Source of the DNA: Hydrolagus colliei
Lineage: Eukaryota
Reading direction: 5' to 3'
DNA: 64,000 nucleotides
Assembly: GCA_035084275.1 (NCBI GenBank)
Contig: CM068750.1
Location: forward strand, 7,874,001 to 7,938,000
This document shows, piece by piece, positions 1-64,000 of this stretch. Below the pieces are notes generated by a model. That model was not told where the DNA came from and made no database searches. It worked only from the letters and a program-made list of their open reading frames with translations. The position numbers and the translations under genes were made by a program. Position 1 is the stretch's first letter. Each line of letters opens with the position of its first letter.

Positions 1-149
1 ATTAGATCTTTATTTAGGGAGAACGGGTCTATTAGGCTATGGGGAGCGGGCAGGGCAGTGGGATTGAATCGCTCTTTTCAAAGAGCCAGCACAGACTAGA
101 TGGGCCGAATGGCCTCCTTTTGTGCCGTAAAATTCTATGATTCTATGAT
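1..149 (+). mobile_element. CR1 LINE 3' end
   Basis: GATGGGCCGAATGGCCTCCTTTTGTGCCGTAAA followed by ATTCTATG-ATTCTATG octamer repeats, the typical CR1 3' terminus. Confidence 0.8.
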
Positions 150-2492
150 ATGTGAAAAGTGCCTTCCTGAATGTTGTGTCCCTTTAAAAAGGTCAGGTTT
201 GATGAACTGGAACAAAGCCAATCTTGTTTTCTTGTTTGGTCCCCACACCTCTGGCTGCACATCATGCTGAAGCGCTCTGAGACTCCATCCTGCGTTGAGG
301 GCACTATATAAATCAAAGTTGTTGTTGTTGTTACCTGTGTCACACTTCAGGGAAATCAGGGACGATGCCTTTAGTCACTTGAAACCAAAACCATGACCCT
401 TGTTCTTTGAACAAAGACAACAATTCTCATCAAAAAGAATCCGATTTAGCAATTTCTAAAATTGGTGCATTTCAAAAAGGCATACAATTAGGTGAAGTGG
501 AATGAAATAGAGCACATCAAGAGTCCCTGAAACCTGAACTCTGCTGAAATAGGTACTACAGGGAACAATTTTCAGGAGATTCTGAAGTGCTGAAGGTTCT
601 ACTTATGGGATTTTACTTTGATCCATCTTCACATTCCTATGATGCTGTAACCCAGTACTGTACTCCTAAGCTGCAGTCATGCTACTGGGAATGAAGGAGC
701 TTTGCTCTCAGTTACACAAACACTGCTGTGTATGGGTAAGCCGAGTGTTACACCGCATACTTCACACAGCAGTCAATCCTGATCAGAGAGAAAACGAGCG
801 CTCGAGTTTCACGCCGGAAGGATGCCATAAAAGTGCTTCTCAGAAATTACTGTAAACTCCGGTGACTGTGTAATTTGTAGGCGAATGGAAGATGCCAATT
901 TAATTGATGGAAATTGATGGATGGAAAGTTTGCATACTAATCAGAGTGATGGTCAAAGAGCTTTGAACGGTGATCGGGGAGCGAACCCGCCCTGACCGTT
1001 CACCGCCTTGGGACGTCCTCCAGATGCGAAAGGCAGCGGCGCTGTAAGTGTAACGTTGTTGTCGTTGCAACTGAACTGTTGCAGCTGAGGCTTACTGTGC
1101 TCCTGGAGTCACCTCCTCCAGGTGGTGTCAGGAACAGGTCTCTGTGATTCACCCTGTCAGATCCTGTTTACGTATATCACACGCTTGCCTGTGAAACACT
1201 GGCGAAAATTCAATGACTCATCACGAAATGTGCAGTATAAAAGCCTCATTACAGCCCCTCATTCATCTGGATTGATAACGTGCTCAACTCAGATCAGATT
1301 CAGTAAAAATAACAACAATCTCCACCACTACCTTTACAAGTGATATCATCACGCCATTGAGACGTCTCCAAGTGCTTCACACATTAAAGTGGAGAGACTG
1401 TGTACAGTCCAGTATATTATAATCCCGGAAAGCCATCTATCAATCGGCTCACAATGGGGTTTCTATCTAACCCTGAGGCTCAGGTGTCCCTCCCATGAAG
1501 TTGGATATGACATACTTTTCTGTTGCTCTCGGTGTTTTCTCAACCGATCCTCTTGCTTACTCCGTTTGATCGATCAGTCGATTTGTTAGGCAAATTGTAA
1601 AGTTTTGGGGGTGGATTCGGGGAAAAGGAGCATCCTGTTTGTTGAGCCCCAGCAAATGCACAATTTGCAGTTCAAAGACACATTGGATTGCATTGAGCCA
1701 ATGCTTTGGAACTGCAGTTGCCTCGAGTATTTTAAGCCCGATATCCGCAATTGCAAAACCCTCCCTTAAGGTATCAAGCCCACCAGCCTCTCTCGGGGAC
1801 ACTGTTGGAAAGGGAGGCTTGTTGGTGAGAGCGATAGAATAGAAAACCCGCTCTCACGAGTGTGAGACGATCTCCACATTTGTGCCACAAGCAGCGAGAC
1901 TTTCACAGCAACCGATTCAACAACTAAATCCTTGCCCCATGGGCGGAGTTGGGAGTTCATCCCAGATCCCCTGCCTGTCAACCATCTAAGTTCATTGGCC
2001 ATGTGCCTTTCTCTCTGTGGTTTTTTTTGGGGGGGAAAAGCAGCTATAAAACACCCTCATTTTATTAGCAAATTCCACGATTAATTCGGCCAATGCTCTC
2101 TCTCTCTCTCTCTCCCCCACCCACCCACACACCCCACACACACAAACACTATACACAAACGGGTGTGTTATTAGCAAGTGAGTTGAGCCCGGGTTGACAT
2201 TGTAAATACTGTGAAGTTTGCAGTAAACGTCTCCCAACTAATCCAAGCCCCCCCCCCCCCCCCCCCACCACAAGAGTGCTCAGAGACCAGGTACTACAGT
2301 CTGTATAGCCCTGTATCACCCCCACCCCCAACCCAACCCCCCCCAAACAATGAAGAGAAGCCAACCAGTCTACAGCTCAAAAAGATCTCTCTCTGTTGCA
2401 GGATTGAGTTGACCAGTGTCTGAAACACAAAAGCCCACTTTCCCTCTCCCCCAACCTCCCTCCCTCCCCCTTCCCTCCCCCCCTTCTCTTAC

Positions 2493-2616
2493 CTATAGTG
2501 GAAATGTGTGAAGCATGGAATTCATTGTCTGTAAACCGACACAACAGACAAGTCTTTCCCACCCCGGAATCTCCGATCAGAAGCAGCCTGAATAACACAT
2601 CATACTGCTTAGCCAT
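2493..2616 (-). CDS. RAB15: Rab15 small GTPase, coding exon 1 (remaining exons lie beyond the left edge)
   Basis: [41 protein letters not shown](G): P-loop GDSGVGKT and RAB15-type N-terminus; strong Kozak context caccATGG; 124 nt ending at donor G|GTAAG; RAB15-FNTB-MAX synteny. Confidence 0.96.
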
Positions 2617-2772
2617 GGTGCGTCCTCATGGGTTTGTGGGGTGGGAGGTAAGGTGGGTGGGAGGTAAGGTGGGTGGAGGCGGATCCTCTTTTTAACCGTG
2701 TAGTTGAAGCCCTGATTGCGGCTGTTTGACTCCTCTCTCCAGTCCCATCTCTGCTTCTGTGGGTAGGGAGGG

Positions 2773-2938
2773 NNNNNNNNNNNNNNNNNNNNNNNNNNNN
2801 NNNNNNNNNNNNNNNNNNNNNNNNNNNNNNNNNNNNNNNNNNNNNNNNNNNNNNNNNNNNNNNNNNNNNNNNNNNNNNNNNNNNNNNNNNNNNNNNNNNN
2901 NNNNNNNNNNNNNNNNNNNNNNNNNNNNNNNNNNNNNN
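2773..2938. other. Assembly gap (166 N) in the RAB15 5' region
   Basis: Run of N. Confidence 1.
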
Positions 2939-2999
2939 CTCAGTGGGGTAGGGTAGTAGCACTTGTCTTTCGTCGCATTCCCCAGTGGCTTCTTTCTCT

Positions 3000-3700
3000 G
3001 CTGTCTGTCTCTACGTGTGTGTTGTATGTCTGTCTAGTGTGTGTGTTTTATATATATATATATATGTGTGTGTTGTATGGATGTCTCTGTGTGTCTGTTG
3101 AATCTCTGGCGCTAATGTACACGGTAGATGTGGAGGGAGGAGGAAGGGAGGGAGGGGAGGGTTTTGGGACTTCACACACACACACACACAAAAAAAAAAT
3201 GACGCTGGTTTACAATCCGACTGTGGGACAGAGAGTCCGGGGAAAGGGGATTGGAATCGGTCAATGTCTGCAATGAATGACGCGATTTGCAGAACTCCAC
3301 CTTCACTGCCGCAGCTCCAGCGGCCAATCCTCCCTGGATCTGTTTTTTTGGGGGGGAACATAAAAGGATTCTCATTGTTTATACTCTTTGCGGCTTTGTG
3401 TGTGTGTGTGTTTTTTTTCCCTTCCAAAAACAATCTTTTATTTCTCCCTCTCTATTTCTCCTCCGCCCTTTTCTCCTCTCCTCATGGTGCCAGCTGCTTT
3501 CATCTCTACTGTATTCCTTTCATTGAGATGATGTACGTACTGTTATGTGTGGCTGTTTGATATGTGTGTGTGTGTATAGGGATTCCTCTTTCATCACAGT
3601 CTCTCTCTGTCTTTCATTCAATTTCGCTTTATGCGTGTGATCGGTTTTCTCCCATCTATTTATTTCTCCCTCCTCGCCTGCTCTTTCCCCCTCCCATTCT
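3000..3700. repeat. Microsatellite/low-complexity region (TG, TA, CA, CT tracts) upstream of RAB15
   Basis: (TG)n, (TA)n, (CA)n and pyrimidine tracts visible directly. Confidence 0.8.
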
Positions 3701-4457
3701 CCATGCTGCAAATCTGGTATTAATGAACAAAGGGAAGCAGCCCTTTGTATCTCTCACAGAACAGCTGATCTCGACTCTCAGATGTGCCCCATTTTTTTAA
3801 ATTACAATACAAAGCAAAGTCGGATATGTGGCCACGTTATTTCTCTTTGCTTTCGATCCAAGGAACCGAGCCCATGCATTATAGATATTAATATTTTCTT
3901 GTTTCGCCAACACCTTTGGCAGCGCGCAATTGTGTGCAATTATCCAATGGAGAACCACTGAATAATGTGATCTGATTCCAATCTTTCCACAGTCCCAGAA
4001 ACCCGAGAAGGAAAGCACAACATTCTTGCTTCCCTCGGGAGAAACCGTGGCTTCTTCCTCTGACACACATGTACGCGAATCCTATTTTGAATTATTGCAA
4101 CACATTTTACTCTGGAATTATTATCAACAATAATAATATTACAATTTCAATGTAACAAAAGCTCTGAATCCAAATATCATTCAGACCGATTGTTAAATCA
4201 ATGATTCCAAAGATTAAACACCTTTAGTTTTTTTTAAATGGGGGGGCGAAGGAGGGTCATTTTGAAAACCAAGAACTTCTTTTAAATTCAATATATCCAA
4301 TTGGACAAGTTAGATTTTTTTTTAATTCCGCACATTCGATTGGTTATTTCAAACTTACAGAGCCACTCAAGTGACCAGAGTTTGATGAACTTGTTGGGTT
4401 AAATTATTAGGTGATCTATCATCTCTTCCCCCCCATGGTGATGATGTATTTAAGATG

Positions 4458-4560
4458 TAGAACCATAGAAGTTTACAGCACAACATAAAGCCAGTTGGCC
4501 CATCGTGCCTGTGCATGCTGGCTGCTTTAAGAGCAATCCTTTTAGTTCCATTTACCTGCC
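4458..4560 (-). mobile_element. CR1 LINE 3' end fragment
   Basis: Reverse complement resembles the CR1 tail at 1-149. Confidence 0.6.
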
Positions 4561-5063
4561 TTTTCCCCTTCAAGCTTTGCGGGTTAGTCACATGGGAGCA
4601 GTGGTGTGGATAGGCATAACCTGAAAGTACATTTAGAACTGAATCTTCACTGCAGTGTGAACTCTGTCAGCCATGTTTCTTTTTTCCCCCATCAGTGGTG
4701 TCAATCTGCAACCACTTGACAGAACCAGCTGTTTTGCAGCTGAAGGACTCCGATGTTCTGTCTGAAGCCATGCAAAATAAACTGCCATTGTTTGCAACTT
4801 TGCACTCAGAACAATAAGTCAGAAATCTGCATCCCGGACACCACTGCAACCTGTGCAAGTTCTAGCTGGGGTGGTTATTTTTGATGCTGGATTCCTCCCC
4901 GCGGAGTACATAATGCAGGACACAAACAGCAACAGTCTTGGGCTGCTTTACAAAGTGGTTCTATTCCTGAAATATTCCGCAACACAAATTTCGCCTAAAT
5001 TTGCATAGAGCCCCAGGCTCTCGGCTCCAAGTCCTATTGAGGGTGGCCAGTTTCGACAGCTTA

Positions 5064-5410
5064 AATAATAATAATGATAATAATAATGCTTGCTTTTGAT
5101 ATAGCGCTTTCCACATCTTATCAACGTCCCAAAGCGCTTCACAGAATATACTGTAAAGTGAATTGACTGTATATATTTGTGGGCGAATCGCGGCAGCCAA
5201 TTGCGCACAGCAGTGTCCCACATACAGTCGTGGATTGAAATGACCAATTTTATTATTGTGTTTTTTTGGAGGGATTATTATTAGGCATGTGGAGTAAGGA
5301 AACGTGCCCAAGGTTTCGCCCTGACCTGCCTGGATTTGAACACAGGTCTCCCCAGCTTGGTTTCCCCAGCTTGCAAGACAAGTGCTCTAACCACTGAGCC
5401 ACAGGAGCTC
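5064..5410 (-). mobile_element. tRNA-derived Deu-domain SINE, near full length
   Basis: Minus strand: A-box TGGCTCAGTGG, central AATTGGCTGCCGCGATTCGCCC domain, tail GAAAGCGCTATATCAAA and (TTA)n; homologous to 16709-17017. Confidence 0.85.
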
Positions 5411-8400
5411 CAGGCTTATAGACTTTTGCTGGAACATCTTTCTTCGTGCATAATTTTTTAAAATTGTCCTACTGGCTGACGTTGATATCTTTTTCAAGAA
5501 ACTGACAAGAATTCCTCAGCTGAACTGCTCATTCCCCATCTCTGGACACAACAAAGCATGACCAGCTCTAATGGCAATGTCCACATATGTTTACTGTATA
5601 TTGCCATTTGGAGAAAGATTTATGCCAATGTACCCTTTCGATGGCATCTCTCTGGGTGGTGCATACACAGCAGCTGATGATATCAGCAATAACATAGTAC
5701 ATCAGTACTGGTACTGACACCAGTGATCGAACTGTCGTCAATGGCAAATCAAGCAATGTAACTGCAGCACAAGTGGCATGCGGTCCTGTCCCCTCACACA
5801 TGATTGCCACAAGTTGTGCTGGGACATAGCCTATCCCACGGAGCCTCCTTACCTGCCAATGTCACATGTTTATCGTAAAATTTCAATTGCAGCTACTTTT
5901 TCCAAATAAATGTGAATTATAAACGAGTTTGTTTTAAAAGGAGACCTATTGGATCAGTGGTGATAGCTGCATCTGTGAGGACATAATAGGCAGTATCAGT
6001 GTTGCCTAATGGTTTAATATTGTCCTGTGTAACTATTCTCTGTAATAATATCCCATTCAATATTAATTGGTAACATGTTACCTGACAGCCTGATGCTATT
6101 ATATTTCCCTCGAGTCAAACTGCACCTCATGACCCCACTGAGATCTATTCTTTGTGTGAAGGAAACCAGGTGATGGAAAAACCAGGAGAAAAAAATGACG
6201 ACTTCTTACCCAATACAAAGAAATGTTATCGATCCTGATGCTTTCTCCTGAGTATGTCACAATCTAAAAGAGGGCTTCTGTTCAGCTGTTTTGCCATACA
6301 GTACTGATTTCTCCCTAATGTTTTTAAGCAATAATAATAGTTCTTCCATTTAACATTGAGATCATGTCTTAAAGCAATTCAGAGGATTTCCTGTAAATTA
6401 TTATTATTGTTGCATTATTAAGTTGGGAGGGAAGGGTTATTAAATTAGTTGCACAAGAAATGTCTGAATGGTTCCCTCTTATCTGTTGATGGATTACCAT
6501 CCCTAGTGCATTCCAGTTCAGGACACCCATGAGAACTATACTGTACAACCTGCCAGATACTGGTTACACCCTACACAGCTGGATGATATTGAGTTAAATT
6601 ACTCTTACTCATTGCCTCCTCTCCTGAAAGTATTTGACTCTTTTTCCCCCTTTTATTGGGGTACAGTTCTTCAGACACCCACAGGACCTTCCCTAAATAG
6701 TTACTTATTTATGAATGAGCCACGACAGCGAGTGTTGGCAATTTATATGGCTGTTGGGGAGTTTCAGCTATTTTGTTAGTTTTGGGAATAATGACGCAGT
6801 TCACTGCTGCAGTTTTACATTGAGGGCACAGGAACACGTTCAGCATTCTTGGTGCAATGTAATTCAATATCACCTGCCTTGGATGCTGCACATTGCCAAA
6901 ACAAGAAAACAGGCAGCGAGACACACACTGCCCAAACTAATCCAATAATAATTATCCTTGCAATTGATGTAGTGCTTCACATGATTTTACTGGGAGGCAG
7001 TGTGACTGTATTTGTGGCTGAACTAAAACAGAAAGACTCTTACTGCATGATAGCTACTCATTTTATAAGGGAACAGTTGCAAATCATCAACTTCTCCAAA
7101 GGAGCTCAACAATTTTCTTAAAATATTCAAAACTTAAATAAAATGTCATTGTGCTCAGTCAGAAGTACTCAAACCTGGTCAGAGATATTTTAGATTCTAC
7201 TTCCTTTGAGATTCCTTTTCCGATAAGGAATGTGAACTGCACTCAAGTGCATCTATCATATGCAATAGTAATCTTAAACTGTTTTTCTCTCAGTAACTGC
7301 TGAACAACCTGAACAGGTCATTGTCCCTCAATGATAATAATAAAAGCAAATTAAATCAAGGCTTTTTTTTCACAAAAGGATGACTCAGTACAGTGGAAAA
7401 GATGGTAAAATAAAATGCCTGAAACCAGAAATATATTGTAGTTTTCATTGTTGCACTTATCAGAACACTCCTGCATAATAATAAGTATAGTGACTGTGCA
7501 TTTTGTAGGTGAATGTGACAGACAATTTATGCATAGCGTGGCCTATGAACAGCCATGAAGTGAATGATCATGAATATCTATGAAGTGAATGATAATACTC
7601 CAAAGAAGGAAATATTGTATACATCATTGCAGAAATACAAATGCATTCAAAATGAATGTAGTCGTGAGCATGTTAACTAGGTTTGAATACTATGAGTATC
7701 ATATATCAGCATTAAGTACCCGTCATTCTAACCAGATTATAGAAACCATATCACACCAGTGAACAAGATAAATGTCAGTAGAAAGTGATTTTAGAAATAT
7801 TATTCTAAAATTGGTTCATTTAATTTGGGCAGAGATTAGGGCAATATTCAGAGGAAGAGAAACAATAGCATGATTGAGAAGAAAAAGCAGTCAAGGAAAT
7901 CCAACCTTCGTGTTCATCTTTGGAGGCAAATGGTTCTCTGAAATTTAAAGCTTTCAGTGAGCCAGGGTACAATCTTTTATTAGGACATGTATTACTGGGA
8001 TTCATACTTAATCCACAATTCAAATTTTATTAGAAGTTTCCTGTGCTTTTTAACTGTGATTAAGACTCAAATTGAGGATTCTAAGGAGCATGGCAAGTGC
8101 TATTTGGACTTTTTCATTCAGCAAAACAGCATCTTTCAGGTGAGATGTAAGCCTGAGGTCCCATTTTCCTCTTTGGGTGGGAGTTATGGATCTTCTGTGA
8201 AGCGTTTACGTTTGATATAGCGCTTTTCACATCTTCTAGACGTCTCAATGCGCTTCACACAATATACTGTAAAGTGAATTGACTGTATATTTATGGGTGG
8301 AACAAAGAATAATAATTATTATTAATAACCTGCCTACTGTTTTGTGGCATGTTGTGAAAATGAGAAGTGAATGAGAAGCCAGATGGATTTCAATCAAATT

Positions 8401-8763
8401 GTGACAGGATTGTTAGAGGCTGAAACTGCGCCACCTGCAGGGAATGGAATCCCATTGAGTGCTGAATTTAAATTATTTGTCTGTACTTTCAGTTACGTTG
8501 TCTCTTAACTCCCACTTCATCTGCACTACACAACAGTACTTTTCTGGGCTGGAAGACAAAAACTCAAATTAATTCCCATGAAGGAACTCTGATCACAAAT
8601 TCAGACTGATGAAATCTTACCCTGTGATAAGTAATTACTGTGTAGCTCATTGTGAAAGCACCACATTTACCATCAATACAATATTTCAGATTTACCAGAC
8701 TGATGTCAGTCCCTTTCATGGGTCTCTGTTTGTCTGAAGCTGGACATGTACTAAGTAAAGTAG

Positions 8764-9090
8764 CAACAACAACAAATCACACTTGTATAGCATCCTTCAC
8801 GTTGGAAAGATGCCCAGGACACTGGACAACAGGTGTTTTGGACCTGAGCTGGGAGGGGTCAGAATGGGAGGAAAGTGGTGGGTTGGGAAAGTGCCAAAGG
8901 CATGGTTGAGGAGGAAGGTCTTCAGATGGGACTTGAAGGAGGCAAGAGTGGGGGTGAAGTGGAGGGAATGCGGGATAGAGTTCCAGAGTGTGGGGGCAGA
9001 GATACTGAATGCCTGACCGCCAATGTTGAGGGTGGGAAGTGCGGAGGACCTGATGCAGGCCGGTATCCATAAGGGTCAGTTTCCTCAGCA
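8764..9090 (-). mobile_element. L2 LINE 3' fragment
   Basis: Homologous to the 3' parts of the L2 copies at 45994-47545 and 61735-62550; (GTT)n-type tail. Confidence 0.7.
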
Positions 9091-9222
9091 AAGCATTTAT
9101 CTGAAACCTGCTCCAGCTAATATCGAGGTCTGGTCAATTATTACTGCCACCAGAGTTAATAGAGCATCATGAAAGTGTGAGATTTCTGCTCTACACTCAC
9201 ACACAACACATAGAAAAGGTAA

Positions 9223-9405
9223 ACAAAACAAAATACTACAGATGCTGGAAATCTGAAACAAAAACAAAAGTTGCTGGGAAAACTCAGCAGGTCACAGGAT
9301 GACGTCTGGGACGAAGGGTCATGGATCCGAAATGTTGACTCACTTTCCTTTCTCCATGGATGCTGCCTGACCAGCTGCGTTTTCCCAGCAACTTCTGTTT
9401 TTGTT
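9223..9405. mobile_element. 183-bp hairpin retroelement (Penelope-like remnant) with 15-bp TSD and degenerate hammerhead core
   Basis: Direct repeat ACATAGAAAAGGTAA at 9208-9222 and 9406-9420; 38-bp inverted repeat 9257-9294/9368-9405 (3 mismatches); loop contains CTGGGACGA-A-GGGTC-ATG-GATCC-GAAA-TGTTG. Confidence 0.75.
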
Positions 9406-9499
9406 ACATAGAAAAGGTAACATGATATGGTGACTTATCTGAGTCAAAAAAGTTTTTATTCATTTACAGATTTTGAATGAGGCTGTATTTGTTAAAATT

Positions 9500-9935
9500 C
9501 TAGGCTCCCACATTCGAGAAGACATTAGCCAGGGATCAGAGAGGAGCTACAAAGATGGTTCGGTGACCTAGGACACTAATACGAGTTGAACTTCTTTTCA
9601 TTTGAAAAATGAGGATAAAAGAGAAGCGATGGTCCAGATGTTTAAAATGCAGAGAAACCAGAGCAATAACAAAATTATATTTGTTTTGTGCATGGATAAT
9701 GTAGATCAAAGCATTCTATTTAACTTGGATTGTGCGTGCAGAATCAATTAAACTGAAGCACAAAACTAAGAAGCCTCAGGTAACATTAGACATCAAATAA
9801 AATCACTCTCCCCAAGAAAAGTGAATGTGACGTCCAGAATTAATTATTGAAAACAAAAACTGGGTGACAACCTCTTTGGGACCAGAATTGAAGATCATTA
9901 GGGTAAGAATAGAGAGAAGTTATGAACCACTGTAG
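9500..9935 (+). mobile_element. Old CR1 fragment (RT C-terminus to 3' end)
   Basis: Degenerate CR1-like sequence (e.g. CAGAGAGGAGCTACAAAGATGG); boundaries approximate. Confidence 0.45.
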
Positions 9936-10052
9936 AACTGAATGCTTTGTTCGCATGCTGTTTGGAACTATTAAAATGTCACTCATAGAAACTGGAAAGC
10001 CAGAGTTGAATAACGCAGGTTTTGTTGATAGTATTCATGTTACTCTTATACT

Positions 10053-10940
10053 CAACTCTTATCTCTCCCACCATCTCCACTTTGTGGCCACCAATGGCTT
10101 CTCCTCTAGCTCTTGCACTGTCACCTGTGGCATCCCCCAGGGCTCTGTCTAGGCCCTCTACTTTTCAATATCTACATGCTCTCCTTTGGTGACATCATCC
10201 GCAGACATGGGATCAACATCCACATGTATGCGGATCACAGCCAATTCTATCTTTCTGTCTCTACCCTCGATTCCAGGACCACTGCTGTCCTGACAGACAT
10301 CAAATCCTGGACGAGAGCTAGCTTTGTATAGTTGAATGTCAACAAGACCAAGGCCTTCTTGATTGGCTCGTGCCATCGCCTTCATACCTCAGGCACTGGC
10401 ACCATTAACATCCATGGATGCACACTCTAACTCACCAAACCAGTCAGGAACCTGATGTCTTGTTTGTTCCTCAACTGTCTTTCCTCCCCCACATCCATGC
10501 CATGACCAGTTCTGCATTCCCTCACCTCCGCAACATTGCACAACTCCGCCACTAACTCGCCTCTCAGGCAGCTGAAACTCTCATTCATGTCTTAATCATG
10601 TCCAGGCTCGACTATGCCAATACCCTGCTTGTCGACCTTACCACCTCCTCCATAGGCTACAGATCATCCAGAAATCCTCTTCTACAACAAGCTCTGCAAC
10701 CCCATCTCTCCCATTCTTGCCCGACTCCATTGGCTCCCCATCATCAGAGGATTCAATTCAAAATCCTGATCCTCACCTATAAGGCCCTCCATACCTCTGC
10801 AACCTCCTAACCCCCTAGCAACTTGTTTACTCCATTCGCTCAGTGGACTCCGGTCTGCTCCATATCCCCCGACCCACCCACCCCACCATTGGTGGGTGAG
10901 CCTTCAGCCACTCTGCCCCCAACCTCTGGAATTTCACCTC
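10053..10940 (+). mobile_element. L2 LINE fragment (RT C-terminal region)
   Basis: Translations give CGIPQGSV, LGPLLFNIYM, HMYADHSQFYL, SRLDYAN, QRIQFKILILTYKAL; frameshifted. Confidence 0.9.
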
Positions 10941-13429
10941 GCAATGTCATTTTGTTATTGTTGTACTCACTTATTTCCCTCCCAATGTCTTGCTCCCAGG
11001 ACATTTATGATTCCTACTATATACAGTATATAGCTGATAGGAGAGGAAAATTAAGAAAGAGTAAGTACAAAAGATTTCACTTGAAATGAGAGGAACAAGA
11101 ATACATATATTTTAACATAGAAAACAAGATGTTTGCAGCTTACGGTCACTCACACGTTGCATTGGCTCAACATTGTACAAAAAAGCATGTTAAATTGCCT
11201 ATGATCTTAGTAATTTTAGTAAGAGTTGGCATTAATATACGCTTCTTAATGAACTGAACTAAAATGTTTGATGCTGGTATCGTCCTATCACAGTTAAATT
11301 GATTATACTACAGTTTTGATAATATTAACCTAAAATAAGAACTAAACCCATATTTGCTGTAAGGCTCACTTCAGTTACGCAGAATCCTACAGACTGCTAT
11401 AAATTATGAACAGTGTAACAGGCAGAGTGGCCTTATCTCATTTCACACTTTCTAATGTTCAATTGGAATTTGACGTCAGTGGATTTTTGACTGACACATT
11501 TAAATGAAGGAAGTGAGGGGGTTTTTTCTCTGAGAAAGAAGACAGAATAAACAGAATTGAATTATTTCTGAATGTGGAAATGAAAGCTTAGCCAGGTCTT
11601 AAGTTTAAAATAAAAAGTTATTTTTAGAAAAGCTTTGTCCTGCAACATTGTGCCACAATTGCTTTATTGCACAGTATTTCAGCATCAGCACGTAATGCTT
11701 TATTGGAGTTCAAACAATTGTGCTTCATTATCTACAGAAATGATTCATTTCTCATTGTCAAAAGTTTCAAAATTCAATATAAAAGCTGGATGCATTATCT
11801 GAGTGAACTGGTGCAGACACATTGTCAGGTCAGGTGCTTCATTGGCTAGAAGGAACAGACAGGTTTTGCTGTTTTGCAATAAACCATGTTGTATTTTCAG
11901 GCTCGTGGACTGAAAGATGTGCCTTGTTAAAACCCAGAGATATTACCACCTCATGTCACATAACGATGCAATGCCAGTTTCTCAAGCACAATCTGAACCC
12001 AGTCTGAGATTGGCTGTGTGGGCAAGTCACTGAATAATGATGTGCAACTTTCCTATACAGAGAGAGAGCAATTGAAGGACAATTGGACTGACACCAAACC
12101 AAATGGACTTCTCTGAGGCTCCAGCTTAAGAATGGCACAGTAATAATAAACATGGTTACCTTGTCTGCCATCTCAGTAGTAAAATGGTATGTGGCCCAGG
12201 TGAACATGAAGAAGAGGAGAATAAATAAGGAAATAGTTGATAGACATGTTCACAAAATACACAGAATATATAGAATATATATTGAATATATTGTATATAT
12301 ATATATTCTATATATAGAATATATTCTGGGAAATACTTTGAGATGTCTCCACAGTGTGACAAGGCGCTGTATCACATGCAAGAATTATTATTATTAATGT
12401 AGCAGTATCAGCCAAAAGAAAATAAGCTTTTATTCAATTTATAACGATTTGGGAAGGTTAAGTGTGCAATTTATATTTTCATTCCTAAACTAATACTGTA
12501 ATTTGATTATTGCCTTAAGAAATCAATGGAATTAAGTTTGAAGATAAAATCAGTAATATAGCTTGATTGGACATGCCTGACCTGACAGAAGGCAGGAAAG
12601 CCCAACTTTCTTTACACTGGAACCAATTGATATCTAAACTAAATATAGACGTAGCAAAGGGTCACGTTTGAATGCATAATTAAATGATTATTGAGCTTTC
12701 AGACTGTCACAGAGAATAACACTTTCTTATATACATTACAACTGTGAAGTGCAGTACTGTACATGTACTATAAAAGCAGACAGATAATTATAAGATTTGG
12801 ATTCCAATTTCCTGTTGTGAATGCTGACAGCTATTGATGTTTACGAGTGTTGTCTCCAGGAAGCAACCATCAGATACAGAGGAAGTTAATTAAACAAATT
12901 CATAAAAGCCTGTTTCATTCTGCGACAGGAAGAGCATCTTAATGATTTTCAAAACACCACTATTTTTAAAAATAATAATGTATATTTTTCAGACACTGTT
13001 AACTTAAATAAATACATTATTTTGAATGCTCAAAACAGTCAAGCATAGCATAAAGCTTTGCTCCCAGGCCTCCTGACTGCCTGTGATATTCTCTCAATGC
13101 CTGGAGTTACAGGACTGTAAACTCTTTCCAATAAAAGGAAATGAAACTGTTGCATTACAAGTCAATCTTAATTGCTTAGAAGACTGTGAAATGTTCCAGA
13201 AGGATAGTTTCTTTATATTTATGTGTCCAATATCTGTAAAGTACATCAAATTACCGGTATATCAAATTTGGTTGTACCCAGCAGCATTAACGATAATACG
13301 ATGCAATTATTTTCTGACAGTGGATCAAATGCTGTTGTTCTTTAGACCAGTTTGATGACAGTGATTCCTCTCTCCTGCCCTGCTACATAAATGAACCCAA
13401 CAACTTTGCACAGTGAGGAAAGAGAGAGA

Positions 13430-13665
13430 GAGACATAGAGGTTACATCATTGACTTTCAAGCCGAATTAGGCCTTCAAGAATAATTAAGATAAAACGGAC
13501 ACTTTCCAAAGATAATTCAAAGATAATTAACAATTGAAACAGATTTCCAGGAAAGGTCATCGAGGCCAGCATGATGGACTCGCACAAGATAAAATATTTT
13601 GATGCTGTGATGGGGATATGGTCAGGTGGAAGGATGATATCAAGTGAGCTGAAGGCCTCCCTCCG
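13430..13665 (+). mobile_element. Old CR1 3' fragment
   Basis: Degenerate CR1 3' region ending ...GAGCTGAAGGCCTCCCTC; approximate. Confidence 0.4.
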
Positions 13666-16561
13666 AAATGATTTTGTGATAACAAAATCTAGCTGTGTTG
13701 GAAAATAACTAAATATGAAAAACATGACAAGACTGTGGGAGAGGTCCGTGTACTGCATTTCAGGTCTGCCTACTGTAATTACTGTGCAACTGACATTTAT
13801 TGAAACATAATTTAGGTGAAATCAGTTTTGCTTGAAGCTGAATTAAATGTCACTCCAGCCCTGGTTTAGATAGGGATTCACTGGGTGGGGAATAGTGAAC
13901 ATGAAATTATCAATTTAAGGTGCAGAGTTTAGTTAACCACCACTACACTGCAGGCAAGCAATCCCATGCCAGGATTTTCATATTTAACTTGAGTTATTCT
14001 CATGCAGTATGTAAGAACGAATTACTCTATGTGCTTTATTAAATTGAGGTGCACACACAAATATCTAAATTTCCCATGCCAAGCATCAAAAAAGGCAGGA
14101 AAATCAATCAGAAACCATTTTGGAATGTTAAATAAGTTTTAAACAGATTGTGCCTTAAACTGAGAGCCTTACGGGAGGTTACATCTTCTGTACTTTCCAG
14201 CGTAAAATGTAAGCAGGTTTCTATTTTTTTTTAATTCTTCACAAATACTGCACTCAAATAATGTGGCAGACATGCCAAGCAATATACAGAATCCACTTCA
14301 GCAGTCAGCATTTTAAATTGTGCATCATTGAATCTCTGCACGGACTGCAACAAAATGGCCAGTCAGCCACCCACCCACACAGCACTGTGACTCCTAATTT
14401 TTAATTTCCTGAGCTCTCTTTCTCTCTGTGTTGTGCATGAGTACACAAGGAATGAGTCACTCTTGGCAGCTCAGCTTCTTACTTTGAAATATGTATTTTC
14501 TGTTCCATCCCAAATGCTCTCACAGTGAACACAGACATGGTATCTCCTGTGAAACTGAAATGATATGGTGACATGAGAACCAACTTTAACATGTTTAAAT
14601 TTCAGACAGCTTCTGACTTACAGGAATCACAGTACCACGTGTGAGTTCAGATATGGTCATTTATTTTTCTGAGCTGCTCAGTCATTTCTGATGATGAGCA
14701 ATTTGTTCGACTTTGTCTTGAACTTTCCATTTATTTACTGTATGGATTCACTCTATAAAATCAGGCCGCACCATATGAAAACAGTTTTCATTTTCAATGG
14801 CTTTCTCGCATGTCAATAAATTTAAAAAACCCATACAGTTAATTGATAAGACAAGTGTATTGTTATCGTTTAGAGTGACATTTAACAAGTCTGTACTTTG
14901 CCAATGTAGCACATTCCATTGGGTGTTTAGTAGAACAGTTTGATTGATAACTTGATTATATTTTGTAACAGTTAAAAAAAACCTTTGTAGATGATATGTA
15001 ATACAATACACATTTGTACAGTGCCTTTCACTTACCAACAACAACTTGCATTTATACAGAATCCCTCATGCAGGACAGCCTCCCAAAGTGCTTGACAGTG
15101 GCAGAGCATGACACTGTCCTATCATAGGGAGGATAGCTCAAAGAAAAATTCACTTGAGGGAGAGAGAACTTCACAAAAGGGAGAGAGGAATAAATAGAGG
15201 GCTAAAGGAGGAAATAACTAAAGGGTAGAAACTCATATGGAATACTATATGACACTGGCACTCATGAGTTGGGATGGGTGCCCTGTTTCTGTGCAACCAT
15301 CTTTAAGCATTTTTTTGTGTGATAAGGCCCCAGCCAAACGCAATTACAGTACAGTATAATTATGGTAGAAAAAATGCTTTGCACTTGCACAGCAGCCAGT
15401 TATGAACAGTAGCATCTTTGCTGCCCATGGGCGGCCTAACCCTGTTCCCCAGCCACTGACATGCCATAAACTATTACTCCCAAAGACAAGATGGAAGGAG
15501 GTTGTAACAAAATGTTTAATTAATACTATGAAACACATTAGTATACCTTCGTGAAGAATGAGCGAAAACTACATTTATATTTTTAGAAGTTCATTAAAGA
15601 AAAATCAATAGAAAGAGCTGGATGTAATAATAATCCCTTCAGGATTATTGACTCAGTTACCCTTGGATCAGTTAGCATTTGTTTCAATCCCAACTTTCCG
15701 TGGGATTCCATTGTCTATGAATGTTGCAAAGTAAACTCATCTTTGTGTCCACCATTTAAAACTAATATATGTCTGCCATCTAGTGACCAAACTGAATAGA
15801 CAAAGAAGTGAAACGTCAGAGTAAAATGGAAAGATGGAAAAATAGTGAAACGGTAGGATGAAATGCAAACAGCCTACTCTCAGTATTGTACCCTCAGTAT
15901 TTTTCTGTGACATTGTTGCCCAATAGAGCACAGTCAGTTATTTGGATTCAAATTCCAAAAAGCCCATCCATCCCTTTACATTCTTCAGGTGGGGGAAAAG
16001 GGCTTGAAGATAAATATGTTCTTGGGGACCGTGTGCATTCAAGAGAACCTTCCCTCCAGGGAGTGGGGAAGGAAAAAAAAAGTAATAGTTGGAGACTTGT
16101 GGGTGGAGTAAATACCAGCACGGACTGATTAGACGGAGTGGCCTGTTTTCAATCTGTATATTCTTTGTAACCTTTGTACATTTTTAGGAGTGGATACAAT
16201 CATTGTGACATCCTTGATGCGTATCTAGGTTTGTTATAATGGAATTCTGAGCTGGTTGTTCCGCTAGTATTTAGCCAATATTCTTCCCAGTGTCATAGCC
16301 AATTGTCCTCCTTTAGCCAAAAGCATTGAAACAGATTACTGTAATTGGCAATTCATCTCACTGCTTCTGGCACACTATTGCCGTCACCTGTACCTTCATA
16401 ATAACCTACAAAACTATGAAGTAAATCATTATGTACAGCATTAGTACAGCAGTGAACGTGGCGACCAGTTGCACACAGCAATATCCCACCAACAGTCAAG
16501 GTGTGAGTGATGAATTCAGGTTTGCAGGGCTAAGGAGAGAGGGGGGTTGTTGGTGAGATTG

Positions 16562-16698
16562 ATTTGGACAGCTCTTTTCAAACAGCTGGCACAGACGCGA
16601 TGGGACGAATGACCTCCTTCTGTGCTGTGAAAGGTGCTATACAAATAATAATCAATGTAATTTTGTTGGTGTTCTACAATTCTAGGATTCTATGATTA
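16562..16698 (+). mobile_element. CR1 LINE 3' end
   Basis: GCTCTTTTCAAACAGCTGGCACAGACGCGATGGGACGAATGACCTCCTTCTGTGCTGT matches 1-149; ATTCTAGG-ATTCTATG tail. Confidence 0.7.
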
Positions 16699-16708
16699 TA
16701 GTCCTGTC

Positions 16709-17017
16709 GAGTCCACAGTAGCTCAGTGGTTAGAGCACTCGCCACACAAACAACAGACTTGGATTCAATTCCCAGCAGGTGAAACCGTGGGCAAGTTTCC
16801 TTACTCCACACGCCTGATAATAAACGCTCAAGAAAAAAAGTAATAAAATGGTCGTTCCAATCCACGGCTGTTTGTGGGACACTGCGGTGCGCAATTGGCC
16901 GCCGCGTTTCGCCCGCAAATATACAGTCCATTCACTTTACGATATATTTTGTGAAGCGCTTTGAGACGTCCAGAAGACCTGAAAAGCGCTATATCAAATG
17001 GAAGGATTATTATTACT
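16709..17017 (+). mobile_element. tRNA-derived Deu-domain SINE, full length, about 150 bp upstream of the FNTB ATG
   Basis: A-box TAGCTCAGTGG 16719-16729, B-box-like GGATTCAATTCCC 16761-16773, central domain AATTGGCCGCCGCGTTTCGCCC, tail GAAAAGCGCTATATCAAATG and (ATT)n. Confidence 0.88.
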
Positions 17018-17074
17018 ACAAATACAGTAGAGATACTGTACTGTACAGTAGTATGGGATGTGCAGTTAGCAGCA

Positions 17075-17175
17075 AATTGCTGATTGGACGGCGTGGAGCA
17101 CGGTGCGCATGCGCAGATGCACCGAAGTGGGAAGGCAGCGAGATCTGCGCAGCCGCGGGTTTCCAACATGGCGGA
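17075..17175 (+). promoter_or_regulatory. FNTB CpG-rich core promoter (CCAAT, NRF1, YY1/TISU-like start context)
   Basis: ATTGG 17083-17087; perfect NRF1 palindrome TGCGCATGCGCA 17104-17115; CAACATGGCGGA 17164-17175 around the ATG. Confidence 0.75.
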
Positions 17176-17263
17176 GAAGTCGGAGCTCTGGTGTCTCCGC
17201 GACGATCATCTCCAGCAGAAGCTCAACTGGGACAATGTGATCTCTCTGACTTCCATAGACCAG
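17168..17263 (+). CDS. FNTB: Protein farnesyltransferase beta subunit, exon 1
   Basis: MAEKSELWCLRDDHLQQKLNWDNVISLTSIDQ resembles the mammalian ...SVETVTSIEQ exon-1 end; 96 nt, donor CAG|GTGAG. Confidence 0.9.
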
Positions 17264-17597
17264 GTGAGAGCGCTTCTCTCTCTCTCTCTCTCCCACGCCA
17301 CCTGGGGGGCGGGGGGCGAGGAGGGGCAAATGGAGCTTATAATTCCCGACTACAGGGACAAGGAGGGAAAACAAACAGCCCAGAGTCACTGGTCCTACCC
17401 CTCTCCCCCCCCCCCCCCCCCCCCCCCCCCCACCACCGACCTCTCCTCACTCTACCCCAAGGTCTGGCCTGTAACAGTCACAACAGTTTGAATTGTTCAC
17501 CCATCTCCCCCACAGCTCCCATCGCAGTAAACCTTGTATTTGGTACAGCGTCTTGTCTCATCGTCAAGACGTCTCAAAAGCGCTTCACCAGACACAG

Positions 17598-17750
17598 CAA
17601 TAACAACAACAACAACAAAATTACATTTGTGTAGCGCCTTTCAAGTCGGGAGGACGTCCCAAGTCCCAACACAGTCAGTGTTTTGGACCCGAGCTGGGAT
17701 TGAAGGGTGAAGGGATGGTGGGAGGGGTGGGGCGGGGGTGGGGGTGACGG
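17598..17750 (-). mobile_element. L2 3' tail fragment
   Basis: (CAA)n-AATTACATTTGTGTAGCGCCTTTCA...GGACGTCCC, reverse of the L2 tail. Confidence 0.65.
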
Positions 17751-18404
17751 ATAGCACTGTACACTCTAAAGTGTAGTGACTGTGTGTTTTGCGGGTGAAA
17801 AAGCAGCAGTCAAGTGTGCACAGGAGTGTGCCAGAGAATTGTTGCCTTTTTTTAAAAAAAAAGAACAGGGTGGGGTGTTCTTAGTGCTGTACATCAACGG
17901 TTTTGGAATGTGTAGTGTAGAGAAGTCTAGAAGTATTTAGGTGATGCTAAATTTGTAATAGTCGAGTGGAAAGATGGAGATGTGAATGAAGGAAAATTCT
18001 GGTTGAAATTAAAAGTGAGAGAAGGTAGCAAGCGTGGACTGGTTAGGAAACTCAGTACCCCAAAATACTTAAAGGTTTCAGCAGTGGCAATGATATTACT
18101 GACAAAATAAAATCCACCACCAGTTAAGTGAATGTGATCCCACTTTCCGGGGATGAAAGGTGGGAGTTATTACAAACATAGCTCAGGTGGATCAATTAGA
18201 TAAATTCAAAGAGTGTCTTTGGCCTAGACTTTGCCTTCTTCCTGGAATAGTTTGAGTGATGGATGATTGCTGACCCTACAGAGAACCACTTGCAACTATG
18301 GTACTTTTATTCCTGAATAGTGTGCAGGCATACAAATTGTGGAAGAATCTGATCAAACATGAGAAAGTAGAGCAAAAAAAATGCATGTCGTTATCTGAAT
18401 TTGA

Positions 18405-18900
18405 TCACACTCACCTGGTTCAGGTCGGTTACCTGTGGGGTATCCCAAGAATCCATCCTTGGCCCCCTTCTCTTCATTATCTGCATGCTTCCTCTTGGTG
18501 ATGTCATACGCAGACATGGGGTAAACTTCCATGTGTATGTGGATGACACCCAATTCTACTTTACCACCTCAATTTGTGACCCCCAGTCCCCTGATGTTCT
18601 GTCAGCCTGTCTGTCAGACATCAAGAGCTGGATGAGTGCAAATTTCCTTCAGCTAAATGTTGACAAGACGGAAGCCATACTCTTTGGCTCAAGTCGTCAG
18701 CCGACCTCTTCTACCTACCCGACTTGCCCCCCAAAACTCCGAAACTGTACGTAACTTAGGTGTCAGGTTCGACCACCAATTATCCTTCCTCCCCCACATC
18801 TGGTCCCTCACCAGCACTGTACAGTATATTTTGTGAAGCGCTTTTGAGAAATCTAGAAGACATGAAAAGCGCTTTATCAAATGCAAGGATTATTTATTAT
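18405..18900 (+). mobile_element. L2 RT fragment joined to a SINE tail
   Basis: CGVSQESILGPLLFIICM...HVYVDDTQFY...DIKSWMSANFLQLNVDKTE, then a SINE-type tail from about 18815. Confidence 0.85.
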
Positions 18901-19731
18901 TTCAAAAACAAGGAATTTAATCATGCGAATCATAGAGAGTTTCGGCACATTTGGCCCATATTAACTGTGCTGATGATAGCTTCCCCAAGGAAGCTGTGTA
19001 CGCTTAATCCCATGATCCTTGGAGCAGTTACTGGCCAGATTAGGTCCTAGAATTGCCAAAGTAACATTTGCTTCAATTTCTAATCATATTTTGTAAGGTG
19101 TTCATTTTATGTGGAGGGTGCACCATAGTTATTATGTACTTTCTGATCCCTTTATTATTTTTCTAATTTTTCCAGTTCACTTTTTATAATTCTGTTGAGT
19201 ACCACATTTTTCTGTGCAATGCACACCCTAGCTTTGCATTAGCACTGATCCTGTTGTACAGAATGCTAAAAATAAAGCTAACACCCTGGTAATCCAACAG
19301 TTAACGGATGCAGCAAAAATCTGTTTTTTTTCAAAAAAGTTAACTTTTTTTAGTGCAGCGACTATTTTCTTTAAACAAGAACAGTCTAGCAATGACTTTT
19401 TTTAAATTTAGATTTTTAGAAATCTATGCAGAAATTATTCAAGTAAATAAGCTTTGGTTATATTTGCTCCAGAAGGCTAGATAGCAAAGAAGATTGTGAT
19501 GCTCTCAACATTCCCCAAACATCTGAGATAGCTAGCATTGCTAGCAAGGTTCTCCAGCTTTTAAGTGTTCTGCAACAAGTTTATAGTTGACTCCTAATAA
19601 AATGTACAGAAAATCCCTTACTGTACTTTTTCACTGCAATGCCCTTTATTTGAATTTTTGTTAAAAAAAACTTTTGAAATCCAATTTACTTCAGTTCTAG
19701 GAACTTAATTTGTCTCCCTCCTATGTAACAG

Positions 19732-19796
19732 ATCATGGTAGAACTGGACGTGGAAGAGCAATTTGATGCCGTCACACTTAATAAGGCCCTGTTAAG
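19732..19796 (+). CDS. FNTB: FNTB exon 2
   Basis: 65 nt, cag|ATC...AG|gtaag, IMVELDVEEQFDAVTLNKALLR; size and phase fit the flanking exons. Confidence 0.85.
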
Positions 19797-20418
19797 GTAA
19801 GCAGCACATCGACCAATTGGCCACAATAATATTCATTCTTATCCTGAGTGATACAAATGGATCATAGCTTGGAATGAGTTAAGACATTTTATCTAGAGAT
19901 ACATATCTCTTTAACTGTAAGAGTTTTGTATGTTATTTAAATTCTGAGATTAATTAGATTAGTTAAACAACTTGTTCACTTTAGTGGCCTCTTCAATTTT
20001 CTTTTGGGAAAGAAGACTGTTAATCAGACTGATGTGCTCGTAAAAAAAACTATTGCAATGTGTGATCTCACCATTAATGTGTGTCATGTTTGGGTATTGG
20101 TTGTTTCTGATAAAAAATAAATTGTACATTGTTAATCTTTTTTGATATATATCCAGCTGCTTGATGTTCTCATTAAAGATTATTCTTATTCTATTTCTGC
20201 CTCTTATGAAGTTGTAGCTGTATTACATTACCAAACTGCCTGCATTGAAAATCACAAAAGAAGGGTATTTGCACTCATGGCTTCTCGTTCTTAGGGATAT
20301 TGTTGATCCCCTCAGAACACTGGAAATTAAATAGTATGAAATGAAACTTCATTAAAATGTGGCACAAGTGGATAATAAGTGTTGATATCTAAATTAATTT
20401 CTATTACTTTTTTTTCAG

Positions 20419-20491
20419 GCCTGTCCTTGAAAGAGAGAAACACTTCTTATACTTGAAGAAAGGTTTGAGACATCTAACAGAATCATACTCG
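20419..20491 (+). CDS. FNTB: FNTB exon 3
   Basis: 73 nt, PVLEREKHFLYLKKGLRHLTESYS, AG/GT flanks. Confidence 0.95.
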
Positions 20492-23400
20492 GTAGGATCT
20501 CAGGCGGAAGGGTGATTAGACAAGATTTTTAACCTTTTTTTTCTTTGTGAAGTCTGGAACTTCACTTTTAATTTATTCTAGTTGGGCCAGAGATTTAAAG
20601 CTCACATGTTTGCCATCACCCAATAAAACCTAACTAAGACGAATGTTGTAAAGGCACAATGAGCTTCATATGATTCTGAAGAGATAGACACTGGGATGCT
20701 TTACATTGACAAATCTTATTGATTGTTGATTGTAATTTCAGCTTCATAAAGCCAAACCACTTGCCAAATCCTGAAGTCTGATGAGAAATTTGACTTTGGG
20801 CTGTTGGAACACCATTCAAGATGCCGTGGATTTTTGTCCGTAAGCATCATTTGTCAAATATGTTATCAAACGTTGCTTGTAGCATTCCATTCATGAATCG
20901 TGAAACTGATTCAAGAACTGAATGGGATCAAAATAATTTAGTTTGAGCAGCCACTATCGTATTTCAATTTGACTGTTGGGATCAGGAGTTGTGAGAAGAT
21001 TTAGGTGATTGGTTCAACCACATAAAATCAAAGCTACATAATTTAGCACATGGGATTTTCAACTTTGAAGGTCCCCATTTGACACTGGATGCTTTATTGT
21101 TGGTCAAAGACTGACTTCTATTGCATTGAAGCTCAGTAAACATTGTTAAGATGTAGCTTTTCAAATGTGATTTCCTCTAATAAATAATTGGCAGAATTCG
21201 TTTTTTGTGGCTTGAAGTAATTTCTATTTTATGTGTTGGGTTGTTTCTGTATCTCGGAATATCATTAGCTGTGGCAAAATGCACCAGCCATTTGGAAGCA
21301 AAGGCTGACTTATTGTTTTGTGTTGTTTTATGAATGATATATGGAAGTTTAATCTGTTACTGAAAGAAATAGCTTGTCTTTTTAATTCTTTTGAGTTTAA
21401 CATTCTCTTATCTCCACACTCCACTAACTCGGCACCTCAAAAGATACAACAATGAATGCCTTACAGATTTCTCTTGATACTCATTCATAAGCTAATTCAT
21501 CTTCCAACAATGTAATGGAAGATACACATTTAGTAATTTTGATGGCCAGTTTTATGAGTATGTCTAACTTGGGACGTCCTCCTGACGTGAAAGGCGCTAT
21601 ACAAGTGTAATTTTGTTTGTTGTTGCAAACCTGGACACCCATGAAAAACACAACTCTGGTGCATAACAGAATTAAGTATCAATCTCTTTAAGTATTCAGC
21701 TCACATAGTAATAATCGTAGCATTTGATATATAGCACCTTAATGTGCCATTGAGACGTCTCAAAGTACTTCACACAATATATTGTAAAGTATAGTATATG
21801 TATTTTGTACATGAAATATGTTGTGTTTATTTTTGTCAGCAATGACAAGCACATAATTAGCTGCTCTTTTGGTAGTAAATAACTCTTTCTGACTTAACCA
21901 TTGCATAACAGGAGAAGAGTGTCTGGTATGTACCTCTCATCTTGGTACAGCTTTGTTTTGGATGTAAGTTGGTGTGGGATATATATTGGTGTAGGGATGG
22001 AGTGGAGTTTCAGGACTATCCTCAGATCTGAGGTAGTTTGTATACAATATTGCCCAATTCATTGAAAAGATGGCACAAGAATTTAAACTAAAATAATTTT
22101 TCATATATTCTATTGATCAGAGTATAATCTATCAAACTTGCTTGTTTTACATATATAGGTGTGTTATGTAGTGAAAGGCATTATATAAATGTGAAATTGT
22201 TGTAGTGGAGGGAATTTTTAAAATATAAGAAAGGATGATTTTAAACAAAAGCTTTAAATTTGAAAGTGCTGATGTTTTTTTTTCTCTCATTTTGTTCCTG
22301 CTCATTTTTATTGAAGAAATATTCATCTTTTTTAACAGGGCATGTCTTTGAAAGAGTCACAGCATGAAGGTGACTGAGGGACAATAGTAGACTAGAGATC
22401 AGAATAGAGGTCACACCAGGCAGCAAAGAGGAACAAGACCAGGCTTAGGTATGCAAGTGATTGACAGGGATAGAAAGACCACAAAAGTTTTAACCTACCT
22501 GTCAGGGCAACCTGTTTGCGATTTCCGTACAGGTGCATAATATCTACAGTTTATATCAACTTGAGTGAGTTAATAAGAGTTTAATTTACATAAAAATAAT
22601 ATATTTGAAAGGATACATAATGTTGGTAACTGGTGCCTCAAAGAAACATTAAGTAAGAAATTGCATTATTTGCATAAATGCAAGTCTAAGGAGATTAAAT
22701 CAGCCACAGTGAATTTGCTCCCGAGTCCCACCATGTACATGCCATATTTTTGTCAATTTGTTTTCAGCTGCCTGACAATTTGGTGATTTGATGTGACCCA
22801 AATAGATATTTGTTGGAAGATTTTATCCTGACGACATTTGTTAATGTGATAACCATTGCTCTAGATGAATAACTGGGTATTCATTCCAACTTGATGACTG
22901 AATTTTGCTACAGCTGATGAAGGCCTTAGATACCATGCCTAAATATGTTGGGAGTACTCAAGCTGCAACCAATCAACATATATTGATAAATACTTGGCAT
23001 TTAGTAACAAATTGCTTCATACTTTTCAGAAATCACACAAAACAGCTGTTAAGTTATGCATAGAATCCCAATATAAAATGAATCAGGTTTCTGACCTCAT
23101 TATTTGGTTGGAATCATTTTATCTGAAGTCCTGAGGGCTGTCTTCAATCTAAGTTTATTTTGAAATGTCAACCTTTTATGTTCTGGCAATTGGAGTGTAA
23201 GAGTTGTGTTGTTGCAATATAGTACATCTGTGTGGTTATGATTTTGTTAAATCAGCCAGGAGTCTGATGGATGTGGAAACCCCTTCTCGTGCTTGAATTG
23301 TAAACTCCAGCTGCTGATACCTTCCACACGCAACGTTTGTTTGTTATAGATGAGTGTGAAGAATATTTTCCTTCATTGGCATGTGCATCCCTCAGAGTCC

Positions 23401-24161
23401 CATGGATGAGTTGGGCAATTACTAATCCATGCCCTATGGTGTAACTTGGGGATAACTTGAGTTGGTTCATTCGACCCCAAAGAGGTCCTACTTAAATTCT
23501 ACATTCAGAAGAGTAGTCAAAAATTGACCAACATGAGTTGAGTTCTTGTTTGATGAATATCAGATTCCTCCTGTGATGTATGTTGAGCCACAAAACTACA
23601 TATGGTGTGTGAGGTGTTACCATCAGAGCACAGCCAGGAAAACCAGTCAGCAAATTGGAACAGTAAAGCTTTAGCAATAGTTACAGCACTCTGCATATCA
23701 AACATTGTAGCTCCCAGATACTGGAGTTTGTGTTTGCAAATTCAAACTTCAAGTAATGATTTATGTGACTGATGTCCCAGACTCCAGAATTTCCTGATCA
23801 GTTTTTTTTGTCACACATCTGCCTTCAGTGTGATGCAGAGAAAGCAGCTCATGAAGTGCCTTGGGGATCTAGAGATTGAAGTTCATTCCAGGCTTGCTTG
23901 CCACAAACTGCTTAATCCAGGTGCTCATGTAAAGAGCTTTGGCAAAGAGATGCATTAACTTTCAGACCAAGACAGTGTGACAGTTTGGTATAAGAAGGCT
24001 TCATCTCCAGTCATCGTTTTCCCTTGTATAGCCAAAGGGTCTTGGATCTCATGTGTGATGAGGAAACCAATCTTTTCATAGATCACATTTTTTCTACCTG
24101 TTTTTTTGGCAGGAGTTGTCCCACGGGTGGAAATTCACTTTGCTTTCTGTTTATGATTCAG

Positions 24162-24253
24162 TGTCTAGATGCCAGTCGTCCTTGGCTTTGCTACTGGATC
24201 TTGCACAGCCTGGAGCTCCTGGGTGAACCACTTGATCAGTGTGCGGAATCAGA
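24162..24253 (+). CDS. FNTB: FNTB exon 4
   Basis: 92 nt, CLDASRPWLCYWILHSLELLGEPLDQCAES; includes the W102/W106 equivalents. Confidence 0.97.
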
Positions 24254-24755
24254 GTGAGTATCCTCTTGTGCAATAGTTTTTCTCTCTTATCTGAAATTAT
24301 TTTATTTTGCACGCAATGAGGGGTGGTTAGATATGTCCTAATGGCCGTTGATGAAAAAAAGATTGTTTCTTAAATGTGTAGTTATCTTTATGACGAGGAA
24401 ACTCTTAACAGAAATCCATTTATAAAGTATATTTATACAAAGGTAATTTTTTATATACGTAATTTTGCTCTGACCAATGCTGCATTGTGATGCTATTGTG
24501 GAATTACTGAAGTGGACCTCGTCCAGACATTAACAAAAACACTGTTAGAGACGCACTCCGTCAATCATGGTAGTTGCAATGTCAATTACTTATTACATTT
24601 CTTTAGTGTTACTTCATTGAGCATCGGGGGGAATACTGAGAAAAGTAAAGATTAAGAGGCCTCAGGGTATATGCATGCCTGTGCATTTGTACTTAAACAT
24701 TGGCAGCGGGGGTTGAGAGGAACAAGAGCTAATGTTTTACACCCTTTTTAAATAG

Positions 24756-24902
24756 TATCTGTCAGTTTCTGGCAAGATGTCAGAGTCCGAATGGTGGATT
24801 TGGGGGAGGACCAGGTCAACAGCCGCATCTTGCTCCCACATACGCTGCTGTAAATGCACTCTGCATAATAGGCACAGGGGAGGCTTATGATGTTATTGAC
24901 AG
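24756..24902 (+). CDS. FNTB: FNTB exon 5
   Basis: 147 nt, ICQFLARCQSPNGGFGGGPGQQPHLAPTYAAVNALCIIGTGEAYDVIDR (prenyltransferase repeat). Confidence 0.97.
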
Positions 24903-26412
24903 GTGAGTCAGAGATTTTCTAATGTTACATTTATAATAGGAGCGCCAACAATGCCATAGGCCACTTGTGCTCTAAAATTTGCCTTGTTTACACTGTTAGA
25001 TATCAAGACATATTTAAAATTGAACATATAAGGTGAGCTTTGTAACTCATTTTTTTGCTGCCAGACCTTCCCCAGATAAAGATAATCCTTTCTCAGTCTT
25101 TACACATTATTAATTTTCATTTTAATTATGTTTACTTATTTTCTTGATAAATCTAAGCTTGCATACTGTGACATATTTGAGACTAAAATAATTGCTTTCA
25201 ATGGCTCCATATAGAGAGTAAAAGTAACATTTAAACCAAATGAATTGAATGTTGTCTATTATGAAAGTTTTAATTGTCTAATAAATTCACATCTTCCTGC
25301 TGATTGCTGTTTGGCTACTTTGTGCTAACGGTGGTTGGTGAAGTGTTGTTATTCAGAATAAAATGATTTCTAAATGTCTCTCTGCCTTTTTTCTACATCC
25401 AACACTTGTATATGTGTGTGCCAGCTGTACTTAGGTCTATTTGACATTTCAAAGTAAAAATTGACAGGTAAGAAAGGGTGAAAAAATACTTCATACTTCA
25501 AAAAATACACATCTTTGAAAATTAGAGTGTTTCTGCACAATAACTTATTAATTGGAGATTCTTTGATTCCAATCAAGTAGAATGGCCCACTTGATAGTAA
25601 ACTATTGCATAAAACCTCACACTGAAGTTTTAGTACATAAATCCAACCCGTGATCACATTTTTCACGCTAAAATGATCTATATTAACTCTAGCAGTTCAA
25701 CATTTAAAGGAAAGAGAAAAATAAATCAAAACTGAAGCATGAAAGGCTACACAAGACAATTTTAAATGAATAAACCAGATTGGCTGAATGAGTGCCAGAA
25801 CTCACTGGGATCTGTATGCTAATCCCACAGGCTATTACAGTGTGCGGTACTTCTAATCAGAGACGATGAGCATTGTGATATCTCAGTACATTCTGATTGT
25901 TTAATCTCTATGGGGCACCCATGGAAATTTTGATGATTGGCAGTTTTTTTCTTGTGTCATGTTCTGCATTATGTCAAGTTTGAAAATTGTGTAATCTTTC
26001 ACAATGAGCATTAATAATCCTCAAGAGTCTTTCAAATTCTATGAATTACTATGCATGCAGAAGTGGGAAGGATTGAAGTTTGCGTTCACGATTTCTCACA
26101 TGCAAAGATTCTAATCTCAACAATGCAGCACTTGCATATCCCTTCAAGAGTAAGCATGGCATTTGTTTTGCATTTCAAGTTGTTATGGAACATAATAGTA
26201 CCCATGGCCAAGGAATTCATTGGTGGTGTCGATGTTCATGGTGGAAAGTAGTGATTACCATACAAAAAGCAGTTACTACACTTGACAGTAATTACTCTAA
26301 ATGCTTTGAGATATTTCTACTTCAAAAGGTGCTATAAAAATCCAAGTTCTGGTGTTGTATGAAGGCTGTACTGGTTTAAACTCAGGATTTCAGTACAGTT
26401 TCTTTAATATAG

Positions 26413-26496
26413 GGAAAAACTGTTACAGTTTCTGTACTCAGTGAAGCAGCCTGATGGATCTTTCATTATGCACGTTGGTGGAGAAGTTGACGTCCG
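26413..26496 (+). CDS. FNTB: FNTB exon 6
   Basis: 84 nt, EKLLQFLYSVKQPDGSFIMHVGGEVDVR. Confidence 0.97.
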
Positions 26497-27034
26497 GTGA
26501 GTTTTGATCATTAAATAATTCAATCATCTGCAGTATTTTGCATTTTATTTGAGTTTTAATCATTGTTGACTTGCTGCTGGGAGGCATTGATTGGTGAGAA
26601 TTTTAAAACTTGCTGAGAAGAATGGACCAAGGTTCACCATGAGCACAGAGTAAAGATAACTTCAGTTTACCATGTATTTTGTGATGAAGTAACACAATTC
26701 AAAATTTCAATTGGAAATTGGTCATTTCAATCCACAACTGTTTGTGGGGTACCGCTGCTGCGTTTTACCCACAAATGGTAAATTCAGTTTACAGTATATT
26801 CTGTGAAGCACTTTGAGACGTCTAGAAGATACAAAAAGTGCTATATCAAGCATTATTGTTAAATTCTGAAATGATTGAGCAGACTTAAGTCATGAATTAC
26901 GTTGATTATTCATGAACAGGAATGTTGCAAAAAAAATTGAAAGCGAACGATTTCATAATCTGAAAATGTTTTCTGTTCTGTTTTGGGATTATTGAATGTT
27001 CTGGTGATTAAATGAATGTTTTGCATTTGCCTAG

Positions 27035-27121
27035 GTGTGCATACTGTGCAGCTTCTGTTGCATCCTTAACAAATATCATTACACCTAAACTATTTGAAGG
27101 GACAGCTGAGTGGGTGAGCAG
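27035..27121 (+). CDS. FNTB: FNTB exon 7
   Basis: 87 nt, CAYCAASVASLTNIITPKLFEGTAEWVSR. Confidence 0.97.
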
Positions 27122-27843
27122 GTAAGTAGGTTTAAGAGAAAAATTCTTACACAAATGGAATTATTTTGAAAGTTATGAATTATTCCAGTGTTGCATATTC
27201 ATTTTGTTTCCTGCATGTTAATTGCCTTCAATCTAACTTACAAATGGTGTGGGAAGGCATTGCAGAGTGATGCTGGCACCAACATTTGTTTGACCAACAA
27301 TAATTGCATGTAACTACGGTATGTTTGGCCTGCTCTAGAATATAATATAGCCCTGTCAAAATACCCTTGCTTATCCTGATCAATATTACTTCAGGTCAAT
27401 TGATCATTCATTTTATGGCTTGTGTAATCTTGTTGGTACAAATGACTGCCACATTTGCTTACAAAAAAAAATCAGACATTGCATTTGTTAGAAATAACCT
27501 GTGAAGAGTTTTGAGTGGTCTTAAGGCACTGTAAAAATGTAAGTTTTTTCCACTCATTTATTTATCTATCTGTTTGTTTCTTCATCACAATCTCGTTTCA
27601 TTTTTGTTACTGAAGATCATGTGAATGTTTGGGAAATAGCAAAAGGCTGAGTAGCTGCTAGCAAACATTTATTCAGGGCTATGCCAAATTAGCAATCTGA
27701 TTTTCCCCTGTTGCTCCAACTTAGTGGGATTCCACAGTGCATTGTTATAGGGGAAAAAGGGAAAAATTATAGAGGGAAAAATTGCTTAAAATTGCTTCTG
27801 ACTATCTTCCTGGTTAGTGTGAACAATTGTGTTTCCTTCACAG

Positions 27844-27973
27844 GTGTCAGAACTGGGAGGGTGGGATTGCTGGCATACCTGGGATGGAGGCCCATGGTGG
27901 CTACACATTCTGTGGCATGGCTGCCATGGTCATCCTTCAAAAGGAACGGATGTTGGACCTCCGAAGGTTGTTA
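27844..27973 (+). CDS. FNTB: FNTB exon 8
   Basis: 130 nt, CQNWEGGIAGIPGMEAHGGYTFCGMAAMVILQKERMLDLRRLL. Confidence 0.97.
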
Positions 27974-28436
27974 GTAAGTCGCCCTTGTGTACTTGATTTT
28001 GGCTAGAATAATTCAGATATTAAATCTTAAAACCCAAACTCCCAAGCGTCCACCATGAACTTCCAGCTTGTACAACTTGTCATACGTCTTAGTCTGTCCA
28101 TTAAATGTTATTGTCACCGAATATGGGTCTTCCAACTAATTTTCTTGGGATTAGTTGAACAATTGGGATACAGAACAAAGTGAAGAATTTTGTTAAAACC
28201 GGATTGATTCGTATTTATTTTCAAGAAAAAGACACTTGATTTCAAACTTATTAAAGCTAATAGATTTGGAGTTATTTTTCTGTATAAATAAGTGAGATAA
28301 TTGATGGGGGATTCCTTCCCCAGATTGAAGAATGGGGAGAAACTGCCTAGGAAATTGGCCGTACACTAGCTGTTTAGCACACGCTGAATCATTTGCACAT
28401 CTCAGGAAAGATACCGTGATGTTGTATTTTGTGCAG

Positions 28437-28569
28437 CGTTGGGTGACGAGACGGCAGATGCGGTTTGAAGGTGGATTCCAGGGACGATGCAACAAGCTAG
28501 TGGATGGTTGTTATTCCTTCTGGCAAGCTGGAACTCTCCCCCTCCTGCACCGAACACTACATGTACAAG
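28437..28569 (+). CDS. FNTB: FNTB exon 9 (GC donor)
   Basis: 133 nt, RWVTRRQMRFEGGFQGRCNKLVDGCYSFWQAGTLPLLHRTLHVQG; Zn ligands D and C of DGCY; donor AAG|GCAAGT. Confidence 0.96.
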
Positions 28570-28932
28570 GCAAGTGTTCATTTGCAAAAAGGTGAACTCT
28601 TATATTTTAAACTGGAGATGACCACTCATGTCTTGTACCAGTGTAGCCTTTCCAATATCATTGTCCACATCAATAGGATGAAACCGCTCAAAGCCAGTCT
28701 GAGAGTGTGCATCCATCAGAGAACAACTTTCATCAAATTAATTTGTATTGGATCGAAACTTGGATACCACAGGTGAAAGGACAATGGTTAAGCTACTTTA
28801 CAGCATTATCACAAATCATTTATTTTGGAACTTGCCTTTATTAAGCTCCCAAATTTGACCTTTGTATTTGTAGTTGATTTTTTTTGGTTCATTGCTTTGT
28901 GCTAACCATCCTGTACTTTTATGTACCCACAG

Positions 28933-29044
28933 GAGATTCTGCTCTTAGTACGACGCACTGGATGTTCCACCAAGAAGCATTGCAAGAATACATACTACTC
29001 TGCTGCCAACATTCTAATGGTGGTCTCCTAGACAAACCCACCAA
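28933..29044 (+). CDS. FNTB: FNTB exon 10
   Basis: 112 nt, DSALSTTHWMFHQEALQEYILLCCQHSNGGLLDKPTK. Confidence 0.97.
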
Positions 29045-29390
29045 GTGAGTGGGTATCTTGTGTTATTCTCAACCTGAGAAAATGTTAATCAAAATGGAAA
29101 AAATTTATCTTATTGTGGCTATATAGAGAACTACTAAGTAGAGAACTACTGAGTAGAGAATGTGGTGTAATTTCACTGAGTGCCCCAAGCATGGTGTTTC
29201 TCATTTACACTCTAGCTTGTCAAATAGCAAATAGGATTATAAAGCTAAATATGTGAAAGAGAAGTGGAACTTTGGGGAAAGAGAAAAAATATTTTAGGCT
29301 GAGAGTGTGTCCAACCCTTGCTTAGTTACAGATCTAGCAATTGATCTTCCAATTAGCTTTTTTTTGGTCAACCAGAGCATAAGTGGAAAC

Positions 29391-29725
29391 TAGGGTCCGT
29401 CGATATCGAAATTTTGCGATATCGATATTTCGGTTTGCCCATATCGATATATATCGATATCGCAGTTTTTTTGTCCTGCGCATGCGCGCGTTCGGAGGTG
29501 CGCGCGCGTTCGGAGGTGCGCACGTATTCAGGGGTACGCAAGTTGAAAAAGTCCATATCATACCGATATATCGCCAGACACGATATACTGATATTTGCGA
29601 TACATTGATATTTTTTTTCATATCGAATTTTTCGATATATCGATATATTTTAAATTCTGATATCGGCATATCGATATGAAAATTATATCGATCTAACCGA
29701 TATATCGATATATCGCCAGACCCTA
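29391..29725. mobile_element. Non-autonomous hAT-type DNA transposon (MITE, 335 bp) in FNTB intron 10
   Basis: 8-bp TSD GTGGAAAC at 29383-29390 and 29726-29733; TIRs TAGGGTCCGTCGATAT / TAGGGTCTGGCGATAT; many CGATAT subterminal motifs. Confidence 0.93.
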
Positions 29726-30148
29726 GTGGAAACCAAACAAAAGAGTATCCAAACCAAATAGTTCCATGCACCCTGCCTACACATGGACATTCCAGATACT
29801 GTATTTATTGGAATACACACTCTCACCCCAGAGGGATGCATCTTTCTCACCTAATCCTGGAACCTATTAGGCGCAGGTTGCCAAGAGCTAAGGCTTGGGA
29901 CCCCAATGTTTTTGTCGGGGTACTGTTTGAGCAATCTTTCGACCTGCTTGTCTAGAAGCTAAGACCACCCTACCCATTAGACCTTTGGCTTGCAAGGATA
30001 ACAAGAGTGGAATGGAAGGAGTCCCTGCCACCAATGACTGGTCACTTCCAAGATCTGACAATGAGTTAGGCTGTGCTGTGAGTTAGGCAATACGTTTGAA
30101 AAAACTAATTTTAATGTGTTTGTGTGTCTTCTGCTTTCTTTTCCTCAG

Positions 30149-30263
30149 ATCAAGAGACTTTTATCATACTTGCTATTGTCTTAGTGGACTTTCACTTGCA
30201 CAGCACTGTGTTGGTGGAAATGTTCTGCATGAAATGATAGTGGGTGATCCAAACAACCGACTG
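30149..30263 (+). CDS. FNTB: FNTB exon 11
   Basis: 115 nt, SRDFYHTCYCLSGLSLAQHCVGGNVLHEMIVGDPNNRL; Zn-ligand His in DFYHT. Confidence 0.97.
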
Positions 30264-30806
30264 GTAAGTTTTATTTGATGAATCATAGGAGAAATCAGTT
30301 TATTACTTTGGGATCTTGTGTTGAAAATAAATTTGATGACAGTAAAATATTATCTCTGAAATCCTTTTCCCAATTTTCAATAATAAAAGGTTCATGTATC
30401 TTTGTGCTGACTTTTTGGGGGGGTCTACTTCACACCAATCACTTAAATTAGCTGTTTTATGTTCTTTATGATGGGAACTTCATCATAAATGTGTAGGAAA
30501 AGGATTAGAACTTTTCTTCCTTATCAAGGATCGGGATGATCTTGAATCATCTCTACTGTATATGTAGGACCAGATGGATGTTTTGTGGTTGCAGTGAGTT
30601 ACCAAGTGTAGTTGTGGGTCTAGAATACAAAATACACAAGCTTGATGTGCGTTTCTGTTGTACGGTGGCAGGATAAAATGAAGGTTTTGAAATGAAGATA
30701 CTTTCTTCACAGCCAATATGTAGCTGAAACATTTTTATCCAGAATATATCTGGTGTTTAATAAGTGTAGGAATACGTGGTTAAGATTCTCTTTTGTCTCA
30801 AAACAG

Positions 30807-30914
30807 GAACCAACCCACCCAGTATACAACATTGGTCCTGAAAAAGTAGCACAAGCTTTAATGCATTTCTTCCAGTTGCCAGTTCCTGAGATGAAGAACT
30901 TTGATTCAAATTAG
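30807..30914 (+). CDS. FNTB: FNTB exon 12 (last coding exon)
   Basis: EPTHPVYNIGPEKVAQALMHFFQLPVPEMKNFDSN*; the 12 exons sum to 1242 nt = 413 aa + stop. Confidence 0.95.
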   Translation, partial: EPTHPVYNIGPEKVAQALMHFFQLPVPEMKNFDSN

Positions 30915-31243
30915 TATCAGTATCCATTGATGAAGTGGTAAATAGATTTCCAATGTATTTCTCATGTAATCTCAGTGAAAAGAATTGTGGTTTGAAAAGC
31001 AAAGGTATGATGTGGAGCAGATACAATGGAAGTGATTGATTTCTCAGACCAAGTCAACAGAACTACTTTGAAGAAATAGTCCAATTGGCATTCACCTATC
31101 TTGTCACTGACTCTGCTGCAGAAACAGGTGAGTGTCTGGAAGGTGTCTGTTAAATGATTCTGAATTCCTCAAAGATGAAAAGGATTGGTCCAAGTATGGC
31201 ATTTTGCTTTTTGTTGACTTTAGAAGTAATTTATTACTGTTGC

Positions 31244-31249
31244 AATAAA
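31244..31249 (+). terminator. Likely FNTB polyadenylation signal
   Basis: AATAAA 330 nt after the stop, followed by a T-rich tract. Confidence 0.6.
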
Positions 31250-31786
31250 AACTTTTTTTTTTCAAGCTTCCAATCTTGTCTGCTTTAATTTTCACCGTTT
31301 CAGAATGGATTGTGGAGCTTTCTATTGCAGGAAAGGCTCCGACTGTGTTTAGTGTGTATTACTGTAGTGACAAAGGATTGGGAGAAATTTGCTGTAGAAA
31401 GTGAGATTTTGGCTTTCCAGACTGTTACACTTCAATGATATCTGCAACTGTTTGACATTGAAAAAATTCAGAAGTACTCTGGTTTGGAGAGATTGCTGTG
31501 CGTATCACAACAAAACACTGTTCAAAACTTGTTCCACTTCTACCGCTAGAGAGCATCCATTTTTGGTGAGGGAAGGGTGCTTTAAGCCATTAGGATGATG
31601 TACTCAAGGTAAATCATGTCTTTATATTGGCTTCAAGTATTTGTGTTGACAATGTTTCTCTTCTGTCCCACCAACAATATTAAATTTTGCAACTGCAAGT
31701 CATTTATGCCACTCCTGACCAAATGGGTGGGGGGGGGTGTAATCACAATCAATAAGTATCACAAACGTAACAAGGATAAAATAATT

Positions 31787-31792
31787 TTTATT
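31787..31792 (-). terminator. Likely MAX polyadenylation signal
   Basis: TTTATT on + (AATAAA on -), about 1 kb after the MAX stop, with GT/T-rich downstream sequence on the - strand. Confidence 0.55.
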
Positions 31793-32809
31793 TATAGTCT
31801 CATAGTAAAGGTCAGCCTCAACTTGCAAGACAATTCTTGGCAGTATGTACAACATACCTGTAATTTCCATGGAATGGAATCATAACAAAGAGACAAATCT
31901 ACATAATGCTACAAGCTAGTTTAAGCTTAGACCAATAATTGAAAAGGCAGAGATAGACAAATGTACACACACTCCGACACAGCCTGAATGGTGCTAGGCA
32001 GCCAGATGATTGTTCAAACACAATAATTAGCAGTTGTGGGAATCAATCTTACTTTGTATATTGTATTATGCAAACAGGGGCTTAAATACAAATATTTCAG
32101 TTCCTGCTAAAACACTTACACTTAATAACATTAACTAGTTTGGATGAATTGAAAGTTGATATTTCAGTACCATGAAGCATAGCTTGAGGGCACTTAAGCT
32201 GTTCCATCATTCTGTAGGGTTTCACTACAGCATTTCAAGGCACAGAATATTTGAGTTTTTAATCTGCTAATACAAGGAAACAAATGGTTTGGTTTATCTT
32301 TGAAGGTCATTAGCTTCAATACTCAAACATTAAACATCTTCAGTTTCATAATTGATGTGAATAAAATAAAGAGTTTTCAAAATAAGCATACAAAGACTGG
32401 TTGTGTCCTCAATAGGGTTGAACACTCCAATCAGTTTTGTACTAAACACCTATACAGATTAATAATCCATCAAATAACTTGTGCCTTGCTTCCTTAATCT
32501 CTTAATAGCATAAATGATCAAATTTAGGCTTTTTTCCTTTGGGTGCCACAGCTAGTGCACAAGTCTTAAGAACTGCTGTAAGGATTCAGTCACAGCAGGT
32601 GGAGTCCTTAATATTTTTGAAAGCTGCCATTTTGTAATTTCATGAGAAAGCAGCGGGTCCTTCTGATGAAACAAGATACCATCTTTATAACGGCATCTAT
32701 TGTTATTGTTCTAGGAACACAAAAAGGGTCTGACAGAAGACAAACTGAAAGATAAAGCTATATACAAGAATCCCTAGTAAAATCAAGGCAGTTTATTGCC
32801 TCAGAAGAT

Positions 32810-32997
32810 TCAGCTGGCATCCATTCGCAGTTTCTTTCTGGTCTGGGGTTCTTCTGTTTCTGACTCAGAAGTCGAATCAGAGCCCCCATCAAAGGCAGAA
32901 ACTGCACTACCCTTGGGATTGGTGTATAAGCTGCTGTCGGAAGATGAGAAGTTGGCTTGTAGCTGAGCAGCTGTCCGTGCCTTTTCCAGTGCACGTA
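32810..32997 (-). CDS. MAX: MAX last coding exon (zipper end, acidic region, NLS)
   Basis: (V)[61 protein letters not shown]; acceptor ttgcag|; 188 nt. Confidence 0.97.
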
Positions 32998-34370
32998 CTG
33001 CAAGACAAAAGAAAGTGTGATGAAATCAAATGACTTCTAACCATAGATTCTATCGTTATAAGGACCCTGCGTCTTGCCTCTGCTTAGGACTGCAAGCATG
33101 CATATTAGGTGGCCTTTTAAAAAAAATCACAAACGATTTAGCCCACAGAAGCATCATACTATTTAGAGTGATTCCCGTCTAAATTTAGATAGGTTTAGGC
33201 AGATTTGCTCCATGTGCTTCTGGATCTCACTAATGGACAGGCCAGCCATGAAATGTTAACTAGGTGAGGATGGAGTGCAATTCTCTCTTAATCTCCAGAC
33301 AAAGTGGAGAATATTTGGAGGTAAGAAAATCAGTTTATATAACTAAGGATCTATCAAAACAGAATGATTATAACTACTGGTTATAGGTTCTCATTTCTCC
33401 CTTTCATTGCCCCTTATTAAATTCAGGGTGTTTGAAATCAGAAGTTCACTGCCTGGAAATCAGAACACAGAAAATTGTTGGATTCACAAAAATGGCCATC
33501 AAGATATTTTGCAATCCTTAGCAAACTTGGCGAGAAATGATAATGTGTAACGATGTATTTCAAAGTGAATTGATTTGCAGCTATTGGGAGATGTTCTGGG
33601 TGGTCATTGGACACAAAGTGATTCCAATAATGTTCTATTCGGGTTTGGTAGCCCCCAGTTTAGAGATGTATGTATTATTGGTCTATGGTGCTATTACTTC
33701 AGATTCCAAGATTCAGCAAGTTACCAGAAAATGTTAAGTCTAGTCTTAAATGTTCTGTTGCTACCACCTTGTGGTAGAGTTGTTCAGCACAGTTATGTTA
33801 TTCTGTACCAGACACAGAAACTTGACCCTTTGAGAATTAACACTGAACTGGATTTTCCATTACTGCTTGGAAGATTTAAGCATGGTATATTAAGCATGAA
33901 ATTATTGAGCCACAGGGAATTATTATTATTATATGTAGATGCATACACGAGGAATAGATGGTTAGGGATAGAGAAAAATCACTCTTCTCCATCAAGAGGG
34001 ACTTTGCATAAGAGAAATTCAGGCTCGCCCATCCATTAAAAAAAACTCTTGAAATAGATTTTTTACATCAAGCAAAGGCCAGAAATATGGAATGTGAAGA
34101 ATCCGTTTTCTATTTCAGTTGTAGTCAACCCTATGTATAATCTAAATATTTTCCCTATGATATGCAGCATGGAATATTGATACACATCAGCTATCTACTA
34201 ATAATATTTGCAGAAAGTTTGGTAACTTTAACTTGAGATATGTAACCACTTCCCTTGCTTGTTGTGATACTTAAGAAAAGTCTTGCAAAGAACTACAGAT
34301 CAGTGTTGGATTTGTTGAACTTTCCCTGAAATAGTTAATGTTGCTCAATATTTTTGGCGCAAAGCAACTA

Positions 34371-35225
34371 CTGTATATCTCCGCGTATAAGGCGCACTTT
34401 TTTTCAGGTCGGAAGATCTTGAAAGTTGGGGGTGCGCCCTATACGCAGGTACAAGAGATTTTGAGCCTCGGAAATACAGTAAACAGGAGGGGCGGCCGGC
34501 GCGCTGTCAGCCGGGGTTTGGTCAGTGTCCGGCGGGGGTTGGGAGGAGCGGGTGACAGGGCTTCGGCCTCGGCCGCCCGGGCAGCGGCAGCAGCAGCGGA
34601 CTTCAGTGCTGTGCTTACCTTCTGCCGAACCCAGTCTGCCTGCCTCCCTCCCTGCCTGCCTCTCCCTCCCTGCCTGCCTCTCTCCCGGGCTGCCGGCCTG
34701 CCTCTCTCCCTCTCTCTCTCCTGGGCTGCCTGCCTGCCTCTCTCTCTCCCGGGCTGCCAGCCTGCCTCTCTCCCTCTCTCTCCCAGGCTGCCGGCCTGCC
34801 TCTCTCCGTCTCTCCCTCCCGGGCTGCCAGCCTGCCTCTCTCCCTCTCTCTCTCCCAGGCTGCCGGCCTGCCTCTCTCCCAGGCTGCCGGCCTGCCTCTC
34901 TCCATCTCTCCCTCTCTCTCCCTGGCTGCCGGCCTGCCTCTCTCCCTCTCTCTCTCCCGGGCTGCCGGCGTGCCGGCCTGCCTCTCTCCCTCTCGGGCTG
35001 CCGGCGTGCCGGCCTGCCTCTCTCCCTCTCTCTCTCCCACGCTGCCGGCCTGCCTCTCTCCCTCTCTCTCTCCCTGCCTCCCTCCCTGCCTGCCTGCCTC
35101 TCTCTCTCCCTACCTACCTGTCTCTCCTCCCTTCTGCCGGCAATATCATTGAAAATGCTTCCGTTTTTTTTTCACCAAGAAAAGGTCAAAAACGGGGGGT
35201 GCGCCTTATACGCGGAGATATACGG
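34371..35225. mobile_element. Non-autonomous Tc1/mariner-superfamily element (855 bp) with internal minisatellite, in the last MAX intron
   Basis: 27-bp TIRs CYGTATATCTCCGCGTATAAGGCGCAC (1 mismatch); TA TSD at 34369-70 and 35226-27. Confidence 0.92.
34636..35130 (+). repeat. Pyrimidine-rich minisatellite (GGCTGCCGGCCTGCCTCTCTCCC... units)
   Basis: Visible tandem units; explains the low-complexity ORFs at 34338 and 34525. Confidence 0.9.
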
Positions 35226-35389
35226 TACTTCCTTTTATTACAAAATAGAAGTTGTAACAGTGCTGACTCTGACCTAGCGCTCTGCAATTTTACAAGAAGG
35301 AATCTTATTGAAGAGTATACAAACTATGTCTAGTTTTCCTTTATATCCCATTTGTATAAATATCCAAGAATCCAAAAGTACTAGGAAGG

Positions 35390-35580
35390 CAGTTAGAACT
35401 CTCAAAACCCCTGGGCAAGATAGAAATTCTAGGGTTCCTGTTCGCTACCCCGCTAGACCACGTATGCATGTAGATGTTTGAGGATAGGATCAGGGTTGGC
35501 TGTGATGTTCCTCTGGTTAAAATAACCAGCTAAATTTCTGCCTGGGCTCACAAATTAAGAATGATCATTTAGTTGTAATC
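35390..35580 (+). mobile_element. Ancient SINE-like fragment (similar inverted copy near 38200-38440)
   Basis: Resemblance to LF-SINE-like ancient repeats is from memory; weak similarity between the copies. Confidence 0.35.
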
Positions 35581-35789
35581 TTAGGGAAAAGGGTTTATTT
35601 TCCATTCATATAAATCCATTTCTTATTGGATGATTACAAACTGAAATTTGTACAAAAATGTAATCTAAACTGAGCCCAATACAATGTAATTTCATTTAAC
35701 AGCCTCTTAAAACACTGCTGGTGACCTCAAACATAAACATTATGCGCAAAGGTTTGAATCATGATAACCACAATTTTACATACCCTTAC

Positions 35790-35913
35790 CTTGCTGCTCA
35801 AGCAGAGCGTTCTGTCGCTTCAGATCATCAATGTCCTGCTGATGTGTGTGGTTTTTCCGCCTCATATACTGAATGTACTCTGTGGCTTTATCTAAGATTT
35901 GGGCACGAGATGC
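35790..35913 (-). CDS. MAX: MAX exon (helix 2 - leucine zipper)
   Basis: 124 nt, [41 protein letters not shown]; tag| acceptor and G|GTAAG donor. Confidence 0.98.
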
Positions 35914-38900
35914 CTATTAAAATAAGAAATTATTTAAGTGGAGTGCAGAACAAAATTCTCAAGCTGCTCCATGTTACAACTTAAAATGCAACATTTGCCA
36001 AAATATTCTATGAGGACGGAAACAACTTCATGGTTGGGGATCAGTTTTAATAATCTAGTAATTTTCATGTTTAAAAATCCTGTGCCGTTTACATTAACCA
36101 AAAGAACCACAAAGAATAGTACCAATATTGACTAAAAATATAAAGGATTTTGCAAGTTGACCATGTATATATACTTAACTTGTACAAATCACCACATATT
36201 TGCTGTTTTATTCAAGCAGCAGTATCTTTGGTGTACCTTTGAAATCTGTCATCAAAATGTTCTAATAATGCTTTTACAAGGTGTAGGAAAATTGTTATAC
36301 CAGCTTAGTTGTACACATTCAAAATGCTGCAAGATACTGTATTTCAACTGTATGATGTATTTCCAAAATGGCCTTAAAAAGACTGCTGCACAATAAAATG
36401 AATTTGCTGAGATTTTTACATGTTTTACAGGATATCATTTGTACTCTTGTGATCAAGTCAATGTGCTCTTGCCAAATCTGCTGGTGCCCGAAATGGCAAC
36501 CATTTTAGTTGGGTTACTGAAACTGAAAGCACAATTTTGCATTGTGACAACCTTGATCGCCAGTTTTCTTACTTTACTTCCTGTGGTTCAGATGTTCCAG
36601 TGCAACTTTGTTTAGAAAAAATGTATTGAAACTTTACAGTCGTATGGTATTGCCAAAAAAGTCACCAACATCCAAAAAAGATTTATTTTCTTCAAAACAC
36701 AAAGAATATGAAATGAATTACCTCGTACCACCTCAGTCTTTGAATACCCAGGTGAGCTAACTGCAAGCATTGGCACCAGCAGCTTAGCTCCAATAAAACC
36801 ACATTGTGCAAGCTTTTTAATCTGGTCCACAAATTAGGCAATTGTTAAAACTTCTGCTCTCAATGTCGAGAGCAGAATTAGTATCAGCATGAAATAATTC
36901 ACATTTTAATTCATTTTCCTTTGTAAATACACATGACAAACTTAAAATTGTGTCAAAAACAAATGAACAGTACAACTGAATGATTATAATCAAGCATTCA
37001 TCAGTCAAAACTTAATGCTGGGTTTAGGTTTGTGACCAGCCTCCAACTTCTGGCGGTATAAGCCAACCTGAAACGAAATATGTTGGCCTACGCTCCAGCA
37101 CTGATGGATGAACCAGTTCTCCCGCCAGAGACCTCTTCTGCCACCACTCCGTTGCTGAACAGCCAGAGCTGAAGGCCTTTATTTCTGCGCATATGTGGAA
37201 ATAGTTACGTCATTGAATTACACATGCAAAAACAAAACTCAATCCAGGACTGAGCAAGAACTTGGCCAATCTTAATTTTCCTGGTTGGAAGTTACCAACG
37301 CAGTGAGGTGGGGGAAAGAAAATGAGGAATGTCAGGAGCAAAATCATCTGATATTCCAGCACAGCTCCTACTCTTTCGTTGATTGCAAAGCAACTGAATA
37401 GGAAGATTGTCCAAGTGTCTGCACTTGCATGGAATTTGCGACATCACAGAGACATACATGCATTGATGTCTTTATGCAAATGGTGTTAATACACCTGCCA
37501 TGAATATATATGCAATGACCTTACTGTTTCTGTGGCATGCACAGAAACAAAACTGCAACTTTCAAAGTGAACATTTTGCTTCACAAAGAGTGATGTTCAA
37601 CACATGAGCAGCACTCTTTGAACCACAGGTAGCACAGCAACCTACAGTTCATTAAAAGACCTGGGAATGGTAAAAGAAACACAATAATATTTTTCTCCTA
37701 TGGAACTTCCAAACTTGGTTTCAACAGCTTAATTCCCCCAACATTATATTCTAAAAATCCCCAAATCTAGCATTCCATATGAATATCTAAATTATTAATT
37801 TTAAGTCGTACCTTGACACTTTCTGTAGTAGTCTTATGGTCACAAAAAAAAGCAAACGTTTTGCAGCATTCTTATGTAAGTGATAAGGAGCTTGTTTTTC
37901 ACAATTGTATACTTAGCTCTACTTCAGAGGTAGTTGAACATACAGTACACAATTATACTGTAATTGCAATTCTTTCCATTTAGATCTGATGTCTATGGTG
38001 TTTGTTTTGGCTCCTTGACCACCCTAACTGCACCTGCTTTCACCTAATTTCCATAAGAGGTTTGAGAAACATTGGAGCAACCGTTGAGTCTTGGCCAGTT
38101 TTTCTCCTTCTAATAGTGGTTACATAATTTTTCCTTACACTGGAGTATCCTTCCATAGTTGGTCACCCTGAGTAGCATTGCCCAAGTAGTTGTTATATAC
38201 GTGTGAGAGCTGTGGTGGTGGATTCTGAGCAAAGCATTTGGCTGCAAGTGGTATCTCTGAGCTAAGCTTGATCCTTTTCACACAGTATCTACACAAGTAC
38301 ATCTTCAATCCAACAGGTGTCTCTAAATAGCATTAAAGAGCAGAAACCTGGGCTGATTATCCCCATACTAATCCATGGGGTGCTAATGCCAATTGTAGCA
38401 CATACTATTATGATGAGGTGAAATAAACCATACCAGGGGAGTCTAATCATATTTAATCAACATTAACCCCTACTGTTTCAGAAATTCTCATATATTTACT
38501 GTGCCTCCTTTGCTGGTAAAATAACTGCCCTATCAATTACTGTAGTAGGAAAGGAAAAGAACAGTTCAATATTAGTTTAATGGAAACTGGTTGGTCTAAG
38601 ATGTGTGGTTTAATCAATCCCCATAAACCAGGTCTTGGAAGGAGAATGCTTTGTGTGATTCTTAAAAAGATCACTAGCCTGTAGCTTCCATTATACTCAT
38701 CTGTTCATGTTCTATGTGGCAAATCCATTTTGTACTGATCCTCCTGCTCCAATGTTTGATGCTGGGGTACGGCAGGATCCAGTGGTAATGGGCACTTTAG
38801 CCATGTACCCTAAAGCATTTTATTCTGGCTACAGTGGGACAATCTAAGCATTCAACTGAATCTCAAACCTCCACTCGCAATGAAAACATTGTCAGACAAA

Positions 38901-39352
38901 TAACCTATGCTCATTTCTAAATATATATATACATCTGTGGCTACATCAACTGCATTGTTAAAATGTGAATTTGCTGGAATTCTTAAAATTACCCTATATG
39001 GTGCACCACTGACCATTACAATCCATATTCTCTCAGTTACTATCTCATGAAACAACCAGAAAATGACAACAAAAAATTAAACCACTGCTTCTCGCCGATT
39101 TAAATGCTAAATACTGAGGATTAAATCGCTAAAGCATTTAAACTTAATTCCTCTGATTTATAAAGGACTCTCAGTCCCCACCCCATTCTAAAGGATTCCT
39201 TTAATTCTGGAAAAAAGTGTTGATTTGTGTCATGCATCACACAGATTTCTGAACGCTGTCTGCTATCACTCATTAAGAAATCAGTGAGCCTTACCACAAT
39301 CAGATTGTTCACTTCCACCCCATAGAAATATAGCGTTTACTTTTAAATTTAC

Positions 39353-39382
39353 CAGTTTGATAGATATCCCACATTGAGCTAA
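39353..39382 (-). CDS. MAX: Candidate 30-nt alternative MAX loop micro-exon (LAQCGISIKL)
   Basis: Acceptor TTTACCTTTTCCACTCTTTGTTAG|, phase 0-0, donor CTG|GTAAAT; ends ISIKL, resembling the teleost QSIKQ loop insert as recalled. Confidence 0.5.
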
Positions 39383-40183
39383 CTAACAAAGAGTGGAAAA
39401 GGTAAATAAATTGTGCTCACTGTGTCTTCTGCTCTTCACCAAGATATCCGACAAACTATCTTCAGCCAGTGATACGACTTATTATTCCTTTTAATAATTT
39501 CCCCTACAATTAAGGACTTCAATTTTCTTATTGGTACACACTCCTCTACTTCACATTTGCTGTGGAATCTGAAACTAAATAATTTCCTTCCAAGTAACAA
39601 AGCATCAATGGGGATCTATGTAATTGTGAATAAACTGGACTTAAAATAATCTCACTGATTCTACTGGCTCGCTCCTTGGTACATCATTTGGCAAGCTTTT
39701 AAAATAACCACTTTGATTTGATTTTCACTGTAAAGAAATAGGATAATCATTTAAAATGTACAAATACAGTAATGAAATGAAGTTTTTTTTAAAAAAAAAT
39801 GTATTCATGCAACTTTCACAACTGAACCTGTGGTTGGGGATAAATTTTTTTTGTTATTTAAAGAACAAGTTCAGATGTTTATACATTTTCTTCCAGTGGT
39901 CACTATTTCAACATACTCAGGGGGGAAAAAAACACAACTTATGCCTAACATGTCTAATAGCGCTGTAAATGAGAAGGATGCACAAGGTCAATAAAATACA
40001 TTTTCTCCAGTATATAGGTCAGAACTTACCCTCCCCCAAGTACAACATACAAACAAAACAGAAATTCAACAAACACACAATGCCATTTAAACCCTCTCCC
40101 CACCCAAGTTAACATTATTTCATTCAACAACCAACATTCAAATAAGTAGAAAAAAAGCTGCGGAACTTAACTGGAATACCGAC

Positions 40184-40291
40184 CTTTTCTCCCTGGAGTG
40201 ATGGTACGGAGTCACGTAAACTATGAAAGCTGTCTTTGATATGGTCCCTGCGTTTGCGCTCCAATGCATTATGGTGAGCTCTTTTGTCTGC
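40184..40291 (-). CDS. MAX: MAX exon (basic region - helix 1)
   Basis: 108 nt, [36 protein letters not shown]; AG/GT flanks. Confidence 0.98.
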
Positions 40292-42730
40292 CTGCAAGAC
40301 AATTTGCATTCCTTAGTATGTATTTAACTTAAAATTGAGCAATTTTCAAAAAAAACACATTTCAGCATTATCTCTTGGTTTCTGCCAACTATTGTTCATT
40401 TTCAACTGAAACATGGATAGGTTTAAAAATACATTTCAGTTGTTGCACATTTGATACTACAATTGAAGAAAGACTGCAGCAGGAACTGCAAATCACCAAG
40501 CATAGTTAAAACCAAGATCCTCAACAAAATGAACTACCAGTTCATTTGGTTTGGTACTACATTTACATAAAAATTAAAATATTCACAAAATACTTGAATC
40601 TTTTATGCCTTTGGAAGCAAAAATGATCAGTTCCAAGCAGATACTTATTTGTCAAATGTAGCCTTGAGTTTTTTTTTGCTTCATCTAACTTGGACTGAAA
40701 TCGACAGTTAAAAGTACAGTGCCGATGAGAACTGTGTAAACTGTAAAAGTGAGAAAAAAAGTACTACTTATCAGTTTGTAAATGGAATATGAATCAATAT
40801 TCCAAAACACACCACACAACTAAAAAAGAACCATAATATGAAGCTTGTCACCATGTGCCCATAAATACAACTACTTTACAGTAAATCCTGTGAAACGTTT
40901 TGAGATGTTTTGTTGACATAAGGCACCATATCCAATATAAGAATTATTCTCTCAAAATATTAAACAGTATCCTCAACAGGGTGGAAAAAGCAGAAACAAA
41001 CAAAAATACTTAACTGGTTTTACAACTATATTAATAATCAAAATTGTTACACCCATGGTAATTTATGCCGTAGGGTTAGGTCACTTTTTCATAATTAGAC
41101 GTATACAACCATTAAGGTGTGCAATTTTATTTAGTCACTAAAATAGTACCTTGTAAACCAGATGAACATTGATAAGGAATGAGCATGAAACTTTGGCATG
41201 GAATTATATTGCCAAAATATATTGTGCAGGTTTCTTGCAGTTGAAATAATTACTTATAAGAAACATTGCTTGAAACCTATGTTGTTGAACTGTGGAAATG
41301 AAGTCTTTGGTCAACCAACTCTTGGTTTATCAACCACACAACAAAAACGTGCACATGGGGCTGGAGGATTGTACACTGGGTCTTCAACCTACAATCAGCA
41401 ATCATTGACATCTGCCCACAAATGTAAATATTACTGCTCATCACATGAAAATGTGCAGGCCTATATTCCACGAAGATTGCTTAAACATTAGCATTTGAAT
41501 ATTTCAAACCACAGGGCTTCATCAGAAAGTTTCAAAAGTGATCCGCAGGCAAAATGCATTTGCCTGTTGCTAACTTTGTTGACTTGTCCAGGGCTCAATT
41601 ACTCGGTACTTCCTGGAGTCCATTTTATGTTTCAATGTGCACAGTTATTAAAACTCTCATGTTAACTCAAGTTTCATAATTGATATATTTAAAAAAATAT
41701 ATTTCGTGCATTGCCAGCACAATAACTTCGTGAAGCATTTGGACAAAATTGAAAAAAAAACATACTTTGTACGTTTACACAACGACAAAAGAGGAAGGAA
41801 ATACAACGTCACGATAAGATCTGAAATGTTTGTTTGTCAGAGCTTGTGTTAATTAAGTACACATTTTGCACGTACGTGAAAAGTGGGGGAGGAGAACACA
41901 TTGCCCTTTTCCCAAAATGTTGGGAAAAGGGCAATGTTAAACGACGGATTTCTGGTACAATGTTTGTCGACCAGAAATAAAGCTTCGATGGTTGTAAATA
42001 GGACGCGCTGAGACTTGTGGGAGGGGATTACACACCGATTTCTATTGAAACCAAAAGAAAATGGACACGACGTCGAGTTTGCAGACACAAAAAAACGCCT
42101 CGCGTCTCGGAAACGGGAAGAGGGGAAATAAATGATCCCGGGGTTTCATTTTGGGGCATATTTAATGATCAGGCCTTCGTTTCAAGATACACACACACAC
42201 ACACACTCACTCTTTCTCTCTATCTCTCTCTCTCGAGGCTTTATAGCTGGCTAATCGCCCTGTGCCAAGCTGTCACGAACAAGCAACACCCTAGTGTTGA
42301 ACTCTCTTCCCTTCCTCCCACCCTCCCTCCGTGCCTCAACATGCACACCGCTTCCCTCCCACCCTCCGCCGGACACTTCGCTCCGCTCCATTTCCTCACA
42401 CCGCCTTTCCCCTTAATAAGGCACATTTGCGGCACTGATTGTAGCCCATTCCTCCCCCGTTTCTCCTTCTGGCTCACGGCCTTCTCTCACTTACTTATAC
42501 ACGCAAGCCAAATCCACACAAGCCAAATTCCCCCCCCCACCACCACCACGAAAAGGCTTCACCCAGCGATGGCGCAGGTGGAGGATGATCGGTTTTATTT
42601 TCGTTACAAAATTAAGGTTTTCTCCCACTATTTGGAGGATTTTTTATGTGGGGTGGGGGAAACAAGTCGTCAATAGGGAGGGGGTGGCAGCCTCTACGTT
42701 AATCCCCCCACCACCAACCCCCTAATGTAC

Positions 42731-42760
42731 CGCTGTGCGGAATCCGCTCGACTGATCTTA
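42731..42760 (-). other. MAX: Homologue of the MAX alternative exon 2, beginning with a TAA stop
   Basis: TTTTTTTTCCTTCAG|TAA GAT CAG TCG AGC GGA TTC CGC ACA GCG|GTACAT = *DQSSGFRTA vs mammalian EEQPRFQSA. Confidence 0.6.
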
Positions 42761-42957
42761 CTGAAGGAAAAAAAACAGGCACAAGTGCACAAATTGATCA
42801 TAAAAGGAGGGGAAATGGGGGGGTGGCCGCTTCACACATCGACGAAGTATGGGGGGAGAAGGGGAATAATCCACAGTTTAAGAAACAGAAAAGAAACGAA
42901 TGGCGGAAAAGGGAGAAAAAAACACACAAAAAAATTGCGTTAAAAAAACAGACTTAC

Positions 42958-42993
42958 GTCACTTTCGACCTCGATATCATCGTTATCGCTCAT
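42958..42993 (-). CDS. MAX: MAX coding exon 1
   Basis: MSDNDDIEVESD, 36 nt, donor GAC|GTAAG; the four constitutive exons total 456 nt = 151 aa. Confidence 0.98.
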
Positions 42994-43189
42994 GCTTTTC
43001 GAACCAATCTTTACGACTTTTTAAAGACACAACACTATAGTTAATGGGTTTGTGACTAGGACGAGGAAAAGGGGGGTAAAAAAAACACAAGGGGGTTGGG
43101 GGGGGGGGAAATAAAAAAAACACAACTGAAAGCACTCGTGACTCCGCTACCACCACCACCCGACAGGCCAGGGACCCCACGGGACATCA

Positions 43190-43460
43190 GCTCCCGGCTC
43201 GGCCCGAGACTGCGCCTGCGCTGTGCTGCCCCAGCCACCCGGGCATGCCGGGATTTGTGGTTTGTTCTCTGTAGTGGCGCCATGTCTACTGCAGGCTCTG
43301 CCACTACATCTCCCGTCGGGCCATCGTTTCACCCTCGGGGGTCGACAGGAACCGGAAATATGTCATCTGTGCAGCGGTGCCAATCGGGATTTGTAGTCTC
43401 TCCCTGTCTTGTTGTTGTCTCTACTTTGCTACGGGCGCTCCCACAATGCTCGGCGGTCGG
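43190..43460. promoter_or_regulatory. MAX CpG-island promoter with NRF1, ETS, CCAAT and four ZNF143/THAP11-type motifs
   Basis: TGCGCCTGCGC 43211-43221; ACCACAAATCCCGGCATGCCC (-) 43241-43261; ACTACATCTCCC 43303-43314; ACCGGAAAT 43351; CCAAT 43380; ACTACAAATCCC (-) 43386-43397; TCCCACAATGC 43439-43449. Confidence 0.8.
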
Positions 43461-44126
43461 AGTGGAGGGGAAAATGGTGGATGTTAGGAAGTTAAATTCA
43501 CCTGCGCGTTGGTAAGGATGGGTCTGCGAGGATTTAAAAACTCTCACCTCCCGTAAATATAATAATAATAAATCATCTTTTAGGGATTCATGTGTTCCCA
43601 ATGAAAGAGTTGCAGCTTGTCCTGAAAAAAAAACATTAGTCCCTGGTGCACGAAACAAAATCTTTCCACTGGAGTCGACCGCCTTTTTAATTTATTTAAA
43701 AATTATTTTTACGTGAACATCGACAGTAATTTGTTCTACTAAAGTCAGCGGTGTTCTTCTTGGTCTGTGTTTCGTGTTTACAGGTCTGTAACAATGAAAG
43801 AACAAGAAAAGCATCCAATGACTTGATTGCCACTCTCAACAGCAGCTTGCACTTGTACTCTCCCTCCAGCAGTAGAACCACATATTGTCAGGATAGGTTT
43901 CCCCAAGTCAATGAGTTTTATCCTGTTTGCCTGTGAGGTCCATCCAGTTACAAGTAGGAGCCAGCTGTGCCCTGTATCGCCACCATTGGGATGGATGGGG
44001 TTGGAAGCTGATGGAGACATCAGGAATAGGAATGGAGTGAAATGTGCAGCTTTCTGCAGTAACTCAGCACCCTGTTCATGTTATTCCAACCCCTGGTTTA
44101 TTCCGATGCGTCTATCGCTTGTTAAG

Positions 44127-44260
44127 TGTCAGCTTGGTTCTGTTGGCAAAACTCACCTCTTGAGTCAAAAGGCTGTGAGCTCAAACCCCATATCAGGACT
44201 ACGGTACTTTGTATTCTGGGATGACACTTACATGCTCTATTGGCCTTGTACTGCAAAGGA
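44127..44260 (+). mobile_element. Old tRNA-SINE head fragment (SacSINE1-like)
   Basis: GTCAGCTTGGTTCTGTTGG...GAGTCAAAAGGCTGTGAGCTCAAACCCC: degenerate A/B boxes; family name from memory. Confidence 0.4.
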
Positions 44261-45993
44261 AAATATTTACTGTTAAAGTGTTGCTGTGCGGGAGTTTTTT
44301 TTTCTAATACTGAGCTTTTTAATGATGACAGCCAAGCTGTGTTTGCTATGATTTCATCAAGCATTCTTTTGAATGGATTTCCAGTTGGGATGAAGTTATG
44401 AATCGGTCTGTATTTTACTGCAAATGATTTATTGGTGTCATATTTATATGTACTTTTAACCCTGGTAGAAGGATTTATGTACAGAAATATTTGAGTTGTC
44501 TTTTGTCCAAGTTGCAATAATAAAATAATTCAGTTATTCTGACATCTTTTTGTTGATAAATCTTATATTTACAACACGTTTTACTATCTTTTATGTTTCT
44601 GCCATAACTTGAGACTTGTTAGCTCTTCTGTGTTTGTATTGAAAGTCAGAACTAATAGTAAGAACTAACTAGATTTCCGTGCGCAATTGGCTGCTAGGCC
44701 AATATTTATGATATCAGGTAACACAACTTCACCTGGCTTTGAAATTGTCACACAAACTGTAAAATTGTTGTCTGAAGTCACGGGTATATGAAATTCATAA
44801 CTGGCAATGATAGAATCACATGAATAAGAATGAAACAGTCAATTAACCCACATGTTAGGGATAAAACACCAGCAATATTGTAGGAAGAGGAGAACTATCA
44901 ATCATGATCACCTTGACCCAATCAGAATAAATGCTTCAGGCCAGAAGAAGAAAGCATACTCAGACAATAATGAGCAACACCATCAACCTGTGCCTCTGGA
45001 TGGAGAGCAGTGGTGAATCTGGTATGTCTTGCAAAATAAAGAGTTTTGTGCTGAATGGTGGTAGATGTTCAGTTAAGTAAATACTGTATACGTGTGGAGT
45101 ATATTTGTGAATGTATGTGACGTGTTTCCTACTGAAATTATTGCACGTGACTGTGGTGTACATCCTCAGAATTTTTTTATTGTTAAACACAATGTTATCA
45201 TAAGTTTGAAGGCCAGCTAAAGAAGCACAGAAACAAACATTCAGCTTGTTCATTGAATAAGCTTCGTAAATCATAAAATCTATTTATTCAGTCCAGGAAC
45301 TGGATACCCTTACTAAATTTCAACACCAATAATAGTTTTGAGATAATCTTTTGTTAGATTTCTTTAAGTAGTTGCTCCCCAAGTAAAACCGAAATATTGG
45401 ATAAGGGAGAGAATAAAGAAAATAACCTATCAGTATTTCTTTTGTTTGTTCACCAATTCTGGGTATAGATTTACCTACTTATTTTCTCAGGTAATAATGT
45501 GTAAGGACCTAAAGAGGTTGGAATTTATTTTGTTAAAAGGGTTGCTATGTTTAGAGAACAAGAGCTTTAATATCATCTGTCTGAATTAAATTAACTTGAT
45601 ACTTTGATAGGATTTGGCAACCACTTTTATTGTACCTATCACCACATTTCTGTGTCGTATTTCTCTCATGTACTTTGCAGCAGCTGTTTTTTGTCACAAA
45701 TATTTCTTTCTCTTCTGAAGGTTATGATGACTCCTTTTCGCTCGGTTACTAGAAAACCGTTTCATATGTGCAAGATAGCATTGGGTATTTTATCCAAGTG
45801 GATATTATTTTTTGTTTGAGTCTTGATTGTTGTCAGTTATATGAACATGGGAAGTGACCAATATTGCTCTCAGCTGATATGTTCATAGAAACACCTTTAA
45901 GCAGATATTATCAGTTTGTGATGAGAAGCAGGAAACCTTAAGATTTTGTTAGGAATGGGATTCCAGAGTGTATGACCTGGAGAGAGGGAACTA

Positions 45994-47545
45994 AACAACA
46001 ACAAAATTACACTTGTATAGCACCTTTCACATCAGGAGGGTGTCCCAATGTGCTGGACAGTCATTGTTTCAGACCTAAGCTAGGGTCAGTGATAGGGAGG
46101 GTAGAGGGAAAGGGGGGAATTTGTGATGATGGATGGGACCATCAAAGAAGAGGGTCTTGAGGCGGGCTTTGAAGGAGGACAGGGAGCGGGCGAGGCGGAA
46201 GGACTACTGGATGGAGTTCCAGTGGTTGGGGGCAGAGTGGCTGAAGGCTCACCCACCATTGGTAGGCCGTGTGGGTCAAGGGATATTTAACAGGCTGCAA
46301 CCTGCTGAGCAGAGGAGACAGGCAGGTTAGAAGGGGGGTTAGAAGGTTGCAGATGTAGCATTGAATGTGAGGACCAGGATCTTGAATTGGATCCTCTGGG
46401 TGATGGGGAGTGAATGGAGTCGGATGAGGATGTGGGAAATGGAGTCACAAAGTTTGGAGCGGTAGAGGACACGGGCTGCAGAATTCTGGATTATCCGCAA
46501 CGTATGGATGGAGGAATTGAGAAGGCCGACAAACAAGGCATTTGTGTAATCGAGCCAGGATGTAATGAAAGGATGAATGAGTTTTTCAGTGGCCTTGGGC
46601 TAAGGTAATGGCATAGTCGGACAATATTGTGGAGGTGAGGGAAGGTAGAAAGTGTCATTGCTTAGATATGGGGGAGGAAAGACAGTTGAGGTTCGAACAA
46701 GACATCTCGGTTCCTAACTGGCATGGTGAGGTTGAGTGTGCAACCATGGAGGTTGATGCTGCCAGGCCAGATGCGTGAAGGCGCTGGCGCAAGCCAATCA
46801 GGAGGACCTCTGTCATGTTGACATTCAACTGTAGAAAGTTAGCTCTCACCCAGGACTTGATGTCTGATAGGCTATCTGTCAGGACAATAGTAATCCCGGA
46901 GTTTTAGTAGAAGAAGAAAGATAGAATTGGGTGTTGTCCGCCTACATGTGGAAGTTAACCCCATGTTTGCAGATGATAGGGGTGCATGTAGATGTTAAAA
47001 AGTAGGGGGCCAAGGACAGAGCCCTGGGGGAACACCACAGGTCACAGTGCAGGGGCTAGAAGAGAAACTTTGTGGGAACAAAGTGGAAACGAGAAAGGTA
47101 GGAGTCGAACCAGGCAAGGGCAGGTCCATGGAGATTGAGCTGGGAGGAGAGGCGGCGTAGGAAGATGGAGTGGTCGACAGTGTCGAAGGCAGCAGAGAGG
47201 GCGAGGAGGACAAAGAGGCAGAGATGTAGGGGTTCGAAGAGGGAATGGTGAGAGAGAAAGGAGTGAAGCTGGAAGCAACAACTCGTTCCAGGGCCTTAGA
47301 GAGGAATGGGAGGTTGGAGATGGGGGTGGTAGCTGGAGTGTTTTTTCAAGATGGGGTGATGACAGCAGTTTTTAGAGGGGTGGGAACAGTGCCACTGGAT
47401 AGGGAGAGGTTGATGATGTTAGTTAGAAGTGGGGCTAGGAGATGGAGCTGGGAGATGAGAGGGGTGGAGATGGGGTCAAGGGAGCATAGCAGGTGGATTT
47501 CATTTTTCGGATGAGAGCAGAGAAGGCAGGGGGAGAGATAGGGTC
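45994..47545 (-). mobile_element. L2 LINE, 5'-truncated (about 1.55 kb), decayed RT
   Basis: Minus strand: TCGVPPG, HM*ADNTQFY, ANFLQLNVNMTEVL, IIQNSAARVL, QRIQFKILVLTF; tail GTGAAAGGTGCTATACAAGTGTAATTTTGTTGTTG. Confidence 0.92.
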
Positions 47546-48919
47546 AAAGGTATATATTTGCCAAGGATATGAAGCAGGTACATGCATGTAATTTTTACAG
47601 TTTACAGGGTCAATGGTCAATATTCTTGTGTATTGGCCAGGATACTAGGGAAAATAATATTTTTCTTTTTGAATACTATTATGGGTTCTAAGTTGGATGG
47701 AGTCTGATAAGAATGATTGAAGAATGTTTGTAGAAGGAGCACCTTGATGGATAATAAGCCTTGTTTTTACCCATTCTTTCTTATGTGATCAGACGCTTCA
47801 ATCACAGTTTTTTGTGGTAATCATAGGTCATTCTGGGAATAATGAATATTATGAAGCTATGGAATGAATTCCCTATCTGAACTCCTTCAATATAGGCATA
47901 ATCAATTCTGCCAGTTGAAATTAAATTATTGGAATAAAGCAAGAAAAAAAATTAAATTAATGCTGCATTGGAACATAACAATGTCTGAGAGATAAATGAA
48001 TGCAGAGTCAATGAAATCACATGGTAAATTAAACTTTATTTGAGCATACAGTTTGAGCGACTCACAAAGGCAAGATAATTAACCCAAACCAGAAATAACG
48101 AATCTGGTTATATAGAGGGCAAACATGTGAGTCATGGAGAAAAAGACTGAGTGGCAATTAAACTTCAATTAGCAAAACTGAGCAATACAAATTGATTAAC
48201 AGGATAAATCTAGAATTACCTGATTATATTTGGGATTGCAGGATTTTTCATTTGTTAATCTTCTGAATAGTGAACTACCTAACTTTTTAGAAAGAAAACA
48301 AACTGGAATGTATTACTCAAAGGGCAATATTTTTAATGGAAAATACTGGAAATCAATCAATCAATCAATCAGCATCAAAATTAGAAAATTGCACAAATAT
48401 TCAGGTGAGCAGCTCCTATCAACATTCCAGATTTTTAAAAGGGTGTTTTAAGTTTTGTATATTTTTCTCCCTGAGGATATATTTGAACAAAAAAAACACA
48501 AGATTGGAAGTGCTACATGCAGAAGTTTCATTATTGAAATCCTCTTAATCTTTTAGACTTGTTTGCTTTTTATTTCAGCTGTGGGAAATGTAATATGATG
48601 CTGAAGTGATTTAGAGCCATACATCTTCTTCCCACTGCAATTCTTCTATTGCACTTAGTAACTAAAGCAAAATACGAATGTTAGGAATTTATTTAAATTT
48701 CCCCAAATTCAAATTTTCCTTTGAATCATAAAACGGAGCGCTACATTTAATCAAACCCTGCAATATTTAAAAAATGCAGCAGGGGGTGCTGCACACTGCT
48801 GGGAATCACATCACAAAGATTTCACTATCTGATCCAGAACTCTTGTGCCTTGTGTGTTTGTAAATTGCAAATAGATAAAACACTTTCAAGACTGAGATTG
48901 ACAGTTTTTTTTTAAAAGC

Positions 48920-49048
48920 TTAAGGGATACGGGGATAGGGCGCGTAAATGGAATTTGGAGAGAAGATCTGCCCAGGTCTTATTAAATGGCGGGGCAGGCT
49001 TGAGTAGCCGAATGGCCTACTCCTGCTCCTAATTCTAATGTTCTTATG
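48920..49048 (+). mobile_element. CR1 LINE 3' end
   Basis: AAGGGATACGGGGATAGGGCG...GCCGAATGGCCTACTCCTGCTCCTAATTCTAATGTTCTTATG. Confidence 0.75.
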
Positions 49049-50967
49049 TAAATGTTGCCCTTTAGTAACTTTCTAAGAGCAACACTACTAAGGTGTTCAA
49101 TGTATTTCGCAGATTCCAAGCACACAAAAATATTTGTCAATACAATTTATGTAATCCCATGTCATGAAAAGGGCATGTCTGTGAGGTCTTTGGATAAGAC
49201 AATGAATCAACCAGACTATTCAGGACATCAACAACAACATCTTGCATTTATACTGTATCAGCACTCTTCAAGTAGGATGGAGTGTCAGAGTGCTTCAGTA
49301 TATTGAGCTGTTAATAAATTGAAATGCTCACATTTTTATATAGCAGTCATTGTCATCTTTTATAAGTGATTCATCATCGGTAATACAACTTCTGGTCTGT
49401 GAAGTCGAATGGAAAGGTCATAACATTAGGCCTTTTACAGCTCAAGTTTACAAGTCCTGCAAACTCACACTTTATCAGGTCTGTGTGGTAACCACCTGGC
49501 ATATTCGCCCTGCAACACTTCCTTTCTTGATTCCCATCTATTGATTAATTGATTATCCTCATCGCCTGGTTCCCTTCTTCTGACTATGCAGCATGACTAT
49601 GGCTTGGGAATCCGTTCTACTCTTTTTGAATTGAATGTCACTCCTTGTTGCTGAATAGTGTATATCATTGTTTTATTAGATTGTGTATAAAAGATGCAAA
49701 TGCCAGTGAATCAATTATTTGGGATTTTGCTGCAGAATGTCAACACATTGATGCAAATTTAGGTGAATTTAATAGATAGCTGATGTCCTATCCGTCTCGT
49801 CAGTTTCATCAACTGCATCTAGACTACGAATATTTACTGGATCATTTCACCCTGACTAGGAGGGTACTACTACTGAGCATGAATGCACATTTCATTTATC
49901 CCATTAATGGCCAAGTTATCTGCTGGGTTTCTTTATTATGATACAAACTGGCTTTAGAACATCCAGTAATCAGCTGAAATTATTTCTTAATGACGTCAAA
50001 ATGATTACTCATTCATGTGAATAACTCGATAAAGAGTGCAGTGATTTTGGTATCTGCTTAGGCAATGCAGCCAGTACAAATAGGGATCTATATAATTGTA
50101 CCTCTGTGCCTACAGTCTGTGAACCCTCCACCCATTCATTTATGAGTCAATGAGCTTTGCCTTAAGAAGGAGGGAGGAGGGAGCATAAATAAATGATCAT
50201 GGGCTGGTTATTATACCTGCTTGTCGCGAAAAAAAATGTTAACTTCTAATTACATGTTACAATCCGGGTATTACCTGTACCATTTATACTTAACCAGCTC
50301 CTGCAGGATACTAACCTCTTGGAAATGTTGTGTAAATGAGGCTAACTGGAAGCAGGAACGATAAGAGAAATAGCTTCATGATGAGACTGTAAAAGAGCTC
50401 ATTAACACATGCTGGATTCATCATTATTGCCAGCTTCTGCTCACATTATCTCGGAAGTGATACAAACATCTTCAATCTGAGCCAGGTCTTAACATTGCAA
50501 TAGTACCCTTCAATCACGTTTGGTTTTTTTTTAATGAACCACACATGAAATGGATGTAAATAAATCCCAATAATTAATGTGTCCTTTCTCTTATGTATTC
50601 AAATCTATCAATGTTCCATTACTGCAGAATGTAAAATCTACTCTTTGCCGCAGTATGTTTTTGATCTTTTATTAACCAGGAGCTCTTTGATCTTATTCAG
50701 ATTGAATTATCAATTTCCTTTCAGACCAAAGTGCTCGGAATCTGACCTGGTTTCAGAAGCAGGCGGATGTGTTCTATGTTATGCCTGGGCTTTCAGCCAG
50801 TGCAACATTGCTATTTGTGTGTGGATTCTTCTGTCATTATATGTTGTAGATCACAGACAAAGCAGAAAAAACTCGATAAGGTGCTATACCAAATGCAAGG
50901 ATTATTATTTTTACAAACACAAGACTAGTTATGGGGAATTGAGATATAAAATAGCTCCCATTTTACA

Positions 50968-51591
50968 ATAATAATAATAATCCTTGCATTTGATATAGCG
51001 CTTGTCACGTCTTCTAGATATCTCAAAGTGCTTCACAGAATATAACAACTGTATGGTTGTTACTGCTAATAATAATCCCTCAAAACATAGGATAGGACAA
51101 ATGTATAGCTACATTTGTATATCTAGTGCCTTTCACGTCAGGCGGATATCCCAAGACGCTGGACAGTTACTGCTTTGGACCCGAGCTGAGGACAGAGGTG
51201 GGGGTTGGGGGTGGGAGGGGGGAATAATGAGTCTTGAGGTGAAATTTGAAGGAGGCCAGGGAGGGGGCAAGGTAGAGGGACTTTGGGATGGAGTTCCAGA
51301 GGTTAGGGGCAGAGTGACTGAAGGCTCGCCTGCCAATGTTTGGGCAGGTGGGTTGGGGGCAAAGTGTAAAGTGAATTGAATGTATATTTGTGAGCTAAAC
51401 ACGGCAACCAATTGCACACAGCAGTGTCCCACAAACAGTCGTGGATTGAAATGACCAATTATTGTTTTTCTTGAGGGATTATTGTTAGGCATGTGGAGTA
51501 AGGAAACTTGCCCAAGGTTTCGCCCAACCTGGATTCGAACACAGGTCTCACCCTTGTAAAGCGAGTGCTTTAACCACCTAGCTACTGGACT
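50968..51591 (-). mobile_element. Deu-SINE split by a nested L2 3' fragment
   Basis: SINE tail 50968-51043 and SINE body/head 51365-51591 join collinearly with the copy at 5064-5410; the L2 tail piece lies at about 51105-51364. Confidence 0.8.
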
Positions 51592-52556
51592 CTACGAACG
51601 TATGTTTTTAAAAATATATATACTGTAAATATAGTACGTTAAATCAGGAATCCCACTGAAATACAACAATTACGTATTAAAAATACAGTTTTGTTTGAAA
51701 CTCAAGGCATGGATTTTTAAAGGCATGCAATTCCACAAGGGCATTTACACTTCTCTTTCAGGATTTGATGCAATGTAAATTTCAATCAGTGTTGGTAACA
51801 TTTCTGAGATTAGTTGGCGTGGAGGTACACAGCAGGATTCATGTAAAACTAGGGTTCTATGTTTCTATAAGACATTTATAGACAATTTGGTTCTTGTACA
51901 ATTTACATACCTGGGTTTAAAAAAAAGTACATTGAATATAATGTCCAGGATGGCTCCAATCACTCTTCCCATTTGTTAAGGTTCCTTCCAAAGCATCAGC
52001 ACCTTTCACATCCAGCGTGTGTGGCGCTGACATTTCTACCCAACTCTTTTCAGCTGTTATTCTAAAGGGGACGGCATGGGGAAAGAGTTAGGTTCATTGT
52101 CATCCTCAAAATAATATTCGTCCAGGTCAATTGTCACGGAGTTTACCCATATATTCAGATCTCCAAATTATAAATTCCTCTAATCTGGATACAATATGTT
52201 CCAAACACACTTAAAACCACAGCATTCCTCAAATGGTTATGCGTATCAAGTGAACCCATTTAACATTGATTTTCAGCTTTGCTTTTCCTTTTCTGAGTTG
52301 TGTAAATCCTTGTAAATTCTAGAATTGTAGAAAATCACAGACATAATTGAAAATATTTGTTCTCATTCGTTAAGCTCTTTAAAGATGGTGATTAAACTTC
52401 TAGTTCTGATTATGCAAATCTGAAATGGATTCAGTTCATAATTCCAAAGATTAGTTACACATTTAAACAAATGTTTACGATTTGGCAGTTTGTCGCTGAG
52501 GTTTTTTTAGTTTTATGTGACTTAAGTTCAATGAAAATTCTGTAGCCTGCGTCAGA

Positions 52557-52855
52557 CAGTGTTTTCCAAACTGTGGGGCGCGCCTCCCTTGGGGGGTGCG
52601 TACCATTGGCTGGGGGGGGGGGCGCAGATTTTTAGAGTCATGAGCCTCCAAGTGCGGAGCCGTGGCAGAGCTGAGGACCTGAGTGGAACCGAGGTAGAGC
52701 TGAGGACCCGAGACCCAAGTGGAGCCGAGGACTCGACTGGAGCTGAGGTGTAGCCGAGGACCCGAGTGTTTGGAGCCGAGGACTCGAGGTTGTGGAGCCG
52801 AGTGTGAAGAAGGGGGTGGGGAGGGGGGGTTGGCGCCACTATTCAAAGCCACTGC
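52557..52855 (+). mobile_element. Truncated hAT/Charlie-like element end with internal GAGCYGAGGACYCGAG tandem repeats
   Basis: Begins CAGTGTTTTCCAAACTGTGGGGCGCGCC; no matching right TIR or TSD found. Confidence 0.55.
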
Positions 52856-54479
52856 CCCAGTGTGAGTTATCCAAACCTGTTGCCAAGGATTTGAACTTGG
52901 TGGGCATAAGTGATGTCACAGAGCCAATGAGCCACTCTGCCTGATCTGCTATTAACAGTGCCTTGGAGTACTGCAGACATGCCAGGCTCAGAAATTGGAT
53001 GAATGAGACCGTCATAGAAGATTGACTTGAGTTTGATATTCCATTGTCAGGTATAGCACATTAGGACCATGTCAGCCCAAACAACAAGAACAAAATTACA
53101 TTTATATAGCTCCTTTCAAGTTGGGAGGACATCCCAAGGCAATGACGCACCTTATCTTATCTCCCATCCTCTGATAGATCTGCAAAAGGGGGTGGGGTGG
53201 GGTGGGGGTGGTAGGGGGATGGTTGGCAGACACTGTTGGGGCACAGTTGACTTTAAGATGATAAAGCTGGCTATGGAAGATTGGAATTGTCGATCCACTA
53301 TGTTAGTCTCCAAAATCTGCTATCTGATCGAGGTGTTCAGAAACTTAAACCGGAAACATTCATAGAGATTCTGTTGCTGAGTCTGAATTGTGGAACTGTG
53401 CTTCAGCCAAACACTTCAGAGAGTTTCATGTTCATGAAAACAAAGAAGAAATGACAGTAGAAACTGGCATCATTTGCGTGGAAAGGGGCAGCAACTTTGT
53501 GCATAAAGTAATTAATAACTAGAACTTTCACTTCAGGAAATCCAGTTAACAAATAATATAATAATATACCTGTACATGTCAATCTTCATAAATGTCTCAA
53601 AAAGAGGAAGAAACAACCATACACGGAGAGGATTGTATTGATTATAATTATATTTGGGACAGGATATACTGATCCATTGAGTTCTTTTTGATTCACATTA
53701 TGTTTGAATGTGATTGGGCGCCTCCTACTTTCACATTGAGGCCCATCCAGGCATGCAAAGCATTTTTGGGTAATCTATAACCCCAGCAACACCATTCACC
53801 AACAGCAGACAAATTATCTGTTTCTAAGTTAGATGGCTGTGCACAGCATGAAGTGCTTTGATGTACTGAAAAAGCTTGTCAGGTCAAGCCAGGTAATCAG
53901 AAAATGGAGCCCTTCTAATGAATCATATCTGCTAAGTATCAGGTATTGTCATGTGGATGCTCAGAATGCTCATCGAGTTTATTCTTTGTTCATGAAATCT
54001 GTTGAATTTCAGAGGCTGCTGGTGAAGTATTGCAACAGACTATAATTATAAATTCACTGGAGTTCTGTCCTTGTCCTTGTCTCCTTTGTGAAGAATTGGG
54101 CTTCGCTCAGGAATACAAACTGCTTATTCATGCTAATTAACTTACTGCATATTTAAAGAGGCAATCTCACAATCAGTTGTAAAAATAGTGATTTTAACTT
54201 TTTTTTTCTCATCAGCTTTTATTGAAAATACAGTACGTTTGTTTAAACATCACAGGCCAGCAGCATGACAGGATAATGAGTTTGGAGGTGATCGAGGTTG
54301 ATGATCTGCTAGAACTCAATTGATGTAAGATGTTGAGGTGGTGGTGTTGAGACACCATAGGAATATGAGTGCATTGCTTGATGCTAATTCAGCTCCTTCA
54401 TACTTTTCAACCAAGGTATTCTTTTTTTTTATCCCATTCCCCAGATTATATCACCACTTCTCTCTCATCCTTCCTCTTC

Positions 54480-54634
54480 AATGGTCCCATCGGTCATTCC
54501 CAAATCCCCCTTTTCCCTCTACCCGCCCCATCCCTGACTCCAACTCGGGTCTGAAACAATGACTGTCCAGCACCCTGGGACGTCCCCCTGACGTGAAAGG
54601 CGCTACACAAGTGTAGTTTTGTTGTCGTTGTTGC
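54480..54634 (+). mobile_element. L2 3' tail
   Basis: GGGACGTCCCCCTGACGTGAAAGGCGCTACACAAGTGTAGTTTTGTTGTCGTTG; reverse-homologous to 46000-46140. Confidence 0.8.
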
Positions 54635-57600
54635 AAAGGTATGGAGGAGAAAGAAAAACCCAAAGGATTTGAAAGTTCATCACTTTTCTTTCTGGTTATG
54701 GTTTTGAAAAGTAATTCTGATGATGAAATTACTGTTTAACTGTTAAAGAAACATTTTAAAAAAGCCAAATGTACATAAAGGCACAAAATCATCAATTATT
54801 CCAGGCTTCATATTTGCACCAGATTACATTAGCCTTGCCTGCCTCACAGTTTAATGTATGCAGCTATGCTTTGAGGTGATGTTGAGGCATCATGTAATTC
54901 TCCCACCCCCCATGCCCCCCAATGGGATGTATGTATTGATAGGAATGTTGACCACCACTACTGTCAAATCATCAGGTTCAGCATTAGAAATGCTCCAAGG
55001 AATGTATGTTTTGCAAACACATCATGTTTCGAAAGTTGCAAAGGATATTCTATATATATTGCAACTGTACCGTCCCGACATCCAATTTTATAATCTTATC
55101 CTCTCCTGAAAGCTTTTGACTCCAAAACATTGTTTGCAGGTCATAAGCATGCTATCAATTGTTTGGAATAGGGTGAATAATGCACTGCAGAGTTCCTGGC
55201 TGTTAGTGGAACAGATAAATGTTTGTGCAGTCAGCATCTCTGCTGATATGTATGATATAGCAGTGCACTGCTGATGCTGCAGTGATTTAGTCATGCATTC
55301 TCTTGATGCTAGTTGGGTCTGGGAGAACTTTTATTACAAAGGTCATACACTTCCCCCTTTGTCTCAATAGTTCTCCACCCACTGCATTTATGGGGCATTC
55401 ACGTTTCTCAAACTGTATGCTTCTGTCAATGAGATTGATGAATTCAATGTGTTGGTGTATAAAGCAGTATTGTGCTGTCACCTTAAGGCCAGTGAGAAAT
55501 GACTAGAGATTGAAAAAATGCATTTCTTTCACGACTCATAAGAGCTTTCAGACTCAGGTGCCTTATTCCATCTGTCCAGATTCTACAATTCAAATCTAAA
55601 TTGGATTTATAAGGAATAAATCAAAATTCCGTGGGATGCAAAAGTTTTTTTTATGACTAGCCAAAAAGTGTAATGAAACAGATATGCATATATCTTACAC
55701 TCTCATTGTTTGGTACTACAAGCAATGAAAAGTCACAGGAAACGTGGCTTTGTCATTCAATACGTTTGTTTACAACTGGAGTATGAAACATTGCAGCGAG
55801 GGCCTCTATTTCACATTTAACTCTTGGATTGATAGGGATTCCCTTTGCAGACATTTTATATCCTGGTGGTTACCGTGTAATGCACTTTTTCGATTACATG
55901 TGAATCTATTTTTTTTACTCAGTTTATGATATTCCCCTCTACTATGTTATTGTCAGATTCCACCAGATAATACTGCAGCTATTTCCATTCTGCTTTTATA
56001 ACAATTTTGAATGTAACTCATAAATTAGTTGTGTTTGCCCTATAGAGTGAATGTAATTTGCAATCAGATGCATATTGAATGCATGCTATTTATCCTTTTC
56101 ATTCTTACAAAAATCTTTATTATAACAACAAAATCATGACAGCATTTAATGGGCAACTTCTAACTTATTCAAAAATAATCCTCAATGTCACAAAGTTCTT
56201 TTTTAAAAACAAACAGAGGTCATAGTCCTTTTTTTTCCCCCCTTCCGAAAAAAACATTTCTGTTTCAATAAAAAAAGGTATATTTTCAATATCTGGTGTT
56301 AATAGTTCATACTGATAATCTCCTCGTTTTGCTAGAAATTATCGATCAGGTTATATCACTTGCGGCCTATGCAATAAAGCATTTGTGGCCATCAGGTGGT
56401 ATTGTTTCATATTCAGCTGATAGCTAACTGGTAGGCTTGCTGATCAACAATCACTTTGGCTGCTAAGTTCCAACTGAGTATCTGGAAAAGAGCCCAGTTC
56501 ATTTGGAAATGGCCTTGGTCCCAGCAGCTGTTACATGAACCATTCCCCGAGGAACCAGAGGGACGGTTGAGAGTGAACTTAAAATATCTGAAAGATATTC
56601 AACAACAACAAATTTACATTTGTATAGTGGCTTTCACGATTCAGGGTCAGAACTTATTCATTTATTAACAGGATCACTGATTGACATTGGGTGCAGCAAA
56701 ATGAATAATTCTTGCATTTAATATGGTACCCTTCATGTCAAGAGGATGTCTAAATGCACTTCACAGTTTTTTTTTGTAAGCAAACACAATACCAATTTAC
56801 ACACAGCACTCTGTGTTTATTCCACAAACAGCCATGAAGCGAGTGAACAATTCTTTCTGGTGAATTATTAGCCAGGAAAAACTCCCTTATCTTTGAATTT
56901 GTGCCAGAGGATCTTTTCAGGCAGACTCATAGTCTATAATTTCATTCAGAGGACAGCATCTCAAACAATGCAGCTCATCTCCAGGAAGAGTATGGCATTT
57001 GAGCATCAGCCTAAATAACTTTAGACATATATCTGATGTACTACAAAGTCTGAGAGAACCAAGGTGGCATACCAATTTTCAGTGGTTCTTTTAACTGCAC
57101 ACCTCCTGTGTGTAAAATTAAAATATAACCAATCCTTCATTTGACCAAGTATTTTCACCCTGCTTTAACCACTTTAATTTCTGACAATTGCTTGTCTATT
57201 TGTAATTTTAACCATAATAAACAAGGTTTGTGGTATCAACTCGGAAAGAAAATACTGTATGGGGCATTATTTTGCCATGCTGTCCCTGATGTGACTCTTC
57301 AGCCTGCAATCAATAAATTATAAATTGATGTAACATTGAATGAAATATGAATGAACCTGCAGGAGTTCAGTAATGACTTTTACAATGGTCAATTCAATTG
57401 CAACTCGCTTTGAATTGCTGAACTCTAACCGGCCCAAAGGTACTTTGTGCATTAATCTGTATTATTGCTTTTACAAATAAGCAATCGGATGTGTAATTCT
57501 GGGTGGACCATCTAGATGGCTACCTGCTCATACTTTTTTTCGTGGGAGGATTTGAAATATCACAACGCTTTGAGATATCTCAATAACATGATGAGGCGCT

Positions 57601-57647
57601 ATATCAAATGTAAAGATTATAATTATAACTTAATTGCTTATTGGATT

Positions 57648-57960
57648 ATAATAATAATTTTTGCATTTGATATAGCGCTTTTCATGTCTTCTAGACATCA
57701 GAGCGTTTCACAGAATATACTGTCAAGTTAATTGACTGTATGTTTTGTGGGCGAAACACGGCAGCCAATTGTTGCACAGCAAGCAGTGTCCCACAAACAG
57801 TCATGGATTGAAGTGACCAAATTATTATTATTTTTTGCTCAATAGATTATTATCCGACACGTGGAGTAAGGAAACTTGCCCAAGGTCTGATCCTGCTGGG
57901 AATTGAACCCAGTTCTCTTGTTTGCGAGGCGGGTTCTCTAACCATTGAGCTACAGGATCC
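57648..57960 (-). mobile_element. tRNA-derived Deu-domain SINE, full length
   Basis: Minus strand head GGGATCCTGTAGCTCAATGGTTAGAG...GGGTTCAATTCCC, with central domain and tail as in 16709-17017. Confidence 0.88.
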
Positions 57961-59642
57961 CACAATTGCTCATCTCATTTTCAGTTTAAGACAGTAAATA
58001 CATTTATTCATTATTGCTGAACTAATGAACTGAAACAATTTTTGTAGCTAGTTTAAAAATCAATGTTGTCAAACATGCATTTTAACAAACAATAGTGTCA
58101 ACAGAATTAAAATTTCAAAGTGACCACATGTCTCCCTGCTGGCAGATGCATATATTTGTGTGAGAGTATAACAGTCCTCCATTTCTCACTATCATGGTCT
58201 TTCATGAAGAACAGCCACTTGGGTATGTATTGCAGGTAAAGCTTACTTTTTCTTGTTTGATGAAATAGTTGATAAATTTATGTTGGGGTAAATTCAGTAT
58301 ACATGGATGATTACCTGCCATTTTAATACACACCCACTTTCAGTGTGCTTACAGGGCTATCAGGACCAATCCCAATGTTCTTATACTGTAATATTGCACG
58401 TGTTGGTTTGACCCATAATATAAAAGAGCAAACAAAATTTATTGCCTTTTTGTTTTTCAATGAACTATTGCAGGCTTGTGGTGGCATTCATTCAATTATC
58501 GTTTGTGTAGAGTTGCTATAGTGTTTTGGAATAAATAGAAACCCTTCAGTTCCAGTTTTGGATTGCATCCATGAGGTTTCACTTTTTGGGTAAGAATGGG
58601 AAATTTACAATAAAGCTTGCCAAATATGATTCCGTCTTTGTAATTGCTGCATGTGGGCACTCCCAACTGGCACTAATATCTCCCTTGTATATATTTTACA
58701 AGCTGTGTTTGCAAATAGTTGAGTGTCTTTTTGTTGGATACTGAATCTCTCAACTTTGGTTGAAAGTACATACTGCTTGCATCTGCAGTTTGAAATTCAG
58801 ATGTGAATCCTCTTCAGTTTTCACCTTCCCCATTGAACCCTTATTTTGTGCTGTCTATAATTCATTTTGCTTTCTGAAACTATTACGGATCTGGTTGCAG
58901 GAACATAAGCAATTAAAATTTAACACCAACTGTGCAAATGGAATATTTTACCCCCTGCCTGTGAATATGTATATGAGGAAGCCAAAAAATAGAAGAAATA
59001 CATAGAGGTGAAAGCAACCCAGGAGCAAACATCCTACCAATTTTTATTCATGAGCCCAAGCCTGCAAGATTTTGTGCCACTTTGTGTCTGTACAGGGAAT
59101 GGACAAATCTAGCCCAAGGTCCCAGGTATTCATATTGATCACTAATGAATCACAGGAACATTTCTATTCTCTTTGTGTCTCGGCATTTTTGCGAGATAAA
59201 TAAATTGCTTTATTTTCACAATCCCACCCATCCCCGCTCCCCTTACACATTTATTTCATAATGCACCATGACTAAGTGGAAGGCAGACTACCTTGCCCAA
59301 GAAATACAGGGCAGTACAAGAGTATATTAAATATAATAGATTATTGTGCATATATTATATAATATGAATATAATAATATATATAATATATCTGAAAGATT
59401 TTGATCAGGTGTTGAAATACTGTAGTTATAACATTTAAAACCAATTCTTATACTTAGGACTTAATTATTTCAGTGATTGTGCTGCATTGTGTTGGGAGAG
59501 GGAATTCCTGTGTAATGAGAATTTATTTTCTAATGAGATGACACACGAATGCAATGTGTTGACTGCTAGAATGATCAGTAATGGATTGATGCTTCTCTTT
59601 CAGTTGTATTTCACCCAGTGGGATCACTCACCAAAGCAAGCA

Positions 59643-59865
59643 ATCGCTTCTTGCCTCTGGCTAAGATCAAGCATAGACTCCGTGCTTATCAGTTACTCTT
59701 TGGGATATGCACCTGCTAAAAAGATTTCCTGTTCAGATTTGCTTGTGTTTAGAAGTCCACGACTGAATCTTTGCATTATAGGATTTATGGGAGGATGAGC
59801 TTCTGGCAGGAACTGTCTTCTAGTGTCTGTTGACTGGGATCTGTATTGCTGTACTTCCACTCTGA
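59643..59865 (+). pseudogene. Diverged U2 snRNA-derived sequence
   Basis: ATCGCTTCTTGCCTCTGGCTAAGATCAAG...CTTATCAGTT (U2 5' end); GGATTTATGGGAG 59781-59793 (Sm-site region); GTATTGCTGTACTTCCA 59843-59859 (stem-loop IV); blocks collinear. Confidence 0.72.
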
Positions 59866-61734
59866 GGATTTTGATACCGCCCACATGAAGAGGAAGCTGA
59901 GATACTGGAATATGGAGCTAGCTTGAGCACTTGGTCACTAGGCTCGTGCTGGACTTGCTCAAATGGAGGGTCTACCCAGTCACCTAACTTACTCATGCAT
60001 TGTCTTTTGACGATTTGGAGCCTAGAGAGTTTGGGTTCTCAACGTTCAAGACAAACATATTTTGTGATCGGAAGGACACTATTCATTTTGATAACTCATT
60101 TGCAGTTATGGAATTTTTCTTTTACCTTTTTTACATGTTGAAGATTTAGAAAATTAAGGTAATGTTTATAATTGTACTATTTTGACAATTCTAGAATTAT
60201 ATTGATTATACCGAAATCAGAATTAATTCAGATGAGAGAATTAGTTCGTTTTATTTCTATCATGATTGTGCACCACAATGACTATGGCCAGTTTTCCAAC
60301 AAATCTCTCTACTCATCATCGTAGGATTTGGTTCATAAAACCCCATCTGCATATATTACTAGGGCCCCTTCCACGTTACACGACAGGTATCAAGCTAGTA
60401 TATTGTGTTGTGCCTTCATGTTCCATTTGTAGTACGATGCACCAGGAACCCTTTTCCTTATAGGAGACTGCTCCTGTTAATAGAAGGGTTAAAATGTCCC
60501 AATCCTCTATATTATGATATGTAAACGAAGAGATAAGCCATGCTATTGTTACCAGGGTGGAATAAAGACTAGATGAATCTGAATGCTGTTTTTACACCGC
60601 CTGAGCCTTTAGACCAGGGGAACAATGGCATGAAAGCAACATGAAATCCCGAGTTGAAAAGGTTAAGTTTTCCATTGGTTTTGTTTGTAATTGGGTTTGC
60701 ATTGGCTTTCTTGTATTATATACAGGGCTTAGAATCAGTTTGGTTCAGTTTTAGTGGTAATCTATATTCATTTGTAGATTGTTTAAATTGGATCTTAAAA
60801 GGCAAATACAGTAGTTGTCATTGTGAATACAAACTTGCTTACCCCATCCACATATTTTTTAAGCGACTGTATCCAGTGGAATTGTCATGCAAGGAAACTA
60901 TGATGGAAGATGAAGTGTTGCTGCAGGATACTTTACCAGATTTGGAGGATATGGAGTAATTGCGGTAAATTGTTTGAAATAGTTGTTGAGATCAGTAGTG
61001 ATACCTCTCAGTTTGTGATGCTGAATAAACACCTCAACATACACATGCACACACACAGCACAATACCATGGCTGCCGTTGACTCATAGTGAGAGTGACCT
61101 AATTTCAAACATCCCATAGAGTCACCTCCATAGTATGTCCTTGTGGACTGATGAAATGGGATGCGCAAATGTGTTGTAAAGTTAGAAAATATTGCTGTCA
61201 GAAATTGGCCTACGTTGTTTTGATGTTTCACAAGATGAAACATGATTTGGATGTTCCCACCCGAAATAACAGAACGCTCTGAGATCTAATTTGTTGAGTG
61301 ATTTGAAGTGGCCTCCACCCTGGAAAAGATTACTCCAAATACTGTACCTCATTTTGAAGCTGCCACGTTGATTACCAGATCATTTCATGTTGGAATACAC
61401 ACTTTGTGCAGTGGTGTTGATTAGTTTAATGTTCATCATATTTAGTTGGAACAAATTGAAAGGTAAGATGGGTATTGAGCATATAATCCGCCGGACAGCT
61501 TTACCACCACCTTTTCAGTCACAATGATGGCTTAATACGATACAGTGTTCATTAGATTCCAGGGAGTAAGTGCTGTGTTGCCAAATAATATTGCGGCATT
61601 ATTGGATATGTGTTCTGGTGCAACCTCAGATAATTTTTCAAAGTAGCTTGCAACAGAAACACTAAGCCTCAAACCAAAGGTATATATACCCTCTCCACTT
61701 TGTCGCCACTGCCTCCACCCTCGATTCCAGAAAT

Positions 61735-62550
61735 ATCGCTCTCTGCTGAGGGACTGCTTGTCTGAACGGTAAAAAGACTGAGGTTCTCCTAACTGTCTCA
61801 TGCCAGCACCTCTGTAACTCAGGCACTGGTAGCAATAAACTCCAAGGTTGTCTTGTTCAATCCTCAACTGTCTTTTCTCCCTCACATCCAAGCTATCACC
61901 CGCTCTGCCTTTCCTCACCACTGCAATATTGACTGGCTCCACCACTACCTCACGCCTCAAGCCACTGAAACTCTCATTCACACCTTCATCACGTCCAGGC
62001 TCGACTATGCCGTTGCAAATCATCTAAAACTCTGCAATACATGTCCTCTCCTGCACCAATCTCTGTGACCCTATCACCTCCATTCTCACCCAACTCCCCT
62101 GGCTTCACATTACTCAGAAAATTCAATTCAAGATCCTTGTCCTCACCTTTAAAACCCTCTATGACCTTGCCCCACCACCCTACCTCTGTAACCTCCTAAT
62201 ACCCTACCTCTGTGACCTCCGAACCCTCTACCAGCCTTTTTGCTCCCTTCACTCAGCAGTGGTCCAGACTGCTCCATGTTCCCAATCTATCTGCCCCACG
62301 ATCGGCGGATGAGCCTTCACCCACTCTGCTCCAAACCTTTGGAATTCTATCCCGCAATGCCTCCATCTTGCCCCCCTCCATCAAGTCCTGCTTCAAGAAC
62401 CTCCTCTTCGACCATGCTATTGGTCACCCTCCCTTCCCTACACCCTCCCCGATCCTGAATCCAGCTCGGGTCCGAAACACTGACTGTCCAGCGCCCCATG
62501 ATGTCCCCCCGACATCAAAGGTTCTGTACAAATGTAATTTTATTGCTGTT
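61735..62550 (+). mobile_element. L2 LINE 3' fragment
   Basis: FNPQLSFLPHIQAITRSAF...ETLIHTFITSRLDYA, KIQFKILVLTFK, then an L2 tail at about 62470-62550. Confidence 0.88.
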
Positions 62551-63132
62551 GTATATACTGAATTATGGATCCACATTGTGTCAACAGTAGCATTAATTTA
62601 CACCTGCTTCTACGCATTTCTCACAGAACTCGATATTCTCTTTTACTCATCGATTGATTGTGGCTGCCAGAGTTTAACAGGTGCTTGGCTACATGCCATG
62701 GATTCCAGTGTTTCCAGTCCTCAACTTCTCCATCCAAACGGTAACCTCATTAAACATTGTGTAGCGAGTCATGTGGTCTCTAAAGAAAAGAATGGGTTTG
62801 TATAGTTTTACATTTACTTGTAACAAATACAGGACATAAACCTTATCTATGTATCTTCACTCTCTGCTTTATAGAGAGCTCTAATGTCCCCAGTTTGTTC
62901 CCAGGCCAGGTGTTCATATTCACAAGTAAGATGCATTGGCAACTTGCTGAACAATTAGTACACACACTGGAATTCTTCATTTTCTGGACAACTGAAACAA
63001 AAATCAGAACTTTCCTACATTATCCTTTAACTTGCCAACAGTTTTCTGCCTTTACCTTTATCCTAAAGGTAGGAATGTATTCTTGGCCACGATTCGAAAC
63101 GGCAGCAGTAATACTTCAATACCCAAGTGACT

Positions 63133-63720
63133 AACAAACAAACAAACAAACAAAACTTACATTTATATAGCGCCTTTCACGTCGAGAGGACATCCCAAGG
63201 CGCTGTACAGTCAGGTAGGACAAGAGCAGGGTGGGAAGGATCAGGGCAGGATAAAGCATAGTAGGAAAAGTAACTGTATATTAGTGGGCGAAACGCGGCA
63301 GCCAAATTACGCACAGCAGTGTCCCACAATCAGTCACGGAAGTGGGACTAGGGGCAAAAGGGGGTAAAGAAGCAAAAGGGGAGGGGTCGAGGTAGGGGGA
63401 AGAAAGGCAGGAAAGTCGACTGTATACTTGTGGGCGAAACGCGGCAGCCAAATTGCGCACAGCAGTGTCCCACAAACAATCGCTTAAATGGGGCCAGGGG
63501 AGAAAGGGGGAAAAGAGGGTAAGGGGGGAGAGGGAGGGAAAGGTGGGATGGGTTAGGGTTAGGGAGGAAGAGGGGGGAGAAAGGGGGGCAAGGAAGAGAG
63601 GGAGGGAAAGATGGGTGGGGGTAAGATCAGGAAGAGGGAGGGAAGGGGAAAAGGGAGGAGAGAAAGTGGGGAAAGGGAGTGAGGGAAGAAGAAGATGGGG
63701 GCAGGGGTGGGGGGAAGTGA
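63133..63720 (-). repeat. Composite: L2 tail + two SINE Deu-domain fragments + purine-rich spacers
   Basis: L2 tail 63133-63215; GGGCGAAACGCGGCAGCCAAATT..CAGCAGTGTCCCACAA twice (about 63272-63340 and 63418-63483); G/A tract 63495-63720. Confidence 0.75.
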
Positions 63721-64000
63721 CTATTCCTCACTTGTGAGCCTGGCCTTGACACTCAGTGCTTGGTGTATTCAATCAATTGGAATATTAAATAGAAGCTTGA
63801 TTCCATTCTCAGCTCTGTTGCCAAACTGGATAAAATTAATTAATTCAGGATCGATCATTAATCAAATCTGGAGCCTTTCAGGATTGTGCCATGATGCTTA
63901 CTTATCTATGGGACCCAATCCAGAAAATGTTTATTTACATCATAGGATGGTGCAAATTTCAACAATAGTACTTTCCATTGGTATGAAGAGATCATTACTT

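What the first reader, a model, noticed from the sequence alone, without database searches (positions are those of the whole stretch)
42731..42775. MAX exon-2 homologue converted to a stop-containing (poison) or shortened micro-exon
Seen: 197 nt after exon 1 there is a strong acceptor, then TAA GAT CAG TCG AGC GGA TTC CGC ACA GCG and donor |GTACAT. The translation *DQSSGFRTA aligns with the mammalian 9-aa p22 exon EEQPRFQSA, with TAA in place of the first GAA. Inclusion would stop MAX after 12 residues, turning the long/short isoform switch into an on/off switch for the obligate MYC partner. Alternatively, the internal CAG acceptor gives an in-frame 21-nt exon (SSGFRTA, 42731-42751). A single-base assembly error is also possible.
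Basis: partly seen in the sequence, partly recalled or inferred. Interest (0 to 1): 0.7.

Follow-up and report, generated by a model that had tools for sequence, protein, structure and literature searches.

The report
Vestigial MAX exon 2 in chimaera
A chimaera-type fish carries a real, stop-containing remnant of the small optional exon that gives other vertebrates the long form of the MYC partner MAX; relatives' RNA skips it, so it is likely a dead leftover of a lost isoform rather than an on/off switch.

Summary
In a single-copy MAX gene (protein 150/151 identical to Callorhinchus milii), a 30-nt AG…GT segment at 42760–42731 begins with TAA and is the positional orthologue of exon 2, the 9-residue p22 insert. 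It is not an assembly slip: a read-derived contig of the same organism (depth 46) is identical. The poison-switch reading finds no support. The exon has drifted (at least 5 base changes plus a 3-nt insertion against the shark/ray peptide), and its donor is weak. In a close relative's raw RNA reads, 46 join exon 1 to exon 3 and none lie on the segment. A more distant relative's DNA bridges the region with unlike sequence, and its RNA contigs skip it. None of 6 C. milii models has the exon. A stop at codon 13 would likely escape NMD, so decay should not fully hide inclusion. Best reading: a vestigial pseudo-exon, with p22 MAX lost in holocephalans (0.75). A rare, tissue-specific poison exon stays open (about 0.13), because no RNA of this species was available and the upstream branch-point region is still shark-like.

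The parts
42958..42993 (-). MAX exon 1, coding part (MSDNDDIEVESD); donor GAC|GTAAGT
   Evidence: spliced to exon 3 in X1, X4, X20
42780..42808 (-). Intronic element upstream of the exon-2 acceptor (branch-point-like TGAT at 42800, TGC words at 42789 and 42781), still similar to the shark Heptranchias
   Evidence: in-frame reading SFYDQFVHL against SLYDHFVHL of P0016, minimum 2 base changes in 27; its role is inferred
42761..42779 (-). Polypyrimidine tract and CAG acceptor of the exon-2 remnant
   Evidence: 15 of 17 pyrimidines
42731..42760 (-). Vestigial MAX exon 2 (30 nt, *DQSSGFRTA); further AGs at +4 (26 nt, frameshift) and +9 (21 nt, in frame)
   Evidence: identical in read contig X15; no inclusion seen in relatives
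42700..42730 (-). Weak donor GCG|GTACAT followed by G-runs
   Evidence: 5 of 9 consensus positions; 13.6% of 558 decoy GTs pair with U1 as well or better
40184..40291 (-). MAX exon 3 (basic region, helix 1); alternative donor at 40171 adds VGIP
   Evidence: VGIP also in C. milii models
35790..35913 (-). MAX exon 4; alternative donor at 35783 adds GK
   Evidence: GK also in C. milii models
32811..32997 (-). MAX last coding exon
   Evidence: 98% to C. milii

Best explanation
The segment is the orthologue of MAX exon 2, with a real TAA as its first codon, and it is likely a vestigial pseudo-exon that is skipped, so this fish would make only short (p21-type) MAX. Shown: position, stop, drift of the coding sequence, weak donor, skipping in two relatives, no alignable counterpart in one of them. 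Inferred: exon 2 was ancestral in jawed vertebrates; holocephalans stopped needing it; inclusion fell; the sequence then drifted (amino-acid changes, an in-frame insertion, the stop). Splice dinucleotides and part of the upstream element survive because decay is incomplete. The more distant relative has eroded or deleted it further. Any residual inclusion would be leak, not regulation.
For: Release from protein constraint: 4 of 9 residues changed plus an insertion, against 4 of 151 in the rest of MAX versus a ray (Fisher p=3e-4). All 51 nine-residue inserts among 137 anchored MAX proteins start with E or D, and none has 7 or 10 residues. Raw reads of organism G (47 of 86 laid reads 99+% alike): 46 exon1-exon3 reads, 0 joints to the segment, depth 0 over 42720-42883; 95% upper bound 6%. 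Organism A: contigs of X1 (depth 363) and X4 (depth 79.5) join exon 1 to exon 3 directly. Organism A DNA contigs X17 and X19 both skip 42593-42887 with 202 unlike letters, while other intron islands align at 93-95%. 0 of 6 C. milii models (RefSeq X1-X5 plus one UniRef model) have the insert. Weak donor. At the observed drift (about 0.19 per site) AG and GT would both survive by chance with p about 0.44. A stop 37 nt into the coding sequence lies in the start-proximal zone where NMD is usually weak in human cells (10.64898/2026.03.24.714003, passages), so decay should hide inclusion only partly.
Against: No RNA of the window's species was laid, and G's own genomic exon 2 is unknown. G is one single-cell sample of unknown tissue, 27% of the run read. 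4 of 50 partly laid reads are unexplained and 2 loose-end rows were not shown (worst-case bound 17%). Contigs drop rare variants. The 202 letters in organism A were not displayed, so a diverged remnant there is not excluded. The acceptor is the most pyrimidine-rich of the MAX acceptors scored, and the upstream element is still shark-like (2 of 9 codons changed against 4 of 9 in the exon; difference not significant, p=0.62). The insertion kept the frame. X1's contig stops 30 nt into exon 3, which suggests another, unidentified sequence joins exon 3.
Confidence: 0.75

Rival explanations
1. Regulated poison exon: the old coding microexon was kept as a switch. Inclusion in some tissue or stage stops MAX after 12 residues and lowers MAX, and so MYC/MXD/MNT/MGA activity. 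Re-initiation could give at most an 87-residue piece lacking the basic region and most of the HLH.
For: Intact strong acceptor, intact GT, upstream element similar to a shark's, with TGC words at -29 and -21 (that UGC near the acceptor marks neural SRRM3/4 microexons is recalled, not tested). Free drift of the coding content is also what a poison exon would show. Human MAX is reported to be tuned by unproductive splicing (10.1101/2023.10.02.559746, abstract and passages; it does not mention exon 2).
Against: 0 inclusion against 46 skipping reads in organism G; skip-only contigs in organism A; region not alignable in organism A's DNA; weak donor; a start-proximal stop is a poor NMD trigger, although it would still block full-length protein.
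Confidence: 0.13
2. Shortened coding microexon: the acceptor moved 9 nt inward to the internal CAG, so the first 9 nt became intron (tolerating TAA) and a 7-residue insert SSGFRTA gives a 158-residue MAX.
For: CAG at 42752-42754 is present and keeps the frame; it would explain why TAA is tolerated.
Against: A stronger upstream CAG comes first (15 of 17 against 11 of 17 pyrimidines); 3 of the base changes and the insertion lie inside the 21 nt; no 7-residue insert among 137 anchored proteins; no such reads in G or contigs in A. Such a transcript has no stop, so decay could not hide it.
Confidence: 0.08
3. Assembly error or a private allele: the true base is G and the long isoform is normal.
For: X15 may be the assembly's own source, and contigs can hide a second allele.
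Against: X15 contig, depth 46, identical; the exon carries at least 4 further base changes and an insertion; C. milii models lack the insert too.
Confidence: 0.03

Closest known systems
MAX p22/p21 alternative exon 2 (9-residue cassette before the basic region)
   Same: Same gene, same position between exon 1 and exon 3, phase 0, C-terminal F-x-T-A retained. p22 (160 aa) and p21 (151 aa) differ by these 9 residues (PMC7226237, passages). The insert is found in sharks/rays (EEQPRFQTA), bony fish and tetrapods.
   Different: 30 nt instead of 27, begins with a stop, at least 5 base changes; no inclusion seen in relatives.
Lineage-specific loss of an alternative cassette exon (vestigial exon, pseudo-exonisation); general class, recalled
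   Same: Recognisable splice sites around a decayed coding sequence; skipped in RNA; further eroded in a sister lineage.
   Different: Nothing of kind; the case in MAX of holocephalans was not found in print in my searches.
Poison cassette exons coupled to NMD (for example in SR-protein genes; recalled) and unproductive MAX isoforms after HNRNPC loss (10.1101/2023.10.02.559746)
   Same: In-frame stop in a cassette exon of a dosage-sensitive regulator.
   Different: Typical poison exons are included at measurable levels, deeply conserved and trigger NMD. Here inclusion was not seen, the region is not conserved in organism A, and the stop is start-proximal.

Membership tests
MAX exon 2 orthologue | Lies between exon 1 and exon 3 of MAX, phase 0, AG..GT bounded | tested here: met
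MAX exon 2 orthologue | Sequence and flank similarity to shark exon 2 beyond chance | tested here: met
   rank 1 of 84 in the intron; adjacent upstream element is the top hit of the window for the Heptranchias read-through
Coding p22 exon | Open 27-nt frame coding a 9-residue E/D-start peptide | tested here: not met
   TAA first codon, 30 nt; 51 of 51 nine-residue inserts elsewhere start with E or D
Poison exon | Introduces an in-frame premature stop when included | tested here: met
   stop at nt 37 of the coding sequence
Poison exon | Actually included in transcripts | tested here: inconclusive
   0 inclusion, 46 skipping reads in organism G; skip-only contigs in organism A; own species not available
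Poison exon | Exon and flanks conserved among relatives | tested here: not met
   not alignable at 80% in organism A's bridging contigs, 2 runs (letters not shown); only the upstream element resembles a shark's
Poison exon | Inclusion isoform is degraded by NMD, rises on NMD block | not testable with these tools
   start-proximal position argues for weak NMD (human data)
Poison exon | Inclusion is regulated by tissue, stage or feedback | not testable with these tools
   tissues of the runs are not given
Vestigial pseudo-exon | Loss of protein-level constraint | tested here: met
   4 of 9 plus insertion against 4 of 151, p=3e-4
Vestigial pseudo-exon | Not included in mature mRNA | tested here: inconclusive
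   met in two relatives; own species untested
Vestigial pseudo-exon | Splice signals decay at background rate | tested here: inconclusive
   donor weak, acceptor strong; survival of AG and GT compatible with drift

The most novel reading that the evidence does not exclude
A coding microexon conserved across jawed vertebrates was converted, in one chimaera lineage, into a tissue-specific (for example neural or germ-line) stop exon. It would turn the p22/p21 choice into a dosage switch for MAX that acts by early termination rather than by NMD.
Probability: 0.13. Interest if true: 0.6.

Novelty: new member of a known kind. Interest (0 to 1): 0.22.

Why it matters
On the best reading it is a small evolutionary note: holocephalans appear to live without p22 MAX, a natural knock-out of an isoform whose separate role is poorly defined, and the remnant catches the loss midway. 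Models retrieved for skates, catsharks, horn shark and sawshark also lack the insert, which hints at repeated loss in cartilaginous fishes. If the poison reading were true it would be a clear case of a coding microexon reused as a dosage switch on the hub of the MYC network.

Tried and rejected
Assembly error: rejected. Second MAX copy or retrocopy with an intact exon 2: none; three own-genome searches gave only this locus plus three distant bHLH hits at 29-36%. Search for short C. milii models starting at the downstream Met, as an indirect sign of inclusion: none among 51 proteins of 33-107 aa. Search for other intron read-through models with P0016 residues 20-62: only itself, 1 of 6 candidates. 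Run search: no RNA holder on record was listed, and no RNA run of the window's organism; the 'RNA?' label of X1, X2 and X4 is the tool's guess, although X1 and X4 contigs are spliced. X16 and X2 did not cover the segment: no evidence either way. 8 of 22 listed runs were laid. Donor-like GTAAGA overlapping the acceptor and G-runs after the donor as silencers: weak hints only (12% of decoys pair as well; the exonic UAGG of the PMC1079783 code, abstract seen, is absent). The Fisher value printed used counts fixed beforehand (5/9, 3/151) and was replaced by the observed counts. Zebrafish microexon paper PMC12626424: no mention of max in the main text (supplements not read). PMC3177325: no passage on MAX isoforms. 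Earlier findings of the scan: none. MaxEntScan-type scoring was not available; U1 pairing energy and consensus counts are crude stand-ins.

Full report
Gene and organism. The window holds one MAX gene on the minus strand: coding exons at 42993-42958, 40291-40184, 35913-35790 and 32997-32811. Without the candidate exon they give a 151-residue protein that differs from Callorhinchus milii isoform X4 at 1 position and from a ray's MAX at 4. The alternative donors that add VGIP and GK in C. milii models are present. The organism is therefore a holocephalan (inference). The 1.0-Gb genome has no second MAX copy.

The observation. After a 197-nt intron there is an acceptor with 15 of 17 pyrimidines, then 30 nt reading *DQSSGFRTA, then GCG|GTACAT. 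Three AGs are available. The first gives a stop at codon 13, the one at +4 a frameshift (63-residue product), the one at +9 an in-frame SSGFRTA. Orthology to exon 2 rests on three things. It sits in the right place and phase. It ranks 1 of 84 in-frame AG..GT segments of this intron against the shark/ray peptide EEQPRFQTA (2 of 2963 window-wide). And a Heptranchias model that reads through the upstream intron has its best hit in the whole window immediately upstream of this acceptor, in frame (SLYDHFVHL against SFYDQFVHL). Each score is modest alone; their coincidence at one spot is not.

Is the stop real? A contig from run X15 (share of words 1.00; depth 46) spans 42560-43260 with 0 differences. 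It may come from the same sample as the assembly, so it excludes a consensus error, not a private allele. The exon also carries at least 4 more base changes and a 3-nt insertion relative to any coding of the shark/ray peptide, which no single error explains.

Constraint. The insert is old: among 137 of 247 retrieved proteins with both anchors, 84 have no insert, 51 have a 9-residue insert starting with E or D, 2 have odd long inserts, and none has 7 or 10 residues. These came from the best 120 of 557 hits plus cluster members, so the survey is partial. In the window 4 of 9 residues are changed, plus an insertion, against 4 of 151 elsewhere (p=3e-4). Protein-level constraint is gone. This fits a dead exon and a poison exon equally, so inclusion and conservation must decide.

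Inclusion. No RNA of the window's organism was listed. Organism G, offered as raw single-cell RNA reads, is a closer relative than organism A: 47 of 86 laid reads are 99+% alike, and it lacks most of A's 5'-UTR differences. In X20, 46 reads run from exon 1 directly into exon 3, no joint reaches the segment, and depth over 42720-42883 is 0. The 95% upper bound on inclusion is 6%, or 17% if all 4 unexplained partly laid reads were inclusion reads. In organism A (about 96% alike in the last exon and 3' UTR, from a word share of 0.30), contigs of X1 and X4, two studies, join exon 1 to exon 3; X2 did not cover exon 1. None of 6 C. milii models has the insert. A stop 37 nt into the coding sequence lies within the first 100-200 nt, where NMD is usually weak in human cells (10.64898/2026.03.24.714003, passages seen); transfer to fish is inference. 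So an included form should be at least partly visible, and the 21-nt form fully visible. Limits: one tissue sample of unknown kind, G's genomic exon unknown, contigs drop rare forms.

Conservation. In organism A's DNA, contigs of X17 and X19 both bridge 42592 to 42888 with 202 unlike letters in place of 295; X16 did not cover the stretch. The same runs lay other intronic islands at 93-95% identity (41979-42083, 42550-42592), so the method sees constrained intron where it exists. The exon, its acceptor and the upstream element are not among those islands. The 202 letters were not shown, so a diverged remnant is possible. Against a pure vestige stands the shark-like upstream element, which must have been under selection for most of this lineage's history. 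Its 2 of 9 changed codons do not differ significantly from the exon's 4 of 9 (p=0.62), and it was picked as a best local match.

Splice signals. The donor matches 5 of 9 consensus positions, and 13.6% of 558 intronic decoy GTs pair with U1 as well or better; the main MAX donors match 7-8 positions. The conserved VGIP alternative donor is as weak (4 of 9), so weakness alone does not rule out use. G-runs follow the donor, and the T at +1 also creates a donor-like word over the acceptor AG; both are hints only.

Mechanism. Most likely (0.75): exon 2 was ancestral, became dispensable in holocephalans, fell out of use and drifted, leaving a recognisable remnant here and little or nothing in organism A; MAX is made as the short form. 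Rivals: regulated poison exon (0.13), 7-residue exon (0.08), error or private allele (0.03).

Comparison and novelty. p22 and p21 MAX differ by this 9-residue exon (PMC7226237, passages). Unproductive MAX splicing is reported in human leukaemia cells, without mention of exon 2 (10.1101/2023.10.02.559746, abstract and passages; its supplements are closed and may list the events). Seven searches of the open library gave no paper on loss of this exon in cartilaginous fishes; most subscription papers are not held. Among 16 named chondrichthyan species have an insert-bearing model (Cetorhinus, Carcharodon, two Chiloscyllium, Mobula, Hypanus, Narcine, Heptranchias) and 8 have none among those retrieved (C. 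milii, Amblyraja, Leucoraja, Rhinoraja, two Scyliorhinus, Heterodontus, Pristiophorus). Missing models do not prove loss, but they suggest the exon is dispensable in this clade. Verdict: a real but probably ordinary vestigial exon; new member of a known kind; interest 0.22.

Noticed in passing
window 40171 and 35783 (minus strand): Alternative donors adding VGIP (exon 3) and GK (exon 4) match C. milii isoform models, so these small extensions look conserved among holocephalans; sharks have VGVL or VGNR at the first site.
   Followed up: partly
window 41979-42083 and 42550-42592: Intronic islands 93-95% identical to organism A's DNA in an otherwise poorly alignable intron; possible regulatory elements of MAX.
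   Followed up: no
protein sets: 8 of 16 named chondrichthyan species have no exon-2 model among those retrieved (skates, catsharks, horn shark, sawshark, C. milii): possible repeated loss of p22 MAX.
   Followed up: partly
P0016, P0172, P0173 (Heptranchias perlo): The three models seen that carry exon 2 (EEQPRVQTA, F changed to V) all read through the upstream intron rather than splicing from exon 1, which may mark weak use of the exon in this shark too.
   Followed up: no
P0002 (C. milii X5); run X1 at exon 3: An alternative MAC N-terminus in C. milii has no matching codons in window 40200-50000; X1's contig ends 30 nt into exon 3, suggesting another upstream sequence joins there.
   Followed up: partly
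window 42756-42764: The T at +1 of the remnant creates both the stop and a donor-like GTAAGA overlapping the acceptor AG; weak by U1 pairing (12% of decoys as good).
   Followed up: partly
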